From assembly GCA_022825005.1 (NCBI GenBank), contig JAJDYU010000009.1, forward strand, positions 20,227-84,226: a stretch of 64,000 bases of DNA, given 5' to 3'. Source of the DNA: Acidimicrobiia bacterium (lineage in GTDB: Bacteria > Actinomycetota > Acidimicrobiia > Acidimicrobiales > Bin134). Positions within the stretch are counted from its first letter, which is position 1. Every line of letters starts with the position of its first letter. The translations under genes were made by a program, and so were the position numbers. The notes under the pieces are model-generated. The model was not told where the DNA came from. It was given only the letters and a program-made list of their open reading frames with translations, and searched no databases. This document shows, one piece after another, positions 1 to 64,000 of this stretch.

Positions 1-1523
1 GGGGAAACAACAACCACGGCCAAATCGAAGTCCCGCCCGGCCGATACACCGCAGTGAGCGCCGGCGACACCCATACGTGCGGGTTGCGCACCGACCAGAC
101 CATCAATTGCTGGGGCTCCGACGGCTACGGGCAGGCCGCCGCCGGCGAAGGCCAATACTCCGCCGTCGCCGCCGACGGGAACTTCTCGTGCGGGTTGCGC
201 ACCGACCAGACCATCGAGTGCTGGGGAAACAACTTCGTCGGCCAGTCCAACCCGCCCTCGGGTCGGTTTGGGGCCATCTCCATCGGCCGCTTGCATGGTT
301 GCGGGCTGCGCACCGACCAGACCATCGAATGCTGGGGCTACAACGGCAACGGTGAAGCCAACCCGCCCCCCGGCGCATTTGCCGGCATCGACGTCGGCCG
401 TTCCCACACATGCGGGGTGCGAACCGACCGAACCGTGGAGTGCTGGGGATGGAACAGCTTCGGGCGCACCGAGGCCCCCGAAGGCCAGTTCATTGCCGTA
501 ACCGCCGGCAACCTGCACAGTTGCGCCCTGCGCGTCGACCACACGGCGCAGTGCTGGGGAGACAACCATCATGGACAGTCCGCCGCTCCGACAGGGCAGT
601 TTGCGAGCGTCGCCGCGGGAACCGATCGCACCTGCGGGGTGCGAACCGACCAATCCATCGAATGCTGGGGCCATGGCGCCGACGCCGCGCCCGTCACCCG
701 GGAGGGACAATTCGAGGCGATAGCCGCGGGACCGTGGCACTCGTGCGGGGTGCGAACCGACCGATCCATCGAATGCTGGGGGTCCGCCCTGGATAGCCGG
801 ACATCACCTCCCCCAGGGCGATTCACCTCGATTGCGGCGGGAAGCGGGCACTCGTGCGCCATACGGTCGAATCTCACCGTTGTCTGCTGGGGGCACAGCG
901 CCGCGGGAGCCATCGATGCGCCCAGGGAGACCATCGCGAATTCGTTCCTGGAGGTTGCGGGGGGCTTCGCTCACTCCTGCGGGTTGCGGTATGCCCGCAA
1001 CATCATGTGCTGGGGCGACAACAGCCACGGCCAAGCCGACCCGCCCGAAGGCAGATACCTCCACCTCGCCGCCGGCGGGCTCCACTCGTGCGCGGTGACC
1101 ACCGATGACACCCTGGGGTGCTGGGGCCAAAACAGCCACGGCCAAACCGACGCCCCCGAAGGCGACTACTCGGCCATCGCCGCCGGCGATCGCCATTCGT
1201 GCGGGCTGCGAACCGACAACTCCATTGTGTGCTGGGGCGACAACAGCCACGGCCAAGCCGACGCTCCCGAGCTTCGGTTCAGCGCGGTCACCGCCGGCGC
1301 CGCCCATTCCTGCGGGGTGAAGGCCAACCGGACGGTTGTCTGCTGGGGCGACAACTCCAACGGACAGGCCGATGCGCCCGACGGCCGGTTCACCGACGTG
1401 TCGGCCGGAATGTGGCACACCTGTGGACTGCGGTCCGACAAGACCGTCACCTGCTGGGGCAGCCTCGCCCAGGTGTTTGAGTCGCCCGGCGAGCAGGAGA
1501 CGGACCCAGCAGAAGAGGGCTGA
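1..1523 (+). CDS. RCC1-like (RCC1_2-type) beta-propeller repeat protein, 5' end outside window
   Basis: ORF 54..1523, but the frame stays open to nt 3 (GNNNHGQIEVPPGRYTAV continues the repeat). 13 copies of a ~37-aa unit: H-x-CG[LV]RTD-x-[ST][IV]-x-CWG-x-N-x-x-GQ-x-x-x-P-x-G. Confidence 0.75.
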   Translation, partial: GNNNHGQIEVPPGRYTAVSAGDTHTCGLRTDQTINCWGSDGYGQAAAGEGQYSAVAADGNFSCGLRTDQTIECWGNNFVGQSNPPSGRFGAISIGRLHGCGLRTDQTIECWGYNGNGEANPPPGAFAGIDVGRSHTCGVRTDRTVECWGWNSFGRTEAPEGQFIAVTAGNLHSCALRVDHTAQCWGDNHHGQSAAPTGQFASVAAGTDRTCGVRTDQSIECWGHGADAAPVTREGQFEAIAAGPWHSCGVRTDRSIECWGSALDSRTSPPPGRFTSIAAGSGHSCAIRSNLTVVCWGHSAAGAIDAPRETIANSFLEVAGGFAHSCGLRYARNIMCWGDNSHGQADPPEGRYLHLAAGGLHSCAVTTDDTLGCWGQNSHGQTDAPEGDYSAIAAGDRHSCGLRTDNSIVCWGDNSHGQADAPELRFSAVTAGAAHSCGVKANRTVVCWGDNSNGQADAPDGRFTDVSAGMWHTCGLRSDKTVTCWGSLAQVFESPGEQETDPAEEG

Positions 1524-1529
1524 GGCAGA

Positions 1530-2171
1530 TCAGCCGCCCGCCGACGGGCAGAACGAGGCCAGCACGCACTCGTGGCAGCGGGGGCGGCGGGCAATGCACA
1601 CCCGGCGGCCGTGGAGGATGAGCCGCAGAGAGAACTCGCCCCGCTCAGCCGCGGGCACCATGGGGTTGAGCTCCATCTCGATCTTGACCGGGTCTTTGTG
1701 CTCTGTGATGCCCAATAGGCCGGTGATGCGGGCCACATGGGTGTCCACCGGCAGGCCGGGCAGGCCCAGGGCCACGCTGCGCACCACGTTGGCGGTCTTG
1801 CGGCCCACCCCCGGCAGGCTCACCAAGTCGGACATCTTGCCCGGAACCTGGCCGTCATAGTGGTTCACCAGGTCTTGGGCCATCCCCACGATGTTGCGGG
1901 CCTTGGTGGCGAAGAACCCGGTGGAGCGGACCAACTCCTCAACGTGGGCCAGCGGCGCCTCGGCCAACTTCTCTGGCGTGGGATAGGCGGCGAACAGATC
2001 GGGGGTGACCATGTTCACCCGCTTGTCGGTGCACTGGGCCGACAAGATGGTGGCCACCAGCAGCTGGAACGGGCTCTCGTGGTCCAGCTCGCACACCGCC
2101 TCTGGGTACTCCTCGGCCAGCAGCTCGTGCGTCCGTTTGGCTCTGCCCTTGGGGGTACGCGGCCTCGCCAT
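1530..2171 (-). CDS. nth: endonuclease III (DNA-(apurinic/apyrimidinic site) lyase)
   Basis: From ATG 2171: MARPRTPKGRAKRTHELLAEEYPEAVCEL. HhH-GPD motif LPGVGRKTANVV. C-terminal 4Fe-4S ligands C-x6-C-x2-C-x5-C (CIARRPRCHECVLASFC). The upstream 72 codons of the track ORF overlap mshD and look non-coding. Confidence 0.9.
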   Translation of the reverse strand: MARPRTPKGRAKRTHELLAEEYPEAVCELDHESPFQLLVATILSAQCTDKRVNMVTPDLFAAYPTPEKLAEAPLAHVEELVRSTGFFATKARNIVGMAQDLVNHYDGQVPGKMSDLVSLPGVGRKTANVVRSVALGLPGLPVDTHVARITGLLGITEHKDPVKIEMELNPMVPAAERGEFSLRLILHGRRVCIARRPRCHECVLASFCPSAGG

Positions 2172-2178
2172 CGACCGG

Positions 2179-2925
2179 ATGGTAGCGACCCGAGCATCCA
2201 CCGACGGGACCGCTACCGTGGATTGTGTGACGCTGAACGTTGTCCGACTCGACCAAGGAGAGTTCGCCTGGTCGATCACCGCGGATCCCGACCACCCCCG
2301 AGACGAGGCCGCCGCCGGCCAGATCCAGGCGACGCTTGCCGACGCGGAAACCGGCACTTCGATACAGCTATGGCTCGAGCGGACCACCGACGGCGACGAC
2401 GCGTTCGCCGCTGATTTGGGATTTCAGCCGTATCGGGACCTGTGGCGCATGCAGCGACCGTTGCCCACCGACCGCTCCACCATCGCCACCAGGGGTTTCG
2501 TTCCCGGCACCGACGACTCCGAGTTCATTCGGGTCAACAACCGGGCCTTCCACTGGCATCCCGAACAAGGGGGCATGACGTCGGCCGAGCTGGCCGACCG
2601 CATGGCCGAAAACTGGTTCGACGCCGAGGGGTTCCGGCTCCACGAGCGAGATGGCCGTTTGGCCGGCTTCTGCTGGACCAAGGTCCACCCCGACGAGAAC
2701 CCTCCGGGAGGCGAGATCTACGCCATCGCGGTGGACCCCGATTTCCACGGCCAAGGACTGGGCAAACCCATGACCCTGGCCGGGCTGGACCACCTGTCCG
2801 ACCAGGGCCTGACGGTGGGCTTCCTATATGTGGAGTCGGACAACCATCCCGCGGTGGCCACCTATCGCAGCCTGGGCTTCGACCACCACTCCACCAATCG
2901 GGCTTATCGGCTCACCGTGCAATGA
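2179..2925 (+). CDS. mshD: mycothiol synthase (acetyl-CoA:Cys-GlcN-Ins acetyltransferase), GNAT
   Basis: Blocks [27 protein letters not shown] and [20 protein letters not shown] match remembered M. tuberculosis MshD blocks ([47 protein letters not shown]). Start uncertain (ATG 2179 or GTG 2218). The N-terminal GNAT half is short. Confidence 0.8.
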   Translation: [248 protein letters not shown]

Positions 2926-3031
2926 GCTCCGACTCCGCTCTCCCCCAGGGACAGGACAATGAGCTCTAGCACCCCGCTCCCCCAGGGACAGGACAATGAG
3001 CTCTAGCATCCCGCTCCCCCAGGGTCAGGAC
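2921..3031. repeat. 37-bp tandem direct repeat x3 spanning the mshD stop and menG start
   Basis: Units 2921-2957, 2958-2994 and 2995-3031. Units 2 and 3 differ at 2 of 37 positions; unit 1 is more diverged. Each unit carries AATGAGCTC...CCCCCAGGG(A/T)CAGGAC, including an ATG. Confidence 0.9.
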
Positions 3032-3712
3032 AAGGTGGCCGCGGTGCGGTCGATGTTCGACGCCATCGCCCCTCGCTACGACATGCTCAACCGGCTCTTG
3101 ACCTTCGGAATGGACTGCCGGTGGCGCAGGCGGGCGGTGCGGGAGCTGCGGCTGCCACCTCAGTCCCGGGTGCTGGATCTGGCCTGCGGCACCGGTGATC
3201 TGTGCCGGGTACTGGAGGCCGCCAAGTACCGCGCCGTGGGCTTCGACCTCTCGGCCGGCATGCTCCGGGCAGCCCAGAAGTACCGGGACTCGGGCAAGCT
3301 GAGCTCCCCGATGGTGCTGGGCGACGCCCTGTGCCTTCCCGTGCCGCCGGAGAGCGCCGATGGCGTCACCTGCGGGTTCGCCCTGCGCAATGTGGTTGAC
3401 CTCGACGGGCTGTTCGCCGAGCTGGCCCGGGTGGTTCGCACGGGAGGGCGGATCTCGCTGCTGGAGGTGGCCGAGCCGCCCAACCCGGTCTTGCGACTCG
3501 GCCACAGCGTGTACTTCGGCAAGGTGATCCCGTTGATCGGCGGATTGCTGTCGGACCGCACGGCCTATGAGTACCTGCCCAAATCGGTGGCCTACATGCC
3601 CCCCACCGAGGAGATGCTCGACCTGTTGGCCCGGCGCGGGTTCGAAGCGGTAGTCCATTTGCCGCTGTCGGGGGGCATAGCCCAGCTGGTCACCGCCACC
3701 CGAGAGCGCTAG
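2996..3712 (+). CDS. menG: demethylmenaquinone methyltransferase (UbiE/MenG family)
   Basis: KVAAVRSMFDAIAPRYDMLNRLLTFG and SAM motif VLDLACGTGDL are typical of UbiE/MenG. menA lies nearby. Confidence 0.85.
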   Translation: MSSSIPLPQGQDKVAAVRSMFDAIAPRYDMLNRLLTFGMDCRWRRRAVRELRLPPQSRVLDLACGTGDLCRVLEAAKYRAVGFDLSAGMLRAAQKYRDSGKLSSPMVLGDALCLPVPPESADGVTCGFALRNVVDLDGLFAELARVVRTGGRISLLEVAEPPNPVLRLGHSVYFGKVIPLIGGLLSDRTAYEYLPKSVAYMPPTEEMLDLLARRGFEAVVHLPLSGGIAQLVTATRER

Positions 3713-3725
3713 CCCCACACCGCCG

Positions 3726-5273
3726 ATGTCCCTGCTGGCTCAGCACATACCCGCCGACGACCCCGACCAGATGGCGCTGACCGATCAGCAGACCACCCTG
3801 GGCTGGGCCGAGCTCGACACGGTGATGAACCGGGCGGTCAACCTGCTCCACACCCTTGACCTGGGCCCCGAGCGGCGGCTGGCGGTGTTCGCTGAGAATT
3901 CGGCGGAGACGGTGGTGGCCTATGTGGCCGCCGCTTTGGCGGGGGTGTCGGCCGTGCCGGTGAACTTCCACCTCACCGCAGACGAGCTGGCCTACATCCT
4001 GGAGGACTCGGCCTCGGCCCTGGTGCTGGTGGGCCCGGAAACCGCCCAGCGAAGCATAGAGGCCGCCCAGGCGGTGTCGAGCACTCCCGGGGGGTTGCCC
4101 GTCGCGGTGATGGGATGGCGCTGCTCTGATCGCCCCGATGTGGGCTCATGGGAGCAGGGCCTGGCCCAAGCCGCCGCCGATCCCCCGCCCACCGACATCG
4201 CCCCGGTGCCCCACTTGTTCTACACCTCGGGCACCACCGGCCGGCCCAAGGGGGTGGACGCCCCTCCGGCCCTGTTCGGGGGAGGGGAAACGGTGGATGA
4301 GTACTTCGCCACCTGCGCCACCCCCAACGCGGCCCTCGGCACCCATCTGGTGGTGGGACCGATGTACCACGCCGGGCCGTTCTCGGCCACCCGCAACCTC
4401 ATGGGCGGCGCCCAGGTTGTGGTGATGGGCCGCTTCGACGCCGAGGCCACCCTGGCGGCCATCGACCGCTATCGGGTGAACGCCGTGTTCATGGTGCCCA
4501 CCCACTTCAGCCGCCTGCTGGCCCTGCCCGCAGAGGTGAGGGAGAAGTACCGCACCGACAGCCTGGTGGCGGTGACCCACAGCGGCGCGCCCTGCCCGGT
4601 ATCGGTGAAGCGAGCTGTGATCGACTGGCTCGGACCCATCGTCTCGGAGGGGTACGGCTCCACCGAGGTGGGCGGGTCGTGCCACATCAACTCCGATGAC
4701 TGGCTGGCCCACCCCGGCTCGGTGGGCCGCCCGGTTCCCCCCTTCGAGGTGCTCATCGTTGACGAAAGCGGCAACGAGCTGCCGCCGGGCCGGGAGGGGC
4801 GGGTGTACTTCAACGACACCAGCGGGCGGGGCATCAGCTATCGCAACGCCCCCGAGAAGACAGCAGCCGCCCATCTGCGGCCAGGGGTGTTCACCCTGGG
4901 CGAGATCGGCTATGTGGACGAAGACGGGTTCCTGTACCTCACCGACCGCTTCTCCGACATGGTGGTGTCGGGCGGGGTGAACATCTACCCCGCCGAGACC
5001 GAGCAGGTGCTGGTGGACCATCCCGGCGTGGCCGACGCAGCCTGCATCGGCGTGCCCGACGAGGAGATGGGCGAGCAGCTAAAAGCCCTGGTGGTGCCCG
5101 CCGACCCGGCCCATCCGCCCTCAGAAGCCGAGATAATCCCCTTTTGCCGCCACCGCATCGCCCACTTCAAGTGCCCCCGATCGGTTGAGATCATCAGCGA
5201 GCAGCGCCTGGGCCGAACCGCCATGGGCAAGATCAACAAGCAGGCTCTGCGCGCCCCCTTCTGGAAGGGCTAG
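3726..5273 (+). CDS. AMP-dependent acyl-CoA synthetase/ligase
   Basis: AMP-binding signature YTSGTTGRPKG, GYGSTE, and C-terminal GKINK. 515 aa. Confidence 0.8.
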   Translation: MSLLAQHIPADDPDQMALTDQQTTLGWAELDTVMNRAVNLLHTLDLGPERRLAVFAENSAETVVAYVAAALAGVSAVPVNFHLTADELAYILEDSASALVLVGPETAQRSIEAAQAVSSTPGGLPVAVMGWRCSDRPDVGSWEQGLAQAAADPPPTDIAPVPHLFYTSGTTGRPKGVDAPPALFGGGETVDEYFATCATPNAALGTHLVVGPMYHAGPFSATRNLMGGAQVVVMGRFDAEATLAAIDRYRVNAVFMVPTHFSRLLALPAEVREKYRTDSLVAVTHSGAPCPVSVKRAVIDWLGPIVSEGYGSTEVGGSCHINSDDWLAHPGSVGRPVPPFEVLIVDESGNELPPGREGRVYFNDTSGRGISYRNAPEKTAAAHLRPGVFTLGEIGYVDEDGFLYLTDRFSDMVVSGGVNIYPAETEQVLVDHPGVADAACIGVPDEEMGEQLKALVVPADPAHPPSEAEIIPFCRHRIAHFKCPRSVEIISEQRLGRTAMGKINKQALRAPFWKG

Positions 5274-5306
5274 ACGAATAAGGGGCGCAAGGCGCAGCGA
5301 GAACGG

Positions 5307-6158
5307 CTAGGCCGAGACGGCCAGAGCGATTGTGAGCAGCGCCCCGAAGAGCAGGTGCAGGCGAGCGGTGTGGTTGAGCAGGGGGGCTTTGGGCCCCGAA
5401 GACAGCGCTATCTGAAGGGCGGGAATGGCCAGAACGAGGGAAGCCAGCGTCAGCGGTGCCCACGGAATGGTCACCGACATGATGAGGCCCACCGCCAGGG
5501 CGGCCTCCACCAGCGCGATGTAGAACAAGGCGGCCCGCCGGTCACCCAGCCGAACCGCCAGGGTCCGTTTGCCCGCGGCCTGGTCTTGGACGATGTCCCG
5601 CAGGTTGTTGGCCACCAACAGCGCCGAGGCCAAAAGACCCACCGGCACGGCGGCCACAACAGCCAGCCCGGTGAGCTCCTCGGTCTGCACGAAGGCCGTG
5701 CCCGCGGTGGCCACCAGCCCGAAGAACACGAACACGAACACCTCGCCGAGCCCGGCGTAGCCGTAGGGCCGCCGCCCACCGGTGTAGTACCAACCGGCGA
5801 TCATGCAGGCCAGCCCCACCGCCACCAGCCACAGCGCCACCGCAATGGCCAGGATCAGCCCGGCCACCGCCGCCACTGCGAAGGCGCCGAACGCCGCCCG
5901 CCGCACCGAAGCCGGCGCTACCGCCCCGCCGCCCACGAGGCGGGCCGGGCCCACCCGGTTGGCGTCGGTGCCCCGCACCCCGTCGGAGTAGTCGTTGGCG
6001 TAGTTCACCCCCACCTGGAGGGCCAGAGCCACCACCAGCGCCACCGCGGCGCGCCACCACACCACATCGGGAGCGGCCGCCGCGGTGCCCACCGCCACCG
6101 GCACCAACGCGGCGGGAAGGGTTCGGGGCCGGGCCCCTTGAATCCAAAGCCGAATCAT
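5307..6158 (-). CDS. menA: 1,4-dihydroxy-2-naphthoate polyprenyltransferase (UbiA family)
   Basis: Polytopic membrane protein. N-terminus MIRLWIQGARPRTLPAALVPVAVG and motif NDYSDGVRGTD are typical of MenA. Start chosen at ATG 6158 (M28 of the track ORF). Confidence 0.85.
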   Translation of the reverse strand: MIRLWIQGARPRTLPAALVPVAVGTAAAAPDVVWWRAAVALVVALALQVGVNYANDYSDGVRGTDANRVGPARLVGGGAVAPASVRRAAFGAFAVAAVAGLILAIAVALWLVAVGLACMIAGWYYTGGRRPYGYAGLGEVFVFVFFGLVATAGTAFVQTEELTGLAVVAAVPVGLLASALLVANNLRDIVQDQAAGKRTLAVRLGDRRAALFYIALVEAALAVGLIMSVTIPWAPLTLASLVLAIPALQIALSSGPKAPLLNHTARLHLLFGALLTIALAVSA

Positions 6159-6237
6159 CGGCCCAAGTCTTGCCCATGGCCGAAGTTCGTTAGTGTCCAA
6201 GCCATGAGACCGGCAAAGACGTGACGGCGGCGAAACC

Positions 6238-8232
6238 ATGAACCGACTCGGGGCCGAGACCAGCCCCTACCTCCGCCAGCACGCCGACAACCCGGTGGAC
6301 TGGTACCCGTGGGGCACCGAGGCCTTCGCCGCCGCCCAGGCCGCCGACAAGCCCATCTTGTTGTCGGTGGGCTATTCGGCCTGCCACTGGTGCCACGTGA
6401 TGGCCCACGAGTCGTTCGAAGACCCCGCCACGGCCAAGGTCATGAACGAGCTGTTCGTGAACGTGAAGGTGGACCGCGAAGAGCGCCCCGATGTGGACAC
6501 CATCTACATGGAGGCCGTCCAATCCCTCACCGGCCGGGGCGGCTGGCCCATGACGGTGTTCATGACCCCCGACGGCCGCCCGTTCCACGGCGGCACCTAC
6601 TACCCCAGGGAGAGCCGGGGCCAGATGCCGTCGTTCACCGAGATCATGCACCGCATCCAAGACGTGTGGGTCAACCGCCGCGACGACGTCCACACCCAGG
6701 CCGACCAGCTCACCCAGTCGCTGAACCGCACCGCGCTGATCCAGCCCGACCCCCAGCGGGCGCCCGCCGGAACCGGCTCAGAAGCCCTCAGCCAGGCCAC
6801 CGCCGCCCTGCGCCAGCAGTACGACGCCGCCTGGGGGGGCTTCGGCGGCGCGCCCAAGTTCCCCCAGACCATGAGCCAGGAGGTGCTGCTGCGCTCCTAC
6901 CTCCACAGCGGCGACCAAGACGTGCTCAACATGGTGATCAACTCGCTGGACGCCATGGCCTCGGGCGGCATCTACGACCATCTGGGCGGCGGATTCAGCC
7001 GCTACTCGGTGGACGCCCAGTGGATCGTGCCCCACTTCGAGAAGATGCTGTACGACAACGCCCTGTTCGCCCGGCTGTACCTGCACGCCTGGCAGGTGAC
7101 CAGCCGGCCCCGCTTCCGCCAGGTTGTGGACGAGACCATCGGCTTCGTGCTGCGAGACCTGCGCCACGACAGCGGCGGCTTCTTCTCGGCCCTCGACGCC
7201 GACTCCGAGGGCGAGGAGGGTCGGTTCTACGTGTGGACCCCCGATCAGATCACCTCGGTGCTGGGCGACGACGCGGCCGAGTTCATGGCCTGGTACGGGG
7301 TGACCGAGGCGGGCAACTTCGAGGGCCACAACATCTTGTGGCGCACGGTGCGGGGCGACCTCTTGCGACCGGCCAACGTGGAGCTGAGCCGGGAGCGGCT
7401 GCTTTCGGCCCGCAACATGCGCATACCGCCGGGGTTGGACGACAAGGTGCTGCTGGAGTGGAACGGCCTCATGCTGGCCGCTTTGGCCGAAGCGGCCGCG
7501 GCCACCGGAAACCAGCAGTGGATGGAGGCCGCCATCAAGAACGGCGGGTTCCTGCTCGACCGATTGCGCCGCCCCGACGGCCGCTGGCTGCGCTCCTGGC
7601 AGGCGGGCGACGGCGACCGGCCGGCCCAGGCCCGCCACCTGGCCTACGCCGCCGACTACGCCGCGATCGCCGACGCCTTCACCCGCCTGGGCGAGGCCTC
7701 CGGCCAGGCCCGGTGGATCGAAGAGGCCGTCCAGACCGCCGACGGGCTGCTGGAGCTGTTCTGGGACCACGAGCGGGGTGGCGTGTTCACCACCGGATCA
7801 GACGCCGAGGAGCTGATCTGTCGGCCCAAGGAGATCACCGACAACGCCGTGCCCTCGGCCAACAGCGCCGCCGCGGTGGCCCTTTTGCGCTTGGGCACCC
7901 TCACCGGCCAAGCCCACTATCTCGACCGGGCCCAGGACATCTTGGCCCTGCTGGGCGAGGTGGCCGCCAACCACCCCAGTGGCTTCGGCCACCTGCTGGA
8001 GGCGGTGGACATGAACGCCACCGGCCTTACCGAGGTGGTTATCGGAGGCGACCGCGCCGACCTGGTGGATACCGTGCGGGAAAGTTACCGCCCCAACACC
8101 GTTCTGGCCTGGGGAGAGCCCTACGACTCCCCCCTCTGGGAGGGCCGCACCGACGGCCTGGCCTACGTGTGCCGCAACTACACCTGCGAGGCCCCCGCCG
8201 ACAGCAAAGAAGACCTGCTGGCGCGGTTGTAG
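6238..8232 (+). CDS. thioredoxin-domain protein, DUF255/YyaL family (thioredoxin fold + six-hairpin glycosidase-like domain)
   Basis: [22 protein letters not shown]...[18 protein letters not shown]...[12 protein letters not shown] is the characteristic DUF255 N-terminus. 664 aa. Confidence 0.85.
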
Positions 8233-8340
8233 GGAAAATGCGCTGTATAGGGCTAGGGGTTCACCAGATACCTACCGACCTGGGATAAACTTCGGCACCG
8301 CGTATTTATTGGCGCGCCAATTCTGAATTTGGAGGGCAGC

Positions 8341-11300
8341 ATGTCCAACGGCACCAGCAAACCCAGGCGGGCAATGCAGTTGGGCGGAGTATTTGTTGCG
8401 GTCTTCGGGCTCGTGGCCAGCATCACCGCGTTCGCGTCGGCCCAGTCGGGCACCACGCCGGGCGGCAGCGTTGAGATCACCGATGAGTTCTGCATCAACA
8501 GGAGTCTGGGCGGGCCCATCACCTATGCCCACGACAGTTCTAATCCGAAGGACGGTATTGCCGACGTCTGCTCGCTGCCCCGCACCAAACGGGCTGCCGC
8601 CGCCCGCCAGCAGGCCATGGAGCGCATGGCCAGTGAGCTGGCACTGCTGTTCGGCCATTTGTTCGCTCAAGAATGCCTCACGGTTGCGGAGTCGTTCGAT
8701 GAGCCCGCGGCGGAGAGGGACGACGAGTGTGCCGCTCCTCGACTGGCCGAAGCGCGGGGAGCCAACATCCCTCCCGTACCCGCCTCCACGCAGCCGGAGA
8801 TCAGGCTCGACGACCGGTCTTACTCCGGACCGGTAATCACCAGCCCCTCTTTCTGCATCAACAAGAGCTTCGGCGGTCCCATCACCTATCCCCATGACGT
8901 GAACGGCGACGACATATACGACATCTGCTCGCTGCCCCGCACCCGCCGGGCCGCCGTGGCCCGCCAGAACGCGCTGGAGCGCATGGCCGTGGACCTGAAG
9001 CCCCGCTTCGACGTGGTGTTTGCCGAAGAGTGCCTGCGTGTTCCCGAAACCCTGGGCGAGCCCCGAGCCGAGGCCGAAGACGAGTGCGCCGTACACCGCG
9101 CCGGCGGCACCCCGCTCCCCAACCCCGATGACCCAACGTCACCAGATCCGGGCACAGATCCCGGCACAGGGACACCAGACGACGGCTCGCAACTGCCCTA
9201 CGTCCCGGCCCCAGAGCGGCCCTCCGCCACTGCGGCGCCCACTTACCACGCCCGTGCGGCCCAGAATGTGGCCCTCGATCCTGGCAATCAGCAGATCGCG
9301 GTCGACTGGGATGCACCAAGAGAAGACGCTGGCACTGTGTTCAAGTACATCGTGCAATGGCGGGCGAGTGGCCAGAACTGGTCGACAACTAATCAGGCCG
9401 AAACTGGAATTGCAACCAATGACACTGAACACATCATTACTGGCCTGACAAACTTCACCACCTACCAGATTCGGATTCTGGCCCAGCGCGGTACGAACGA
9501 CCGCTACACCCCCACGCTCTCGGCCACGCCGGGATGGTCGGCGCCACCGACATGGCCGGCCCGACCGCTGACCAACCCCGATTACGGACGAGTCATTGCG
9601 GATTGGGAGGATCCCCCTGGAACCGCCGCACTTACCATTAACCACTACATAGTCCAGTGGGACACCAATCCCCGCTTCGCTGACAACAACAACCCGTTCC
9701 CGCGGGATTGCGTGCGTGATACGACTTGCAATGAAATCCAGACCAGTGGGAATGGCACCACTTACACCATCAATGGGCTTACCAACGGCACCTACTACGT
9801 AAGGGTTCAGGGCGTTACCAGCAACGGTCCCGGCGTTTGGTCGACCACCCAGCGAATCACCCTGGCCAGCACCCGGCTCGACCCCGGACAGCCCACCGGG
9901 GTGATGCTCGTGACAGCGGGGACGAATTTCAACCAACTCACCGTGACATGGACTGCCCCGGCGACAACGTCGGCTGATCCGGCGCCAACCGACTACTTGG
10001 TGCAATGGCGCAACCTCACAACCCGGGAAGCCTGGTCGTCGACCGACCGACAGCAAAAGATCGAAGGGACATACACGACCCAAGGCCAGCAGGTGACCAT
10101 CACCACTGCTCCATTGGCCACATACACCATCAATTCCCTCGTCCCTCGTCACGAATACGAAGTCCGAGTCCAGGCCATCAACGTCGACACGCCCGGCCTG
10201 TGGTCTCAGGCGGTCAGACACGTCGTGGCCAAGGCTCAGCCTCCCACCGCCATCACTGTGGACCCGGGCGATGGCCAACTCACAGTTAGCTGGACCGCGC
10301 CAACTGGCGTTCCTACCGTGACCAGTTACTTCCTGCAATGGGCCACCAGTTGCAGCAACTCGGCGTTCTCCACCACCCGCCAGCGCACTGTCCAATCAGC
10401 CACGACAGACACGATCCCCAACCTCACCAACAACCAGCGGTATTACATCAGGATTCAGTCGATCAACAGCCGGGGCTCAAGCGACTGGTCGTCGTGCGCC
10501 ATCGGCGAGCCGGGCACTTTGGACGCACCCACCATCACCGGGATAGTTGATTCCGATACCAATCCCAAGGCGCTCACCGTAACGTGGACCTACGTCCGAG
10601 CCACTGGTAGTGACGATGCAAGCAAGCCTCACCTAACCGGATTCAAGATCCGGTCTCGTCGGGCTGGGTCCAACTGGAGTTCGCCGATACCCGTAGCCTT
10701 GACAGCTAAGACCGTCTCCACCTGCAACCACCAAACTTTGGACGAAACCTGCACCTACACCTACACCTACAGCAACTTGCTGACTGGCGTTTCACACGAC
10801 TTCCAAGTGCTGGCCCGAAACTCGTGGGGTGACGGGGCATGGTCGACGCTTACCTCTGGCACAACCGACGACATTCCGGGTGAGCGGTTCATTCCAACAA
10901 TCTCCAGCGTCGATGAGGACGCAAACAACATCCGATCGCTTGTTGTGAATTGGAGCGCTCCCAGTGTTGGAACAACGGACATAGCTGGGTACCGAGTGCA
11001 GTACCGACGCGCAGGCACCGCGAACTGGTCAACCAGCGCAAACCCGGCAGCCGACGCTACCTCCCACACCATCACCGGACTGAGCACCGGGGTCAGCTAT
11101 GAAGTTCGGGTGGTTGCCCGCACCACCTTCGGCGACGGGCCAGGTTCTACGGCCAGCACCGCCACCCCAGGCCTGGGCTTCATTCCGACGATTGGTTCCA
11201 TTGGGCCGGGGACCAACGGCTTGCAGGTCAGCTGGACAGACGTCACTAGCTACACAGGAAACAACAACACGATCACCTACACCGTGCAATACCGCACCTG

Positions 11301-11541
11301 TGCTACTGCGGTGTCGAATTGCGGGGGCTGGACGAATGCAACGACTACCGCCACCGGCACACCGCATACCATCCCAGTAGAGAGACTGCGGCACAACACG
11401 TATTACGAGGCTCGGGTACGGGCCCACGGCACTACGAGTGGCGGTCACGGCCTCTATTCGGATGAGTCTTCGAGGTACCTCGTTCTGATCTCCGATCCAA
11501 ACAACACGCCGAATGACAGGACCGACGACACGGTGGGCTAG
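8341..11541 (+). CDS. secreted multidomain protein: signal peptide, 2x unknown 4-Cys module, Pro-rich linker, 7x fibronectin type III
   Basis: GGAGGG lies 4 nt before ATG 8341. Signal peptide ...VASITAFASA/QS. Duplicated module FCIN[RK]S[LF]GGPITY-x-HD...D[VI]CSLPRT[KR]RAA...ERMA...ECL...DDEC (aa ~45-131 and ~165-250). Seven FN3-like units with W-x-AP...Y-x-[VI]-[QR]-[WY]R...Y-x-[IV]R[VI]. Confidence 0.75.
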   Translation: MSNGTSKPRRAMQLGGVFVAVFGLVASITAFASAQSGTTPGGSVEITDEFCINRSLGGPITYAHDSSNPKDGIADVCSLPRTKRAAAARQQAMERMASELALLFGHLFAQECLTVAESFDEPAAERDDECAAPRLAEARGANIPPVPASTQPEIRLDDRSYSGPVITSPSFCINKSFGGPITYPHDVNGDDIYDICSLPRTRRAAVARQNALERMAVDLKPRFDVVFAEECLRVPETLGEPRAEAEDECAVHRAGGTPLPNPDDPTSPDPGTDPGTGTPDDGSQLPYVPAPERPSATAAPTYHARAAQNVALDPGNQQIAVDWDAPREDAGTVFKYIVQWRASGQNWSTTNQAETGIATNDTEHIITGLTNFTTYQIRILAQRGTNDRYTPTLSATPGWSAPPTWPARPLTNPDYGRVIADWEDPPGTAALTINHYIVQWDTNPRFADNNNPFPRDCVRDTTCNEIQTSGNGTTYTINGLTNGTYYVRVQGVTSNGPGVWSTTQRITLASTRLDPGQPTGVMLVTAGTNFNQLTVTWTAPATTSADPAPTDYLVQWRNLTTREAWSSTDRQQKIEGTYTTQGQQVTITTAPLATYTINSLVPRHEYEVRVQAINVDTPGLWSQAVRHVVAKAQPPTAITVDPGDGQLTVSWTAPTGVPTVTSYFLQWATSCSNSAFSTTRQRTVQSATTDTIPNLTNNQRYYIRIQSINSRGSSDWSSCAIGEPGTLDAPTITGIVDSDTNPKALTVTWTYVRATGSDDASKPHLTGFKIRSRRAGSNWSSPIPVALTAKTVSTCNHQTLDETCTYTYTYSNLLTGVSHDFQVLARNSWGDGAWSTLTSGTTDDIPGERFIPTISSVDEDANNIRSLVVNWSAPSVGTTDIAGYRVQYRRAGTANWSTSANPAADATSHTITGLSTGVSYEVRVVARTTFGDGPGSTASTATPGLGFIPTIGSIGPGTNGLQVSWTDVTSYTGNNNTITYTVQYRTCATAVSNCGGWTNATTTATGTPHTIPVERLRHNTYYEARVRAHGTTSGGHGLYSDESSRYLVLISDPNNTPNDRTDDTVG

Positions 11542-11562
11542 CCCCAGCAGCTCAATGCCGAA

Positions 11563-11603
11563 GCGGGCCCGCCCCACCATGGCGGCGGGTCCGCTGAGTT
11601 TTA
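11563..11603. terminator. hairpin between convergent genes (possible bidirectional terminator)
   Basis: GCGGGCCCGCC (11563-11573) pairs with GGCGGGTCCGC (11584-11594). One of the 11 pairs is a G-U wobble in the + strand RNA. TGAGTTTTA follows. Confidence 0.45.
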
Positions 11604-11843
11604 CTCTCGGGGATCGTCGATACTGACGGCGCTTACCTCGGTGATGCGGGTGGTGACCATGTCGAGGGCGATTTGCTCTAGGAACTCTTTGGGCATGACG
11701 CACTCGCGGCATTCGGCGCCTTCGAGGATGAGCCGCAACGCCACGGTGCCGCCGGTGGCTGAGACCAATTCCACGTCGCCGCCGTCTAGGGCTACTAGAG
11801 CCCTCAGTTCGCCGACGGCCTCGTCTAACAGCGCTTGATCCAT
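11601..11843 (-). CDS. NifU C-terminal (Nfu-like) domain protein
   Basis: 80 aa. LRALVALDGGDVELVSATGGTVALRLILEGAECRECV resembles the Nfu/NifU C-terminal domain with its CxxC. Confidence 0.55.
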   Translation of the reverse strand: MDQALLDEAVGELRALVALDGGDVELVSATGGTVALRLILEGAECRECVMPKEFLEQIALDMVTTRITEVSAVSIDDPRE

Positions 11844-11854
11844 CTCGATTGCTC

Positions 11855-12658
11855 CTAGCGGGTGTCTTGGCCGAGGTTTGGCGGGCGGGTTCTAGACAGG
11901 AAGGCACCGGCGTCGGCCAGAATTAGTTGGCCGGTGGTGCAGCGGGCCAGGTCGGAGGCCAGGTATACCGACAGGCGGCCTAATTCTTCGGGCAGGGTTT
12001 CCCGGCGCAGGGGGGTGGCGGCCACGATGGCTTGGTAGTGCTCGGGCGGGAATGCCTCCCTGATCAATTCAGTGGGGGTGGTGCCGGGGGCGATGGCGTT
12101 GACCCGGATGTTGTGGGGGCCGAGCTCCACCGCCATCGACCACGTGAGGTGGTTGATGGCCGCTTTGGCCGCGGCGTAGCTCGACATCATGGGCGACGGA
12201 CGGGTGGTCTCTCCCGAGCTGACGTTGATGATCACCCCGCCACCCTGCTCCATCATCACCAGGGCCTCAGCTCGCCCGCACAATGCGGTCAGCACCAGAT
12301 TCTGGTCTACAAGATCCCGCCAGAACTCTCCGTCCATATCCACAAACCGAGTTGGGGATCGCCCCGCCATCATCCCTACGTTGTTGACGGCAATGTCCAG
12401 GCTTCCGCCCCAAGCCACTGCATCTGCCACCAGGGCCTCGATGGCGGCGTCGTCGCGCAAGTCAGCCGCGAATGCCGCGGCAGTGCCCCCCTCCTCGGCA
12501 ATGAGGGCCACGGTTTCCTCGGCAGTCGTGGGGTGGAGGTCGTTTACCGCCACCGATGCGCCGGCCCGACCCATCCACCGGGCGATCTCGCGGCCTATGC
12601 CTGCCCCCGCTCCGGTGACTAGCGCCACCTTGCCGGAGTGGTCGATCTCGACGCTCAT
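11855..12658 (-). CDS. short-chain dehydrogenase/reductase (SDR)
   Basis: TGAGAGIGREIA cofactor motif and the YAAAKAA (YxxxK) catalytic motif. Confidence 0.85.
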   Translation of the reverse strand: MSVEIDHSGKVALVTGAGAGIGREIARWMGRAGASVAVNDLHPTTAEETVALIAEEGGTAAAFAADLRDDAAIEALVADAVAWGGSLDIAVNNVGMMAGRSPTRFVDMDGEFWRDLVDQNLVLTALCGRAEALVMMEQGGGVIINVSSGETTRPSPMMSSYAAAKAAINHLTWSMAVELGPHNIRVNAIAPGTTPTELIREAFPPEHYQAIVAATPLRRETLPEELGRLSVYLASDLARCTTGQLILADAGAFLSRTRPPNLGQDTR

Positions 12659-12671
12659 CCCCCCGCTACTT

Positions 12672-13739
12672 CTAGCCGTGTCGGAGGCCCACGCGCACCG
12701 CGTCGTGATCGGCGGTGCGCTGGAGCAGGGCCATGGCCTGGTCGATCTGATCGAGGCCGAACACCTCGCCCAAAAGCGGCCCGGTGGGGAACTCCCCGCT
12801 GTTCAAGATGTCCACTGCTTCTTTCATCGATTTCGGAGTGGAGCCGCTTCCCCCTTGAACCGTCAGCCCCTTGAGCACGATCAGGTCGGTGATCAGCTCC
12901 ACCGGCGCCAAGTTCTTCAATCCGGCAAGCTGCACCCTGCCCCCTTGGCGGACCAGGCTCAGGCATAGGGGCACGGTGACGGTGGTATCGGCCAGATCTA
13001 CGGCCATGTCGGCCATGGCCCCACCGGTGATCTCGCCCACAAACTCCACCAGGTCGGTAGCGGTGACGTTAACCGTCACATCGGCGCCCACCTCGCGGGC
13101 CACCTCCAGGCGCAGGGCATCGGCATCGGTGCCGGTCACGATCACCGTCTCCGCCCCCCGGCGCTTGGCCTCCGCGGCGTACACCAGCCCCATGTGGCCC
13201 GGACCCTGCACCACCACGGTCTCGCCCTCGCCCACCGGCATCCGGCTGAGCCAGTTGCACACATTGGCCAGCGGCTCGAACAGGGTCAGCTCGGCGGCAT
13301 CGATGTTGTCGGTCAGCTTCACCAGATGGGTGTTGGGCAACACGCCCATGTACTCCCCGTAGCCGCCCCACAGCCCGTGACCGTCTTCTAGGCCCATCGT
13401 GTATCCGTACACCTCGCCCAGGCCAAACGGGTTGTTCTCCGACACGGGGGCCCGCACAACCAGATCCACCGCCACCCGGTCGCCCACCGCCACGCCTAGA
13501 TTGGCGTCGTCGGCCAGGGAATGCACCCGTCCGACGATCTCATGGCCGGGCACCAGCGGCGACTTCTCTCCGGGGACGTGCTTGTGGCCGTGAAGCTGGG
13601 CCACGTCGCTGCCGCACATGCCCACGGCCTCCACCTTGAGCACCCCGCCACCAGAAGGTGGCTCGGGCACCGGGAAGTCGTCCCTCAGTTGGAAGGTGCC
13701 GTCGCCGTTGAAGACCACGCCCCGACAAGTTCTGCTCAT
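12672..13739 (-). CDS. zinc-dependent alcohol dehydrogenase (MDR family)
   Basis: GMCGSDVAQLHG...PGHEIVGRV zinc-ligand region and a GPGHMGL Rossmann motif. Confidence 0.85.
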   Translation of the reverse strand: MSRTCRGVVFNGDGTFQLRDDFPVPEPPSGGGVLKVEAVGMCGSDVAQLHGHKHVPGEKSPLVPGHEIVGRVHSLADDANLGVAVGDRVAVDLVVRAPVSENNPFGLGEVYGYTMGLEDGHGLWGGYGEYMGVLPNTHLVKLTDNIDAAELTLFEPLANVCNWLSRMPVGEGETVVVQGPGHMGLVYAAEAKRRGAETVIVTGTDADALRLEVAREVGADVTVNVTATDLVEFVGEITGGAMADMAVDLADTTVTVPLCLSLVRQGGRVQLAGLKNLAPVELITDLIVLKGLTVQGGSGSTPKSMKEAVDILNSGEFPTGPLLGEVFGLDQIDQAMALLQRTADHDAVRVGLRHG

Positions 13740-13776
13740 GATCGCGGTCTCCTCTCGGGGCTTTAGGTCAGCCGGT

Positions 13777-14979
13777 TCAGCTGATCCCGCTCTTCTCCAG
13801 GATGTGGACGCCGCAGCTCGAGCCGAGGCCGATCACGTGGGCCAAGCCCACGTTGGCCCCCTCGATCTGGCGGTCGCCGGCCTCGCCCCGCAGATGGGTG
13901 GTCACTTCATACACATTGGCCACGCCGGTGGCGCCGATGGGATGGCCCTTGGAGATGAGTCCGCCCGACACGTTCACCGGGGTGTCGCCGTCGCGCCATG
14001 GGGCGCCCCGGTCGATGAAGTCGCCCGCGCCGCCCGGCTCGCACAGCCCCAGGTTGTCGTAGTGGATGAGCTCGGCGGTGGCGAAGCAGTCGTGCAGTTC
14101 CACCAGGCTGAGGTCTTCGGGGCCCACTCCGGCCTGCTCGTAGGCGGCCTGGGCCGCGTTGCGGGTGAGGGTGTTCACGTCGGGCTGCATGGCGCCGGAT
14201 TCCACGTAGGGATCGGTGGTGAGCACCGAGGCGGAGATCTTCACCGCCCGGGCCTGCTGCTCGGGGCTGAGGGAGGCGAATCGCTCCTCGCCCACCAGCA
14301 CGCAGGCGGCCGCGCCGTCGCCGGTGGGGCAGCACATCAACAGCGTGTTGGGGTAGCTCTGCATGGGCGAGCCCATCACCTCTTCCAGGCTGAACTCCTT
14401 TTGGTATTGGGCCAGGGGGTTCAGCGTGGAGTGGGCGTGGTTCTTCTGGGCCACCTTGGCGAACTGCTCGAAGCCCACCCCGTCGTTGTCGTTGGCGTAC
14501 TCCATGCCCGCCTGGGCGAACACGCCGGGCATGGTGTCGGTGCCCAAGATTCCGTCGATGGGCATCACCGCGCCATAGCGGCCCGAGGGCTCGTACACGT
14601 TCTTCTCTTTGCGGGCGCCGCCGGCCAGAAGCCCCATCTTGCCCATCTGCTCCACGCCGATGGCCAGGCCCATGTCGGCCTCTCCGGCCCGGATGGCCAT
14701 GATCACGGTGCGCAGGGCGGTGGCCCCGGTGGCACACGCGTTGGACACGTTGTACACCGGAATGCCGGTTTGGCCGATCTGCTTTTGCACCTGCTGGCCC
14801 ATGCCGGCGTTGGCCTGGAACAGGGTCCCGCACGACAGGAGGTCCATGTCGGTGATGGTCACCCCGCCGTCGTCGAGCGCGCCCAGGGCGGCCGCGGCGG
14901 CCAAGTCCACCGCATCCTGGTCGGGGTAGCGGCCGAACGCCGTCATGTGCGTTCCCAGAACCCAGATGTCTTGTGCCAT
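13777..14979 (-). CDS. thiolase-like protein (SCP-x / lipid-transfer-protein type)
   Basis: NACATGATALR active-site Cys region and C-terminal SKGHPIGATG. Followed by a DUF35 partner gene. Confidence 0.85.
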   Translation of the reverse strand: MAQDIWVLGTHMTAFGRYPDQDAVDLAAAAALGALDDGGVTITDMDLLSCGTLFQANAGMGQQVQKQIGQTGIPVYNVSNACATGATALRTVIMAIRAGEADMGLAIGVEQMGKMGLLAGGARKEKNVYEPSGRYGAVMPIDGILGTDTMPGVFAQAGMEYANDNDGVGFEQFAKVAQKNHAHSTLNPLAQYQKEFSLEEVMGSPMQSYPNTLLMCCPTGDGAAACVLVGEERFASLSPEQQARAVKISASVLTTDPYVESGAMQPDVNTLTRNAAQAAYEQAGVGPEDLSLVELHDCFATAELIHYDNLGLCEPGGAGDFIDRGAPWRDGDTPVNVSGGLISKGHPIGATGVANVYEVTTHLRGEAGDRQIEGANVGLAHVIGLGSSCGVHILEKSGIS

Positions 14980-15011
14980 TGTCGGCCTCCTGTTGAGCTA
15001 TTGAGTTGCTG

Positions 15012-15401
15012 TCATACCGGGGCGTAGCCGAAGGCAACAGCCTCTTGGCCGTCGTCGTCGGTGCCCACGACATAGGTGTCGAGCTTGACCTTCATGCCGA
15101 GCGTGATCTTGGAGGGATCGGGCTCGATGTTGATGAGATTGGAGCGAACCGAGGTGCCGTCGTCGGTGAGCACGATGGCCGAGACGTAGGGCGTGGGGAT
15201 GGTGGGGGCGGCCCGGTAGACGATGCTGAAGGTGCGCAGCGTGCCGGTGTCGCTCACCCGCACCGGTTTGAACTCTCGGTGGCCGCAGTGGGCGCAGGCG
15301 TTGCGCCGGCCGAAGAAGCGGGCACCGCAGTTGGTGCACTCATTGGCTTGGAGATGGGGCTCATCGCCCAAAACGAGATAGTCCACGAGTGGGATTTGCA
15401 C
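15012..15401 (-). CDS. DUF35 Zn-ribbon/OB-fold protein (thiolase partner)
   Basis: CTNCGARFFGRRNACAHCG zinc ribbon followed by an OB-like C-terminus. Classic pairing with an SCP-x-type thiolase. Confidence 0.8.
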   Translation of the reverse strand: MQIPLVDYLVLGDEPHLQANECTNCGARFFGRRNACAHCGHREFKPVRVSDTGTLRTFSIVYRAAPTIPTPYVSAIVLTDDGTSVRSNLINIEPDPSKITLGMKVKLDTYVVGTDDDGQEAVAFGYAPV

Positions 15402-15479
15402 GACGGGCAGACTACCTCAGCGGCTGTTGTACCGGCCCAACCGCGCCGGGCGGGCGGGTCGGGAATCGGCTCGTGGCGG

Positions 15480-15968
15480 CTATTGGGGAATGTCGAAGCC
15501 CTCGGGGAAGCCGCCGTCCATGTAGGCCGAAGTCTCCACCTTCTTCTTGATGCGGAAGCCGTCGGAGGTCCGGGTGACGGTGTCGTGGTACCAGCCGCCC
15601 ACATAGAACAAGTGCAGCCCCGACCCGCTGGGGTCGAACTTCCCGTCGTCGTTGATGGGCATGCCCATCGGATTGTGGAAGATCGTGGTGCACTCGGCGG
15701 TGTCGCCGTCCCAGCTTCGGATGTAGGTCTTGCCCACCATGTGCTGGGTCATGGGGAAGATGGACAGGGCCATCTGGAGCCAGCCCTTGACGGTGGGATA
15801 GTCGGCGTTGGCGTCGTCCACGCCGGGGGCCGACGAGGAGTAGTCCAGGTGGGCGTCGGGGGTGAACACCGTGTCGAGGAGGTCCCAGTCTTTGTCGTCG
15901 ATGGCGATGGTGTAGCGGACAATGGTGTCCTCAATGGCCAGGCGGTCTACGGGATCAGGCATGCTCAT
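15480..15968 (-). CDS. SnoaL-like / NTF2-like domain protein
   Basis: DRLAIEDTIVRYTIAIDDKDWDLLDTVFTPDAHLDYS is a typical SnoaL_4 N-terminus. Confidence 0.65.
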   Translation of the reverse strand: MSMPDPVDRLAIEDTIVRYTIAIDDKDWDLLDTVFTPDAHLDYSSSAPGVDDANADYPTVKGWLQMALSIFPMTQHMVGKTYIRSWDGDTAECTTIFHNPMGMPINDDGKFDPSGSGLHLFYVGGWYHDTVTRTSDGFRIKKKVETSAYMDGGFPEGFDIPQ

Positions 15969-16561
15969 GGCGGGTCACCGTAGTAGATGATCTCCCCCAA
16001 TGGCCTACGGGGGCGGGCGGCCGATGAACTGGGGCGGTCGTTGGCGGGGTACCCGAGGGCCACGGTTCCGACGATGCGGCGCCCCTCGGGGATGTCGAGG
16101 CCCTCGATCACCGCGGCCTCGTGCTCGAAGGTGCCGAAAAAGCACGATCCCAAACCGGCCGCACTGGCCCCCAACAGCAGGTTCTGCACCGCCATGCCGG
16201 CGTCCACCCACCAATACGGCACGGGCCAGGCGTCGGTGCTCTCCCCCAGGCCGGTTTGGGACTTGTCGGGCTCGGCGTAGCGCCGCACATAGCGGTCGGG
16301 CTCGGTGAGTACCACCACCAGCACGGGAGCGGCCAGAAGACCGGGCCAGGGAAACTCGGCTCGGCGCTCGGGGCTGAGGGTCAGGCGCCAGTAGCGCTCG
16401 GGCTGGGTGACGATGCAGAACTCCACCGCCTGGGTGTTGCCCGCCGACGGCGACCGGCGCGCCTGGTCGAGCAGGTCATCAACGACGCCGTCGGCCAGCG
16501 GATCGGGGAGGAAATTGCGGCACATCGGCCGCCGAAATGGCGCTGAATCGCTCAGAGCCAT
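15965..16561 (-). CDS. nitroreductase family protein
   Basis: RRSPSAGNTQAVEF motif. 198 aa. 4-nt overlap with the downstream gene. Confidence 0.7.
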   Translation of the reverse strand: MALSDSAPFRRPMCRNFLPDPLADGVVDDLLDQARRSPSAGNTQAVEFCIVTQPERYWRLTLSPERRAEFPWPGLLAAPVLVVVLTEPDRYVRRYAEPDKSQTGLGESTDAWPVPYWWVDAGMAVQNLLLGASAAGLGSCFFGTFEHEAAVIEGLDIPEGRRIVGTVALGYPANDRPSSSAARPRRPLGEIIYYGDPP

Positions 16562-16588
16562 CGGTCACCGGGCCAATGGCCAGCTCGC

Positions 16589-17257
16589 TCAGGCGTACTT
16601 GAGGAGGTCTTCGGCCATGATCCAGCCGAATGCGATCATGGTGTCGCCGCCGCCGCGGTCCACCTTTTGGAACAGCGCCTCCACATCGGGGTCGATGCTC
16701 TCGGGCTTCACGGTCTCGTAGTCCATGAGACAGGCCTGGCCGTCGTCGCCCACCACCCGGAAGTCGCGGTCGAGGTATCGGGAGGCGCTGATGCTGAACC
16801 GCTTGGCCAGGCGGCGGCCCCAGGCCCGCTCCTCGCCGGAGGCCTTGTGCCCGGGGCGGGGAACGATGTCGACCAAGGGCTTGAAGGCATCGAACCCGCC
16901 GGCGTTGTCGAACTGGGTGCCCATGAGCACGTCTTCGTCGGGGAAGGCCATCAGCGCCCGGTGAAGCTGAGCCTCGGTCAGCTGGCGGAGGACGGTGCCG
17001 CGCTTGGAGGTGCGGGCCACCGAGGCCAGGCCCACCAGAACGCTCGGCGTCCCGCCGATGCGCTCCAGGGTGGAGAAGGAGAAGCCCCGGAGTTTTCCGT
17101 TTTCCCGAGCGGTGGAGATCAGCACCCACTCCTCGGTCTGCTTGGAGAGCAACCCCACCGAGAACGGGTTGGGGCCGTCAGCACACATGTCGGCCATTTC
17201 GGCCAACTCAGCGTCGGTAACCGCTGTGCAGTCCTTGGTTTCGACGTCGATGGCCAT
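16589..17257 (-). CDS. hypothetical protein (no domain recognised)
   Basis: AAGGAGGG precedes ATG 17257 (MAIDVETKD...). Codon usage resembles its neighbours. No motif I can name. Confidence 0.5.
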   Translation of the reverse strand: MAIDVETKDCTAVTDAELAEMADMCADGPNPFSVGLLSKQTEEWVLISTARENGKLRGFSFSTLERIGGTPSVLVGLASVARTSKRGTVLRQLTEAQLHRALMAFPDEDVLMGTQFDNAGGFDAFKPLVDIVPRPGHKASGEERAWGRRLAKRFSISASRYLDRDFRVVGDDGQACLMDYETVKPESIDPDVEALFQKVDRGGGDTMIAFGWIMAEDLLKYA

Positions 17258-17409
17258 GCGCTGTACGCCCTCCTTGCTGGCTGATCCCCCACAGTTTCCG
17301 CCCGTGGGCACCCCTATAGTCCATCAATCGCCCCGGTAGGCGCGCAAACCCGCAGGATTGCAAGGGTTTTGGGGATCGAACGCCTTCGGCAAAACACCAG
17401 CTAGCGGAG

Positions 17410-20400
17410 TTACACCGCGACCGCGCCCTCCCCCAGCATTTCGCGCAACTCCCCGATAAGCCCACTGCCCGCGTCCACCCCGTAATCCGAAGACAGCTTG
17501 ATCCCCTTCTCGGCGCCGAGCATCAAGATCACCTCGGACTTGCCAGGATGGCTGGACAAAATCGACTTGAGAGCGTCGATCCGCTCCGGGGCCAGGCCGT
17601 TGGCCTCCAGCTTCAACGTCAGGGCGGTATAGCCGTTGGCGGCGGCCGGGTCTATGGGCTCGGCGCCGAAGCAGATCAAGTTGGGCTCGTCATCGCGGCG
17701 GTCGAACCGGCCCTCGAACACCACCACCAGGTCGTCGGCCAGCTTGTGGCCGTGCTCCTCCATGGCCTTGGGGAACAGCGTCACCTCCATGTTGCCGTAC
17801 AGGTCTTCGAGGTCGCATGACGCCATCAGCTCGCCCTTGCGAGTCCACCTCTTGCGGAAGTTGCTCACCACCCCGCCCACCTTCACCGAGGTGCCCTCCT
17901 CCACTTCGGAAAGCTGGTCGATCCGATGGGTGGTCTTTCGGGCCAGCGCCCCTTCCATGCCCATGATCGGGTGGTCGGACACGTAGAGCCCGAGCATCTC
18001 CTTCTCGGCGGCCAGCCTCCGGGACTTGTCGAACTCGACGTCGGGGATGTCGATGCGCTCCTCGAAGCTCTCCTCGCCGCCCTCGCCGAACAGGCTCATG
18101 ATGCCCTGGCTGCGCTCTCGCTGCTGCTGGATGCTGCGGCGGACGATGGCCTCCGACACGTTGAGGAGCCCCTGGCGGGGATGGCCGAACGAGTCGAAGC
18201 TGCCCGCCTTGATGAGGGCCTCTACAACGCCCTTGTTGAGCACGATCGGATCGACCCGCGAGCAGAAGTCGTAGAAGTCTTCGAAGGGGCCGTTCTCCCG
18301 CCTGTCGTCGAGGATCATCTGAGCGGTGCCCGTGCCCATGTGCCGGATGGCCGACAGCCCGAAGGAGATGGCCTTCTCGCCGTCGGGGGCGCCTATGGCG
18401 GCAAAGTCCGACTCCGAGAGGTTCACATCGGGCAGAGCCACGGTGATCCCCATATGGCGGCACTCGGCCAGGTACACCGCGGCCCTCTCCAGCTTGTTCT
18501 TGACGCTGGTCAGCAGCGCGGCCATGTACTCCACGGGGTAGTTGGCCTTGAGGAAGGCGCATTGATAGGAGATGAGCCCGTAGCCATAGGAGTGGCTCTT
18601 GCCGAAGGCGTAGTCGGCGAACTGCTCGATGATGTCGAACAGGTGGGTGCCCAGATCCGAGCCGTAGTTGCTCTTCTCGCAACCGGCCACGAAGGAGTCG
18701 CGCTCTTTGGCCATGAGCGCCCGATCCTTCTTGCCGCAGGCCTTGCGGAGGTTGTCGGCCTCGGCCAGGGAGTACCCCGCGAATCGCTGGGCCACCCGCA
18801 TGACGCTCTCCTGGTAGATCATCAGCCCGTAGGTGTCGCCCAGGATGTCGGCGGCGTCCTCGTGGAACACCTGCACCGGTTTGCGTTCGTTCTTGCGGTC
18901 GGCGTAGTCGTTGTGCATGTTGGCCGCCATCGGGCCGGGCCGGTAGAGGGCCACCAGGGCGGCCACGTCGTCGAAGCAGGTGGGCTTGAGCGATCGGATC
19001 AGCGAGCGCATCGGACCGCTCTCCAGCTGGAAGATGCCGATGGTCTCGCCCCGGGCCAGCATCTCGTAGGTGGCGGCATCGTCCAGCGCCACGTTGTCGA
19101 TGTCGATGTCCACGCCGTGGGACTGCTTGATGAGCCCGACGGTGTCCTCGATCACGTCGAGGTTTCGCAGGCCCAGGAAGTCCATCTTGAGCAGCCCGAG
19201 GTCTTCCACCGCGTGCATCTCGTACTGGGTGACGATGGGGGCCTCTTCGTAGCTCTGCCCCGATGAGGCCTTGCGCTGAATGGGGAGGTGCTCGGTGAGC
19301 GGATCCTTGGTGATGACCACCGCGGCGGCGTGAATGCTGTCCTGGCGGCGCAGCCCTTCCAAGCCCCGGGCCACGTCCACCACCTTGCGGGCGTCCTCGT
19401 CGCTGTCGTACATCGACCGCAGCTCGGCGGCCGCGGTGTAGCCGTCGGAGTACTCGTCGGTCTTCTCCAGGCAAGCCCACAGCGGGGTGTCGCGGCCCAG
19501 CACCAGAGGGGGCATGGCCTTGGCCAGCTTGTCGCCCAGCGAATAGGGGAGGTTCAGCACTCGGGCGCTGTCGCGCACCGCGGCCCGGGCCTTGATGGTG
19601 GAGAAGGTGATGATCTGGGCCACATGGTCTTCGCCGTACTTGTGGGAGACGTAGCGGATGATCTCGTCGCGGTAGCGGGAGTCGAAGTCCATGTCGATGT
19701 CGGGCATGGATATCCGGGACGGGTTGAGGAAGCGCTCGAACAGCAGGTCGTAGCGGATGGGATCCAGATCGGTGATGCGCAGGGAGTAGGCCACGGCGCA
19801 CCCGGCCGCGCTGCCCCGGCCCGGGCCCACCCGGATGCCCCGCTCCCGGGCGTAGCGGATCAGATCCCAGGTGATCAGGAAGTAGGAGGAGAAGCCCATG
19901 TCGGAGATGACCTTGAGCTCAAAGGCCAGCCGGTCGGCCACCTCATCAGAGAGGGGACTCCCCCACCGGGCTTCGGCGCCCTTCAGGGTAAGGGCCTGGA
20001 GGTATTCGTCGGCGTTCTCGTATTCGGCGGGAATGGGGAAGTCGGGGAGCTGCGGCTTGCCGAACTCGATCTCCACATCGGCCCGCTCGGCGATCCACAG
20101 CGTGTTGTCGCAGGCCGGGATCAGGTCGGAGAACACTTGGCGCATCTCCGCCGCTGTCTTGAGGTAGTGCTCGCTGCCCTCGAACTTCAAGCGGTCGGTG
20201 TCGCTCACCAGCGATCCGGTTTGCACGCACAGCAGGGCATCGTGGGCCTCGGCATCGTGGCGATGGGTGTAGTGGCTGTCGTTGGTGGCCAAAAGGGGGG
20301 CGTTGATCTGGCGGGCCAGCCGGATCAGGTCGGGGTTGGTGCGGTGCTGTTCGGGGATGCCGTGGTCTTGGATCTCCACGAACAGGTTCTCCTTGCCGAA

Positions 20401-20937
20401 GATGTCCTGGAGGCGGGCCGCCTTGGCCACCGCGTCGTCGTAGTCGTTGCGCAGCAGGGCCTGGAGCACATGGCCGCCCAGGCAGCCGGTGGAGCAGATC
20501 AGACCCTCGCTGTGCTCGGCCAACAGCTCCCAGTCGAGCCGGGGCTTGTAGTAGTAGCCCTCGAGGAACGCCCGGCTCGACAGCTGAATGAGGTTCTTGT
20601 AGCCGGTATTGTTCTCGGCCAACAGCGTGAGGTGGTAGTAGAGCTTCTGGCCCCCATCGGTGCTGCCCCCGCTGTCATCCACCTTGCCCCGCCGGGGGGG
20701 ACGCTCGCTGCGGTTCTCGTGGGCCATGTAGGCCTCGATGCCGATGACCGGCTTGACCCCCTGGGAGCGACAGGTTTTGTAGAAGTCGACAACCCCGTAC
20801 ATGTTGCCGTGGTCGGTCATTCCCAGCGCGGGCTGCCCGTCGGCCGCGGCGGCTTCGACTAGCTCGCTCACCCGGGAGGCGCCGTCGAGGATGGAGTACT
20901 CGGTGTGGACGTGGAGGTGGGTGAAGGAACTGGACAC
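17410..20937 (-). CDS. dnaE: DNA polymerase III alpha subunit
   Basis: 1175 aa. PHP domain HLHVHTEYSILDG and conserved DnaE core throughout. The length argues against an intein. Confidence 0.97.
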   Translation of the reverse strand: MSSSFTHLHVHTEYSILDGASRVSELVEAAAADGQPALGMTDHGNMYGVVDFYKTCRSQGVKPVIGIEAYMAHENRSERPPRRGKVDDSGGSTDGGQKLYYHLTLLAENNTGYKNLIQLSSRAFLEGYYYKPRLDWELLAEHSEGLICSTGCLGGHVLQALLRNDYDDAVAKAARLQDIFGKENLFVEIQDHGIPEQHRTNPDLIRLARQINAPLLATNDSHYTHRHDAEAHDALLCVQTGSLVSDTDRLKFEGSEHYLKTAAEMRQVFSDLIPACDNTLWIAERADVEIEFGKPQLPDFPIPAEYENADEYLQALTLKGAEARWGSPLSDEVADRLAFELKVISDMGFSSYFLITWDLIRYARERGIRVGPGRGSAAGCAVAYSLRITDLDPIRYDLLFERFLNPSRISMPDIDMDFDSRYRDEIIRYVSHKYGEDHVAQIITFSTIKARAAVRDSARVLNLPYSLGDKLAKAMPPLVLGRDTPLWACLEKTDEYSDGYTAAAELRSMYDSDEDARKVVDVARGLEGLRRQDSIHAAAVVITKDPLTEHLPIQRKASSGQSYEEAPIVTQYEMHAVEDLGLLKMDFLGLRNLDVIEDTVGLIKQSHGVDIDIDNVALDDAATYEMLARGETIGIFQLESGPMRSLIRSLKPTCFDDVAALVALYRPGPMAANMHNDYADRKNERKPVQVFHEDAADILGDTYGLMIYQESVMRVAQRFAGYSLAEADNLRKACGKKDRALMAKERDSFVAGCEKSNYGSDLGTHLFDIIEQFADYAFGKSHSYGYGLISYQCAFLKANYPVEYMAALLTSVKNKLERAAVYLAECRHMGITVALPDVNLSESDFAAIGAPDGEKAISFGLSAIRHMGTGTAQMILDDRRENGPFEDFYDFCSRVDPIVLNKGVVEALIKAGSFDSFGHPRQGLLNVSEAIVRRSIQQQRERSQGIMSLFGEGGEESFEERIDIPDVEFDKSRRLAAEKEMLGLYVSDHPIMGMEGALARKTTHRIDQLSEVEEGTSVKVGGVVSNFRKRWTRKGELMASCDLEDLYGNMEVTLFPKAMEEHGHKLADDLVVVFEGRFDRRDDEPNLICFGAEPIDPAAANGYTALTLKLEANGLAPERIDALKSILSSHPGKSEVILMLGAEKGIKLSSDYGVDAGSGLIGELREMLGEGAVAV

Positions 20938-20944
20938 GGCGCTC

Positions 20945-20992
20945 CTGTGGACGGTCTGTGGCCTGTGTGTGGATAACTACAGGCCTGTGGTT
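20945..20992 (-). promoter_or_regulatory. CTGTGG / DnaA-box-like repeat cluster immediately upstream of dnaE
   Basis: TGTGG occurs at 20946, 20957, 20968 and 20986 (spacing 11, 11, 18 nt). The third copy is TGTGGATAA, which is TTATCCACA on the gene strand, the consensus DnaA box. Confidence 0.35.
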
Positions 20993-21075
20993 TGGCCTCT
21001 CCCTGACCATACCAAGACGGGAGGACACATGCAGCCCCCCATAGAACTGGCGCTTATCCCCTGGTCAGAGGGGTT

Positions 21076-21579
21076 CTATAGATATGTACCCGGCGGCCTG
21101 TGGGGTCCGGGACGGTCGTCGCCGGGAGGGAGTTCGGCGCGGATGTTGGCCAGTTGCTGCTGGGCCGACACCTGCTGGGCGAACAGGGCGGCCTGGATGC
21201 CCTGGATGAGGCCTTCCAGCCAGCCCACCAGCTGGCCCTTGGCCACCTGAAGCTCGGCCTGGCTGGGAGGGTGGTCCTCGGGGAAGGGCAGTATCAGGCG
21301 GTCGAGCTCATCGCGCAGGTCGGGGGACAGCGCCGAGCCCAACTCCTCGATCGACGTGGCGTAGATGTCCCGCAGCCGGTCGCGGCTCGACTCGTCGAGA
21401 GAGGCCTGACGGACCTCCTCCAAGAGCTGCTTCATCATCGTACCGACCCTCATCACCTTGGCCGGCTGCTCTATCGCCTCCCGGCCCGACGCCAGATCGC
21501 CGGGATCACCCTCGGTATGCGGGGCCTCGTGGACAACCTCAACGGTCTCGGTAGGCGGCGAATGAGGGGTGTCGGCCAT
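21076..21579 (-). CDS. bpa: bacterial proteasome activator (Bpa/PafE, DUF2587)
   Basis: VMRVGTMMKQLLEEVRQASLDE...QLVGWLEGLIQGIQAALFAQQ resembles Bpa. The C-terminus GTYL matches the GQYL-type proteasome-docking motif. Confidence 0.8.
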   Translation of the reverse strand: MADTPHSPPTETVEVVHEAPHTEGDPGDLASGREAIEQPAKVMRVGTMMKQLLEEVRQASLDESSRDRLRDIYATSIEELGSALSPDLRDELDRLILPFPEDHPPSQAELQVAKGQLVGWLEGLIQGIQAALFAQQVSAQQQLANIRAELPPGDDRPGPHRPPGTYL

Positions 21580-21622
21580 GGCTGGAAATCTACCGGCTAC
21601 TCGCAGGGGTGGGGCAACGCCC

Positions 21623-22810
21623 TCAGGTTCTGGTGCCGAAGGCGGCCAGACAGGGCACCAGCATCTCAGCCGACGTCAGCGAGCCGTGGCGGCCCAGCAA
21701 CTCGAACGTCGGCCTGCCCCCTCCACCGGGGGCGCCTCGGCGGTCGGGCTTGGGCTCCACGAAGGCCACCGGGTCGCAGGGCACCAGGGCCACATCGCCC
21801 ATCCGCGAACGGGCTTCCGGTCCCACGTGGGGGCCGAACCATCCCTCGTCCAGCACCTGCTGGCGGTTCACTACCAGGCCGTGGCGGCCATAGTGCTCGG
21901 CGGCGGCGTCCAGGAGTTCGGCGGCTCGGCCGGGACGGGCGTGAAGCCAGCGGAATCGGGCCTCCCCCGAGGTCACCGCGGTAAGGGCCAGAACGTCGCG
22001 GGACAGCTCCACCTTGTTGTCGCCCACCATGACCTGGCCGTGGTCCGACACCACCAGCAGCGCCGCCTCTGGGGGCAGCACGGCCAGAATCTGGGCCACC
22101 AGGCGGTCGACCTCGGCGAACTCGGCGTCCAAGTAGGGGCCGAATCCGTACTCGTGGGCGATCCGGTCGGGTCCGTCGTAGTAGGCGTAGACCAGCGGCT
22201 CGCCCCCGTCCACCAGCATCTGCACCTCAACGGCGATGGAGCTGGTGAGCTTGTAGCCTTTGTGGACCACTCCGTCGAGATGGGCCCGGGTGAAGCCGGT
22301 TCCCTCGAACTCGCTGCGGCCCACCGCCGGCACCCGTCGCCCGAAGAACGCGGGCCGGCTTTGGACCTGCTCGGGCACGAGTGTCTTGCGGGCATCCGAC
22401 GGCTTGGCGCCCGCGGTCCACCGCAGGGCGTTGAGCACCTGTCCCTCGATGTAGATCTGGTAGCCGATCAGGCCGTGCTCGCCCGGCGCCGCTCCGGTGA
22501 CCAGCGAGGTGAGGGCCGTGGTGGTGGTGGTCGGGGCCACCGTGGTGATGGGGCCTCCCTCCATGGCCGACATCACCGGGGTCAGCTCGGCCCGATCCTG
22601 GAGTTGCTCCCACCCCATCCCGTCGATCAGCAACAGCACCACCGCCTTGGCCTCGCCGATCGGGTCGGGCAGCCACTGGGCGGCGTCGGGCGGGCCGAGC
22701 AGGGCCGGCACCACATTGCTCAGGCAAGACCCTCGGTAGTCGGGCAGCACCGGAAAGCCCGTCATCGGACCTGTGGTTGCTCGGGGGTTGTGCTGGCTGG
22801 GGGTTCCCAT
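21623..22810 (-). CDS. alkaline-phosphatase-superfamily phosphodiesterase / nucleotide pyrophosphatase
   Basis: LLLIDGMGWEQL, TSLVTGAAPGEHG and VVSDHGQV are the metal/nucleophile motifs of type I phosphodiesterases. Confidence 0.65.
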   Translation of the reverse strand: MGTPSQHNPRATTGPMTGFPVLPDYRGSCLSNVVPALLGPPDAAQWLPDPIGEAKAVVLLLIDGMGWEQLQDRAELTPVMSAMEGGPITTVAPTTTTTALTSLVTGAAPGEHGLIGYQIYIEGQVLNALRWTAGAKPSDARKTLVPEQVQSRPAFFGRRVPAVGRSEFEGTGFTRAHLDGVVHKGYKLTSSIAVEVQMLVDGGEPLVYAYYDGPDRIAHEYGFGPYLDAEFAEVDRLVAQILAVLPPEAALLVVSDHGQVMVGDNKVELSRDVLALTAVTSGEARFRWLHARPGRAAELLDAAAEHYGRHGLVVNRQQVLDEGWFGPHVGPEARSRMGDVALVPCDPVAFVEPKPDRRGAPGGGGRPTFELLGRHGSLTSAEMLVPCLAAFGTRT

Positions 22811-22870
22811 TCGGCATTCAAACTATCGGCTCAACCATGGGGAGAAGATTGAGAAGTAGTGTGATGGCTC

Positions 22871-23314
22871 GTGAGGGTGTCGACTCGAGGTGACTACGCC
22901 AGCCGGGCACTGCTGTCGCTGGCCCTGCACGCCGACGAGTCGGGTCCCACCTCGGCGCGGGACATCGCCGAGCGCACCGGACTCCCCCAGCCCTATCTGG
23001 AGCAGATCCTCCAAGCGCTGAAGGGCGCCGGGCTGGTGCGCTCCAAACGGGGGGCGGGGGGTGGCTACGCCCTGGCTCGTCCGCCCTGTGACATCAAGCT
23101 GAGCGAGATAGTGAGTGCGGTGGACGGGCCCATCGTGCTGGGCGACTTCGGCCAGCCCCACAGCGACGGCGCCTGCGATCACGAGGGCCAATGCGTGCTT
23201 TTGGCCATCTGGACCCATGTGGGCGACATCATGCACGACCTGCTGAGCGACTACACCCTGGACGACATCGCCAAAGCCGCACAGGGGCTACTCCCCTGGC
23301 CTGGATCAGATTGA
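22871..23314 (+). CDS. Rrf2 family transcriptional regulator
   Basis: MRVSTRGDYASRALLSLA...ARDIAERTGLPQPYLEQILQALKGAGLVRSKRGAGGGYALAR is a canonical Rrf2 wHTH. Downstream Cys residues (DGACDHEGQC). Confidence 0.85.
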   Translation: MRVSTRGDYASRALLSLALHADESGPTSARDIAERTGLPQPYLEQILQALKGAGLVRSKRGAGGGYALARPPCDIKLSEIVSAVDGPIVLGDFGQPHSDGACDHEGQCVLLAIWTHVGDIMHDLLSDYTLDDIAKAAQGLLPWPGSD

Positions 23315-23332
23315 CCCGCATCAGGCTGACGC

Positions 23333-24286
23333 TTACCGCCCTTGCCCCTTGAGGCGCTGGTAGAGCCCGGAGAAGTCCTCGGGCGGATCGGCCTCGAATC
23401 GCAGCGGCTGGCCGCTTTCGGGGTGTTCGAAGCCCAATGTCTGAGCATGAAGGGCGGGGCGGCTGATGCCGGGAGCGCCGGGGCCTCCGTACAGCTCGTC
23501 ACCCAGAATCGGATGGCCGATGGCTGCCAGATGGACTCGAATCTGATGGGTGCGCCCGGTTTCCAGCTGCAACTCCAGACGGGCCGAGTCAAAGACCGCG
23601 GCCTCGTCCTGGGCATCAGCGGGGGCCGGCATGCGGTCAGTCACCTGGTAGTGGGTGCGGGCCGACCGGCCGTCAGCCTTCACCGCCATCTTGGTGGGGT
23701 GGCGATTGGAGCGGCCCACCGGGGCGTCGATCACTCCCCGGTCATCGGCCGGCATCCCCTGTACCAAGGCGACATAGCCCCTGTGTACTTCGCGTCGGCC
23801 TAGCGCCGCGGTCATAGCCTCGTATCCGGACTCGGTGCGGGCAACTATGAGCAGACCCGAAGTGCCCCGGTCGAGCCGGTGGACGATCCCGGGGCGCTCC
23901 GGCTCGCCCACGTCGGCGATCTCAGGGAACCGGGCCAGCAAGCCGCTTGCCATCGTTCCTGTCGCATTGCCCGACCCGGGGTGGACCACCAGATCGGCCG
24001 GCTTGTTCACCACGATCACCTGCTCGTCGGCATGGACGACGTCCAATTCCACCGATTGGTCGGGCTCGAGCGCCGCCTGTCGGACCATTGGCCCCTCAGA
24101 CAGGGAGATCTCGTCGCCGGCGGCCAGTCTCTGAGACCGGGCAGTGGCGACAATGCCATTGACCTTCACCTTCTGCTGGTCGATCAGTCGGGCGGCCTCG
24201 GCCCGGCTGCACTCCCAAACCAAGGCCACTGCCCGGTCAAGGCGCTCGCCGGCCAGCGAGTCGGAGATCGATCCCTCCGGGCTCAT
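23333..24286 (-). CDS. rluD: 23S rRNA pseudouridine synthase, RluA/RluD family
   Basis: S4-like N-terminus, HRLDRGTSGLLIVA catalytic motif, and GRTHQIRVH. Confidence 0.85.
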   Translation of the reverse strand: MSPEGSISDSLAGERLDRAVALVWECSRAEAARLIDQQKVKVNGIVATARSQRLAAGDEISLSEGPMVRQAALEPDQSVELDVVHADEQVIVVNKPADLVVHPGSGNATGTMASGLLARFPEIADVGEPERPGIVHRLDRGTSGLLIVARTESGYEAMTAALGRREVHRGYVALVQGMPADDRGVIDAPVGRSNRHPTKMAVKADGRSARTHYQVTDRMPAPADAQDEAAVFDSARLELQLETGRTHQIRVHLAAIGHPILGDELYGGPGAPGISRPALHAQTLGFEHPESGQPLRFEADPPEDFSGLYQRLKGQGR

Positions 24287-24301
24287 CAGATGCCCACACG
24301 C

Positions 24302-24847
24302 TCAGGGCTCGTCGACCTGCTCATCAAGCCCGCCAACAGGCCCCGGCTGGCGGTAGCGGGGTGCGGTCAGCACCAGGATCACCCCGGCCACCACGATGGC
24401 CGAGTCGGCGGCGTTGAACACCGGCCACCACTGGAGGTCGATGAAATCGACCACGGCCCCGCCGAGAAAGCCGTCGCCGGCCCGCACGGCCCGGTCGGCC
24501 AGGTTGCCGATGGCGCCACCCAGGATCATGCCCAAAAGCACCGGCGGCAGCGCCAGCCGGCGGCCACCCCAACTGACCCAGGCCACCATGATCACGAACA
24601 AGAAGGCCACCACCGCTATGAGCACTTCCAAGCCCTGTCCCAGCCCGAAGGCCGCCCCGGTGTTGTGCACCAGGTGCAGCCGCAGGGTCCAAACCAGGTC
24701 GATGTCCCGGTCGTCGAGGGCCACCAGCGCCCACCACTTGGTGAGCTGGTCTACGGCGACGACGAAGGCGGCCACCCCCAGCAGGACCAGGTTGTGGCGA
24801 CGAGATCGAAGCTGAGTCTCGGTCGGCGTGGCGGTGCTAGAACCCAC
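24302..24847 (-). CDS. lspA: lipoprotein signal peptidase II
   Basis: DQLTKWWA, HNTGAAFGL and GAVVDFIDL...FNAADS motifs. Start taken at GTG 24847, overlapping the upstream stop; ATG 24889 is also possible. Confidence 0.8.
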   Translation of the reverse strand: MGSSTATPTETQLRSRRHNLVLLGVAAFVVAVDQLTKWWALVALDDRDIDLVWTLRLHLVHNTGAAFGLGQGLEVLIAVVAFLFVIMVAWVSWGGRRLALPPVLLGMILGGAIGNLADRAVRAGDGFLGGAVVDFIDLQWWPVFNAADSAIVVAGVILVLTAPRYRQPGPVGGLDEQVDEP

Positions 24848-25400
24848 CGGCTTTGTGCTCAACCCGTTCCGCCGCCCAGGGAATGGCATTGAGCCGCTGC
24901 CGGGGAATCGGCTTGCCCGAGACCAGGCAGATGCCGTAGGTGCCATCGTCGATTCGGGCCAAGGCGGCGTCTATCTGATCGACCGCGGCGCGGGCATGGG
25001 CGCTCAGAGCCAGATCCCGCTCCCGCTCGACCGCCAAGGTGTCGCCCTCGCCTGATTCCTCGTCGAACTGGACGTCTCCCGGCTCTCGCTCCTCCACCAG
25101 GGAGTCGGCCTCGGCCTTCAGGCGGGTAGCCGAGGTTACGTAGCGGCTGCGCTCCTCCAGGAGGAGTTGCCGCTGCTTATCGAGGTATTTCTTGTCGAAC
25201 AGCGGCTTTTTGGCCGACGACTTGCTGCCGGCCGACTTCGCCTTGGTGGATTTCGCCGCAGTTGTCTTCTTGGGGGCCGATTTGGCTTGGGCTGGCTTCT
25301 TTTGGGCTGGTTTCTTGGGCGCGGCCTTCTTTGGGGCAGCTTTCTTTTGAGCTGGCTCTTTTGCCGCCGACTGTTTCGGTGCTGTCTTCTTTGCAGCCAT
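24837..25400 (-). CDS. DksA/TraR-family protein with Lys/Ala/Pro-rich N-terminal tail and degenerate zinc finger
   Basis: C-terminus DGTYGICLVSGKPIPRQRLNAIPWAAERVEHK aligns to the TraR/DksA C4 finger but keeps only one Cys. The first ~70 aa are AAPKKAAPKKPAQKK-type repeats. Synteny with lspA/rluD/ileS as in other actinobacteria. Confidence 0.7.
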   Translation of the reverse strand: MAAKKTAPKQSAAKEPAQKKAAPKKAAPKKPAQKKPAQAKSAPKKTTAAKSTKAKSAGSKSSAKKPLFDKKYLDKQRQLLLEERSRYVTSATRLKAEADSLVEEREPGDVQFDEESGEGDTLAVERERDLALSAHARAAVDQIDAALARIDDGTYGICLVSGKPIPRQRLNAIPWAAERVEHKAGGF

Positions 25401-25430
25401 TGCAGGCGGGAGTGTAGCCGCCGCCGACGC

Positions 25431-25536
25431 GAATTACTCTCAAATGGCCTATCAAGGGCTGAGAGCCGATTAACGATGTCTGAACCGGATTGGGAACGGG
25501 TTATTTTGTGGTCTCCCAGTTTCTTCTGGAGGCCCG
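25431..25536 (+). promoter_or_regulatory. candidate T-box-like translational leader of ileS
   Basis: Hairpin CTCTCA (25437-42) / TGAGAG (25460-65) presents AUC-A (25451-54, Ile codon) in its loop. Downstream helix AACGGG/CCCGTT plus CTCCCAG/CTGGAGG has a 5' bulge containing GTGGT (25508-12) and encloses the SD GGAGG (25528-32). Confidence 0.4.
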
Positions 25537-28500
25537 TTGTCAGAACCGTCCACCCCCTATCCCGAGGTCGACCCCAAGCCGTTCTTCCCCGAGATCGAGC
25601 GCCGGGTGCTGGAGTCGTGGGCCACCGATGAGACCTTCGCCCAGTCGGTGACGGAGCGGCCCGCGGGGACCGACGGTGACAACGAATACGTGTTCTACGA
25701 CGGCCCCCCGTTCGCCAACGGGCTCCCCCACCACGGGCACCTCCTCACCGGCTACGTGAAGGACGTGATCCCCCGATTCCACACCATGCGGGGGCGCCGG
25801 GTGGAGCGCCGGTTCGGGTGGGACTGCCACGGTCTGCCCGCGGAGATGGAGGCCGAGAAGGAACTGTCGGTGTCGGGGCGGGCGGCCATCACCGGCTACG
25901 GCATCGACCGGTTCAACCACTACTGCCGCCAATCGGTGCTGCGCTACACCCAGGAGTGGGAGACCACGGTGACCCGCCAGGCCCGCTGGGTGGACTTTGC
26001 CGACGACTACAAGACCATGGACCTGCCCTACATGGAGTCGGTCATGTGGGCCTTCAAGTCGCTGTGGGACAAGGGCCTGGTCTATGAGGCCCACCGGGTG
26101 ATGCCCTACTCCTGGGCGGCCGAGACCCCGCTGTCCAACTTCGAGATCCGCTTGGACGACGCCACCCGCCCTCGCCAGGACCCGGCCATCACCGTGGCCT
26201 TCGACCTGCTGCCCGAGCCCGGCGACCCGGGGCCGATGCGCATCCTGGCCTGGACCACCACGCCGTGGACCCTTCCGTCCAACCTCATGCTGATTGTGGG
26301 GCCCGACATCGACTACGCCGTGGTGGAGCACGAAGGCGGCCACGTGGTGCTGGCCTCGGCAACCCTGGAGGCCTACGGCGCCGAACTGGGCCAGGGCCGG
26401 GTGGTGGGCACCGTGGCCGGATCCGAGCTGATCGGTAGGCGCTATCGGCCGCTGTTCGACTACTTCTCCTCCCTGGAATCTGAGGGCGCCTTCTGTGTGC
26501 TGGGGGCCGATTTCGTGGACACCACCGAGGGCACCGGCGTGGTCCACGCCGCCCCCGGGTTCGGCGAGGACGACCAGCAGGCCGCCGAGGCCCACGGCCT
26601 GCCCATGGTGGTGCCGGTTAACGACCAGGGCCGCTTCACCGACGAGGTGGCCGACTGGGCCGGGGTCAACGTGTTCGAGGCCAACAGCGGCATCATCGCC
26701 CGGCTCAAAGAGCAGGGCCGGATCCTGCGCCACGCCACCTACGAGCACAACTATCCGCACTGCTGGCGCACCGACGAGCCCATCATCTACCGGGCCCTCA
26801 GCTCGTGGTTCGTGAGGGTGACCGACATCCGCGACAAGATGCTGGCGCTGAACCAGCAGATCAACTGGGTACCGGGCCATGTGCGCGACGGGCGGTTCGG
26901 CACGTGGCTGGAGGGCGCCCGCGACTGGTCGATCAGCCGCAACCGGTTCTGGGGTTCGCCCATCCCGGTGTGGCGCAGCGACAACCCGGCCTACCCCCGG
27001 TTGGACGTGTACGGGAGCCTGGACGAGATCGAGCGGGATTTCGGAGTGCGGCCCGTGGACTTGCACCGGCCGTTCATCGACGAGCTGACCCGGCCCAACC
27101 CCGACGACCCCACCGGGGAGTCGGTCATGCGACGGGTGCCCGAGGTGCTGGACTGCTGGTTCGAATCGGGGTCGATGCCCTTCGCCCAGGTCCACTACCC
27201 GTTCGAGAACAAGGAGTGGTTCGAGCACCACTTCCCGGCCGACTTCATCGTGGAGTACATCAACCAGACCCGGGGCTGGTTCTACACCCTCCACGTGCTG
27301 GCCTCTGCCCTATTCGACCGGCCGGCGTTCAACAACGTGATCTGCCACGGCATCCTGCTAGACGCCAAAGGCCGGAAGCTGTCCAAGAAGCTGAGGAACT
27401 ACACCGAGCCCGAGGAGATCTTCGCCACCAAGGGGGCCGACGCGCTGCGGTGGTATCTGATGGGCTCTCCCATCGTTCGGGGCGGTGACCTCCGCCTGGA
27501 CGATTCGGGGATCGACGACGTGCTGCGCCAGGTGATCATCCCGATCTGGAACGCCTATTACTTCTTCGCCCTGTACGCCAACGCCGACGGGATCCAGGCC
27601 AAGCCCCGGGCCAGCTCCGAGGAGCTGCTAGACCGCTACATCCTGGCCAAGACCCGCCAGCTCACCGAGGCGGTCACCTCGCACATGGAGGCCTACGACC
27701 TGCCCGGCGCCACCGCCGAGCTGGAGGGGTTCATCGACTCCCTGAACAACTGGTACATCCGCCGCAGCCGGGACCGCTTCTGGGCGCCGTCGCGCCCGTC
27801 GTCGGCCGACGACAAGCAGGACGCCTACGACACCCTGTTCACGGTGCTGACCACCCTGGCCCGGCTGCTGGCGCCGTTTCTGCCGCTGGTTTCCGAGGAG
27901 ATCTACCGGGGCCTCACCGGGGAGTCGAGCGTCCACCTGTGCGATTGGCCCGACCCCTCAGAGCTGCCCGCCGATCCCCAGCTGGTGTCCGCCATGGACC
28001 GGGTGCGCGACGTGTGCTCCACCGGACTGCGGGTGCGTGAAGATGAGGGCATCCGGGTCCGCCAGCCCCTGCCGTCGCTCACCGTGGCCGGCCACGGGGT
28101 GGACGCCTTGGCGCCGTTCATCTCGCTGGTGGCCGATGAGGTGAACGTTAAGGAGGTTCTCCTCAGCGGCGACCTCACCGCCTACGGGCAGTTCGTACTC
28201 CGCCCCAACGGCCAGGAGCTGGGCCCCCGCTTGGGCAAGGACGCCCAGGAGGTGTTCACCGCCGCTCGCAAGGGCAACTGGGAGGCCAATGCCGACGGCA
28301 CAGTGACCGTGGCCGGCCATGTGCTGTCACACGGCGAGTTCCAATTGGCCTTGAACCCGTCAGAGGGGACCACTGCGGCGGCATTGCGAACCAACGATGC
28401 CCTCGTGGCGCTGGACACCGCCGTCAGCGCTGAGCTGGCCACCGAGGGGATCGCCCGAGACGTGATTCGGGCGGTGCAGGCTGAGCGCAAGAACCAGGAT

Positions 28501-28713
28501 CTCGACGTCACCGACCGGATCGAGTTGTCCATTGCCGCCGACGCCAAGATCATCGAGGCGGTGGAGGCCCACCTCACCTACGTCTGCGAGCAGGTGCTGG
28601 CCGTCGGCCAGCCCCAGCTCATCAACGCCGATCAGGAAGCTGCTGCTGCCACCGACCTGTCAATTGACGCCGGGCGCCTCTCTGTCAGCCTGGCCAAAGC
28701 CGAAGCGCAGTAG
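25537..28713 (+). CDS. ileS: isoleucyl-tRNA synthetase
   Basis: 1058 aa. PHHGHLLTGY (HIGH region), KLSKKL (KMSKS region), and a conserved editing domain. Confidence 0.97.
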   Translation: MSEPSTPYPEVDPKPFFPEIERRVLESWATDETFAQSVTERPAGTDGDNEYVFYDGPPFANGLPHHGHLLTGYVKDVIPRFHTMRGRRVERRFGWDCHGLPAEMEAEKELSVSGRAAITGYGIDRFNHYCRQSVLRYTQEWETTVTRQARWVDFADDYKTMDLPYMESVMWAFKSLWDKGLVYEAHRVMPYSWAAETPLSNFEIRLDDATRPRQDPAITVAFDLLPEPGDPGPMRILAWTTTPWTLPSNLMLIVGPDIDYAVVEHEGGHVVLASATLEAYGAELGQGRVVGTVAGSELIGRRYRPLFDYFSSLESEGAFCVLGADFVDTTEGTGVVHAAPGFGEDDQQAAEAHGLPMVVPVNDQGRFTDEVADWAGVNVFEANSGIIARLKEQGRILRHATYEHNYPHCWRTDEPIIYRALSSWFVRVTDIRDKMLALNQQINWVPGHVRDGRFGTWLEGARDWSISRNRFWGSPIPVWRSDNPAYPRLDVYGSLDEIERDFGVRPVDLHRPFIDELTRPNPDDPTGESVMRRVPEVLDCWFESGSMPFAQVHYPFENKEWFEHHFPADFIVEYINQTRGWFYTLHVLASALFDRPAFNNVICHGILLDAKGRKLSKKLRNYTEPEEIFATKGADALRWYLMGSPIVRGGDLRLDDSGIDDVLRQVIIPIWNAYYFFALYANADGIQAKPRASSEELLDRYILAKTRQLTEAVTSHMEAYDLPGATAELEGFIDSLNNWYIRRSRDRFWAPSRPSSADDKQDAYDTLFTVLTTLARLLAPFLPLVSEEIYRGLTGESSVHLCDWPDPSELPADPQLVSAMDRVRDVCSTGLRVREDEGIRVRQPLPSLTVAGHGVDALAPFISLVADEVNVKEVLLSGDLTAYGQFVLRPNGQELGPRLGKDAQEVFTAARKGNWEANADGTVTVAGHVLSHGEFQLALNPSEGTTAAALRTNDALVALDTAVSAELATEGIARDVIRAVQAERKNQDLDVTDRIELSIAADAKIIEAVEAHLTYVCEQVLAVGQPQLINADQEAAAATDLSIDAGRLSVSLAKAEAQ

Positions 28714-29232
28714 TCAGCCGTTCTGGTAGTCGGCCTGCTCCATGCGGCGCCGATCCTCAGCCGACACCTCCACGTTGGTGGGGGTCAGCAGGTACACGTG
28801 ATCGGCCACCCGCTCCATGCGGCCGTCTAGTCCGTAGCACAGGCCGCTGGAGAAATCGATGAGCCGGCGGGCCACCTCCCGGCTGCTGTGCTGAAGGTTC
28901 ACGATGACCGCCTGCCCGCCCCGGAAGCAGTCCCCCACATCCTTGGCGTCGTCGAAAGAGATTGGGCTGACCACGGAGGGCTTGGAGGAGGTTGACGGAA
29001 TGGGGCGGACAAAGCTGGTGCGAGGTTGCTCGGCCGTTGCTTCGCCATCGGGCGAATCGGTTGCCGGGATGGGCCGCACCGAGCCCCCCTCAGCGGTCGC
29101 CGGGAATTCGCTATCAGGCGACTGAGACACCAGTCGCATGTCTGAGTCCTGCTCCGCATAGCCCTCGGGAGAGAACTCCTCTTCGGTCCCGAACCCGAGC
29201 CAGAACTTGGTTTTCTGCCACACGGACGACAT
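28714..29232 (-). CDS. sepF: cell division protein SepF
   Basis: GAGGGGGA precedes ATG 29232 (MSSVWQKTKFWLGFG). C-terminal DUF552 core FDDAKDVGDCFRGGQAVIVNL...RLIDFSSG. Confidence 0.85.
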   Translation of the reverse strand: MSSVWQKTKFWLGFGTEEEFSPEGYAEQDSDMRLVSQSPDSEFPATAEGGSVRPIPATDSPDGEATAEQPRTSFVRPIPSTSSKPSVVSPISFDDAKDVGDCFRGGQAVIVNLQHSSREVARRLIDFSSGLCYGLDGRMERVADHVYLLTPTNVEVSAEDRRRMEQADYQNG

Positions 29233-29326
29233 TTGTTCATCCCCCTCTCGGCAGCGATTCACTTGCTGTGGCTGATGGTACAGGAACCGGCCCCTTAATT
29301 CGGGGAGGGCCGCTAGCCGGCGCGGT

Positions 29327-29986
29327 TTATCGGGGTCGAGGGCCGAACAGGGCGGTGCCAACCCTGACCATGGTAGCGCCCTCTTCCACGGCCACCTCCA
29401 TATCGGCGGTCATGCCCATGGACAGCTCAGCCAGGCCGAGGTCTTGGGCCTGGGAGGCCAGAAGGCGAAAACCGGGTCGGGCGTCTTCGGGCGTTCCCGG
29501 TGCGCCCACCGCCATCAGCCCAGCCACCTCCAAACCTGCCTCGCGGCAGCGCCCCACCAGCCCGGCGGTGTCGTGGGGGGCACATCCCCCTCGCCCGCCG
29601 ATGCCGGCGATGTCTACTTGCACCAGAACTCTGGCGCCCGGCGCCCGCTTGGCGATCTCCGCGGCCAACTCGGGGCGGTCCACGCTCTGCCAGAGGTGGA
29701 CCACGTCGGCGATCTTGCGGATCTTGTTGCGCTGGAGGCGGCCGATGAAGTGCCAGCGGGGCTGGGGGCCCGAACCGGGCTGGGCGCTCAGCTCCGCTGC
29801 CTTGGCCAGAAGATCCTGGGCGTAGTTCTCGCCGAGGTCGGCCAAGCCGGCGTCTGTGGCCGCGGCCACTGCGTCGAGGCCGAAGCCCTTGGTAACCGCC
29901 ACCACCTGTACTTGATCGCCCCCGGCCCGAGATAGCCGCTCTCGCAAGGCACCCAGGCGATCGGCTACCTCCGCGGGCGTGATCAA
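29327..29986 (-). CDS. ylmE: PLP-binding protein YggS/YlmE family
   Basis: VVAVTKGF (PLP lysine) and HFIGRLQRNK, at the conserved position after ftsZ. Confidence 0.85.
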   Translation of the reverse strand: MITPAEVADRLGALRERLSRAGGDQVQVVAVTKGFGLDAVAAATDAGLADLGENYAQDLLAKAAELSAQPGSGPQPRWHFIGRLQRNKIRKIADVVHLWQSVDRPELAAEIAKRAPGARVLVQVDIAGIGGRGGCAPHDTAGLVGRCREAGLEVAGLMAVGAPGTPEDARPGFRLLASQAQDLGLAELSMGMTADMEVAVEEGATMVRVGTALFGPRPR

Positions 29987-30008
29987 TTCAATGTCTCAGC
30001 TTGCCGGA

Positions 30009-31094
30009 CTACCGGAGGAAGGAGGGGATGTCGAACTCGTCTTCCACCTCAGAGGACAGGAGCTCGTCTTCGGTGCCTCCGAACACATCGGGGACCTCGC
30101 CGGCGCCCATTGAGTCGGCGGCCGACATCCTGGTGGCCCGCTCGCCCTCCCACCGATCGAATCCGGCCGCGATAACCGTGACCCGGATGTGGTCGCCCAT
30201 GGCATCGTCCACCACCGTGCCGAAGATGATGTTGGCATCGGGATGGGCCACGCCCTGGACGATCTCGGCCGCCTCGTTCACCTCGAAGATGCCAAGGTCG
30301 GCGCCGCCGGCGATGCTCAGCAGGATGCCGCGAGCCCCTTCGATGGAGGCCTCGAGCAGCGGGCTGGCGATGGCCTTGCGGGCCGCGCTGACCGCCTTGC
30401 CCTCACCCGAGGAGATGCCCACGCCCATGAGCGCAGAACCGGCGTCCTGCATCACCATGCGCACGTCGGCGAAGTCGGTGTTGATAAGCCCAGGGGTGGT
30501 GATCAAGTCGGTGATCCCCTGGACGCCGTGCAGCAGAACCTCATCGGCCATGCGGAACGCGTCCACCACCGAGGTGTGGTCGTCGGAGATGCTGAGCAGG
30601 CGGTCGTTGGGAATGACGATCTGGGTGTCGACCTTGTCCTTGAGGGACTGGATGCCGGTCTCCGCCTGAACGGATCGACGGCGGCCCTCGAAGCCGAACG
30701 GCCGAGTCACCACTGCGATGGTGAGGGCGCCGAGCCCCTTGGAGATCTCGGCGATGACCGGAGCAGCCCCGGTACCGGTGCCGCCACCCTCGCCCGCGGT
30801 GATGAACACCATGTCGGCGCCGCTGAGCGCCTCTTCGATCTCCTTGCGGTGATCGGTGGCCGCTTGCGCGCCGACCTCGGGATCGCTTCCCGCGCCCAGC
30901 CCTCGGGTCAGCTCTCGACCAATGTCAAGCTTTACCTCAGCTGAACTCATGAGCAGAGCCTGGGCATCAGTGTTGACAGCCACGAACTCCACGCCGCGCA
31001 AACCGGCTTCGATCATGCGGTCAACGGCGTTGACACCGCCGCCTCCCACGCCGATTACCTTGATGACTGCTAGATAGTTTTGGGGTTCAACCAT
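30009..31094 (-). CDS. ftsZ: cell division GTPase FtsZ
   Basis: [14 protein letters not shown] and the tubulin signature [13 protein letters not shown]. Confidence 0.97.
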
Positions 31095-31201
31095 GGGGCT
31101 ACCTCACTCCAATAGCTCAAATCTTCACTCTCTACTTTTGGTTTATATGAATGAAGGGTTGAGGCTTTAGAACCTATTCCTCAAGTAGAGGTATATTCAG
31201 C

Positions 31202-32041
31202 TTACGAGCAATCGTCAATTGGGGTCAAGGCGGGAAGTTCGGGGATGCTCAGATCAACCTTCTCGTAGCAATGCAGGTCGACTCGGGCCAAAAACGTGGC
31301 CAGGGCGACCGCCTTGCCCCGGGGGTCGTCTCGTCCTCCCCAATGGGCCCGTCCCACTCCGGGCAAATCGACGATCAACTCCCCATCGACCCAGGCGATC
31401 GCCCCGATTTCCTCGCCCTGGAGGGGAATGAGAGCCTCACTGGCCTCCAGCAGCGGCAGTGCCGCCGCCGAGAGCCACCCCCCCGGCTCGGGAACCGGGG
31501 CGAACAGAACCACCGGCAGCCGCCCGCGAGTGTGATCGATCTGGAGCACCCTGCCCTGGATGTCGACCAACGCCCAGTTCTGCTCGCCGGGGGTTTGGGC
31601 CTCTATCGGGACTTGGGCCACCGCGGTGCGCTCGGTGACGTCGAAGGTGACTTTGCCGCCCCAACTCCGACTGGAGCGCACTTGGGCCACCCACGGCAGC
31701 GCGGCAATGGACTTGCGGGGACCGGACAGGTCGAGTCCCAATAGCGGAGTGCCGGGCTCGACCCCGGCCACCTCCAATACCTGTCGGGCGCCGGTGCGGC
31801 GGGCGCCGATCACCTCCACCTCATCCACATCCAATAGAGCACTCCGGCTGACCCCGAAAGCGGCGGCCAGCAAGACGACGACGATGCCGATGGTGATCCA
31901 CACCCGCAGACGCCGCCGGGCGTGGACGTCGTTGCGGCGAGCCTCGATCCGGGGATCCACCGAAGGCCGGGGATCCACGGAAGGCCGGGGCTCTGGCGGC
32001 CTGCTCTCTGGCCGATCGTCGGAAGTGTCGTCGGTGGGCAT
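31202..32041 (-). CDS. ftsQ: cell division protein FtsQ (POTRA domain)
   Basis: Single TM (WITIGIVVVLLAAAFGV), then POTRA-like LLDVDEVEVIGARRT. Start taken at ATG 32041, 1 nt after the murB stop. Confidence 0.75.
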   Translation of the reverse strand: MPTDDTSDDRPESRPPEPRPSVDPRPSVDPRIEARRNDVHARRRLRVWITIGIVVVLLAAAFGVSRSALLDVDEVEVIGARRTGARQVLEVAGVEPGTPLLGLDLSGPRKSIAALPWVAQVRSSRSWGGKVTFDVTERTAVAQVPIEAQTPGEQNWALVDIQGRVLQIDHTRGRLPVVLFAPVPEPGGWLSAAALPLLEASEALIPLQGEEIGAIAWVDGELIVDLPGVGRAHWGGRDDPRGKAVALATFLARVDLHCYEKVDLSIPELPALTPIDDCS

Positions 32042-32042
32042 G

Positions 32043-32990
32043 TCAGCTTGGCTCTTCAGACCAGGGGCCGGCCTCAAAACCCACGAGGCGGGTCTCGGGT
32101 CGCAAAGCGATGTCGAACTTAGCCCGAACTCGTGTGAACACCTCGCCCATCAGAGCATGGAGGTGGTCGGCCGAGCCGCCCCGGTCGGCGATGAAGAAGT
32201 TCGCGTGCTTCTCGGAGACCGAGGCGGTGCCCACCCGGAGGCCCTTCAAGCCCGCGGCGTCGATTATCCGCCCCGCACTGTCTCCGTCGGGGTTGGTGAA
32301 TACCGAACCGGCGTTCTGTCCCCCCGGCTGGTTCTCTCGCCGCCACGCCACGATCTCGGCAATCTGGGCCTGCGACGCCTCGGCATCCCCCGCAGCCAAC
32401 CCCAGATCGGCGCTCAGCACCAGGTGGTGATCGGCCAACGCCGAGCAGCGATAGCCGAACTCCAGCCGCGGTGTGTCCCACCGCTCTACGGTGCCGGCCC
32501 GTAGGTCGACCACCTCGGCACCGATCAACGACGCGGCGATGTCGGAGCCGTGGCCGCCGGCGTTCATGCGAACCGCACCCCCCAGCGAGCCCGGCACCCC
32601 GACCGCCCACTCAAAGCCCGTCAGGCCGGCCGCCGCGCTCTGGCGGGCCAGAATCGGGAGACCGGCGGCGGCACCGGCTCTGATCTTGAGTCCGTCGATC
32701 TCCGCCCCGTCGAAGCCGGGACCCAGCCAAACGGCTACCCCGTCGAAGCCGGCGTCGGCCACTAGGAGATTCGAGCCCTTGCCCACCACCAGCACGTCGG
32801 CGCCGCTGGCGGCCAATGCCTCGGCCAGGGCGGTGGTGTCGGCGTCGGCGGCCAGCGTCACCCCCACTCGCGCCGCCCCTCCCACCCGATAGGTGGTCTC
32901 CGGACCGATCGGGCGCTCTCGGGCGACGGCATCGCGCCCCAGCGCTCGGGCCAGATCCTCGGCCAGGCGATTCCAGGGGGCAGAGCTCAT
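32043..32990 (-). CDS. murB: UDP-N-acetylenolpyruvoylglucosamine reductase
   Basis: TYRVGGAA...VVGKGSNLLVADAGFDG FAD-binding region. ATG 32990 overlaps the murC stop (ATGA). Confidence 0.85.
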   Translation of the reverse strand: MSSAPWNRLAEDLARALGRDAVARERPIGPETTYRVGGAARVGVTLAADADTTALAEALAASGADVLVVGKGSNLLVADAGFDGVAVWLGPGFDGAEIDGLKIRAGAAAGLPILARQSAAAGLTGFEWAVGVPGSLGGAVRMNAGGHGSDIAASLIGAEVVDLRAGTVERWDTPRLEFGYRCSALADHHLVLSADLGLAAGDAEASQAQIAEIVAWRRENQPGGQNAGSVFTNPDGDSAGRIIDAAGLKGLRVGTASVSEKHANFFIADRGGSADHLHALMGEVFTRVRAKFDIALRPETRLVGFEAGPWSEEPS

Positions 32991-34360
32991 TGCCGCTCGG
33001 AAAGCCTCGAGATCACCCGGTCGGGAAGCCGGGTGAGGTCGCCGGCGCCCAGGGTGAGGCACAGGTCTCCGGGGCGAAGCCCGCTGACCAAAATGTCGGC
33101 CACGTCTTCGAGCCCCGCCACATAGGAGACGTCCCAATCCGGGTGGGCCTCCTTCACCCCCTGCCAGATCAGCTCCCCAGACACGCCGGGGATGGGTGGC
33201 TCGCCTGCCGAGTAGATGTCGGTGACGATCACCTCGTCGGCGCCCTCAAAGCAGTGGGCGAATGACTCCCACAGTTGCGAGGTGCGGGTGTAGCGGTGGG
33301 GTTGGAACACGCACACGACCCGGTTCCATCCCCCGTCGGAGGCCGCCTTCAGCGCACAGGCCACTTCGGTGGGCAGGTGAGCGTAGTCGTCCACGAAATC
33401 GACCCCGGCGGCCTTCCCCCGGTGCTCGAACCGCCGGGTGACCCCCCGGAACCCCGCCAGCGCCCCCGCCGCTTGGGACTGGTCCACCCCCAGCTCGCAG
33501 GCCATGGCCAAAGCGCCGGTGGCGTTGAGGGCGTTGTGGTCTCCCGGCATCGGTACCGTCACCGGGCCGATGAGCTCGCCGCGGCGAATCACCTCTCCAA
33601 CCGTGGATTCCCGGCTGCGGCTCACCAGCCGCCACCGGTAGTCGGCCTCTGGCCCGGTTCCGTAGAGGACTCGGTTGCCGCCCTGCGACGCCTGCATAGC
33701 ACCGCGGTCGTCGGCGCACACCACCAGCCCATTGGCGGTACCAGCGCAGAATCGGGCGAATTCAGCCTCCAGCTCTTCCGCCGGGCGATCTCGACGCAGG
33801 TGATCGGGCTCCACGCTGGTCAACACCGCCCAATCGACCATTAGCTCTCCGAAGGTGCCGTCGCTCTCGTCGGCCTCGACCACGAACAGGGGGCTGTCGG
33901 ACCACCGAGCCCCGATCATGCCGTTGGCCAAGACTGCGCCCACCACATACCCGGGATCGGCCCCGGCCGCCATGAGCATGTGGGACAACATGGCCGCGGT
34001 GGTGGTCTTGCCGTGGGTGCCCGCCACCGCCACGGTGGTCCGAAGCTCTGTGATGGCCGTCAGGATCTCGGCTCGGCGGTAGACGGGGATGCCGGCTTGG
34101 CGGGCCGCAAGGATCTCAGGGTTGTCGTCGCCCACCGCGGTGGAGCGGGCCACAATGTCGGCCCCCGATACATGAGAGGCCTGATGGCCGACGTGTACGT
34201 CCACCCCGATTTCCCGCAGACGATCAAGCACCGGGGTGTCAGCCGCATCGCTGCCGCTGACCCGGCAGCCCAGCCCCCGCAAAACCACGGCGATCGCCGA
34301 CATGCCCGCTCCGCCCACTCCCAACAGGTGGACTCGGGGTGCCGAGCTGAGATCGACCAT
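32987..34360 (-). CDS. murC: UDP-N-acetylmuramate--L-alanine ligase
   Basis: True start ATG 34360 (MVDLSSAPRVHLLGVGGAGMSAIA). GTHGKTTT P-loop. The upstream 147 codons of the track ORF are Arg/Gly-rich read-through over murG. Confidence 0.9.
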   Translation of the reverse strand: MVDLSSAPRVHLLGVGGAGMSAIAVVLRGLGCRVSGSDAADTPVLDRLREIGVDVHVGHQASHVSGADIVARSTAVGDDNPEILAARQAGIPVYRRAEILTAITELRTTVAVAGTHGKTTTAAMLSHMLMAAGADPGYVVGAVLANGMIGARWSDSPLFVVEADESDGTFGELMVDWAVLTSVEPDHLRRDRPAEELEAEFARFCAGTANGLVVCADDRGAMQASQGGNRVLYGTGPEADYRWRLVSRSRESTVGEVIRRGELIGPVTVPMPGDHNALNATGALAMACELGVDQSQAAGALAGFRGVTRRFEHRGKAAGVDFVDDYAHLPTEVACALKAASDGGWNRVVCVFQPHRYTRTSQLWESFAHCFEGADEVIVTDIYSAGEPPIPGVSGELIWQGVKEAHPDWDVSYVAGLEDVADILVSGLRPGDLCLTLGAGDLTRLPDRVISRLSERQ

Positions 34361-34365
34361 GGCCT

Positions 34366-35550
34366 CTATTGTTGGTCTTGGCGAGGGCCTCGGGCGTGCA
34401 TCTCCAAAAGATTGGCCACCCGGTCGTCGGCATCGCGGTGGCCGAGATCGGTTGCCTCTCGGCCCATGGCGTCGAGAAGTCCGGGAACCTTGATGAGGTT
34501 CTCCACCTCGAGGGCCATTCGGTCGCCGTCCATCTCGGCGTCGGACACCACCACCGCCCCTCCCAGGGCGGCCAGCTTCGTGGCGTTGGCGGTCTGGTGG
34601 TCGCCGGGGGCCCCCGGCAACGGGACCAGCACCGACGCCAGCCCGACAACGGCGAGCTCGGCCACACTGGAGGCGCCGGCTCGGCCCACCATCAGATCGG
34701 CGGCGGCGTACACACCGGGCATGTTGTCCTCGTACTCCACTGCCCGGTAGTCCAGCGCGGCATCGGACAGGTCGGGGCGCAGGTCGGCCAAATCCTCCCA
34801 ATCCCTGCGGCCCACCACATGATGGACGGCCAGATCATCGCGATCAGCCCAACGGCGAGCGGCCTCGAAAGCGGCCCGGTTGATGCGGGCGGCGCCCAGT
34901 GATCCGCTTACCACCGCGATAAGGCAGCGACCCTCCTCCACGCCGAGAGCGGCTCGGGCCGCAGCCCGGTCGCTCTCCCGGTCGACGCTTTGGACTTGGC
35001 TTCGCACTGGGTTGCCGGTGAGGACCGAGCGGCGCAGCGGGGTTCCCGGAAAGGACACGGCCGACGCCCGGGCCCACCGACTGGCTAGGCGGTTGGCCAA
35101 GCCAGGTACGGCGTTCTGCTCGGCCACGACGATCGGGATCCTGAGCAGCCTCGCCGCCAGCGCGCAGGGCACGCTGGCGTAGCCCCCCAGCCCCAAGACC
35201 ACCGACGGCTGAAGGCGCCGCAGCAGGCGGAGGGACTGGACCACGGCTTGGGCCAGGCCCCAGGCCGACGACAGGTTCTGGCGTGTCAGCCGGCGTTGGA
35301 TGCCCCGGCCGGGCAGCAGGGTCAGTTCGAATCCGGCCGCGGGGATCAGATCGCGCTCCACCCCTCGGGCCGATCCCACGAAGTGGATTGTTTGGGGCTC
35401 GCGACCGCGTCCAACCAGGGCGCGGGCCACAGCCAGGCCGGGATGGACATGGCCGGCAGTTCCGCCCCCGGCGATCACCGCCCACACCGGGGGGCGGCTG
35501 GAGGGCTCGCTGTGCCCCGCCGACTCGCCCGGCCGAGCAGCAGGGTTCAC
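34366..35550 (-). CDS. murG: UDP-GlcNAc:lipid I N-acetylglucosaminyltransferase
   Basis: IAGGGTAGHVHPGLAVA N-terminus. GTG 35550 overlaps the ftsW stop (GTGA). Confidence 0.9.
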   Translation of the reverse strand: MNPAARPGESAGHSEPSSRPPVWAVIAGGGTAGHVHPGLAVARALVGRGREPQTIHFVGSARGVERDLIPAAGFELTLLPGRGIQRRLTRQNLSSAWGLAQAVVQSLRLLRRLQPSVVLGLGGYASVPCALAARLLRIPIVVAEQNAVPGLANRLASRWARASAVSFPGTPLRRSVLTGNPVRSQVQSVDRESDRAAARAALGVEEGRCLIAVVSGSLGAARINRAAFEAARRWADRDDLAVHHVVGRRDWEDLADLRPDLSDAALDYRAVEYEDNMPGVYAAADLMVGRAGASSVAELAVVGLASVLVPLPGAPGDHQTANATKLAALGGAVVVSDAEMDGDRMALEVENLIKVPGLLDAMGREATDLGHRDADDRVANLLEMHARGPRQDQQ

Positions 35551-36713
35551 GGCTCGACTCGGATCTGGCGGGCGATGTTCAAGAGCATCCCCGAAGCCAC
35601 CATGCACGTCAACAGGGCGGAGCCCCCCACCGACAAGAACGGCAGGGGTACGCCGGTGATCGGCAGCACCCCCACCACCGCGGCGATGTTCACGAACGCC
35701 TGGCATCCCACCCAAATGGTTATGCCCGTGGCCAAGACCTGCCCGAATCGATCCGGGGAGTTCACAGCCACCCAGATCCCGCAGACCACGAAACCGACGA
35801 AGAGGCCGATCACGAACAACGCGCCCAGCCAGCCCATCTCCTCGGCCAGAACGGCGAAGATGAAGTCGGTCTGGGCTTCGGGGAGGAAGCCCCATTTGAT
35901 TCGGCTCTCCCCCAATCCCACTCCGGAGGGCCCGCCCGAGGCGATGCCCACCCGGGACTGGATGGTTTGCCAGCCGGTGTCCAGCGGATCGGACCACGGA
36001 TCCAGCATCGCGGCCAGCCGGTTGCGGCGATAGCCCGATCCCCATGCGGCCAACGCCGCGGCGCCGCCGCTGATCAGCGACCAGCCGTTGAGCGGAAGCA
36101 GGGGCACTCCGGCCATGAACAGCGCGGCAAAGGCGATCAGCACAAGGATCACCGCGGTGCCCAGATTGGGCTGGAGCAGAATGAGCCCCGACATGATGCA
36201 GCAGATCACCAGCACCGGACGGATGGTGATACGGGTGCTGCGCTCTTGGCCCGCCTTGTCGGCCAGCCACGAGGCGGCGAACAGGACCATGGCCAGCTTG
36301 GCCAGCTCGGAGGGCTGGAAGCTGATCGGGCCGAAGTAGATCCAACGGGTGGCCCCGTTGGCGGTGGTGCCGATCCCTGGAATCAGCACCGCCACCAGGA
36401 AGAACAAGGTGAGCGCCACCCCGGCATTGGCGTACTTCTTCCACTGCCGGTAGTCGGTGCGCAACACCAGCACCATGGCCAAGAGCCCGCCCACGCACCA
36501 GACAAGCTGGCGCTGGAAGGTGAACCAGGTGGACTGGCCCACGTACAAGCTGGTGACCGAGGAGACCGACAGCACCATGACCAGGCCGATGGCGTTGAGG
36601 GTCACGATCAATCCGAACAGCAGGTAGAACGGAGCCGTGGCTTGTCCGGCCGGGGCTGCCCGGAGGGCCGAGACCCACGCCAGGCGGGGAACGCGGGGAG
36701 CTACTGCGGTCAT
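35547..36713 (-). CDS. ftsW: SEDS-family peptidoglycan polymerase FtsW
   Basis: Polytopic membrane protein with FQPSELAKLA and the C-terminal PLPFLSVGGSALL motif. ATG 36713 overlaps the murD stop (ATGA). Confidence 0.9.
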   Translation of the reverse strand: MTAVAPRVPRLAWVSALRAAPAGQATAPFYLLFGLIVTLNAIGLVMVLSVSSVTSLYVGQSTWFTFQRQLVWCVGGLLAMVLVLRTDYRQWKKYANAGVALTLFFLVAVLIPGIGTTANGATRWIYFGPISFQPSELAKLAMVLFAASWLADKAGQERSTRITIRPVLVICCIMSGLILLQPNLGTAVILVLIAFAALFMAGVPLLPLNGWSLISGGAAALAAWGSGYRRNRLAAMLDPWSDPLDTGWQTIQSRVGIASGGPSGVGLGESRIKWGFLPEAQTDFIFAVLAEEMGWLGALFVIGLFVGFVVCGIWVAVNSPDRFGQVLATGITIWVGCQAFVNIAAVVGVLPITGVPLPFLSVGGSALLTCMVASGMLLNIARQIRVEP

Positions 36714-38032
36714 GGCGATCCTCCGATCATCTCGCGTACCAGCGAGGAGAAGTGGTCGCCTCGCTCTGCGTAGGAGCCGTACCAGTCGAACGAGGCGCAT
36801 CCCGGCGACAACAGCACCGCGTCGCCGCTTCGGGCGATCTCAGCGGCGGTGCTCACCGCCTCGGCCATGGAATCCGCGGTTGCCACCGGGCACAGTCCGG
36901 CGAACACCTGCTGGACTTCGGGGGCGGCCTCTCCGATGGCCACCACCGAGGCGATCCCGTCGGCCGCCTCGGCCATGGGATGCAGGTCGAGTCCCTTGTT
37001 GCGGCCGCCGGCGATGAGAACCGAGCGCCCCACCGATCGCACCGCGGCGCACACCGCGTGGGGGGTGGTGGCCTTGGAGTCGTCATAGAAGCGCACCCCG
37101 GCGTGCTCGGCCACCAGTACCACCCGATGGGGCAGGCCGGTCCACGCCAACAGGGCCGTCCTCACTCCATCCGGGTTGGCCCCGCCGGCCATGGCCACCG
37201 CCGCTGCGGCCAGGCAGTTGCCCAGCTCGTGGGGATGGGGCCGGTGCAGCTCGGCGATGTCGGCCAGCTTCTCCGACTCCGCCCACAGGGCGCCTTGGCT
37301 CACTCGGAAGTCGCCTTCGGTGAGCCCGAAGGTGATCACACGGCCTCGGTCGGGCGCGTGTTCGAGCACCACCGGATCGTCCCGGTTAACCACCGATGTG
37401 GAGTTGTGATCGACCCTACTCCACAGTGCGGCCTTGGCCGCCCGGTAGCTGTGGAGCGAGGCGTGCACGTCGAGGTGGTCGGGGGCGAAGTTCAACCATG
37501 CCCCCACCACCGGCCGATAGCACCGGCTGTGGGCCAGCCGGAACGAGGATGCCTCGACCACGAATGCGGCGGGCCGGTCGTCTCGAATGGCCTCCACCAG
37601 CGGCGTCTCCGTGTTGCCGGCCACGCTCACCGCGATCCCGGAAGCCTCCAGCATGGCTGCGGCCAGAAGCGTCACCGTGGTCTTGCCGTTGGTTCCGGTG
37701 ACGGCCAGCGTCGGACGTTCGTCCCAGTGCTGGGCCAGGTCGAACTCGGAGATGACCGGGGTGCCCGCCGCGGCGGCTGCGGCGAGAGAGGGGTGGGACT
37801 CGGGCAGTCCCGGGGTGGGAACGATGGCCCGGGCATCGGCGACCAAAGGCGGCCAGCTGTCGGGAGCGGGCTGCTCCAGGAGGGTTACCCCCAGATCGGC
37901 GGCCCATCGCCGGGCCTGGTCGTCGGGGGCGTCGTCGGCCGCCACTACCGGCTGGCCGCGCTCGGTCAGCTGGGCGCACACCGCCCGGTTGGTGATGGCA
38001 AAGCCCACCAGCACAAGGGGTTCCCGGCTCAA
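36710..38032 (-). CDS. murD: UDP-N-acetylmuramoylalanine--D-glutamate ligase
   Basis: VTGTNGKTTV P-loop. GGAGGGG lies 4 nt before TTG 38032, which overlaps the mraY stop (TTGA). The start is less certain than the identity. Confidence 0.85.
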   Translation of the reverse strand: MSREPLVLVGFAITNRAVCAQLTERGQPVVAADDAPDDQARRWAADLGVTLLEQPAPDSWPPLVADARAIVPTPGLPESHPSLAAAAAAGTPVISEFDLAQHWDERPTLAVTGTNGKTTVTLLAAAMLEASGIAVSVAGNTETPLVEAIRDDRPAAFVVEASSFRLAHSRCYRPVVGAWLNFAPDHLDVHASLHSYRAAKAALWSRVDHNSTSVVNRDDPVVLEHAPDRGRVITFGLTEGDFRVSQGALWAESEKLADIAELHRPHPHELGNCLAAAAVAMAGGANPDGVRTALLAWTGLPHRVVLVAEHAGVRFYDDSKATTPHAVCAAVRSVGRSVLIAGGRNKGLDLHPMAEAADGIASVVAIGEAAPEVQQVFAGLCPVATADSMAEAVSTAAEIARSGDAVLLSPGCASFDWYGSYAERGDHFSSLVREMIGGSP

Positions 38033-39060
38033 TCTGCCCCTCCTATGGACACGAAGTCGGCGTAGAAGAGTCCCAGGGCCACCGCGGTGGCGAAGCCGGT
38101 CATGATCCACAGCCGGATGATCACTGTGGTCTCCGGCCAGCCGCGGAGCTCGAAGTGATGGTGGATGGGGGCCATGCGGAACACCCGGGTGCCGAACACC
38201 CGGAAGCTGAACACCTGGATGATCACCGACAGGGTCTCCATCACGAACAGCCCGCCGATGATGGGCAGCAGAAGGTGGGTGTTGGTGGCCAGGGCCAGCG
38301 CGGCCATCCCCGTTCCCAGGGCCAGCGATCCGGTGTCGCCCATGAAGATTCGGGCCGGCGCGGCATTCCACCACATGAACCCGGCGCTGGCCCCCACCAT
38401 GGCGGCGGCCAGGATGGCCAGGTCGAGGGCGTGGGGGATGCCGTAGATGTCCTCGTTGCGAAAGGCCCAAAAGCCGATCACCACGAACGCGGCGAAGGCG
38501 AACACCGACGAGCCGGCGGCCAGGCTGTCAAGCCCGTCGGTCAGGTTCACGGCGTTGCTGGTGGCCAAGATGAGCAGCACGGCCCACAGGCCCCATCCCC
38601 ACGGCCCCAGGTCGATGTTCAGGGAGTCGTAGCGGGTGAACGACAGCTCGGTGCGGACATCGGTCAGGTGGATCATCAACAGCGCGTACCCCGCGGCCAC
38701 CACCAGCAGGCCAAGGATCTTGGTCTGCTTGCCCAGGCCCAGGTTGCGCTCTCGGGACACCTTGAGCCAGTCGTCGACGAAGCCGACCACGCCCGCCCCG
38801 ACGATGGCCAGCATCACGATCAGGCCCGTGCGGGTGAAGATGCCGTTGTAGAGATCGCTGATGCCGTATCCGGCCAGCGCGCCGACCACGATGGCCACTC
38901 CCCCCATGGTGGGGGTTCCCGCCTTGCTGACATGGCCCTGGGGTCCGTCGAGGCGGATGGTCTGGCCGATGGAGTGCTTGCGCAAGAAGTAGATCAAAAA
39001 GCGGGTGCCGATCACCGAGACCACTCCGGCAATGGCGACGGCGAACAAGAGGCGGATCAT
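38029..39060 (-). CDS. mraY: phospho-N-acetylmuramoyl-pentapeptide transferase
   Basis: KAGTPTMGG, NAVNLTDGLD and HHHFE motifs. ATG 39060 overlaps the murE stop (ATGA). Confidence 0.95.
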   Translation of the reverse strand: MIRLLFAVAIAGVVSVIGTRFLIYFLRKHSIGQTIRLDGPQGHVSKAGTPTMGGVAIVVGALAGYGISDLYNGIFTRTGLIVMLAIVGAGVVGFVDDWLKVSRERNLGLGKQTKILGLLVVAAGYALLMIHLTDVRTELSFTRYDSLNIDLGPWGWGLWAVLLILATSNAVNLTDGLDSLAAGSSVFAFAAFVVIGFWAFRNEDIYGIPHALDLAILAAAMVGASAGFMWWNAAPARIFMGDTGSLALGTGMAALALATNTHLLLPIIGGLFVMETLSVIIQVFSFRVFGTRVFRMAPIHHHFELRGWPETTVIIRLWIMTGFATAVALGLFYADFVSIGGAD

Positions 39061-40475
39061 CGGGCGGCCTCCATGGCGGCCAGAAGCTCTCGGGCCACCT
39101 CCCGGTCGTCGAAGGGGATCACCTGGTCGCCCACTGTCTGGGTGGTTTCGTGGCCCTTACCGGCCAGCACGATCACATCGCCGGGACCGGCCTCGGCCAG
39201 GCTTCGGGCAATGGCGGCCTCTCGGTCGGCCAGGGTCAACACTCCAGCAGAGCGGCGGGGCACCCCGGTGAGGATCTCGGCGATGATGGCGTCGGGATCC
39301 TCTGAGCGGGGGTTGTCGGAGGTGACGATCACGTTGTCGGCCTGCTCGGCCGCCACCCGGCCCATCATCGGGCGCTTGCCGGTATCGCGGTCGCCGCCGC
39401 AGCCGAACACCACCCACAGGCGACCGTCGCCGGCAACCAGCTCCCGGGCGGCGGCCAGCACCTGGGCCAGGCCGTCGGGGGTGTGGGCGTAGTCCACCAC
39501 CACCGTGAACGGGCGGCTGGACTCGATGGTCTCGAAGCGGCCCGGTACGGGGGCGGCCGATTCCAGCCCGGCGGTCACTTCGGGCACGCTGACGTTCAGC
39601 ATCAGGGCGGTCTCGGCCGCAGCCAGGGCGTTGGCCGCGTTGAAGCGGCCGATGAGAGACAGGTCGACTTCTTGGCCCTGCCATTGCATGGCTATGCCCT
39701 GCGGCCCCACTTCGACCGACAGGTCTGCGGGGTCGTAGCCCACCGTGGGGATGCGGGGTTCGGCATACAGCCGCCGGCCGTATTCGTCGCCCCGGTTGAC
39801 CACGGCCCGGTCGGACAGCTCGGGGGTGAACAGGCGGGATTTGGCCTCGAAGTACTCCTCGACGGTGCCGTGATAGTCGAGGTGATCGACAGAGAAGTTG
39901 GTGAACACCGCCGCGTCGTAGCGGATGCCGTCTACTCGGTGCTGGTGCAGCGCATGGCTGGACACCTCCATGGCCACCGCCTGCACTCCCCTCGACCGCC
40001 AACAGGCCAATTGGCGCTGCAAGTCGAGGGACTCCGGTGTGGTTCTGGTGCCGGTAAGCGTGCCCAGCACCTCGGCTTGCATTCCGGCAGCCTCCAGCAC
40101 CGAGCCCAGCAGGCTGCACACGGTGGTCTTGCCATTGGTGCCGGTGACCCCGATCACCGTCATCGACTGGGAGGGGTGGCCGTAGAAGGCGGAACTCATC
40201 GGTCCCATTGCCCGGCGCACCGACTCGACCTGCACTTGGGGGCAGCCCAGGTTGAGAGGGCGCTCCACCGCCAACCCGGCGGCCCCCCGGTCCAGCGCCT
40301 CGGAAGCGAAGTCGTGGCCGTCGTGGTTGGCGCCCGGCACGCAGAAGAACAAGTCGCCGGGATTCGCGGCCCGGGAATCGTGGGCCAGCCCGGTGATCTC
40401 GGCGTCGCCGTGGCGATCCAGCAGCCCGGGAGCGGCTTCGGCCAGTTCCAGCAGCGTCATCGATGGGGCGCTCAC
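39057..40475 (-). CDS. murE: UDP-MurNAc-L-Ala-D-Glu--2,6-diaminopimelate ligase
   Basis: DSRAANPGDLFFCVPG...HDGHDF, GVTGTNGKTT, GCGGDRDTGKRPMMG and the DAP-specific DNPRSEDP motif. This is MurE, not MurF. Confidence 0.9.
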   Translation of the reverse strand: MSAPSMTLLELAEAAPGLLDRHGDAEITGLAHDSRAANPGDLFFCVPGANHDGHDFASEALDRGAAGLAVERPLNLGCPQVQVESVRRAMGPMSSAFYGHPSQSMTVIGVTGTNGKTTVCSLLGSVLEAAGMQAEVLGTLTGTRTTPESLDLQRQLACWRSRGVQAVAMEVSSHALHQHRVDGIRYDAAVFTNFSVDHLDYHGTVEEYFEAKSRLFTPELSDRAVVNRGDEYGRRLYAEPRIPTVGYDPADLSVEVGPQGIAMQWQGQEVDLSLIGRFNAANALAAAETALMLNVSVPEVTAGLESAAPVPGRFETIESSRPFTVVVDYAHTPDGLAQVLAAARELVAGDGRLWVVFGCGGDRDTGKRPMMGRVAAEQADNVIVTSDNPRSEDPDAIIAEILTGVPRRSAGVLTLADREAAIARSLAEAGPGDVIVLAGKGHETTQTVGDQVIPFDDREVARELLAAMEAAR

Positions 40476-42520
40476 AGCCCGTCCTCGTTCGAGGGTGACT
40501 GGCCGATTGCCTGGGGCGGAGTTTCCTCTCCCTGGGGCTCAACCCCCGGGGACGGGCTCTCCGGCTCGGTCGGGGAACCCGGGTCGGGGGCAGTCTCGGG
40601 GTCCGGCGCCGGTTCCGGGGTGGGATTCGGGGTGGGATTCGGGGTGGGGGTGGGCACCGGTTCAGGCTCTGGAGTGCTGGTCGGTGCCGCAGTCGGCTCG
40701 GGAATGGGTGCGGGCGCCGGGGCCTGAGTCGGCTGCGGGGTGGCCGCGGGCACCAGGGCGGGGGTCGGCTGCGGGGTGGGGGCGGGACCCAGCTTCGGCT
40801 CGACGGTGACGAAGCCGACCGGCGGGGCAATGCGGAGGCGTTGCAGGGTGTACTTGGCCAGTTCGGCGAACAGCGGGGCGGCCGCCTGGCTGGCGTAGAA
40901 GTTGGTGACCGGCTCGTCGATGACCACGATGATCGAGATCTGGGGATCCTCGGCGGGCAGGAACCCGGCAAAGGTGGCGGTGTATAGGCGCCCGGCACCC
41001 GCTTCTCCGTAGTTCCCGTTGGACAGCACCTTCTGGCCGGTTCCGGTCTTGCCGGCGACGGTGTAGCCGTCGACCTGGGCGTTGCGCCCCGTTCCCTCCC
41101 GCACGACGGTGACCAGCATGTCGGTCATGTGCGAGGCGGTGTCGTACGACACCGCCCTCACCGGTTCGGGCCGCTCCAGTGGGATCTCCTGGCCATCGGT
41201 GTCCACCACCGAGTGCACCAGGGTGGGCGGCACCCGCAGCCCGCCGTTGGCCAGGGTGTTGTACACCATCAGCACCTGCAACGGTGTGGCCAGCATGCCC
41301 TGGCCCAGCGCAAAGCTGGCCACGTCGGTACCGCTCCAGTCGAGAAGGTTCGGAACCAAACCGGACGATTCCCCTCTGAACCCCAGTCCTGTGGTCGATC
41401 CCAGTCCGTACCGGGACATATAGGCGGCCAGACGGGTGGAGCCCAGCACGAGGGCCCACTCAACGGTGCCGGTGTTGGATGAGCGGGCCAGGATCTCCTC
41501 CATGGTGTAGAGCGCGGTCCCGTATTCGGTGTGGTCGGTGAATTCCTGATCGTAGAGCTGGAGCCAATGGTTGACTTCGCGCACGTGGTGGGGCTCCCCC
41601 AAGCCTTCCTCGATCACACCGGACAGCACCACGCTCTTGAGAACCGATCCGGGCTCATAGGCCCAAGTGACGGCTCGATTCTCGCTGAGCGAGACCGGGT
41701 CGCCCTCCCCATCTCGACCCACCGAGGCCATGGCCAGAATCTCGCCGGTGTCGGGCTCCATGATGATTACTGATCCGCTGGAGGCGTCCACCTTTTCGAT
41801 CTGGCGCATGAGGGCGCGCTCGGCTTCGAATTGCAGCGAGCGGTCGATGGTCAGATGCAGGTCGGCCCCCGGCTGGGGGGGCTTGATGTGGCGGGCGCCG
41901 GTGGGGATTGTGCGCCCGTCCTGGCTGCTCTCCAACACCATCTCTCCGGGGGTGCCGCCGAGGAGACCGTCATATTGATATTCGAGGCCGCTGATGCCGA
42001 TTTGGTCGACGTCCACAATCCCGACCACGGAACGGCCCAAACGGTCGCCCGCGGGATTGAAGCGTGCCGACTCCTCCAGCAGGTACACCCCTTTGAGGTT
42101 GAGGTCGGCCACCGCACGCGACACTTTGTCGGGCACTGTGCGAGCCAGGTAGGCGTGCTGGTCGGGCTCGCTCAGAAGCTGGAACAGGTGGTCTTGGTCC
42201 ATTTCCAGCACTGGGGCCAGCGCAGCCGCCGCTCCAGCGGGATCGTCCACTTGGCTGGGGTCGGCCCAGACGGTCCACTGCGGCACCGACACGGCCAACT
42301 CCACCCCGTTGCGGTCGACGATCTGCCCGCGGTCGGCCGTCAGCTTGACCGTCCGAATTCGCTGCTGTTCGCCGTACTTCACGTAGGCGTCGGATCGGAA
42401 GAGCTGGAGGTCGGCCAGCCGGACGCCCAGCACCACGGCGATCAAGGCGAACACCACCACCATGGAGGTGCCTCGCCGCCGGCGCGACCGGGTTCCCCTA
42501 ACTTCCTCGGCGGGGTTCAC
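40472..42520 (-). CDS. ftsI: penicillin-binding protein FtsI (class B transpeptidase) with Pro/Thr-rich C-terminal tail
   Basis: N-terminal TM. SVLK (SxxK), SSN and KTGT active-site motifs. The last ~108 aa are P/T/E-rich low complexity. Confidence 0.85.
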   Translation of the reverse strand: MNPAEEVRGTRSRRRRGTSMVVVFALIAVVLGVRLADLQLFRSDAYVKYGEQQRIRTVKLTADRGQIVDRNGVELAVSVPQWTVWADPSQVDDPAGAAAALAPVLEMDQDHLFQLLSEPDQHAYLARTVPDKVSRAVADLNLKGVYLLEESARFNPAGDRLGRSVVGIVDVDQIGISGLEYQYDGLLGGTPGEMVLESSQDGRTIPTGARHIKPPQPGADLHLTIDRSLQFEAERALMRQIEKVDASSGSVIIMEPDTGEILAMASVGRDGEGDPVSLSENRAVTWAYEPGSVLKSVVLSGVIEEGLGEPHHVREVNHWLQLYDQEFTDHTEYGTALYTMEEILARSSNTGTVEWALVLGSTRLAAYMSRYGLGSTTGLGFRGESSGLVPNLLDWSGTDVASFALGQGMLATPLQVLMVYNTLANGGLRVPPTLVHSVVDTDGQEIPLERPEPVRAVSYDTASHMTDMLVTVVREGTGRNAQVDGYTVAGKTGTGQKVLSNGNYGEAGAGRLYTATFAGFLPAEDPQISIIVVIDEPVTNFYASQAAAPLFAELAKYTLQRLRIAPPVGFVTVEPKLGPAPTPQPTPALVPAATPQPTQAPAPAPIPEPTAAPTSTPEPEPVPTPTPNPTPNPTPEPAPDPETAPDPGSPTEPESPSPGVEPQGEETPPQAIGQSPSNEDGL

Positions 42521-42897
42521 TCCCCGCCGCCCTCATCCAATTCCACGGGGGTCAGGTAAACGAGGCGGTCGGGCTCCACCATCCCCAGTCGGTACAAGGC
42601 CACCGCCACGATCCGGTCGGGGGCTTCGGCCCGGGCCACGTTGAGCCTCAGCTTGTCGTTGGTGGCCCGGACGTCTTCGAGCTGTTGGTTGAGGTTGTCC
42701 AGCGTGGTTTGCCGGTCGACGATCATGGCGTGGAACAGGGCCAGGGCAAAGAGGCCGATCACCACGGTGATGGCGGCGGCCCAGCCCATCAGGGGCATCA
42801 GCCTGCGACTGGGCCGCGGCGCGGCATGAAGGTGAGGGCGAGGTTTAGGGTCGGTCTGGGCCGGAGACGGGCGGGGGTGGCGTTGGGGAGCGGCCAT
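42517..42897 (-). CDS. ftsL: FtsL-like septation protein (single TM + coiled coil)
   Basis: Position between rsmH and ftsI. TM WAAAITVVIGLFALALF followed by a heptad-like LDNLNQQLEDVRATNDKLRLNV. Confidence 0.55.
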   Translation of the reverse strand: MAAPQRHPRPSPAQTDPKPRPHLHAAPRPSRRLMPLMGWAAAITVVIGLFALALFHAMIVDRQTTLDNLNQQLEDVRATNDKLRLNVARAEAPDRIVAVALYRLGMVEPDRLVYLTPVELDEGGGE

Positions 42898-43883
42898 TAC
42901 TCGGCGCCCTCGCCCTGATCGCTCCCCAGCTTGCAGAATGCCCGGAAGCGGACGCTGGAGGCTCTGGGGTTGTCGGCCATCTCCGCGGCGCTGGGCCGGC
43001 GGCTGCCCCGGGGGATCAGCTCGATGGCGGGCTGGGACTGCGACGCCGATGGGGGCAGTGCCCGAAAGCGGGACTCGTCGCTCAACCCGGCTCGGCGTCG
43101 GAGGATCCGCTTGACGATGCGGTCCTCACCGCTGTGGTAGCTGAGCACCACCCCTCGACCCCCGGGCACCGTTCGATCGATGGCCGCTTCCAATGCGGGC
43201 TCTATCTGGTCGAGTTCGTTGTTGACCGCGATGCGGATGGCCTGGAAGGTCCGCTTGGCGGGGTGTCCGCCCCGGCGGCGGGCGGGAGCGGGGATGGCCT
43301 CTTTTGCGATGTCGGCCAACTCGGTGGTGGAGGCCACCGGCCGGGCGGCGACTATGGCCGCGGCTATGCGATTGGCGTAGCGCTCATCGCCGTATCTGCG
43401 CAGGATTCGCACAAGGTCGGAAGACGGCCAGTTGTTCACCACGTCGTCGGCGGTGAATTGCTGGCCGCAGTCCATCCTCATGTCCAGCGGCCCTTCTTGG
43501 CGATAGCTGAACCCCCGCTCGGGCTTGTCCAGCTGCGGGGAGCTCACCCCGAAGTCGAATAGCGATCCCACGATGCGAGACACGCCCTGCGCCTCTAGCA
43601 CCTCGTCTAGTTGGGCGAAGCTCGCCCGGCAGATGGTGGCGCCGCGGCCGGCCAGAACAGTGGTGGCGGCCTCGACCGCGGAGGGGTCACGGTCGAGGCC
43701 AATCAGCGAGAGGTCAGGACGGGCGTTCAAAAGCGCCCGAGCATGTCCTCCCCCACCCACGGTGGCGTCGAGAAAGGATCCCGACGGCACCTCGGACAGG
43801 TGTTCCACCACTTCTGCGACCATGACGGGGTGATGGACGAATCGACTGTCGATTGCCGGCGGTGTCCCCCCGTTCATGCTCAT
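42897..43883 (-). CDS. rsmH: 16S rRNA (cytosine1402-N4)-methyltransferase
   Basis: HHPVMVAEVVEHL, DATVGGGGHA and FDFGVSSPQLD motifs. AGGAGG precedes ATG 43883. Confidence 0.93.
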   Translation of the reverse strand: MSMNGGTPPAIDSRFVHHPVMVAEVVEHLSEVPSGSFLDATVGGGGHARALLNARPDLSLIGLDRDPSAVEAATTVLAGRGATICRASFAQLDEVLEAQGVSRIVGSLFDFGVSSPQLDKPERGFSYRQEGPLDMRMDCGQQFTADDVVNNWPSSDLVRILRRYGDERYANRIAAAIVAARPVASTTELADIAKEAIPAPARRRGGHPAKRTFQAIRIAVNNELDQIEPALEAAIDRTVPGGRGVVLSYHSGEDRIVKRILRRRAGLSDESRFRALPPSASQSQPAIELIPRGSRRPSAAEMADNPRASSVRFRAFCKLGSDQGEGAE

Positions 43884-43965
43884 TCACCTCCTCGGCAACT
43901 CAGCGGCCCGATGGCTGCGGGTGCTGTTCTTGCGTCCGGCCTGGTCGGCCGATAAAAATGGCGCC

Positions 43966-44078
43966 CATCGGCAGTCCTCCGCCTGGCGACCGCACTCCGG
44001 GATTTCTCCCCGGCAGTGTCAGATGGCAAGCGGGCGGAGTAGGGGCCTTCCATCTCGTCAGACGGAGGACTGCCCATG
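43966..44078 (-). ncRNA. structured RNA element in the mraZ-rsmH spacer (possibly related to the actinobacterial mraW motif)
   Basis: A 20-bp closing helix, 43966-43985 with 44059-44078, shows 19/20 pairs on the gene strand including one G-U. It encloses two hairpins: 43993-44018 (CACT-CCGGG/CCCGG-AGTG) and 44021-44055 (AGATGG/CCATCT). Confidence 0.4.
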
Positions 44079-44139
44079 AGCCCTTTTTGTTTTTCCTGCT
44101 ATGCGCTTCCCAGCCGATTACTCCTTCCATGAGGCCTCA

Positions 44140-44547
44140 TCAGAGCCACCTGTCGACATCCGCTTCGCCCTGTTCGGCTTGAAGCGACTCCCACTCCCCT
44201 GCATCCCACACCTCTCCACGGTTGAACACGCCGACGAGCACCACGCTCTTGTCCAAACCCAGCGCCTCGCGCTTGGTGGACGGGAGGCTCAACCGGCCCT
44301 GGGCGTCCACGCTCACCGGTTCGAGGCTGGAGGAGAAGCGCCGCAGCTCGTCGCCGGAGGCCTCCCCGGCCCGCACCGCGGCTTCAAGCCGCCTCAAAGC
44401 ACTGTGGGCTTCGTCCGCGGTCCAGATCCCGAGGCACTGCCGGTAGATGGCCACGTAGGCACCTTCGGCCAGCGCCGAGCGAAAGGCCGGCGGCAGCGAG
44501 AGCCGGCCCTTGTCGTCCAAGGAGCGAGCGTGCTCACCGGTGAGCAT
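44140..44547 (-). CDS. mraZ: transcriptional regulator MraZ
   Basis: Two SpoVT/AbrB halves: DDKGRLSLPPAFR and DAQGRLSLPSTKR. GGAGGGAG precedes ATG 44547. Confidence 0.9.
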   Translation of the reverse strand: MLTGEHARSLDDKGRLSLPPAFRSALAEGAYVAIYRQCLGIWTADEAHSALRRLEAAVRAGEASGDELRRFSSSLEPVSVDAQGRLSLPSTKREALGLDKSVVLVGVFNRGEVWDAGEWESLQAEQGEADVDRWL

Positions 44548-44562
44548 GTCTCCCTCCAATGG

Positions 44563-44620
44563 GTCCCGTGAAATTCCCCTTATCTCCCACTTAGTCCCAT
44601 TTTATCCCCCAATACCCCAC
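44563..44620 (-). promoter_or_regulatory. phased GGGA/TGGGA box array (candidate MraZ operator / Pmra region)
   Basis: Gene-strand sequence GTGGGGTATTGGGGGATAAAATGGGACTAAGTGGGAGATAAGGGGAATTTCACGGGA. GGGA recurs every 10-11 nt, five to six times, ending 16 nt before the mraZ start. Confidence 0.5.
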
Positions 44621-44710
44621 CACTGCAACCCAATCGAGGTGTTTTGTGACAAGGGGTGGCACCGCGTCTGAACTGGCTGTGTGATCCGGTGGCGGCGGAT
44701 CGCCACGGCT

Positions 44711-45391
44711 CTACCGCGGCAGGGAATTCAAGAAGGCGGCGATGATCTTCTCCGCCGGGGCGTCCAGCGGATAGGCCGACCCGGCCAGGGTGTTGCGAAG
44801 GTTGTCGGTCTGGCCGGTTGGCACCACCAGACGAGACATCAACTCCTCGGGGGCCCAGCGGCGGTAGACCAGCGTTTGGAAGCGGGCGGTGTTCCGGGTT
44901 CGGCGCTGGGTTACTCCGACCGCCTTGGCCTCATCTATGAGCACTTCTCCGGGACCTCTGCTGGCGAAACAGGCCAGTCGCCCCCAGGGGCCGGGTTCAT
45001 ACCGGTCCAGGACCACTCCGTCCGCGAGCTCCAGTGAGGCCAAAGCCGCCCGCCATGTTTGGCCCAACCAGAGCGGCGCCCGGTTCACGTCGTCGTCCCA
45101 CAGTGGATCGCCTCGGTTGATCACCACGTCGATCCACACCGAGTGATCGGGCTCCACCATCACCGCGCCCCCACCGCTGCGGCGTCGCACCACTCCCGAT
45201 TCATCGGAGGAAGCGATGTCAGCAGACTGGGCGGAGCCCAGCACCAACGCAGTGTCGGTGGGCGACATCAGCCACACTTCCCGATCGATATCGGCGTCGG
45301 GGGTAAGGGCGTGCAGCTCGCCCACCGTCCCGTTCAAACGACGGGTTGTCCACCCGCCTTCGATCGACAGTGGCTCAGTCTTGGTGTTCAC
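44711..45391 (-). CDS. biotin/lipoate A/B protein ligase family protein
   Basis: RRRSGGGAVMVEP and KAVGVTQRRT resemble the LplA/LipB family motifs RRxSGGGAV and K-x-SG-x-AQRR. Start (GTG 45391) uncertain. Confidence 0.55.
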   Translation of the reverse strand: MNTKTEPLSIEGGWTTRRLNGTVGELHALTPDADIDREVWLMSPTDTALVLGSAQSADIASSDESGVVRRRSGGGAVMVEPDHSVWIDVVINRGDPLWDDDVNRAPLWLGQTWRAALASLELADGVVLDRYEPGPWGRLACFASRGPGEVLIDEAKAVGVTQRRTRNTARFQTLVYRRWAPEELMSRLVVPTGQTDNLRNTLAGSAYPLDAPAEKIIAAFLNSLPR

Positions 45392-45423
45392 CGATCCATG
45401 TCGTCGGGCATCCCGCGACAGGC

Positions 45424-45954
45424 TCAAGCAGTCTGGGCGACGGACTCGGCTGCTGGATCTAGGTAGGGCAGCCAGTCGGAAGGCACATGGCCCACCGCCG
45501 AGGCCACCCAGGCCGAGCGGGGCGGCTCGGCCGGTGGGCGTATCAGCCGCATCTGCGTCTCCGAGAGCAGCCGATCCCGCTTGGCCATGTTGCACCGTCG
45601 ACAGGCGGCCACCACGTTCTCCCAGGAGTGGGTTCCTCCCCGGCTGCGGGGCCGGACGTGGTCGATGGAGTCGGCGTGGCGCCCGCAGTACTGGCAGCGG
45701 TAGCCGTCGCGGGCGAACACTCCCCGGCGGCTGAGCCCGCCGGTGCGGAAGAACGGCACCTTGACGTAGTACCGCAGTCGAACCACCGACGGCAATGGCA
45801 GGTCGAGTCGCTCAGAGCGGATCCGCTCGCCCGACTCCAGCACCACCTCGGCCTTCTCGGCCATCACCAACACGAGAGCGCGCCGGGGCGACACCACACT
45901 CAGCGGCTCGAAAGATGCGTTGAGCACCAGCGCCCGGCTCATGGGGGAAACCAT
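45424..45954 (-). CDS. HNH endonuclease (conserved actinobacterial type)
   Basis: RALVLNASFEPL N-terminus and HNH core CQYCGRHADSIDHVRPRSRGGTHSWENVVAACRRCN. Start ATG 45954 or 45942. Confidence 0.8.
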   Translation of the reverse strand: MVSPMSRALVLNASFEPLSVVSPRRALVLVMAEKAEVVLESGERIRSERLDLPLPSVVRLRYYVKVPFFRTGGLSRRGVFARDGYRCQYCGRHADSIDHVRPRSRGGTHSWENVVAACRRCNMAKRDRLLSETQMRLIRPPAEPPRSAWVASAVGHVPSDWLPYLDPAAESVAQTA

Positions 45955-46038
45955 AGTGAACCTGCCGAACCGCTTTGCGCGGATTACCCAGAACACACCT
46001 CCGCGCTGAATGCCGGAATGCGGCCGTTTAGCTCGGTT

Positions 46039-46248
46039 TCACCTCGTGGTCCGCCCCCAGGCTTTGCACCAATGGAGATAGGTGATGAGGTCGTGGCTGC
46101 GAGGTTGGGCATCGGCATCGCCGTACATGGTGACCATCCGAAACCTCAGATAATCCCGATCCGGCAGCATCCTCAGCCGCCATCCGAGGCGGATCGCGGT
46201 GGTCCAGAGGCTGGGATGGGTTAGCAGTTTGGCCAGCGATCGAGCCAT
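46039..46248 (-). CDS. small hypothetical protein (69 aa)
   Basis: Intact ORF in an otherwise empty gap, with non-repetitive composition (DYLRFRMVTMYGDADAQP). No family recognised. Confidence 0.35.
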   Translation of the reverse strand: MARSLAKLLTHPSLWTTAIRLGWRLRMLPDRDYLRFRMVTMYGDADAQPRSHDLITYLHWCKAWGRTTR

Positions 46249-46293
46249 ATCTTCAGGCTACGCGTTGTCACTCGTGGCCGGTACGATGGGCAG

Positions 46294-46869
46294 ATGGGAA
46301 CACTTGCCGTAACCGGCGATCAAGACGCCGACCAACTCCTCCTCGATGATCCGTTCGCTCTTCTGCTGGCCATGATGCTCGACCAGCAAGTCTCTATGGA
46401 GTGGGCGTTCAAGTCGCCCCTCCGCTTGAAGGAGCGGATCCCCGATGATTTTTCCGCCGCGGGATTGGCCGAGATGGATCCCGAGAGGGCCGAGGCTGCG
46501 TTCAAGGAGAAGCCCGCCCTGCACCGGTTCCCCGGGTCGATGGCCCGCCGGGCCCAAGACCTGGCCCGCCACATCGTGGACCACTACGACGGCGACGCCG
46601 CCAAGCTGTGGGGCGAGGCACCTACCGGCCAAGACCTGCTCAAGCGGCTCAAGGCCCTACCCGGCTACGGCGACGAGAAGGCCAAGATCTTCCTAGCTGT
46701 GTTGGCCAAGCGCTTCAACGTCACCCCCGAAGGCTGGGAAGCCGCCGCCGCCCCCTTCTCCGACCCCACCCCCCGCACCGTCGCCGACATAGACAGCCCC
46801 GAAGCCCTAGCCGAAGTAAGAGCCTGGAAAAAAGCCCAAAAGGCCAAAGGCAAAACCAAGCAAGACTGA
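46294..46869 (+). CDS. HhH-GPD family base-excision-repair-like protein
   Basis: DPFALLLAMMLDQQV...LKALPGYGDEKAKIFLAVL is typical of the short HhH-GPD family. Lys-rich C-terminus. Confidence 0.7.
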   Translation: MGTLAVTGDQDADQLLLDDPFALLLAMMLDQQVSMEWAFKSPLRLKERIPDDFSAAGLAEMDPERAEAAFKEKPALHRFPGSMARRAQDLARHIVDHYDGDAAKLWGEAPTGQDLLKRLKALPGYGDEKAKIFLAVLAKRFNVTPEGWEAAAAPFSDPTPRTVADIDSPEALAEVRAWKKAQKAKGKTKQD

Positions 46870-46903
46870 CCGTAACCGTCTGATTCAGTACGGTTACCCC
46901 CGC

Positions 46904-48367
46904 ATGACCAACCCAGCCGACATCCCTCCCCCACTCCCCTGGGAGCTGCGCGCCAAGGCCGTTGGAAGCATGCCAGGGGGCAACGCCAGCTATTTGGAAA
47001 CCCTGCGCGAAGTCTGTGGATTTGTCTCCAGACAGCGTCCAACCTCCCAAGACCTAGTTGGCTGGCTACAAAACCGCTTTGGCTTAAAAGAAAACAGCGC
47101 CTCTTGGAGAGGGCGGTTCTTACAAAACACTGGCATTCTCGAATTTGATTCTGGCCTGCTTCAACTCAGTAAGTTCGCAGACCGCTGGTACGAATCCGAG
47201 GATGATGGCATTGTCATCGCGCTGCTTCACAGCAGACTCCAATTCATCGGGGAGATGCTTGCGGAGTTGAGCGCTAGGCCGCTACGGACCGAGGAGCTGC
47301 GCCTAGCAGCCGACAGATACGGGCTGAATTGGGAGAGGGGCGACCAAATTGCGAGGCGGCGGAGATGGCTTCAGTCGGCCAAGCTCACCGAACCCGCTGG
47401 AAGCGGCCGTATTGCAATCACTGACGCGGGACGCGATCTGCTGTCAAAGCTAGATCTCTACGTACCCTCCGGTATCACTGCGCGCCCTCAACCTTCCTCC
47501 GCTACTAATTCACAGAAGACTGGTCCCGAGGTTGATAACCCGGATTCACCCCTCACTGATGCACCCAAGCCTGACCTACACACGCCAACAATCGATCTCT
47601 CAGACGCCAAATCTCTCGCAAACAGAATCAGAGACGCATCCACCGACAGCAAGAACCCAGACCGATTGGAAATCGCCGTCCGGGACGCTTTCGATTTTCT
47701 GGGTTTCGACGCCGAAAAGCTCGGTGGAAGCGGCAAGACCGATGTGCTGGTCAAGGCTCCTCTGGGTAAAGAGGACTCCTACACAGTGACCATCGACGCC
47801 AAAACAGTCGGCTCCGGTTCTCTGGGTGATCACCAGGTGGACTGGGTGACTCTGGAAGATCATCGCAAACAGCACAACGCCGACTATTCGATGCTTGTAG
47901 GGCCAAACCCCTCCGGCCAACGCCTGATGAGCCGGGCAATCAACAAGTCGGTCGCGGTGCTCTCAACTGAACAACTTGCTGAGCTGTGCATCCAGCACGC
48001 CGATGCGCCACTAGGTCTACAGGACTACCGAGCCCTCTTCGAGTCCGGCGGCGCGGTCGACACGGTCTCGATAGGCAAAGCTGCCCAAGACCTGACCCGG
48101 CTTCGAGATCTCGCAGTTGAGATTTGTTCGAAGTTGGCTGAGAGGACCGGTGCTTTCGGGCCGCTCACTGCTCCACAACTGATGGTGATGCTCGGTCAGC
48201 CCGACAAGTCCAGTTCCGAGCAGGAAATCCAGCAAGTGCTCGACACCTTGGCCAGCCCGCTCATAGGCGCCGTCCAAGGCAAAGCTTCAGAGGGGTACGT
48301 CCTCGCCACGGCCCCACGGGTCATTCAACAACGTCTCCAACTGCTTGGAGATCAACTCGCACGGTAG
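46904..48367 (+). CDS. FokI-like (PD-(D/E)xK) nuclease-domain protein with N-terminal winged-helix-like region; no adjacent methyltransferase
   Basis: aa 265-305 GFDAEKLGGSGKTDVLVKAPLGKEDSYTVTIDAKTVGSG parallels the remembered FokI cleavage domain GYRGKHLGGSRKPDGAIYT...YGVIVDTKAYSGG. Putative catalytic residues are D280, D298, K300. AVLSTEQLAEL parallels FokI AVLSVEELL. The N-terminal ~185 aa contain wHTH-like GSGRIAITDAGRDLL. Confidence 0.55.
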   Translation: MTNPADIPPPLPWELRAKAVGSMPGGNASYLETLREVCGFVSRQRPTSQDLVGWLQNRFGLKENSASWRGRFLQNTGILEFDSGLLQLSKFADRWYESEDDGIVIALLHSRLQFIGEMLAELSARPLRTEELRLAADRYGLNWERGDQIARRRRWLQSAKLTEPAGSGRIAITDAGRDLLSKLDLYVPSGITARPQPSSATNSQKTGPEVDNPDSPLTDAPKPDLHTPTIDLSDAKSLANRIRDASTDSKNPDRLEIAVRDAFDFLGFDAEKLGGSGKTDVLVKAPLGKEDSYTVTIDAKTVGSGSLGDHQVDWVTLEDHRKQHNADYSMLVGPNPSGQRLMSRAINKSVAVLSTEQLAELCIQHADAPLGLQDYRALFESGGAVDTVSIGKAAQDLTRLRDLAVEICSKLAERTGAFGPLTAPQLMVMLGQPDKSSSEQEIQQVLDTLASPLIGAVQGKASEGYVLATAPRVIQQRLQLLGDQLAR

Positions 48368-48427
48368 GCCCACTCGCGGCAGCAACATCACTCCAGACCT
48401 CCAACGCGATCCTCCAAACGCGCAGAG

Positions 48428-48497
48428 GCCCCGGGACTTTGATCCACAGCCAATCCGGGGCTTACTTCCGGTGAGGGCCTCCTGGCTAAGTCACCGG
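48428..48497. terminator. two hairpins between convergent island genes
   Basis: GCCCCGG (48428-34) / CCGGGGC (48455-61) and CCGGTGA (48469-75) / TCACCGG (48491-97). No clear U-tracts. Confidence 0.3.
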
Positions 48498-48521
48498 CCA
48501 CTTGCAATATAAACCACGAGC

Positions 48522-48782
48522 TCAGCTAAGTGGAGCGATCTTCTGCGGAGACGTTCCGCTCTTCAGGGTGTGCCATGCGGACATGAGCTCTTCTTCATGC
48601 AGCTCGCTCCACTCCGCAACCATGTTCCGGCATCGCCTGGGTAGTGATCCTTCAATAATGGAACGCGTAGCAATGTCGACCGTTGCGCTGTGCTCGCCAT
48701 ATTGAGCGTGGAAATGCGGAGGGTTGTGGTCGTTGGCAAACATCCGAATGACAATGCCGTAGAAGCGACTGAGTTCTGGCAT
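48522..48782 (-). CDS. DUF4160 domain protein
   Basis: MPELSRFYGIVIRMFANDHNPPHFHAQYGEHSATVDI is the DUF4160 signature. Start ATG 48782 (M70 of the track ORF). Confidence 0.8.
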   Translation of the reverse strand: MPELSRFYGIVIRMFANDHNPPHFHAQYGEHSATVDIATRSIIEGSLPRRCRNMVAEWSELHEEELMSAWHTLKSGTSPQKIAPLS

Positions 48783-48793
48783 CGGCAGCCCGG

Positions 48794-49087
48794 CTAGTCC
48801 AAAAGTGGTTGCCAGGGCTTCGGGTATAGGTCCTTGAGCGACTTGCCAGTGAGGTCCATATAGAGCCCGTGTTGGCTGAGTTCCACGTCGTCGCCGTCGC
48901 CCCAGGCCACTGCCCCGTAATCGCGAATGCTCACATTCCGGAAGAAGGCTGGATCTGACCACGCAGAGAACACGCCCTTCGAGGCCCACCGAGAGAGGTC
49001 CACTTCACCTTCGACGCCATCGGCAAAGCGCAGCCATAACCGGTAGAGCCCTCTCGGCTCAACCTCCACAACGCGCACTGCATCCAT
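48794..49087 (-). CDS. DUF2442 domain protein
   Basis: VVEVEPRGLYRLWLRFADGVEGEVDLS...GVFSAWSDPAFFRNVSI...AVAWGDGDDVELSQHGLY matches the DUF2442 pattern. 11-nt gap to DUF4160. Confidence 0.75.
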   Translation of the reverse strand: MDAVRVVEVEPRGLYRLWLRFADGVEGEVDLSRWASKGVFSAWSDPAFFRNVSIRDYGAVAWGDGDDVELSQHGLYMDLTGKSLKDLYPKPWQPLLD

Positions 49088-49163
49088 CCTGACATCCTAC
49101 CCACGATGGGTGTTCTTCCACGTTCTGCTTGGTCCGTCAGGAAGGGGCTGGAAGCCCAGCAGC

Positions 49164-50105
49164 TCAGCGTCTCAAGGCAGGTTCGGGGGGTAGTTGCCAG
49201 GGGGGCCTTAGGTATTGGCGGCCGGTGTCGGGGTGTTTTTCGACGTTCCAGTTTCGGTGGTGCACTTTTTGGTGGCAGTCGTGGCATACCAGTACGAGGT
49301 TGTCGGGTTGGGTGGGGCCTCCGTGTTGCCATTCAACGATGTGGTGCGAAACGCACCATTCGGGTTCTTTGCGGCAGCCTATGCAGCCGCCGTCTCGGGC
49401 TTCGAGGGCGGCTCGCAGGGCGAAGTTGGGGCGGCGGCTGGTTGAGCCCATCCAAATGGGCTCAGTGCTTGCTCTTTTGAACAAGCCGCACAAGATGTCT
49501 GCGTCACAAGCCAGGCGGTGGAACTCGCTTGGCGGAAGCGGGGTGCCATCCGCTAGGCGGGGGCGGCCCAGCTTGTCGTCGATCAGGTCGTAGTCGGCCA
49601 TCAACAACAGCGTGGTGCCCTGGGGCTGCTCGCTGCCGTCTGCGGAAATCGTGCGGGTGATGAGCCGCTCCAACGCATCAGCCCGGCGGTGCCGATCAGC
49701 GGTGTGCTCGCGGCGGTTGTCGGTGCGCCAGTCGTCGTCGGTCGCCTTGTTCAGCGACTTGCGGATCCGCGCCGCCGCAACCGGGTCGAACAAGGCAAAC
49801 AGCTGCCACATCCCGTCGTCTCGTAAATAGAAGCTGGCCGTGCGGTTCTTGCGCTGGCGCTCGAACCGCTTGGCCCCGTCATCGCCGGCCAACTCGTTCT
49901 GGTGGTCGCGCACCGTCTTGCGCAACTGCTCCGGCGTCTGCGTCTCAGCCACCACCTTGGCCAAAAACCCCTCCAACCGATTACGACAAGACCCAATCAA
50001 CCGAAGCCGAGCATCCAACCCGGCATCGTCCAACCTGGCCACATCCACAGCATCAACATGCACGCCGCCCCCGGCATTCCCGCAGGTCACAGCCCCAAAA
50101 TCCAT
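49164..50105 (-). CDS. HNH endonuclease with DUF222 N-terminal region (REP13E12-type)
   Basis: C-terminus CIGCRKEPEWCVSHHIVEWQHGGPTQPDNLVLVCHDCHQKVH (HNH). N-terminal LDDAGLDARLRLIGSCRNRLEGFLAKVVAE is typical of DUF222. Start uncertain and the product is shorter than usual. Confidence 0.75.
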   Translation of the reverse strand: MDFGAVTCGNAGGGVHVDAVDVARLDDAGLDARLRLIGSCRNRLEGFLAKVVAETQTPEQLRKTVRDHQNELAGDDGAKRFERQRKNRTASFYLRDDGMWQLFALFDPVAAARIRKSLNKATDDDWRTDNRREHTADRHRRADALERLITRTISADGSEQPQGTTLLLMADYDLIDDKLGRPRLADGTPLPPSEFHRLACDADILCGLFKRASTEPIWMGSTSRRPNFALRAALEARDGGCIGCRKEPEWCVSHHIVEWQHGGPTQPDNLVLVCHDCHQKVHHRNWNVEKHPDTGRQYLRPPWQLPPEPALRR

Positions 50106-50223
50106 ACAACAATGATATTTACGGCAGTGACACATTCTCAGGGGGCGATACACCATGCAGGTCTTACGTCCACAAGATGCCAACCCCTGAAATGAGTGCT
50201 ACGACTTTTCAGGTGACACGTAA

Positions 50224-50547
50224 TCAGTAGCGAATGTCCAGTGCGTAGCGGAGGGCTTGGTCGAGTCGTGCTCGGACATCAACACTGAGTCGGCCGACAG
50301 GCTCGGAGTCGAGCAAAGCCAGCGAGATGGTGAGGACGTTGTCGCAATTGATCACGCTGGGCGACAACAGTCCTTCCTCTACACCGACTTCGACTTCGGA
50401 GTGAATGCCCCGAATGGTCCGAGTAATTGGAGCACAAGTGACTGAAGTAAGCACTGCGAGCGCGGCGTTGCGGGTGAGGACGCAGACAGGACGCCGTCCG
50501 TGCGGCGGGCCGAGGTCTGCCCAGAAGACGTCGCCGCGGCTTACCAC
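50224..50547 (-). CDS. MazF/PemK-family type II toxin (mRNA interferase)
   Basis: RGDVFWADLGPPHGRRPVCVLTRNAA...VTCAPITRTIRG is a PemK-like fold signature. 7-nt overlap with the upstream antitoxin ORF. Confidence 0.8.
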   Translation of the reverse strand: MVSRGDVFWADLGPPHGRRPVCVLTRNAALAVLTSVTCAPITRTIRGIHSEVEVGVEEGLLSPSVINCDNVLTISLALLDSEPVGRLSVDVRARLDQALRYALDIRY

Positions 50548-50846
50548 TCAGGTGTGTTGACAGCAGCAATCCGGGAGGAGGTGGCCACAAGACCCTGGTC
50601 TTGTGGAATTCGGCGGTAGGCCTCTTGCAACTCCTGATCGGAGGCCTCGCAATCCGTAGCAGCAATGGCAGTGGTGACGATACGACGCACCAGCACCGAG
50701 CGGCTCGTCCCTTGTTCAGCAGCCAGCTTGTCCAGTTGCTCCACAAGGTCATCGTCGAATTGGAACACCACGTCCTGAAGTGCCACGACCTCAGCATACT
50801 CCCCTGCCCGAGAAAACCCTGGTGTGCATTTGACGCCCGTCAGCAT
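50541..50846 (-). CDS. ribbon-helix-helix (CopG-like) antitoxin
   Basis: VVFQFDDDLVEQLDKLAAEQGTSRSVLVRRIV is RHH-like. The true start may be GTG 50786 rather than ATG 50846. Confidence 0.6.
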   Translation of the reverse strand: MLTGVKCTPGFSRAGEYAEVVALQDVVFQFDDDLVEQLDKLAAEQGTSRSVLVRRIVTTAIAATDCEASDQELQEAYRRIPQDQGLVATSSRIAAVNTPEW

Positions 50847-50867
50847 CCTCAGGATGGATTCCCCTCT

Positions 50868-51626
50868 TCAGGGGATGAGGGTTATTTGGGAGTCGAGCCA
50901 GCCTAGGAGGATGGATATGCAGCGGGGGTCGGAGTGGAGGCGGTGGCCGGCGCCGCTGATGATGCGCAGGCCAGCGTCGCCGTGGGCGTCGGCGATGGCT
51001 CGGGCGTCGAGGGGTGACACCTCTCGGTCATCGGAGCCGTGCAACACCAGCATGGGACGGGGGGCGATCTGACCAGCGCACCGGTCGACTCGAATCGACT
51101 GGGCGGCCTTGGCCCAGGAGTCGACGGAATCGGGATAGCCGGGGGTGGAGATCACGCCCAGCGAGCGGGCGTACTCCACAACCCCGGAGGCATCCAGGCC
51201 CCAGTGGGCGAAGTCCACCGGCGCACCCATGGTGGCCACTCCCCTAACCCGGGGGTCGTCTTGAGCAACATGGGCCACCAACGCCCCGCCGATGCCGAAC
51301 CCCGCCAGCCAGACCCCTTCCACATGATCGAGCCCGTCGAGGTGGTCTACCGCGCTGCGGACGTCGTCGGTCCATCCCTCCAGGGAGAAGTCGCCCTCGC
51401 TGTCGCCGCAGCCCTGGTAGTTGAGCACCAGCGCAGCCCACTCCATGTTCTGGGCGATTCGATCGGCCAAGGGGTAGAGCCGCTCAGCGGCCCTCGAACC
51501 ACCGTTGGCGGCCGAAGGGAAGGCCGAGCACAGCACCACGCCAGGGAGCGCCCGCATTCGGCGGCTGTCGGGCAGCGCCAGATATCCGGCAAGCTTGAGC
51601 CCGCCGGTTGTCTGCCACTGGGTCAC
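50868..51626 (-). CDS. alpha/beta-hydrolase-fold protein with Gly at the nucleophile position
   Basis: Fold pattern ...VLNYQGCGDSEG...VWLAGFGIGGALV...VLHGSDDREV...GAGHRL. The elbow reads G-F-G-I-G-G where G-x-S-x-G is expected (codon GGC at 51294-51296). Confidence 0.7.
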   Translation of the reverse strand: MTQWQTTGGLKLAGYLALPDSRRMRALPGVVLCSAFPSAANGGSRAAERLYPLADRIAQNMEWAALVLNYQGCGDSEGDFSLEGWTDDVRSAVDHLDGLDHVEGVWLAGFGIGGALVAHVAQDDPRVRGVATMGAPVDFAHWGLDASGVVEYARSLGVISTPGYPDSVDSWAKAAQSIRVDRCAGQIAPRPMLVLHGSDDREVSPLDARAIADAHGDAGLRIISGAGHRLHSDPRCISILLGWLDSQITLIP

Positions 51627-51814
51627 ACCGACCGAGGCCGATAGCCGCGGTTTCGGGCTTCGGCCAGCGAGTCCGGCCCGAACACCAGGAACTGCTCCGA
51701 CGCCACCAGCTCGTCGATGACCGACTCGTCGCTCACCTCATCCAAGTCGTACACCACTTGGGACCGCTTGTCCCCCACGTACCGGAAGCCTTCCAACGAC
51801 CGAGGCCTGTCCAT
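51623..51814 (-). CDS. small hypothetical protein (63 aa)
   Basis: Acidic ORF whose stop overlaps the hydrolase start by 4 nt. No family recognised. Confidence 0.4.
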   Translation of the reverse strand: MDRPRSLEGFRYVGDKRSQVVYDLDEVSDESVIDELVASEQFLVFGPDSLAEARNRGYRPRSV

Positions 51815-51834
51815 TGCCTAACCGTACCCCTCCG

Positions 51835-52257
51835 CTAGTCGGATTCTTCGGCTGGAGGGCCGAGCGCTCCGATGGCCTCCAGGTATTGGCTCTCGAGGTC
51901 TAGCACCACCACCACGTCGAGAGCGTCGATGTCCCTGCCAGATTCCGAGGCCTTGGTCAGCACGTAGTCCACCGAGTCGTCATCGCTGGTGACCACCTCC
52001 TCCTCCCGGCTCTCGGCCTCGGTGGCGGTCACGTCTCCTCGCCCGTAGGTGGCCGATCCCCGGAGCCGGAAATGATCCAGTCGCCACAGCAGAATCTCCC
52101 GCACGTCGTCGTAGCTCAGCTTGGCCGACAGTGAGTCGGGTAGGCGGTCGGCCACGAAGTCCACCGCTTCCAACAGGTCGTAAACCGTCCGGGCCCGGGT
52201 GTGGGCCAGACGAGATGACACCCGCATCACCGCATAGGCGGCCAGCCCGACCACCAA
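51835..52257 (-). CDS. hypothetical protein, possible N-terminal membrane anchor, acidic C-terminus
   Basis: Begins just after the acyl-CoA dehydrogenase stop. Start ambiguous: TTG 52257 or ATG 52227, with no SD. Confidence 0.4.
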   Translation of the reverse strand: MVVGLAAYAVMRVSSRLAHTRARTVYDLLEAVDFVADRLPDSLSAKLSYDDVREILLWRLDHFRLRGSATYGRGDVTATEAESREEEVVTSDDDSVDYVLTKASESGRDIDALDVVVVLDLESQYLEAIGALGPPAEESD

Positions 52258-52283
52258 GACTGCGGCGAGGACGATTAGGAGGG

Positions 52284-53399
52284 TCAGATGCCGATGCGCT
52301 GAGCCAGCAGCTCGCGGTGATACGTGGGGTCGCCGAACAGGAGCTCCGACGACTTGGCCCGCTTGAAGTACAGGTGGGCGGGGTGCTCCCAGGTGAAGCC
52401 GATACCGCCGTGGATCTGGATGTTCTCGGCTGAGGCGTGGAAATAGGCCTCCGAGCAGTAGGCCTTGGCCAGGCTGGCCACCGAGGGGAGCTCGTCGTTC
52501 AGCTCCGACGCGCACCAGCCGGCGTAATAGGCGGCCGACTTGGCCGACTCAACCTCGAGCAGCATGTCGGCGCACTTGTGCTTGATGGCCTGGAACGACC
52601 CGATAGGCCGTCCGAACTGCACTCGGTCTTTGGCGTACTGAACCGACATGTCCAAACACATCTGGGCGCCGCCCACCTGCTCGGCCGCCAGGGCCACCGC
52701 AGCCAGGTCGAGCACCCGCTCAAGCACGGCCCAGCCACCGCCCTCGGCGCCGACCATCGCGACCGGGGTGTTGTCGAAGTCCAAGCGGGCCTGCTTGCGG
52801 GTCTGGTCCATGGTGGACAGGGCGGTGCGGGTCAAGCCCTCGGCGTCGCTGGGGCACCAGAACAGGCTCACCCCACCAGCGGTGCGAGCGGCCACCAGCA
52901 CCACATCGGCGGTGTGGCCGTCGATCACGAACATCTTGGTGCCGGAGATGCGCCAGCCGTCGCCGTCGGCCGTCGCCTCTACGGTGATGCCCGACTCATC
53001 CCAGCGGCCGTTCTCCTCGGTGAAGGCCAACGCGGCCACCGTCTCACCGGCAGCGATGCCGGGCAGCAGCGCAGTCTTTGCCTCCTCGTCACCGCTGTGG
53101 ATGAGGGTATTGGCGGCCAGCACCACACTGGAGAAGAACGGAGCGCAAAGCAGCGCCCGGCCCATCTCCTCCAGCACCACGATCAGCTCGATATAGCTGA
53201 AACCGCTGCCCCCGTACTCCTCGGGGATGATGAGGCCCTGGAGTCCGAGCTGCTCGGCCATCTGGTTCCAGACGGCGTCGTCGTAGCCCTTTTCGGTGTC
53301 CATCTGCTCGCGGACGGCCGATTCCGGGGATTTGTCCTCCAAGAACTGCCGGACGAAGCGCCGCAGTTCTTCTTGTTCCTCGCTGAAGGCAAAGTTCAC
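52284..53399 (-). CDS. acyl-CoA dehydrogenase
   Basis: 371 aa. Typical ACAD N-terminus MNFAFSEEQEELRRFVRQFL and C-terminal QIHGGIGFTWEHPAHLYFKRA. Confidence 0.9.
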   Translation of the reverse strand: MNFAFSEEQEELRRFVRQFLEDKSPESAVREQMDTEKGYDDAVWNQMAEQLGLQGLIIPEEYGGSGFSYIELIVVLEEMGRALLCAPFFSSVVLAANTLIHSGDEEAKTALLPGIAAGETVAALAFTEENGRWDESGITVEATADGDGWRISGTKMFVIDGHTADVVLVAARTAGGVSLFWCPSDAEGLTRTALSTMDQTRKQARLDFDNTPVAMVGAEGGGWAVLERVLDLAAVALAAEQVGGAQMCLDMSVQYAKDRVQFGRPIGSFQAIKHKCADMLLEVESAKSAAYYAGWCASELNDELPSVASLAKAYCSEAYFHASAENIQIHGGIGFTWEHPAHLYFKRAKSSELLFGDPTYHRELLAQRIGI

Positions 53400-53540
53400 G
53401 GCCTTGTTTTTACTAGACCGAACCCCCAGTAGCCACGCCCGAACCTGTCATGGGCCCGATAGATGGGGCACAATCTTGGTGCGAACCAGTTTTCCCTGAG
53501 TCTCAGAAATATCTGAGTCGGAGAGCGAGAAGACCCCGCC

Positions 53541-54149
53541 ATGACCCTGCACTGGCAAGACACCCAAGCCGAGATCCACAAAGTGGTCGTCGGGCCGATG
53601 GACAACAACGTCTACGTGGTCCGCTGCCGCCAGACCGGCGATGCGGTGCTGATCGACGCAGCCAACGAGCACGACCTCCTGCTGGAGATGTGCTCCGCTC
53701 TCGGGGTCCGCACCGTTTTGGAGACCCACGGACACTGGGATCACATCCAGGCCATCCCGGAGGTGCGCAATGCCGGCTACGACGTGGGGGTCACCGCTGA
53801 GGACGCCGCCATGCTCGACGCCTACGACTACCTGCTCGAGGACGAGTCGGTGATCGAGGTGGGCCGGCTCCGCCTGCACTGTATCCACACGCCGGGCCAC
53901 ACTCCGGGGTCGATGTCGTTCCGTCTGGAAGGCTCGCCCATCCTGTTCTCCGGCGACACCCTCTTCCCCGGCGGACCGGGCGCCACTGGATTCGAAGGCG
54001 GCGACTTCGACACCATCATCAAGTCCATCGACCGGCGAATCTTCGCCCCGCTGTCGGCCGACACCATGGTTCTCCCCGGCCACGGCGACCAGACCACCAT
54101 CGGCACCGAGACCCCCCATCTCCAGGAGTGGATCGACCGGGGCTGGTAG
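53541..54149 (+). CDS. MBL-fold metallo-hydrolase (glyoxalase II-like)
   Basis: THGHWDH (HxHxDH) and later HTPGHTPGS motifs. Confidence 0.85.
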   Translation: MTLHWQDTQAEIHKVVVGPMDNNVYVVRCRQTGDAVLIDAANEHDLLLEMCSALGVRTVLETHGHWDHIQAIPEVRNAGYDVGVTAEDAAMLDAYDYLLEDESVIEVGRLRLHCIHTPGHTPGSMSFRLEGSPILFSGDTLFPGGPGATGFEGGDFDTIIKSIDRRIFAPLSADTMVLPGHGDQTTIGTETPHLQEWIDRGW

Positions 54150-54220
54150 GCCCGCCCATCGGCGCGCCATGCGGCTTTTCGGTGATAGGGATGGCATCTC
54201 CTCCGGCGTAGACTGATCTG

Positions 54221-54979
54221 GTGAGCCAGCCCGAGGCCCCGCTCTTCGAGGTCGAGAATCTGCACGTCGCCACGGCTGAAGACGGCATCCCGATCTTGTC
54301 GGGCATCGACCTCACTGTTCGAGCCGGTGAGGTACACGCCCTCATGGGGCCTAACGGTTCGGGCAAGTCGACCCTGGCCAGCGCGCTTTTGGCCAGCCCC
54401 GAGTACGAGGTGACCGGGGGGCGGATCCGCTTCAGGGGCGACGACATCACCGACTGGCCCGCTGATGTGCGGGGCAAGGCCGGGCTGTTCTTGGCGTTCC
54501 AATACCCCCAGGAATTCCCCGGCGTGTCGGTGATGAACTTCCTGCGCCAAGCCCTGTCGGCCCGCAAGGGCATCGACTTGTCGGTGCTGGAGCTGCGCCT
54601 GGCGGTAATGGAGTGGATGGAGCGGTTCGACATGGACCCGTCCTTCGCCGACCGCTACCTGAACGACGGGTTCTCCGGGGGCGAGAAGAAGCGCAATGAG
54701 GTTCTCCAGCTGGCCATTTTGGAGCCGGAGATGGCCATCTTGGACGAGACCGACTCCGGCTTGGACATCGATGCTCTCAAGATCGTGGCCAGCGGGGTGC
54801 AGGAGGTGATGACCTCACGTCCGGAGATGGGGGTGCTGGCCATCACCCACTTCCGTCGTTTGCTCGACCATCTGGCCCCCGACCACGTCCACATCCTCAT
54901 GAACGGCAAGATCGCGGCCAGCGGCGGATTCGAGCTGGCCGCACAACTGGACGCCGAAGGGTACGAAGCATGGCGCTAG
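54221..54979 (+). CDS. sufC: Fe-S cluster assembly ATPase SufC (copy 1, canonical)
   Basis: GPNGSGKST Walker A, FSGGEKKRNEVLQ signature, ILDETDSGLD Walker B, C-terminal GYEAW. Confidence 0.9.
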   Translation: MSQPEAPLFEVENLHVATAEDGIPILSGIDLTVRAGEVHALMGPNGSGKSTLASALLASPEYEVTGGRIRFRGDDITDWPADVRGKAGLFLAFQYPQEFPGVSVMNFLRQALSARKGIDLSVLELRLAVMEWMERFDMDPSFADRYLNDGFSGGEKKRNEVLQLAILEPEMAILDETDSGLDIDALKIVASGVQEVMTSRPEMGVLAITHFRRLLDHLAPDHVHILMNGKIAASGGFELAAQLDAEGYEAWR

Positions 54980-56202
54980 ACCCCGGGTCCATTCGGGACG
55001 ATTTCCCGATCATGTGCCGCCAGGTACACGGCCGTCGCCTGGTGTACCTCGACTCGGCCGCTACCTCTCACAAGCCGAGGCCGGTTATCGACGCGGTCAC
55101 CGACTATTACGAGCGCTTCAACTCCAACGTCCACCGGGGCTCGTACCAACTGGCGGTGGAGGCCACCGAGGCGTTGGAGGAGGCTCGGAAGAAGGTCGCC
55201 GATTTCATCGGGGCCTCTCAGGACTCAGAGATCATTTTCGCCAAGAACGCCACCGAGGCGATCAATTTGGTGGCCCGAACCTGGGGTCGGACCAATCTGG
55301 GGCCGGGCGACCCGGTGGTGATCACCGAGTTGGAGCACCACGCCAACATCGTCCCCTGGCACATGCTGGCCGCCGAGCAGGGCATCGAGCTGCGCTGGAT
55401 CCCCATCCGCAGCGACGGCCATCTGGATCTGACCGATCTCGACCGCCTGCTCGACGGCGCCCGGCTGCTGAGCGTGGCCGCGGTGTCCAACGTGCTGGGC
55501 ACCATCAATCCCATCCGGCAGCTGGCCGACGCCGCCCACGAGGCCGGCGCGCTGATGATGGTGGACGCCAGCCAGTACACCCCCCACCTGCCCACCGATG
55601 TGGCGGAGATGGGGGCCGACTTCGTGGCCTTCACCGGCCACAAGATGTGCGGCCCCACTGGAATCGGGGTGCTGTGGGCCAAATCCGAGCTCCTAGAGGC
55701 CATGCCGCCGTTCTTGGGCGGCGGCGAGATGATCCTCAACGTGACCAAAGAGGGGTTCAGCACCGCGGCGGTGCCGTGGAAATTCGAGGCCGGAACTCCG
55801 CCCATAGCTGAGGCAGTGGGGCTGGGAGCGGCGGTGGACTATCTGAGTGGCCTGGGCATGGAGCAGGTTCGAGAACACGAGGTGGCCCTCACCGGCTACG
55901 CCCTGCGGACCCTGAACCAGCGCTACGGCGACGACATCACCATCCACGGGCCGACCGAGCCGGCTGAGCGGGGCGGGGTGCTGTCGTTCGAGTACAAGGG
56001 GATCCACCCCCACGATGTGGCCCAGGTATTGGACCGCTCCGCGGTGTGCGTGCGGGCCGGCCACCACTGCGCCAAGCCGCTGATGCGGGTGCTGGGCTGC
56101 TCCGCCACCAGCCGGGCCTCGATGTACGTGTACAACGACGAGTCAGACGTCGATGCCCTGGCCGATGCCCTGGCCGATGCCGACGCCTTCTTCATCGAGT
56201 GA
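54970..56202 (+). CDS. sufS: cysteine desulfurase SufS
   Basis: YLDSAATSHKP, NVHRG, TGHKMCGPTGIG (PLP Lys) and RAGHHCAKP (catalytic Cys) motifs. Confidence 0.9.
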   Translation: MALDPGSIRDDFPIMCRQVHGRRLVYLDSAATSHKPRPVIDAVTDYYERFNSNVHRGSYQLAVEATEALEEARKKVADFIGASQDSEIIFAKNATEAINLVARTWGRTNLGPGDPVVITELEHHANIVPWHMLAAEQGIELRWIPIRSDGHLDLTDLDRLLDGARLLSVAAVSNVLGTINPIRQLADAAHEAGALMMVDASQYTPHLPTDVAEMGADFVAFTGHKMCGPTGIGVLWAKSELLEAMPPFLGGGEMILNVTKEGFSTAAVPWKFEAGTPPIAEAVGLGAAVDYLSGLGMEQVREHEVALTGYALRTLNQRYGDDITIHGPTEPAERGGVLSFEYKGIHPHDVAQVLDRSAVCVRAGHHCAKPLMRVLGCSATSRASMYVYNDESDVDALADALADADAFFIE

Positions 56203-56266
56203 AGTCTTGAATGATGAAAGACTGCATATCGCTGAGCCCTCGCCCGTAGACTGTTGAACCGTCGCC

Positions 56267-56737
56267 ATGCCTGATCTTGAAGATCTCTACCGCGAGATCA
56301 TCCTCGACCACTACCGCAACCCCCGCAATCGGGGAGAGCTGGATACCCCGCCCGCCGTCCGGGCCGAGGGTTTCAACCCCTTGTGCGGCGACGAGGTGAT
56401 CATTTATGTGCAAGTGGCCGACGGGGTGATCGAAGACATCAAGTTCGGCGGCCAGGGCTGCTCGATCAGCCAAGCCTCCTCGTCAATGATGTCGGCTGCC
56501 GTCAAGGGCCGCACTGTCGAGGAGCTGCAACATTTCAACCAGGCCTTCAGGTCGATGATGTCCATCGAGCCCGACCCCGACGACCCCGCCCCCACCAACG
56601 GCAACAGCCCCGACGTCAAGCTCGGCGACCTGGAAGCCCTCAAAGGCGTGGTCAAGTTCCCGGTCCGCATCAAGTGCGCCACCCTCTCCTGGCACACCCT
56701 CACCCAAGCCGTGGAAGAGGCCCAAGCCGACTCCTGA
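56267..56737 (+). CDS. sufU: SUF scaffold/sulfur-transfer protein SufU (NifU/IscU-like)
   Basis: LYREIILDHYRNPRNRG...NPLCGDE...GQGCSISQASSSMM...IKCATLSW. Confidence 0.85.
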   Translation: MPDLEDLYREIILDHYRNPRNRGELDTPPAVRAEGFNPLCGDEVIIYVQVADGVIEDIKFGGQGCSISQASSSMMSAAVKGRTVEELQHFNQAFRSMMSIEPDPDDPAPTNGNSPDVKLGDLEALKGVVKFPVRIKCATLSWHTLTQAVEEAQADS

Positions 56738-56770
56738 CTCGGCCCCTCAGCCTGCCTCTAGCATTCAGCG

Positions 56771-57070
56771 CTAATTCAGGGCGTTGACTCGGCGGGCGAA
56801 TTCTAGGTCTAGTTCGGTTAGGCCGCCGGCGGCGTGGTTGGTTATGGCTATCTCTACGGTGGACCAGACGTTGGACCACTCGGGGTGATGGAACAGGCGC
56901 TCGGAGATCAGTGCTACTCGGGACATGAACCCGAAAGCCTCCGAGAAATCTGAGAAGTTGAACGTGGCGGCGAGCTTTTCTCCTTGGCGCTCCCATCCGG
57001 GCAGGTCTTCCAGGGCAGCGGCGATCTCCTCGTCGCTGAGCAGTTTCTTGGCATCGGCGTCTACGGCCAT
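56771..57070 (-). CDS. pterin-4-alpha-carbinolamine dehydratase (PCD/DCoH family)
   Basis: LSDEEIAAALEDLPGWE...FMSRVALISERLFHHPEWSNVWSTVEI is the PCD signature. 10-nt overlap with the end of sufC copy 2. Confidence 0.85.
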   Translation of the reverse strand: MAVDADAKKLLSDEEIAAALEDLPGWERQGEKLAATFNFSDFSEAFGFMSRVALISERLFHHPEWSNVWSTVEIAITNHAAGGLTELDLEFARRVNALN

Positions 57071-57867
57071 GGATCGCCTCCTAAGTGAATTTCAACCGGT
57101 GATTCGGCGCGGGTGTCGATCCAGGGATCGTAGCCAGTCTCCTCCAGTTGGGCGGCCAACTCGGGGCCTCCGGTCTCCGCGATTGCACCGTCGATGAGGA
57201 TGTGGACCACGTCGGCGTGGAGCACAGTCAGCAAACGGCTGAAGTGGGTGATGGCCAGCACGCCGAGGTTGTCTTCATGGGTGGCCTGCTCGATGCGATG
57301 ACTCACCGCGGCAAGTGCATCCACATCGAGGCCGCTGTCCAGCTCGTCCAAGATGGCGATTCGGGGGCGGAGCACGCCGAGTTGCACCGCCTCGCTTCGC
57401 TTCATCTCGCCTCCGGACAGGTCGACGTTCAGCGAGCGGTACAAGAGATCGGGGTCGAAGTCGACCAGCTCGGCCTCAGCGGCCACTTGGGCTTCCACGG
57501 CGCTCCGGTCGCCGCCAATGGCAGCCACTGCCTCCTCAAGCATGTTCTCCAAGCCCACACCCGGAACCTCGGTGGGGTATTGCTGGGTGGAGAACAGCCC
57601 CGCGTGGGCTCGCTCCCACGGGGACAGTTCCACGAGATCAACATCATTCAGAGTGATCGACCCCGCGGTTACCTCGTAGCCGGGGCGGCCCATGATGGCG
57701 TAGGCCAGGGTTGACTTCCCCGAGCCGTTGGGGCCCATCACCGCGTGGACTTCGCCCGATGCCACCCGCAGGTCCACCCCATTCAGCACCATTTGCCCGC
57801 CGACTTGGACGTGCAAATCTGAGACCACCAGCTCGCTCTGGGCAGCCTTACTCATGTCGCTGCCCAT
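57061..57867 (-). CDS. sufC: SufC paralogue (copy 2, divergent)
   Basis: GPNGSGKST, LSGGEMKRSEAVQ, ILDELDSGLD and GYDPW. About half the residues are identical to copy 1 by eye. Start ATG 57867 or 57855. Confidence 0.85.
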   Translation of the reverse strand: MGSDMSKAAQSELVVSDLHVQVGGQMVLNGVDLRVASGEVHAVMGPNGSGKSTLAYAIMGRPGYEVTAGSITLNDVDLVELSPWERAHAGLFSTQQYPTEVPGVGLENMLEEAVAAIGGDRSAVEAQVAAEAELVDFDPDLLYRSLNVDLSGGEMKRSEAVQLGVLRPRIAILDELDSGLDVDALAAVSHRIEQATHEDNLGVLAITHFSRLLTVLHADVVHILIDGAIAETGGPELAAQLEETGYDPWIDTRAESPVEIHLGGDPWP

Positions 57868-57885
57868 GTCGCTGACTCATCGTGC

Positions 57886-58227
57886 TTACCCATCTTGGCC
57901 GACCTCCAGCCAGACCTGGCCCTCATCCACACCCACGTCATAGACCGGCACCGGGCGAGTAGCGGGCAGAGTCTCAGCCTCCCCGGTAGACAAGTTGAAC
58001 AGGCTGCCGTGCTTCCAACACTCGATGGTGCCCTCCTCGGCATCCACTTCGCCCTCGGCCAGGGAGTAGTCAGCATGGCTGCACGTGTCGCCCAGGGCAT
58101 AGAGATCATCTCCCACGCGGATGACTGCGATCCGGTGAACCAACCCGCCAACTTCAACGTCGAACCGTCGGGCCTCGCCGTCTCCCATCTCATCGAGCGG
58201 GCACAAAGTGATCCGCTCCGAGCTCAT
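57886..58227 (-). CDS. Rieske [2Fe-2S] ferredoxin-like protein
   Basis: CSHADYSL...CWKHGSLF Rieske ligand boxes. Position between sufD and sufC, as I recall for Streptomyces suf operons. Confidence 0.85.
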   Translation of the reverse strand: MSSERITLCPLDEMGDGEARRFDVEVGGLVHRIAVIRVGDDLYALGDTCSHADYSLAEGEVDAEEGTIECWKHGSLFNLSTGEAETLPATRPVPVYDVGVDEGQVWLEVGQDG

Positions 58228-59486
58228 GAGCCGCTACCCCCATCGACACCGTGATGGCTCAAACCCGCGATCTTTGAATCAAGCCGCTCCCGCACCGCGG
58301 GCATCGCCCCGGGCACGGGGAACTGGTCCAAAACCTCATTGAAGAACCCGGTCACGATGAGACGTTCGGCGGTGTCGGTGGGCACCCCCCGGCTTTCCAG
58401 GTAGAACAGCTGGTCGCCGTCGATGGGCCCCACCGCAGAAGCGTGGCTGCAATGGACCTCGTTGTTCTCGATCTCCAGGTTGGGCACCGACTCGGCCCAG
58501 GCGTCTTCTGACAGCTTGATGTTGCGGTTGGTCTGGTAGGCGTTGGTGCCCCGGGCGTCGGGCCGCACCCTGATCAAGCCGGTGTACACCGACCGGGAGG
58601 CATCGTCCACCGCACCCTTGAACAACAAGGTGCTGGTGGTGTCGGGAGCGGCGTGGTCTTGGAAGGTTCGGAAGTCCAGGGTCTGCTCGCCGTCGCCGAA
58701 GTACAGCGAGATCAGATCACCCGTGGCCCCCCGACCCGACAAGTGGGTGTCCAGACGAGTCCGGGCGTATTCGCCGCCCAAAGCTGCAGACGACGCCCGC
58801 AGGTGGGCCTGCGCGCCGATGTGGCTGACCTGCGAGCCGATGTGCCATACCTTGGGCCCAAGGTCCTGCACGGCCAGATACCCCACCCGGGCGGCAGCGG
58901 CCACCCTGATCTCGATCACCGGGCTGACGAACGCAGAAACGTCGGCTGAGCCGTACAGCTCCAGTACCTCGACCGAGGAATCGGCCCCCGCGTCCACGAT
59001 CAACCGGGGGAAAGCCGCTCCCCCATCGGCGTCGAGCCAATGGCGCACCACGATGGGCCCTTCCACATTCACTCCCGAGGGCACCCGCACCAGCAGCGGC
59101 TCCACGGAGAATGCCGCATTCATGAGGGCGAACAGGTCCACATCAACCGAGGCGGCCAGCTCGGCGTCGTCGTCGCCCAATGGCCGGACCTCCACTCCTT
59201 GGTCGGCCACCTCGGCGGGAAGCTCAACGCCGCAGAGCCGCCCGTTGCTGGTGTCGGCCATCACGCTGTGTTCAGGAACGGCAACTGGCGAAACACCACC
59301 ACCGTCGGCCAGCTGATAGCGGCTCAGGTCCAACTGCCCGATTGGGGTGTACCGCCAAACCTCCTCTTCCACCGAGGGCATCGCCGCGGCAGCCACCTGT
59401 TCGGCGGCAGCCACTCGTCGGCGGGCCAGCCAATCGGGGCCGGGTATGGCACCGGCCGCATCGGGGGTGAATTGGGTTTCGATCAC
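58224..59486 (-). CDS. sufD: Fe-S cluster assembly protein SufD
   Basis: C-terminal block SRSVYTGLIRV...QTNRNIKLSEDA...NLEIENNEVHCSHASAVGPID..QLFYLESRG. Confidence 0.85.
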   Translation of the reverse strand: MIETQFTPDAAGAIPGPDWLARRRVAAAEQVAAAAMPSVEEEVWRYTPIGQLDLSRYQLADGGGVSPVAVPEHSVMADTSNGRLCGVELPAEVADQGVEVRPLGDDDAELAASVDVDLFALMNAAFSVEPLLVRVPSGVNVEGPIVVRHWLDADGGAAFPRLIVDAGADSSVEVLELYGSADVSAFVSPVIEIRVAAAARVGYLAVQDLGPKVWHIGSQVSHIGAQAHLRASSAALGGEYARTRLDTHLSGRGATGDLISLYFGDGEQTLDFRTFQDHAAPDTTSTLLFKGAVDDASRSVYTGLIRVRPDARGTNAYQTNRNIKLSEDAWAESVPNLEIENNEVHCSHASAVGPIDGDQLFYLESRGVPTDTAERLIVTGFFNEVLDQFPVPGAMPAVRERLDSKIAGLSHHGVDGGSGS

Positions 59487-59854
59487 GAACGCCGACGGCG
59501 CTTTCGCCGCTTCGCCTTTCCGCCGCCGCCCGCTCGCAGCCGCCGCCGTGACTTCTCCCTCTCCAGCTCGGCCAGCACCCGGGGGCCGGCCTCGTTCACG
59601 ATGTCTTCGGCCGCGTCCAAAAGTGCGCCGACGCTCTCGTCGCTGCCCACGCTGGCTGGCGCATCAGGAGTGGGCGGCGTGACCAGCGTGCCGTGCGACC
59701 AGTTCACATCCACCATCCGCCGTTCATAGGCCGAGCAGTCGTCGGGACAGCGCCACGGGGCCTCGGGGGCCAAGTCTAAATCGCACTTCCGGACGGTCTC
59801 CCCATTGGGGTACGACCGGCTCTCGAAGAACTTGCAATCCTGCCGCATGGGCAT
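59483..59854 (-). CDS. unknown 123-aa protein: N-terminal 4-Cys region, C-terminal polybasic tail
   Basis: ATG 59854 shares one nt with the sufB stop (TGATG). Its own stop overlaps the sufD GTG (GTGA). Cys pattern C-x16-C-x11-C-x3-C. The tail is RRRLRAGGGGKAKRRKRRRRS. Confidence 0.55.
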   Translation of the reverse strand: MPMRQDCKFFESRSYPNGETVRKCDLDLAPEAPWRCPDDCSAYERRMVDVNWSHGTLVTPPTPDAPASVGSDESVGALLDAAEDIVNEAGPRVLAELEREKSRRRLRAGGGGKAKRRKRRRRS

Positions 59855-61263
59855 CAGCCGACAGATCCCTCCATCTGCAACTCGATCAGCCGGCTCCACT
59901 CCACGGCGTACTCCATCGGCAGAGTGCGGGTAATGGGCTCGATGAAGCCGTTGACGATCATGCCCATGGCCTGCTCCTGGGTCAGCCCCCGGCTCATCAG
60001 ATAAAACAGCTGCTCATCGGCCACCTTGGAAACGGTGGCCTCATGTCCGATCTCGGCATCCCGGGTGCCCACCTCCATGTAGGGGTAGGTGTCGGAAACG
60101 CTGTCCTCATCCAGGATCAGGGCGTCGCACTGCACGTGGCTGCGGCACCCGTAGGCGTCGTCCTCCACCCTGACCAAACCCCGGTAGCTGGTGCGGCCGC
60201 CGCCGTTGGAGATCGACTTGGACACGATCTTGGAGGTGGTCTCCGGGGCGGCGTGGGTCATCTTGGCCCCGGCGTCCTGGTGCTGGTCGGGCCCGGCATA
60301 GGCCACCGACAGCACCTCGCCCGAGGCCTTGGGACCGACCATCACCACTGCGGGGTACTTCATGGTGAGCCGGGAGCCGATGTTGCCGTCGATCCACTCC
60401 ATGTGGCCCTCGGCCTCGACCTTGGCCCGCTTGGTGACCAGGTTGTACACGTTGTTGGACCAGTTTTGGATGGTGGTGTAGGTGACCCGGGCCGACTTCT
60501 TGACCAGGATCTCCACCACCGCGGAATGAAGCGAATCGCTGGTGTACACCGGGGCCGAGCACCCTTCGATGTAGTGAACCTGTGAACCCTCGTCGGCGAT
60601 GATGAGGGTCCGCTCGAACTGGCCCATGTTCTCGGCGTTGATGCGGAAGTAGGCCTGAAGCGGCATCTCCACCTCCACGCCGGGGGGCACATAGATGAAG
60701 CTTCCCCCCGACCAGACGGCGGAGTTCAGAGCGGAGAACTTGTTGTCGCCCGGCGAGATGATGGTGCCGAAGTGCTCCTTGACCAGCTCGGGATACTCCT
60801 TGAGCGCAGTGTCCATGTCGCAGAACAGCACGCCCTGGCGCTCCAGATCCTCCCGATTGCGGTGGTAAACCACCTCGGACTCGTACTGGGCGGTGACCCC
60901 AGCCAGGTACTTGCGCTCAGCCTCGGGGATGCCCAGCTTCTCGTAGGTGTCCTTGATCGAGTCGGGCACGGCCTCCCAGTCGTCGGCCAGGCCCTCGGTG
61001 GGCTTGATGTAGTAGTAGATGTTGTCGAAGTCGATGCCCGACATGTCGCCGCCCCAGTTGGGCATGGGCCGCTTCTCGAACCGGGACAGCGACTTCAGGC
61101 GGAAGTTCCGCATCCAGTCGGGCTCGCTCTTCATCCACGACATCTCCTGAACGATGTCGGTGTTGAGCCCTTTTTTGGGCTTGAAGACGTAATCTTCCTC
61201 GTCGCTCCATCCGAGCTTGTATCGGCCGAGATCTAGAGCAAGGGCTTCCGACGACATATCCAA
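59854..61263 (-). CDS. sufB: Fe-S cluster assembly protein SufB
   Basis: 469 aa, with the conserved SufB core ([17 protein letters not shown]...CDALILD). TTG start 61263. No intein-sized insertion. Confidence 0.95.
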
Positions 61264-61309
61264 ATCCTAGTTACAGGGGAGGTGTGGTTGACTTGAATAC
61301 TACCGGCGG

Positions 61310-61828
61310 TCAACCCAATAGGCGCATCTCAGCCCGATATCGGTAACCCCGAGATACGTAGCCCTGGGCGTCCTCTCGATTCTGCCCCTCGGCCATGTGC
61401 CCTTCGCGGATCTTGGCCGGCACGCCGATGGCCAAGGCCAGCGGGGGGATCTTCATGTGGTTGGTGACCACTGCGCTGGCTCCCACCAATGCTCCTCGGC
61501 CCACGACCGCCTCATGCAGCACTACGGATGCCACGCCGATGAGCGCCTCATCCTCTATCGTGCAGCCCTCCAAATGGGCCAAATGCCCGACGGTGACGTC
61601 ATTGCCCACCACCGTGGCCAGCTCATCGGTGTTGTGGATGACGGCATTGTCCTGGATGGAGGTGCGGTCGCCAATGATGATGCCCGCGCCATCGCCTCGA
61701 AGCACCGTTCCAGGCCAAATGGTCGACTCTGCGCCGACGCTCACTCGGCCGATAATCACCGCTAGCGGATGGACAAAGGCCTCAGGGTGGATGTCGGGCT
61801 CGATGTCACCCAGCGCGTAAATGGGCAT
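61310..61828 (-). CDS. gamma-carbonic-anhydrase-like hexapeptide-repeat protein (YrdA/PaaY/CaiE family)
   Basis: MPIYALGDIEPDIHPEAFVHPLAVIIGRVSVG...IWPGTVLRGD is typical of the left-handed beta-helix gamma-CA family. Confidence 0.85.
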   Translation of the reverse strand: MPIYALGDIEPDIHPEAFVHPLAVIIGRVSVGAESTIWPGTVLRGDGAGIIIGDRTSIQDNAVIHNTDELATVVGNDVTVGHLAHLEGCTIEDEALIGVASVVLHEAVVGRGALVGASAVVTNHMKIPPLALAIGVPAKIREGHMAEGQNREDAQGYVSRGYRYRAEMRLLG

Positions 61829-61834
61829 GGCGCC

Positions 61835-62332
61835 TCAGCCCAGCGGGTCGAAGGCGCCGTACTTGCCGGCCAAGAACACCAGCGGCCCAACGTCGTCTCG
61901 CTGCACGCCCAGATCCAACACCCGGCCAAGCACAATCCAGTGGTCGCCCCCCTCCACCACCTGGTCGATCTCGCAGTCGATCCAGGCCAAGGAAGTCTCG
62001 AAGATGGGCGCCCCGGTGACCTTCGTGGTCCACTCCAAACCGGCGAACTTGTCCTCAGCTTTGGAGGCGAACAGGTTGGACATGTCCACTTGGTCTTCGG
62101 CCAGGATGTTCACCCCGAAACAGCCCGCGGCCTCGATGGCGGGCCAGCTGGTGGACGTCTTGCCCGGCATGAACATGACCAGCGGGGGGTCGAGCGATAC
62201 CGAGCCGAATGATCCGATGGCCAATCCGGCCGGTCCGTCGGCGCCCGCCGCGGTGACCACGGTTACGCCGGTGGGGAACTGTCCGAGCACTTGGCGGAAA
62301 ATGGCCGAGTCGAACGGGGGGCTGTCAGACAC
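61835..62332 (-). CDS. flavin reductase-like domain protein
   Basis: FRQVLGQFPTGVTVVTA...SFGSVSLDPPLVMF is typical of NAD(P)H-flavin reductases. Confidence 0.8.
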   Translation of the reverse strand: MSDSPPFDSAIFRQVLGQFPTGVTVVTAAGADGPAGLAIGSFGSVSLDPPLVMFMPGKTSTSWPAIEAAGCFGVNILAEDQVDMSNLFASKAEDKFAGLEWTTKVTGAPIFETSLAWIDCEIDQVVEGGDHWIVLGRVLDLGVQRDDVGPLVFLAGKYGAFDPLG

Positions 62333-62426
62333 TAGGACTCCTCGGAGGGGGGCAGACTTTGCCCCGACGAAGTGAGATTAGTGGCTTGATTCCAGAGAAC
62401 CCGCGTTGGGCATCTTGCTGGCCAGT

Positions 62427-63278
62427 TCAAATGGCCGCGCAGAACAGCTCGGGAGTCACTGGACAGTCGGTGCTCGATACTGCCTCAATTGCCGAGACCA
62501 GCCCATCCGGTCCGGCAATCTGGTCCACCAGGGAGAGCGGCACGACCTCCTCGTCGGCGTCCCAGGATTCCACCATCCCCAACGCCCGCTCCACCAGCGA
62601 GTCCCACATGGGACCGGGAAGAACCGTTCCCCGGCCGGCCGTGAGCCATACCGGGACACCGGCAGCGTGGGCAACCGCGGCGGCCGCTCGAGACCCAACC
62701 ACGCCAAGAAACCCACTAGGACCCACCGCGGTCGTCTCCAACAGCACTATGTCGGCTGATGCCGCGGCTGCTCCCAGACCGCTCTCGGCCACCTCGTCCA
62801 CCCAGCCGTCTTGCTCCGACAGTCGCCGCACCAGATGGTGGCCCTCCCCCAGCACGTCCACCACCAACACCCGAAGGTCGCCCCGGAGTCGAAGCGCCCG
62901 GCCGATCAGGTCGGGCCATCCGAGCACGCAGACCGTGGACTCGACGGGCAGCTGGCGTGAGAGCAGGCGGTCGGTCTTGTCATCGGAGATCTCCTCCATG
63001 CACGCCCGGACTTCAGCACGGGGTTCGGCTGCGGTGAGAACCCGGGAGGCCAGCCACATAAGCGGGCCCGAAGAGGGCTGGCGGGCGAGCATCCGCCTAC
63101 AGGTGGTGACCAGACCGGCCGGGTCGTGGCCGAAGCTCAGCAGCGCACCGGCCGTCTCCCTCACCAGTGACTCCTGTCCCACGCCCGACGACCGGGCCAC
63201 ATAGCGAAGATGCTCGATGGGATGCACCGCCAAAGCGTAGGCGACGGCGTTTCGATCATCAGCCCGTTCATCAGCCAC
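62427..63278 (-). CDS. hypothetical protein, possibly eIF-2B alpha/beta/delta-like fold
   Basis: ASADIVLLETTAVGPSGFLGVVGSRAAAAVAHAAGVPVWLTAG loosely resembles the GADxV...G...K.G...A..A....VP..V block of the IF-2B family. Weak. Confidence 0.4.
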   Translation of the reverse strand: MADERADDRNAVAYALAVHPIEHLRYVARSSGVGQESLVRETAGALLSFGHDPAGLVTTCRRMLARQPSSGPLMWLASRVLTAAEPRAEVRACMEEISDDKTDRLLSRQLPVESTVCVLGWPDLIGRALRLRGDLRVLVVDVLGEGHHLVRRLSEQDGWVDEVAESGLGAAAASADIVLLETTAVGPSGFLGVVGSRAAAAVAHAAGVPVWLTAGRGTVLPGPMWDSLVERALGMVESWDADEEVVPLSLVDQIAGPDGLVSAIEAVSSTDCPVTPELFCAAI

Positions 63279-63320
63279 GACACCGGGTTCCGCCCGCGCG
63301 CTGGGCTAATTTCAGTTGCG

Positions 63321-63809
63321 ATGTCCACCACGCTTGACGCTGATGTGAACCTGACCCCGCTGAACGGCGAGCCCCGACCGATCGGCGACTGGGTAACCGT
63401 CTTCCATCTGGTCATCGTCGTGCTCGATCCCTACACCTACGAGAGTTCGTGGATGATCGACACCGCCGGGCGCATTCTGCGGAACTTTGTCGGTGCCGAC
63501 TGCCGGGTGGCCTTCCTGGTCACCGCCTCGACCCAAGAGGCAGAGGAATTCCTCGGGCCGTGGACCGAGGAAATCCTGACGTTCGCTGACGAAGACCGCT
63601 CCGTGGTGCGGGCCTTGGGGCTGGAATCACTTCCGGCCATCGTCCATCTAGACCACCAGCTCAACCTGCGGGCCTCCGCCGAAGGCTGGAATCCCCCGGA
63701 TTGGCGTGATTTCGCAACTCAGCTCGGCCAGGCGATGAGCTGGCACCCACCGGTGATTCCTGCTGACGGGGACCCATCGTCGTTTGCCGGAACCCCGGCG
63801 CTAGGCTGA
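63321..63809 (+). CDS. hypothetical protein (thioredoxin-like fold suspected, no CxxC)
   Basis: Start taken at ATG 63321 (MSTTLDADVNL). Pattern VIVVLDP...AFLVT...LGLESLPAIVHLD resembles redoxin-like beta-alpha-beta units. Weak. Confidence 0.35.
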   Translation: MSTTLDADVNLTPLNGEPRPIGDWVTVFHLVIVVLDPYTYESSWMIDTAGRILRNFVGADCRVAFLVTASTQEAEEFLGPWTEEILTFADEDRSVVRALGLESLPAIVHLDHQLNLRASAEGWNPPDWRDFATQLGQAMSWHPPVIPADGDPSSFAGTPALG

Positions 63810-63832
63810 GATGAGCCGACAGAGCCGGACCG

Positions 63833-64000
63833 ATGGCCGAATTCGCCTACACCGAACTGCTCCCCAAGGGGCCTGACACCGACACCGAATACCGGCTGCT
63901 GACAACCGACTACGTCTCCACCGTCACACTGGGAGATCGCCAGTTCCTCCAGGTCTACCCCGAAGCCCTGCGACTGCTCACCAGCGAGGCCATGCGCGAC
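63833..64000 (+). CDS. class I fumarate hydratase, N-terminal fragment (runs off window)
   Basis: Not in the ORF track because it has no stop. MAEFAYTELLPKGPDTDTEYRLLTTDYVSTVTLGDRQFLQVYPEALRLLTSEAMRD parallels remembered E. coli FumA ...[41 protein letters not shown]. Confidence 0.7.
   Translation, partial: MAEFAYTELLPKGPDTDTEYRLLTTDYVSTVTLGDRQFLQVYPEALRLLTSEAMRD

Follow-up and report, generated by a model that had tools for sequence, protein, structure and literature searches.

Foreign DNA that carries chemical modifications is the substrate of the Mrr type IV restriction enzymes. EcoKMrr, the methyl-directed type IV enzyme of E. coli K-12, consists of 304 residues arranged as an Mrr_N winged helix (wH), a linker, and an Mrr_cat nuclease of the PD-(D/E)xK kind. 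The enzyme stands alone, is NTP-independent, and has no methyltransferase. High pressure activates E. coli Mrr independently of methylation (PMC3874153).

The type IIS enzyme FokI tethers a recognition region, formed by three wH-type subdomains, to a separate cleavage domain (FokI_cleav_dom, PF09254). It is accompanied by a cognate methyltransferase and cleaves unmodified GGATG sites. Type II genes are nearly always linked to their own methyltransferase.

A further group of modification-dependent enzymes joins one or more reader domains to a nuclease, as EVE-HNH in VcaM4I, PUA-wH-HNH in HhiV4I and HtuIII, PD-(D/E)xK-wH in DpnI and FcyTI, and SRA-Mrr_cat in MspJI and AspBHI. These fusions are stand-alone and seldom near a cognate methyltransferase (PMC6765204, PMC11037411). 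Modification dependence is established or predicted for fusions of EVE with a nuclease (PMC6765204, PMC7897488, PMC7641849), and wH domains in other nuclease fusions are proven 6mA sensors (PMC11037411). In END nucleases, an inactivated EndoIII domain serves as the sensor of hypermodified DNA (PMC12191111).

Domain layout of the encoded protein

The window, meaning the whole stretch of DNA analyzed, is 64 kb long. It contains an ORF of 487 aa with an ATG start, at the position given in the preliminary description, which is divided as follows.

46904..48367, plus strand: whole gene, predicted stand-alone endonuclease (ORF, AF2 model, 147 homologues)
46904..47197, plus strand: N-terminal motif and winged helix 1 (wH1), aa 1-98 (secondary structure, conserved columns)
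47198..47458, plus strand: winged helix 2 (wH2), Mrr_N-like, aa 99-185 (hhalign against E. coli Mrr; Pfam in relatives)
47459..47596, plus strand: disordered Pro/Ser/Thr-rich tether, aa 186-231 (pLDDT, composition)
47597..48055, plus strand: PD-(D/E)xK nuclease of Mrr_cat / FokI-cleavage type, aa 232-384 (Foldseek, hhalign, conservation)
48056..48364, plus strand: C-terminal domain, aa 385-487 (model mf7180697f79b, Foldseek, architecture census)

The AlphaFold (AF2) model of the 487-aa protein has a pLDDT of 88 and gives the domain order wH1-wH2-linker-PD-(D/E)xK-long helix/wH3. The tandem N-terminal wH modules proposed from the letters alone are seen in the model as two winged helices, the first helical over residues 30-75 with strands at 79-88, the second helical over 101-158 with strands at 162-172. 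A conserved motif, PW.QR.K.V..MPGGY..Y, marks the N-terminus of the family, and a conserved RRxWLQSA motif (aa 151-159) lies on the wH2 recognition helix. The Pro/Ser-rich linker is likewise borne out, with pLDDT below 50 over aa 190-230 and with 9 Pro, 5 Ser, and 6 Thr among the 46 residues of aa 186-231.

The predicted catalytic residues of the PD-(D/E)xK core are E256, D280, D298, and K300. Among 76 sequences, E256 and D280 never vary, and the conservation of D298 and K300 is at least 90 %. The stretches on which a FokI-like reading had been based, LGGSGKTD (aa 273-280), TIDAK (aa 296-300), and AVLSTEQLAEL (aa 351-361), are located as claimed, and the distance from D280 to D298 is 18 residues, compared with 17 in FokI.

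The preliminary description also proposed an additional helical domain at the C-terminus. The domain is present, but it is not simply helical, as the model shows a third winged helix (wH3) after a long helix that spans aa 388-418. Model mf7180697f79b, in which the domain is seen, has a pLDDT of 88. With the isolated domain, Foldseek returns generic wH regulators only (IscR, SmtB, Fur, Z-alpha; best E 0.08). In the architecture census, the C-terminal domain accompanies the nuclease domain in nearly every full-length relative.

Kinship with Mrr and FokI, and the modular relatives

Direct database searches return little for the 487-aa protein. Its sole Pfam match is RE_HindIII at a below-threshold E of 0.016; no PADLOC-DB v2 family is matched at E ≤1, and NCBIfam and PDB sequence searches give no match. 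The family HMM finds only noise among PDB sequences, such as MID51 and AP-2, and it detects no similarity between the wH head and DpnI or the other solved methyl-sensing winged helices. Kinship with FokI and Mrr is therefore demonstrated through hhalign and Foldseek.

For FokI, the reference sequence of the cleavage domain was checked against PDB 1FOK before comparison. BLASTP of the 487-aa protein against this domain gives an E of 0.009 as a single comparison, and hhalign of the family profile gives an E of 9.8e-5 (probability 58 %, 138 columns) with alignment A1 and of 6.1e-6 (probability 85 %, 72 columns) with alignment A2, pairing D280, D298, and K300 with FokI D450, D467, and K469. The resemblance of the cleavage domains, weak by sequence, is thus beyond chance. 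In structure, FokI is the best PDB match by Foldseek (2fok and 1fok on top, E 2.7e-9), followed by HindIII (1.5e-5), N.BspD6I (2.8e-5), and AspBHI (2.9e-3); the top matches also include the BpuJI recognition domain and MspJI. With FokI and other nucleases among these matches, the possibility raised earlier that the protein lacks any nuclease fold falls away. No family member matches FokI_cleav_dom PF09254 at E ≤0.01 in current Pfam. Weak precomputed matches to PF09254 occur in the family.

For E. coli K-12 Mrr, hhalign with the family profile reaches probabilities of 90.6 % (E 1.3e-6) and 94.5 % (E 7.6e-8). The alignment runs collinearly through the wH2 recognition helix (R-x-G-W...L..AGL), the linker, and the D...(D/Q)xK core in the first half of the nuclease; wH2 aa 113-180 are aligned to Mrr residues 8-90, and TIDAK is paired with Mrr VQAK. 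Pfam detects Mrr_cat in 37 of 76 relatives, with several scores above the gathering cutoff, and Mrr_N in 10 of 76. The Mrr_N and HTH_45 matches in relatives fall on the winged helix directly before the nuclease, the equivalent of wH2. The 487-aa protein alone has no Mrr_cat match at E ≤1 and is below every Pfam threshold for both Mrr_N and Mrr_cat. In sequence-profile comparisons, the family lies nearer to E. coli Mrr than to FokI, whose signal is weaker and confined to the nuclease core. The earlier label “FokI-type” accordingly stands for the fold of the cleavage domain but not for the closest family, since the match to Mrr is better and longer.

The fastest-evolving part of the protein is the reading head. 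Among the folded domains wH1 is the most divergent, with 43-66 % identity among syntenic relatives versus 79-86 % for the nuclease domain. Linker identity is 57 % with the closest syntenic relative and 7-17 % with the others; elsewhere in the family it is 0-27 %. The head is also modular, as relatives carry the two-wH unit duplicated, capped with EVE, or on an HNH nuclease. The architecture EVE-wHpair-nuclease-CTD accounts for 41 of 262 family proteins, or 46 including truncated forms (~17 %; best EVE Pfam E 5e-13). The 487-aa protein itself belongs to the EVE-less core architecture, with no EVE domain in Pfam or in the AF2 model. Homology of the wH1-wH2 pair extends to a haloarchaeal HNH nuclease family, whose N-terminal half it matches (probability 98.5 %, E 2e-15). 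This is a separate family, of 328 aa and HNH_2 type, and it gave no link to a tested enzyme.

Accessory island, distribution, and methyltransferases

The gene belongs to the accessory cargo that a sponge-associated Acidimicrobiia genome carries at an insertion hotspot. The island and its surroundings contain the following features besides the nuclease gene.

46294-46869, plus strand (same strand as the nuclease): HhH-GPD gene, upstream, outside the island
46870..50867: low-GC accessory island, 3,998 bp (empty site in relative, GC3)
48522-48989, minus strand: DUF4160 (Pfam), inside the island
48794-49087, minus strand: DUF2442 (Pfam), inside the island
49164-50183, minus strand: DUF222-HNH (Pfam), inside the island
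50279-50797, minus strand: ORF of 172 aa, inside the island

The island sits between the HhH-GPD gene and an abhydrolase gene, with the nuclease as its first gene. A syntenic Candidatus Poriferisocius genome (L093) has the precise empty site, where homology ends at 46869 and restarts at 50868. GC3 is 0.55-0.74 in the island versus 0.81-0.89 in core neighbors, and the nuclease, with an identity of 62-74 % against 71-98 % for flanking genes, is the least conserved gene of the neighborhood. Within the syntenic lineage, 12 of 12 loci carry the gene at this same insertion point; lineages outside it have the gene at unrelated loci, often amid defense genes. The neighbors had been described as all of toxin-antitoxin (TA) or selfish type, which holds downstream (DUF4160/DUF2442, DUF222-HNH) but not upstream, where the HhH-GPD gene is housekeeping and outside the island. 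A search for boundary repeats or att sites of the island yielded nothing convincing, and a scan for sigma-70 promoters and terminators yielded nothing beyond shuffled expectation. The 4-kb hotspot adjoins the dcw cluster in sponge symbionts. Sponge symbionts are known for heavy defense loads.

Homology searches gave 147 homologues in one case and 532 clusters at 50 % identity (E ≤1e-30) in another. Its distribution is patchy, with 103 loci in 185,579 species genomes spread over Actinomycetota, Pseudomonadota, Myxococcota, and Bacillota. Together with the empty site, these counts dispose of the possibility that it is a universally conserved core gene. Four copies are pseudogenized. Some homologues are plasmid-borne, and one of these adjoins an ABC-three-component system, AbiH, and an integrase. 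RefSeq already names plasmid homologues “restriction endonuclease”, which contradicts the suggestion of a new single-gene immunity system. A search of a phage genome collection gave no homologue, and a viral structure library gave isolated FokI/Mrr-like nuclease domains only.

The earlier statement that the window encodes no methyltransferase for this enzyme is upheld. Among the Pfam-annotated genes (~2.7-58.4 kb), the only methyltransferases are RsmH, which acts on rRNA, and a UbiE-type small-molecule enzyme; a DNA methyltransferase motif scan of all stop-to-stop ORFs of at least 150 aa over the full 64 kb finds none. Nor does a methyltransferase occur within 8-10 kb of six Pfam-annotated homologue loci, and neighbor clustering over 86 loci in 37 lineages reveals no conserved partner gene, so that the adjacent cognate methyltransferase envisaged for related genomes does not appear. 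In the 80 unannotated loci, detection relied on motif scans and clustering, which divergent enzymes could escape. Where methyltransferases do lie nearby, in a few cases, they are parts of other, complete systems, namely a NaeI-family REase with C5 MTase and Vsr, type I HsdM, and an Eco57I-like enzyme. In the Aldehydirespiratoraceae lineage, the gene adjoins active-looking C5 methyltransferases, so that a modification-dependent enzyme there could not be triggered by that m5C pattern. The C5 methyltransferase beside the gene was considered as its cognate partner and rejected, as it pairs with the NaeI-family REase and Vsr.

Competing explanations and comparison with known systems

The architecture and context suggest that the gene most likely encodes a single-polypeptide, NTP-independent type IV (modification-dependent) restriction endonuclease of the Mrr lineage, which would need no methyltransferase. 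Among the roles suggested in the preliminary description, the modification-dependent one is the one that the evidence favors. The gene also behaves as a defense gene, in its patchy spread, plasmid copies, pseudogenes, empty site, low GC3, and fast-evolving head. In the proposed mechanism, wH1 and the Mrr_N-like wH2 would form a DNA-reading head that recognizes a modified base, or a short sequence bearing one, absent from host DNA. The disordered tether of ~45 residues would join this head to the nuclease (E256, D280, D298-x-K300), which, by analogy with FokI and with what has been proposed for Mrr and MspJI, probably dimerizes to break both strands near, not in, the bound site. The C-terminal helix and wH3 may serve in dimerization, in auto-inhibition, or as a second DNA contact. 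LlaGI carries Mrr motifs, yet methylated DNA is not its target (PMC3874153), so that similarity of the nuclease domain does not dictate modification dependence.

The same stand-alone gene, with no linked methyltransferase, might instead encode an abortive-infection or toxin-like effector, held off for example by the C-terminal helix/wH or by oligomerization and activated by a phage cue, DNA damage, or DNA structure rather than by base modification. Consistent with this are the conserved C-terminal domain with its generic wH matches, the TA-like genes of the island (DUF4160/DUF2442) and those near relatives (PIN/RHH, RES, ParE), the plasmid copy next to AbiH and the ABC-three-component system, and the pressure activation of E. 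coli Mrr. Such an effector is nevertheless unlikely: the EVE modified-base reader in ~17 % of relatives points to DNA chemistry rather than a protein cue, DNA-binding winged helices with homology to Mrr_N make up the head, and there is no conserved sensor, NTPase, or antitoxin partner. An orthodox type IIS-like enzyme of FokI architecture, whose protecting methyltransferase lies elsewhere in the genome or whose recognition site is absent from the host, would account for the best structural matches being type IIS enzymes with wH-type recognition domains (FokI, N.BspD6I, BpuJI), for the alignment of cleavage-domain motifs with FokI, and for a head that diverges fast, as specificity domains do. 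It is quite improbable, given that type II enzymes are nearly always linked to a methyltransferase and that none is conserved in the 37 lineages or found in the window. The 4-kb island is moreover present or absent as a unit without a methyltransferase, which would make the arrival of an orthodox enzyme lethal, and EVE fusions are typical of modification-dependent, not modification-blocked, enzymes.

The remaining explanations draw on the surroundings of the gene. A selfish, homing-like nuclease promoting its own insertion at the hotspot, or a nuclease with a housekeeping part in repair or recombination, would fit the island shared with HNH-DUF222 selfish genes and the identical insertion point throughout the syntenic lineage. 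A non-defense role is very improbable, however, as the gene is not core and is missing at the empty site of a congener, no boundary repeats and no intein or intron context were found, other lineages carry it at unrelated loci often amid defense genes, and homing leaves the EVE fusions unexplained. The upstream HhH-GPD protein might, by analogy with the EndoIII-derived sensor of END nucleases, act as an EndoIII-like sensor of unusual bases that hands DNA to the nuclease; the two genes share a strand, are 34 bp apart, and are adjacent in all 12 syntenic loci. As a functional partner it is hardly credible and was rejected, the idea being largely refuted by the empty site, where the HhH-GPD gene is kept and directly abuts the abhydrolase gene. 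With 3,626 homologues, versus 147 for the nuclease, this gene is widespread in Acidimicrobiia; it is found without the nuclease, is missing from the other 36 lineages, has a core-like GC3 (0.79 versus 0.63), and reaches 89-93 % identity against 62-74 % for the nuclease.

A bolder interpretation is that the wH1-wH2 head and the obligatory C-terminal helix/wH3 mark out single-chain restriction enzymes of a new class, in which the winged helices would read a modification beyond known sensors, such as phage hypermodification or phosphorothioate, wH3 would gate FokI-like dimeric cleavage, and the head would be a new programmable reader of modified DNA. This is doubtful; if true, the portable two-wH head, stackable with EVE or a second copy of itself, would be of biotechnological use. 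If the type IV reading is right, ~500-1,200 clusters at 50 % identity would form an uncharacterized branch of Mrr-type type IV enzymes, mainly in Acidimicrobiia, Streptomyces, Micromonospora, Lachnospiraceae and other Clostridia, and some Bacillota plasmids. Such enzymes are tools for mapping DNA modifications and barriers to transforming actinobacteria with methylated DNA.

The gene is a fairly ordinary kind of defense gene with an undescribed domain arrangement. It changes no concept, as its domain logic and its stand-alone, methylase-less context are already well described. With EcoKMrr, the protein shares the order of wH, linker, and PD-(D/E)xK nuclease as well as the recognition-helix motif; it is longer, wH1 and the C-terminal helix with wH3 have no counterpart in Mrr, and its catalytic motif is D-x-K where Mrr has Q-x-K. 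With FokI, it shares the catalytic D...D-x-K at nearly equal spacing and a wH-type recognition region tethered to a separate cleavage domain, whereas FokI has three recognition subdomains, nothing C-terminal of the cleavage domain, and a methyltransferase of its own. With the modification-dependent fusions, it shares the logic of reader plus nuclease, which its EVE-wH-wH-nuclease relatives, the haloarchaeal HNH swap of the wH pair, and the Foldseek matches to AspBHI and MspJI also reflect; their domain order and wH family differ, and the characterized members lack the C-terminal helix/wH3 module.

Domain organization and relation to Mrr and FokI

The nuclease is encoded by a 487-codon ORF with an ATG start (46904–48367, forward strand), as the preliminary description had read it. 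The motifs likened there to FokI are located at residues 273–280 (LGGSGKTD), 296–300 (TIDAK), and 351–361 (AVLSTEQLAEL), and the spacing from D280 to D298 is 18 residues, compared with 17 in FokI. The AlphaFold2 model, for which 55 homologues were used, has a mean pLDDT of 88, with 393 residues at or above 90.

Domain layout of the nuclease (AlphaFold2 model)
helices aa 30–75, hairpin 79–88: conserved N-terminal segment, then winged helix 1 (wH1)
helices aa 101–158, hairpin 162–172: winged helix 2 (wH2)
aa 190–230: disordered Pro/Ser/Thr-rich stretch (model and composition)
aa 232–384: alpha/beta nuclease core
helix aa 388–418: long helix, then a third helix-helix-hairpin-helix unit

The tandem N-terminal winged helices and Pro/Ser-rich linker proposed from sequence are both seen in the model. 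The C-terminal domain is indeed an extra domain, though not the purely helical one first described. It is assigned as one helix followed by another winged helix, the third (wH3), because the C-terminal 108 residues, modelled separately (pLDDT 88), match generic winged-helix regulators and Z-alpha only (best E 0.08, Foldseek). Among 76 family members, E256 and D280 never vary and conservation of D298 and K300 is 90 % or higher, which supports the prediction of an active enzyme family.

Sequence comparisons with the FokI cleavage domain (reference identical to PDB 1FOK residues 381–576)
nuclease, BLASTP: E 0.009, single comparison
55-sequence family profile, hhalign: E 9.8e-5, probability 58 %, 138 columns
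76-sequence family profile, hhalign: E 6.1e-6, probability 85 %, 72 columns

Both hhalign results pair D280, D298, and K300 with FokI D450, D467, and K469. Because of these scores and the triad pairing, the likeness to FokI is judged genuine, yet faint in sequence. In structure, FokI is the top PDB match, as had been expected for a FokI-like PD-(D/E)xK fold.

Foldseek matches of the whole model in the PDB
FokI (2fok, 1fok), ranked first: E 2.7e-9, 468 aligned columns
HindIII: E 1.5e-5
N.BspD6I, type IIS nickase: E 2.8e-5
BpuJI recognition domain: E 1.7e-3
AspBHI, modification-dependent: E 2.9e-3
MspJI, modification-dependent: E 3.7e-2

A member-by-member Pfam scan of the same two family sets assigned Mrr_cat to 31 of 55 and 37 of 76 members, RE_HindIII to 1–3, and FokI_cleav_dom to none at E ≤ 0.01. 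With hhalign, the family profiles match E. coli K-12 Mrr at probabilities of 90.6 % (E 1.3e-6) and 94.5 % (E 7.6e-8). The alignment runs collinearly from wH2 (aa 113–180 against Mrr 8–90) across the linker into the nuclease, covering its first half, where TIDAK is aligned with VQAK of Mrr, and the recognition helix R-x-G-W...L..AGL is common to both. Pfam matches to Mrr_N and HTH_45 in relatives fall on the winged helix directly N-terminal to the nuclease. The protein by itself is below every Pfam threshold and has no match in PADLOC, NCBIfam, or PDB sequences. From the Mrr_cat assignments, the collinear match, and the placement of Mrr_N, the type IV enzyme Mrr is, among characterised relatives, the nearest in sequence and domain order. 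FokI, from the same PD-(D/E)xK neighbourhood, is a cousin in structure; the label “FokI-type” holds for fold and structure but not for the nearest family, where sequence profiles favour Mrr.

The accessory island

The contig comes from a sponge metagenome, and the nearest named relatives of this Acidimicrobiia bacterium are Candidatus Poriferisocius. The nuclease is found downstream of the dcw cluster, where the gene order is MraZ, LplA-like gene, 176-aa HNH gene, HhH-GPD gene, nuclease. L093, a 3.04-Mb Ca. Poriferisocius genome, has identical synteny without the island: 26 bp separate HhH-GPD from the abhydrolase gene, and homology of the window to it ends at 46869 and restarts at 50868 (blastn). 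Because it is precisely missing there, 46870–50867 (3,998 bp, low GC) is an accessory island, and the nuclease is not a universally conserved core gene, a reading that had been considered.

Features of the island and the surrounding window
8329–11541, +: 1,070-aa ORF in a second low-GC stretch (GC about 0.61)
45424–45996, −: HNH endonuclease gene (176–190 aa), between LplA-like gene and HhH-GPD
46294–46869, +: HhH-GPD/EndoIII-like protein, 191 aa, directly upstream of the nuclease
46870–50867: island (nuclease, DUF4160/DUF2442, DUF222-HNH, 172-aa ORF)
46872–46898: perfect 8-bp inverted repeat GTAACCGT ... ACGGTTAC, 10-nt loop
48522–49087, −: overlapping DUF4160 and DUF2442 genes downstream of the nuclease, putative TA-like pair
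48554–48568 and 50859–50873: 15-nt direct repeat TTCC(G/C)CTCTTCAGGG
49164–50183, −: DUF222-HNH “13E12-type” selfish endonuclease, after DUF4160/DUF2442

Composition and conservation
GC3: nuclease, 0.63; other island genes, 0.55–0.74; flanking core genes, 0.81–0.89; HhH-GPD, 0.79
Identity among syntenic relatives: wH1, 43–66 %; wH2, 57–70 %; C-terminal domain, 60–80 %; nuclease domain, 79–86 %

The nuclease occupies this spot in 12 of 12 syntenic loci, yet is the least conserved gene there, with identities of 74 % and 62 % to the relatives L002 and L003; flanking genes reach 71–98 % and HhH-GPD 89–93 %. The gradient across domains is the pattern that a diversifying specificity head would show. 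The site is an insertion hotspot, since relatives carry differing island content (L002 has additional 227-aa and 416-aa ORFs; L003 lacks DUF222-HNH).

The 34 bp that separate the HhH-GPD stop codon from the nuclease start codon are filled by the inverted repeat, which could act as an operator or form a terminator-like hairpin. One copy of the direct repeat (50859–50873) spans the right island border and the other falls within the DUF4160 gene, at its 3' end; the repeat may have arisen by chance or been left as a scar when the DUF4160/DUF2442/DUF222-HNH block inserted in a nested fashion. The upstream HNH gene, 94–95 % identical in relatives, is a fixed resident outside the island because it is kept at the empty site. 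The 1,070-aa ORF has a counterpart in the related contig L088, a fibronectin-type-III repeat protein; such proteins are eukaryote-like and typical of sponge symbionts.

Methyltransferases and candidate partners

An ordinary restriction-modification enzyme would have a cognate methyltransferase nearby, and the preliminary description had noticed none in the window. That observation stands: the Pfam-annotated part (gene calls spanning ~2.7–58.4 kb) contains only RsmH (rRNA) and a UbiE-type enzyme as methyltransferases, and a motif scan found no DNA methyltransferase signature in any long ORF of the 64 kb. Nor is one found within 8–10 kb at six annotated homologue loci, where the neighbours are TA genes, DUF222-HNH, transposases, or plain metabolic genes. 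When all flanking ORFs within ±6 kb were clustered (86 loci, 37 lineages), no conserved partner emerged except generic ABC ATPases (11 lineages) and the mobile DUF222-HNH, which adjoins the nuclease in 6. Annotated plasmid copies are stand-alone, one adjoining an ABC-three-component system, AbiH, and an integrase. Across the annotated loci, the clustering, and the plasmid copies, relatives have no adjacent cognate methyltransferase.

Where motifs flagged methyltransferases near homologues, the Pfam check placed them in other systems, each complete in itself. The Aldehydirespiratoraceae loci have a C5 methyltransferase whose partners are a NaeI-family REase and Vsr, with a second C5 methyltransferase close by; L021 and L031 carry type I HsdM (Pfam-confirmed), L045 has the matching neighbour cluster, and L084 has an Eco57I-like enzyme near its homologue. 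The Aldehydirespiratoraceae cluster, a complete restriction-modification set of the NaeI family (NaeI-like REase, two C5 methyltransferases, Vsr) that makes up a defence island, lies immediately upstream of the nuclease homologue (L038:3318–7588; also L041, L047, and L069). These m5C methyltransferases limit the possible trigger modification in that lineage.

END nucleases sense hypermodified DNA through an inactivated EndoIII domain (PMC12191111). For this reason, and because it lies upstream on the same strand with a 34-bp gap, the HhH-GPD gene was tested as a partner. It was rejected: the family is very large in Acidimicrobiia (3,626 matches), occurs in unrelated contexts without the nuclease, is kept at the empty site, and is core-like in composition and evolution. 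The adjacency simply marks the insertion point. The HhH-GPD protein has Glu at the HhH-motif lysine position of EndoIII and Lys one residue later (LPGYGDEKAK; HMMER alignment to 1orn), and its Acidimicrobiia family is mislabelled “HesB” in some sources.

Family distribution and proposed mode of action

The nuclease has 147 homologues in a 5.8-billion-protein index. When 1.84 billion representatives were searched exhaustively with a profile, 532 clusters passed E ≤ 1e-30 and 1,178 clusters passed E ≤ 1e-10. A scan of one genome per species found 103 loci among 185,579 species, the majority in Acidimicrobiia. Other hosts are Micromonospora, Streptomyces, Saccharopolyspora, Gammaproteobacteria, Myxococcota, Lachnospiraceae and other Clostridia, and Alteribacter. 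Plasmid-borne copies occur in Staphylococcus and Priestia (“restriction endonuclease” in RefSeq) and in Bacillus and Gordonia (“hypothetical protein”); a phage genome collection yielded no homologue. Four homologues are pseudogenes with in-frame stop codons (L011, L018, L051, L057) and two are truncated C-terminally (L036, L044). The distribution is accessory and patchy, frequently on islands or plasmids.

Architectures of 262 family proteins (HMMs cut from the family alignment)
wH pair, nuclease, C-terminal domain (the form studied here): 114
two wH pairs, nuclease, C-terminal domain: 81
EVE, wH pair, nuclease, C-terminal domain: 41 (46 including truncated forms)
fragments and other forms: 26 (21 if 5 truncated EVE forms are moved to the EVE row)

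The EVE domains are solid Pfam matches (best E 5e-13). The wH1-wH2 head is homologous to the N-terminal half of a haloarchaeal HNH family (hhalign probability 98.5 %, E 1.9e-15, 171 columns), a highly conserved 328-aa family with HNH_2 (PF13391) annotated “HNH endonuclease / putative restriction endonuclease” (L094:4004–4990 on Natrinema plasmid NZ_CP100758.1, plus 495 homologues). Because a homologous head sits on this nuclease, the head is a portable module joined to two unrelated nuclease folds. In a family-profile search of PDB sequences, the head had no detectable similarity to solved methyl-sensing winged-helix domains.

The protein consists of two tethered modules, a winged-helix head that binds DNA and a PD-(D/E)xK nuclease whose catalytic residues are intact; it is homologous to Mrr and FokI, has no linked methyltransferase, and has relatives with a modified-base reader. 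It is very likely a defence endonuclease that acts as a stand-alone protein, with a nuclease of the Mrr/FokI type. By analogy with FokI and with the mode proposed for MspJI, two nuclease domains probably cooperate, cutting at a distance from the bound site (PMC3874153). The C-terminal helix and wH3 may serve in dimerisation, gating, or a second contact with DNA. Host DNA would be spared by type IV logic, the enzyme needing a modification absent from the host.

Fusions of a nuclease to EVE or wH domains depend on modification, as established or predicted, and seldom lie near methyltransferases (PMC6765204, PMC7897488, PMC7641849, PMC11037411). Mrr restricts m6A and m5C DNA (PMC3874153). For the present nuclease we infer modification dependence; nuclease homology does not dictate it, as LlaGI illustrates (PMC3874153). 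A type IV enzyme is favoured with moderate confidence.

The architecture wH1, wH2 (Mrr_N-like), D-x-K nuclease, helix/wH3, the obligatory C-terminal domain, and the portable two-wH head common to the haloarchaeal HNH family appear undescribed in the literature and databases searched. The family is a good candidate for enzymology and holds no conceptual surprise. Its domain logic is already known: earlier surveys mention in passing both EVE-PD-(D/E)xK fusions and an NTPase-linked form of wH-Mrr_cat fusions (PMC11037411, PMC7641849), and “restriction endonuclease” is already the RefSeq name for most plasmid homologues.

Follow-up and report, generated by a model that had tools for sequence, protein, structure and literature searches.

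The window, a stretch of 64,000 nucleotides from an Acidimicrobiia bacterium, carries two convergent suf operons (Table 1). In the minus-strand operon, sufB is followed by a 123-codon open reading frame (hereafter the Cys4 gene), sufD, a gene for a Rieske-type ferredoxin and a sufC copy as final gene, and the genes flanking sufB upstream encode a hexapeptide-repeat protein and a flavin reductase. The plus-strand operon comprises another sufC, which shares 50% identity with the minus-strand copy, sufU, and a putative sufS, assigned by reading its translation as a class-V aminotransferase (cysteine desulfurase-like).

Table 1. Features of the suf region and of the Cys4 gene, in window positions.
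Feature	Position	Strand	Basis
sufB	59854..61263	-	TIGR01980, E 1e-214
Cys4/acidic-helix/basic-tail protein gene	59483..59854	-	translation, dN/dS 0.074, 4609 homologs
Residues 1-50, Cys4 domain (C7, C24, C36, C40; motif LAPEAPWRCPxxC)	59705..59854	-	alignments
Residues 51-98, Pro-rich linker and acidic helix (LLDAAEDIVNEAGPRVLAEL)	59561..59704	-	LLDxAEDIVN block conserved
Residues 99-123 plus stop, polybasic tail	59483..59560	-	net +14 over last 25 residues
TGATG, sufB stop overlapping the ATG of the Cys4 gene	59852..59856	-	sequence reading
GTGA, Cys4 gene stop overlapping the sufD GTG start	59483..59486	-	sequence reading
sufD	58224..59486	-	TIGR01981, E 5e-73, exceeds curated cut-off
Rieske-type [2Fe-2S] ferredoxin gene of the operon	57886..58227	-	PF00355, E 6e-16
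sufC (copy 2), final gene of the minus-strand operon	57061..57867	-	ABC_tran domain
Second suf operon, convergent: sufC (copy 1), sufS, sufU	54221..56737	+	ORFs; NifU_N and ABC_tran domains
Rrf2/IscR-like regulator gene	22880-23275		

The Cys4 gene overlaps both of its neighbours, as the first-pass annotation had proposed. The sufB stop (TGA, 59854-59856) and the ATG of the Cys4 gene (59852-59854) have one A in common, and the TGA that ends the Cys4 gene (59483-59485) overlaps the GTG of sufD (59484-59486), whose product aligns with orthologs from residue 2 (locus L007). Direct reading of the sequence shows both junctions, and they recur in 11 of 11 congeners (TGATG or TAATG; GTGA). Only in the window's genus does the start of the Cys4 gene overlap the sufB stop; in other genera, a gap of roughly 20-110 nt separates the two genes. 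A GGAGGG (59867-59872), located within the sufB codons for ...MEGSVG, precedes the ATG by 12 nt, and not by the 13 nt given earlier.

An unnamed family under purifying selection

Two plus-strand ORFs overlap the region, and long spurious ORFs are frequent in high-GC DNA, which would speak for a chance ORF or for the mere shadow of an opposite-strand frame. Nevertheless, this explanation retains practically no probability and is already refuted by the conservation data. Among 11 same-genus sequences, differences fall mostly at third codon positions (1594, versus 433 at first and 177 at second positions) with a dN/dS of 0.074, the frame is kept across the whole class, and thousands of homologs share the invariant cysteines. 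The Cys4 gene is genuine and strongly constrained by purifying selection, with dN/dS values of 0.035 for the Cys4 domain, 0.05 for residues 51-98 and 0.29 for the tail.

The 123-aa product, which ends in GGGGKAKRRKRRRRS, carries its cysteines at positions 7, 24, 36 and 40 with the spacing C-x16-C-x11-C-x3-C, in agreement with the pattern read previously. The family to which it belongs is defined by M-R-x-[DE]-C ... C-x-L-D-L-A-P-E-A-P-W-R-C-P-x-x-C, an LLDxAEDIVN helix and a basic tail within ~105-130 aa, and two alignments, the charge profile and a family HMM all place the 123-aa protein in it. Database relatives at E<=0.01 number 4609, all of them annotated "hypothetical", and the HMM finds matches in 154 of 301 Acidimicrobiia genomes (E 1e-37 to 1e-52). 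The family does not extend beyond the class Acidimicrobiia, which is the kind of lineage restriction that the first-pass annotation had wondered about. Conservation of the cysteines, which it regarded as decisive for its reading, is complete: C7, C24, P33, C36, P37 and C40 are invariant in alignments of 36 and 37 sequences, the latter taking in short paralogs, among proteins spanning 32-84% identity. A29 and P30 are additionally invariant in the 36-sequence alignment, and G18 in the 37-sequence alignment.

Searches for known families returned none, in line with the earlier description of the protein as unclassifiable. Pfam (E<=1) and NCBIfam scans of the 123-aa protein found no family, nor did Pfam (E<=10) and NCBIfam scans of 36 family members. 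PDB sequence-profile searches with full-length and N-domain alignments gave chance matches only (E>=0.014), in which 'PWRCPxxC' was paired with C2H2 linkers (E 0.014-0.67). The AlphaFold2 model of the full protein (mean pLDDT 80) is essentially a hairpin, predicted at residues 10-24 as a beta-hairpin, plus a single long helix starting at residue 73 (pLDDT 85-98); it had no Foldseek match in the PDB at E<=0.001, and the Cys4 domain modelled alone (pLDDT 50) was too poor for a fold search. No relative with known function emerged from these fold and sequence searches, and literature searches turned up no description of an Acidimicrobiia gene lying between sufB and sufD.

The family has a conserved three-part build, in which a neutral Cys4 domain is followed by an acidic helix (LLDxAEDIVN) and then by a basic tail. 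Across 53 orthologs, the middle part has a median net charge of -8, and the tail is basic in every case (median +6, minimum +1), often Arg/Phe/Trp-rich or poly-Lys, being conserved in charge and not in sequence. The extreme basic C-terminus highlighted in the first-pass annotation is thereby confirmed as a family trait, the +14 tail of the window's genus being among the most basic of the family. Its suggested suitability for nucleic-acid binding fares less clearly: the conserved basic charge is consistent with it, but conservation of charge only would fit electrostatic docking equally well.

Genomic context across the class Acidimicrobiia

Within the window's order, the Cys4 gene is as a rule co-located and co-oriented with sufB, sufD and sufC. 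A suf gene lies at <=1.5 kb from it in 31 of 32 loci and at <=2.5 kb in 78 of 80 species-representative loci, the dominant gene order in the 80-locus set being sufB-X-sufD-Rieske-sufC (X, the Cys4 gene). This linkage persists through in-place inversion (L026, L036) and through relocation beside sufU-sufS (L038, L042). In two genomes of the order (G251, G473), the gene only seems to be missing because of assembly gaps; one genome (G368) truly lacks the full-length form, with sufB adjoining sufD and only a short paralog present.

In the other orders of the class, by contrast, none of 22 ortholog loci (E about 1e-33 to 1e-46) is near suf genes (within 3.3-4 kb). There, sufB and sufD are directly adjacent, and the Cys4 gene mostly follows, on the same strand, the series MBL - rph (RNase PH) - rdgB - esterase - unknown 185-aa gene (X185). 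The window's order has relocated the Cys4 gene to the suf operon, where it stands between sufB and sufD. Since sufB-sufD adjacency is normal elsewhere in the class, the insertion is a lineage trait, and the arrangement that the first-pass annotation called canonical, with nothing between the two genes, is indeed the norm there. Its accompanying question, whether the gene always lies between sufB and sufD, receives a negative answer from the 22 of 22 sampled orthologs located far from suf in other orders.

Because the ortholog resides away from suf in those orders, its core function need not be SUF-specific. One could envisage a general housekeeping small metalloprotein with structural zinc, whose acid/base tail would bind RNA, DNA or ribosomes and whose suf position would be a fixed accident. 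We consider this unlikely. It would account for the 22 of 22 loci outside suf, mostly downstream of rph-rdgB-esterase-X185, for the adjacency of sufB and sufD in the same orders, where no copy of the suf operator described below was found near the Cys4 gene at up to 3 mismatches, for a tail conserved in charge only, and for short tail-less paralogs in unrelated contexts, e.g., beside a pyridine-nucleotide disulfide oxidoreductase. However, it is difficult to reconcile with a suf linkage that is order-wide despite inversions and relocations, with codon overlaps that lock the gene to sufB and sufD in 11 of 11 genomes of the genus, and with the lack of the CxxC knuckle typical of structural zinc sites; moreover, the rph-rdgB neighbourhood is likewise positional evidence only.

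Regulation of the suf genes

Throughout the class, a single-copy operator, TTGTTACTAT-N4-RTAGKRGAAAT, is found 50-100 nt ahead of sufB. A further copy stands before a divergent SufR-like gene, which lies beside mrp/apbC, shares the operator with sufB and encodes GRP and RHH motifs (SufR motif definitions taken from bioRxiv 10.64898/2025.12.26.696629). The operator is also present in genomes without the Cys4 protein (G368, G419), and in another such genome (G047) a copy precedes the sufC-sufS operon.

The window's genus has neither this operator nor a SufR-like gene, having lost both. The earlier remark that no SufR gene is adjacent can be extended to the whole genome of the window, in which no SufR-like gene was found. 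An inverted repeat upstream of the window's sufB, GTTGAC-N16-GTCAAC, was considered as an operator and rejected; it is probably not one, because the palindrome is not kept within the genus. The conserved CCGGTAGTAT upstream of sufB is more likely a -10 region, and a promoter/terminator consensus scan of 56.7-63.5 kb yielded nothing.

These features bear on the other half of the first-pass reading, that of an Fe-S- or redox-sensing regulator. Such a protein would be a functional analogue of WhiB-like proteins, its Cys4 cluster signalling Fe-S or redox status and its tail binding DNA or suf mRNA to tune SUF expression, above all in the genus without SufR. A four-Cys domain joined to a basic C-terminus would suit such a role, as would a +14 tail in a genus devoid of the suf operator and the SufR-like gene, and a second operator-like site between the Cys4 gene and sufD in one genome (G091). 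Still, we judge it quite improbable. It is deprived of its principal argument by relatives that keep a SufR-like repressor and a palindromic operator with or without the Cys4 protein. The protein itself shows no HTH or other recognised DNA-binding fold and bears no relation to WhiB-like proteins (0.75% probability by hhalign against a Wbl alignment). Coupling to the scaffold genes in mid-operon suggests stoichiometric output and not the low level of a regulator, the Cys4 gene lies outside the suf regulon in other orders, and the window itself encodes an Rrf2/IscR-like regulator. The idea that the Cys4 protein replaces SufR found no support either: full-length SufR-like matches are sporadic and there is no clean anticorrelation, three genomes (G302, G521, G609) having both and the sole SufR-like-positive genome scored without the Cys4 protein (G251) being one of the assembly gaps.

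Proposed role and comparison with known systems

We tentatively regard the Cys4 protein, with a probability of roughly 0.45, as an accessory of the SUF scaffold that binds a metal or an Fe-S cluster and is produced alongside SufB and SufD. A four-Cys family that one order moved into the suf operon is, for that reason, probably an undescribed helper of the Fe-S assembly machine, and of the two roles first suggested, accessory or regulator, the former is the one made plausible by a linkage that holds in 31 of 32 loci and, in the species-representative set, in 78 of 80. Given the overlapping start and stop codons, ribosomes would make the Cys4 protein along with both scaffold subunits. The four invariant cysteines are most likely the ligands of a metal centre. 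Cys-Pro is found in many Fe-S sites, and its occurrence in the Cys4 domain, as read from the sequence, counts for an Fe-S cluster, which is favoured over zinc. The most likely role would be that of a small accessory partner of the SufBC2D scaffold, which as candidate jobs might take over the nascent cluster as first acceptor, promote the release of that cluster, relay electrons or sense whether the scaffold is occupied. Docking may be mediated by the charged helix and tail, and the protein would not be a transcriptional regulator of the suf operon. We infer metal or Fe-S binding, the role of the tail and a physical or functional interaction with SufB/SufD. A bolder version, which we hold to be doubtful, would make it a lineage-specific Fe-S-binding subunit or obligate SufBC2D partner ('SufX') that receives or gates the nascent cluster and, in the SufR-less genus, possibly feeds scaffold status back to suf mRNA or DNA via the tail.

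A vacant carrier role filled by the Cys4 protein was considered and rejected. No SUF role is obviously vacant, because the genome already encodes an A-type carrier (contig C61), Mrp/ApbC, SufU and a Rieske ferredoxin. This counts against the accessory reading, as do the position of the gene away from suf in other orders and the restriction of the sufB overlap to one genus. The A-type carrier, SufU/SufE-type and Rieske accessories have separate genes, the DUF59 protein being the exception. The DUF59 portion is absent from the Mrp copy on contig C90. C61 carries a second Mrp-like gene that may retain it, with an alignment that begins at residue 8.

Most bacteria rely chiefly on SUF for Fe-S assembly, and the core parts of this system are regarded as known. 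A conserved and undescribed Cys4 protein, strongly selected and encoded between the scaffold genes throughout an order, would add a component or a client to SUF. Acidimicrobiia abound in oceans, sponges, soils and wastewater, and the natural contrast between one order with the gene in the operon and sister orders with it elsewhere makes the question directly testable. As a side finding, the comparison affords a first picture of suf regulation in these poorly studied bacteria, comprising a class-wide operator, a divergent SufR-like gene and the loss of both in a sponge-symbiont genus.

Among known systems, the Wbl proteins of Actinomycetota (PF02467), which hold a [4Fe-4S] cluster and bind region 4 of sigma-A, resemble the Cys4 protein in being small (80-130 aa) and restricted to actinobacterial lineages, with four invariant cysteines near the N-terminus, a basic C-terminal end and a plausible Fe-S sensor design. 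However, their cysteines follow C-xn-C-x2-C-x5-C with a G[IV]WGG turn, whereas the Cys4 protein has its own spacing, no GxWGG and, in addition, an acidic helix. PF02467 finds six Wbl genes in the genome, all with C-x2-C-x5-C and an invariant WGG, and the Cys4 ORF is not among them; a WhiB-like assignment was rejected.

SufR, the [4Fe-4S] repressor of suf operons, is similarly Cys-rich and suf-linked, but SufR proteins (COG2345) have ~230 aa, a winged HTH, an RRH motif, a GRP AT-hook and three C-terminal cysteines (bioRxiv 10.64898/2025.12.26.696629). The Cys4 protein was rejected as a SufR, with no HTH family match and no GRP or RRH motif, and the SufR-like genes of its relatives look quite different from it.

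Since CxxC knuckles are absent, the protein is not a classic zinc ribbon or rubredoxin-like C4 module; no zinc-ribbon family, nor any other zinc-finger family, was matched in the Pfam scan. A 4Fe-4S ferredoxin (CxxCxxCxxxCP) was likewise discarded, only C-x3-C and Cys-Pro being present and Fer4 giving no match. Some small C4 metal-binding proteins of bacteria carry a helix or a disordered tail, such as the DksA/TraR zinc fingers or Ruc, a zinc-ribbon chaperone of mycobacteria. Like the Cys4 protein, they link a Cys4 module to a long helix or charged tail, but they use paired CxxC knuckles, of which it has none.

Finally, an A-type carrier (SufA/IscA/ErpA, C-x(n)-C-G-C) was rejected for want of a PF01521 match. 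Although the Cys4 protein has no homology to the SUF accessories SufA (PF01521), SufU/SufE, SufT/DUF59 or Rieske ferredoxin, it is like them small and suf-operon-encoded, and these are proteins that bind or pass sulfur, electrons or clusters.

Gene structure, constraint and suf context

The window sequence bore out the main observation of the first-pass annotation, a 123-codon ORF between sufB and sufD with cysteines at residues 7, 24, 36 and 40 (the Cys4 gene), together with both of its overlaps: a TGATG in which its ATG and the sufB TGA have one base in common, and a GTGA in which its TGA overlaps the sufD GTG. The upstream GGAGGG is also present, at a distance of 12 nt from the ATG and not 13 nt. 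The gene was found in eleven genomes of the same genus (88-98% identity), all eleven of which keep the junctions (TGATG or TAATG, and GTGA); its translation is coupled genus-wide to that of SufB and SufD. Pooled Nei-Gojobori dN/dS, calculated for the window sequence and ten same-genus orthologs of 372 nt (the eleventh, being longer, was left out), was 0.074, with 0.035 for residues 1-50, 0.05 for residues 51-98 and 0.29 for the tail, and differences at first, second and third codon positions numbered 433, 177 and 1594. The ORF is a real, strongly constrained protein-coding gene.

The window carries two convergent suf operons, each opened or closed by one of two sufC paralogs that are 50% identical. 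About 45 nt before the sufB start, CCGGTAGTAT is kept within the genus and is probably the -10 region of the sufB promoter; a GTTGAC/GTCAAC repeat flanking it is not conserved.

Coordinates of features in the window, in sampled loci (L) and in a contig of the window's genome (C90)
Feature	Location	Strand	Remarks
sufB	window 59854-61263	-	469 aa; TIGR01980, E 1e-214
Cys4 ORF	window 59483-59854	-	product ends LLDAAEDIVNEAGPRVLAELEREKSRRRLRAGGGGKAKRRKRRRRS
sufB/Cys4 junction	window 59852-59856		TGATG
Cys4/sufD junction	window 59483-59486		GTGA
sufD	window 58224-59486	-	420 aa; TIGR01981, E 5e-73, above curated cut-off
Rieske ferredoxin gene	window 57886-58227	-	downstream of sufD
sufC	window 57061-57867	-	follows Rieske ferredoxin gene
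sufC-sufS-sufU	window 54221-56737	+	second operon; sufC 54221-54979
CCGGTAGTAT	window 61300-61320	-
PemK/MazF-like toxin ORF with overlapping small upstream ORF; adjoining HNH-motif ORF	window 50224-50846; 49164-50183	-; -	candidates, from ORF list alone
Rrf2-family regulator	window 22880-23275	+	TIGR00738, E 2e-33
Region with the empty SufR-like slot	C90 6165-8218
Short Cys4 paralog	L013 3490-3672	-
Short Cys4 paralog	L014 3329-3523	-
Short Cys4 paralog	L015 3515-3703	+
Short Cys4 paralog	L016 3341-3520	+
EamA-type transporter gene	L007 1800-2771	-	also L004, L008, L009
185-aa protein gene	L055 3379-3936	+	MAVIDVPGFVA...
Operator-like motif	L107-L116, L119-L134, L138, L140-L142, L146		site ~1501-1525 in L119 onward
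Second operator-like site	L136 1501-1525		genome G091
SufR-like gene	L072 1378-2100	+
SufR-like gene	L148 762-1535	-
SufR-like gene	L135 1533-2255	+
SufR-like gene	L084 1417-2166	-

A class-restricted family with four invariant cysteines

Searching 5.8 billion proteins by word index returned 4609 relatives at E<=0.01, all unnamed or labelled "hypothetical protein", including WP_419851348.1 (Candidatus Poriferisocius) and proteins from MAGs labelled Acidimicrobiales, Ilumatobacteraceae or Microthrixaceae. The family is compact, since an exhaustive phmmer search of 1.84 billion cluster representatives matched only 256 clusters at E<=0.001. In a set of 401 genomes from the phylum, it turned up only in members of the class Acidimicrobiia, a lineage confinement that the first-pass annotation had proposed checking; two weak matches beyond the class contain in-frame stops and are apparently due to chance. 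Within the class, the family HMM matched 154 of 301 genomes. Nearly all genomes of the window's order were positive (74 of 76, counting G225 and G368, whose sole match is weak, short and paralog-type). The apparent absences in G251, an assembly without sufD, and G473, where a contig end truncates sufD, are assembly gaps; G368 truly lacks the full-length gene, with sufB adjoining sufD and a short paralog only. Outside the window's order, about 80 of 225 genomes were positive and whole families (f9, f11-f13, f93) lack the protein.

An alignment of 36 diverse members (36-67% identity to the query) showed C7, C24, A29, P30, P33, C36, P37 and C40 to be invariant and a central LLDxAEDIVN helix to be conserved; when short paralogs were added, the invariant set became C7, G18, C24, P33, C36, P37 and C40. 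These paralogs, tail-less Cys4 domains of about 60 aa, occur in some genomes of the order, and the one in L013 is divergent from a gene for a 442-aa pyridine-nucleotide disulfide oxidoreductase. The family keeps one layout, in which a neutral domain with the four cysteines is followed by an acidic helix and a basic tail, with median charges over 53 orthologs of 0 in the first 50 residues, -8 in the middle and +6 in the last 25 residues, this last value never falling below +1. Tail sequence is free, being Arg/Phe/Trp-rich (RRLFRR, WWRRWRR) or poly-Lys, and the window's tail (+14) is among the family's most extreme. AlphaFold2 with the alignment (mean pLDDT 80) placed C7 and C24 on the flanks of a beta-hairpin (residues 10-24), C36 and C40 on a loop, and a long confident helix from residue 73. 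Modelled alone, the Cys4 domain reached a pLDDT of only 50, which might be expected for a mini-domain that depends on a cofactor and has a shallow alignment, but is not evidence.

Order-wide suf linkage and probable class-wide suf control

Linkage to suf is order-wide and resists rearrangement. Indeed, a suf gene lies within 1.5 kb of the Cys4 gene in 31 of 32 loci of the window's order, and within 2.5 kb in 78 of the 80 best loci of a species-representative collection, among them that of the cultured Actinospongicola halichondriae Hal317 (L187). The commonest arrangement is sufB-Cys4-sufD-Rieske-sufC, the linkage survives in-place inversion (L026, L036), and in L038 and L042 the gene stands beside sufU-sufS. 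The sufB stop/Cys4 start overlap is a genus trait, with gaps of about 20-110 nt in other genera. In one family, an EamA-type transporter gene is inserted between sufB and the Cys4 gene, whose ATG its stop overlaps.

The position between sufB and sufD, although dominant in this order, is not universal: none of 22 orthologous loci from other orders has a suf gene within ~3.3-4 kb, and sufB directly adjoins sufD in those genomes, in agreement with the expectation of the first-pass annotation that nothing normally separates them. The insertion is therefore a one-order trait. Elsewhere, the usual same-strand series leading to the Cys4 gene is MBL-fold hydrolase, RNase PH, RdgB, esterase and a 185-aa gene, sometimes with a PAS-GGDEF gene inserted. 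The conserved 185-aa protein, with counterparts directly 5' of the Cys4 gene in 17 other-order loci, had no Pfam or NCBIfam match and is absent from the window's genome. This rph-rdgB context supports a different explanation, in which the protein would be a small metalloprotein generally associated with nucleic acids or ribosomes and its place among the suf genes incidental, which we consider rather unlikely next to the order-wide linkage. The sufB alignments of L129, L132, L133 and L185 are interrupted after residue ~128 and continue ~0.5-1.2 kb further on, which points to an intein or another kind of insertion in the SufB of some Acidimicrobiia.

Comparison of sufB upstream regions revealed an AT-rich, partly palindromic operator-like motif, TTGTTACTAT-N4-RTAGKRGAAAT, 50-100 nt before sufB, found about once per genome (reversed-pattern control, about zero). 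It is class-wide, extending to orders with the Cys4 gene elsewhere and to genomes without the full-length protein, where it precedes sufB (G368, G419) or a sufC-sufS operon (G047). In G062, G368 and G521, the divergent promoter shared by mrp/apbC and a SufR-like gene (230-250 aa) contains a second copy; this divergent pairing, with the operator copy in the shared promoter, was seen in L072, L148 and L135, and no copy was found for the SufR-like gene of L084. The SufR-like gene, with ARHH and AGRP motifs, C-terminal Cys and E 1e-8 against TIGR02702, agrees with the description of SufR/COG2345 (bioRxiv 10.64898/2025.12.26.696629), and this divergent COG2345 gene probably encodes the class's suf repressor. 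Operator and likely repressor are independent of the Cys4 protein, because the motif also occurs where the protein is missing or encoded elsewhere.

The window's genus has lost both: no operator was detected at <=5 mismatches in the genus, the window's own genome included, and the absence of an adjacent sufR reported earlier extends to the whole genus, in which no SufR-like gene was found. In contig C90 of the window's genome, the slot of the relatives' SufR-like gene is empty, with 74 nt between a cysteine-desulfurase-like gene and an mrp copy without the N-terminal DUF59 domain. One candidate Fe-S or cysteine regulator of this SufR-less genome is the Rrf2-family protein of the window, whose IscR-model score (E 1e-25) does not reach the cut-off set for that model. 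Genome G091 has an additional operator-like site, with 3 mismatches, located between its Cys4 gene and sufD; it may indicate a regulated promoter inside the operon.

Putative function and relation to known families

The four cysteines very likely bind a metal centre of some kind. If so, an Fe-S cluster is somewhat favoured over zinc because of the lack of a CxxC knuckle, the presence of a Cys-Pro and the fitting operon context. We infer that the Cys4 protein acts together with the SufBC2D scaffold, and assign a SUF-related role a probability of roughly 0.45-0.5. The earlier proposal of an Fe-S- or redox-sensing regulator of SUF is weakened by the class-wide operator and SufR-like gene, both independent of the Cys4 protein, although it may have a secondary, tail-mediated role in the window's genus; a Wbl (WhiB-like)-type regulator is improbable.

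The description of the protein as unclassifiable held: neither it nor any of the 36 members matched Pfam or NCBIfam, PDB profile searches gave chance matches only ('PWRCPxxC' against C2H2 zinc-finger linkers), and Foldseek against the PDB found nothing. Literature searches recovered no paper describing the family, and databases hold no named family or structure, its sequences being present there as hypothetical proteins only. Membership of the WhiB-like family was rejected, given that PF02467 detects six Wbl genes in the genome and not the Cys4 ORF, that profile-profile comparison gave a probability of 0.75%, and that the protein spaces its cysteines differently and lacks the GxWGG turn. Nevertheless, the WhiB-like family is the nearest analogy of the Cys4 protein.
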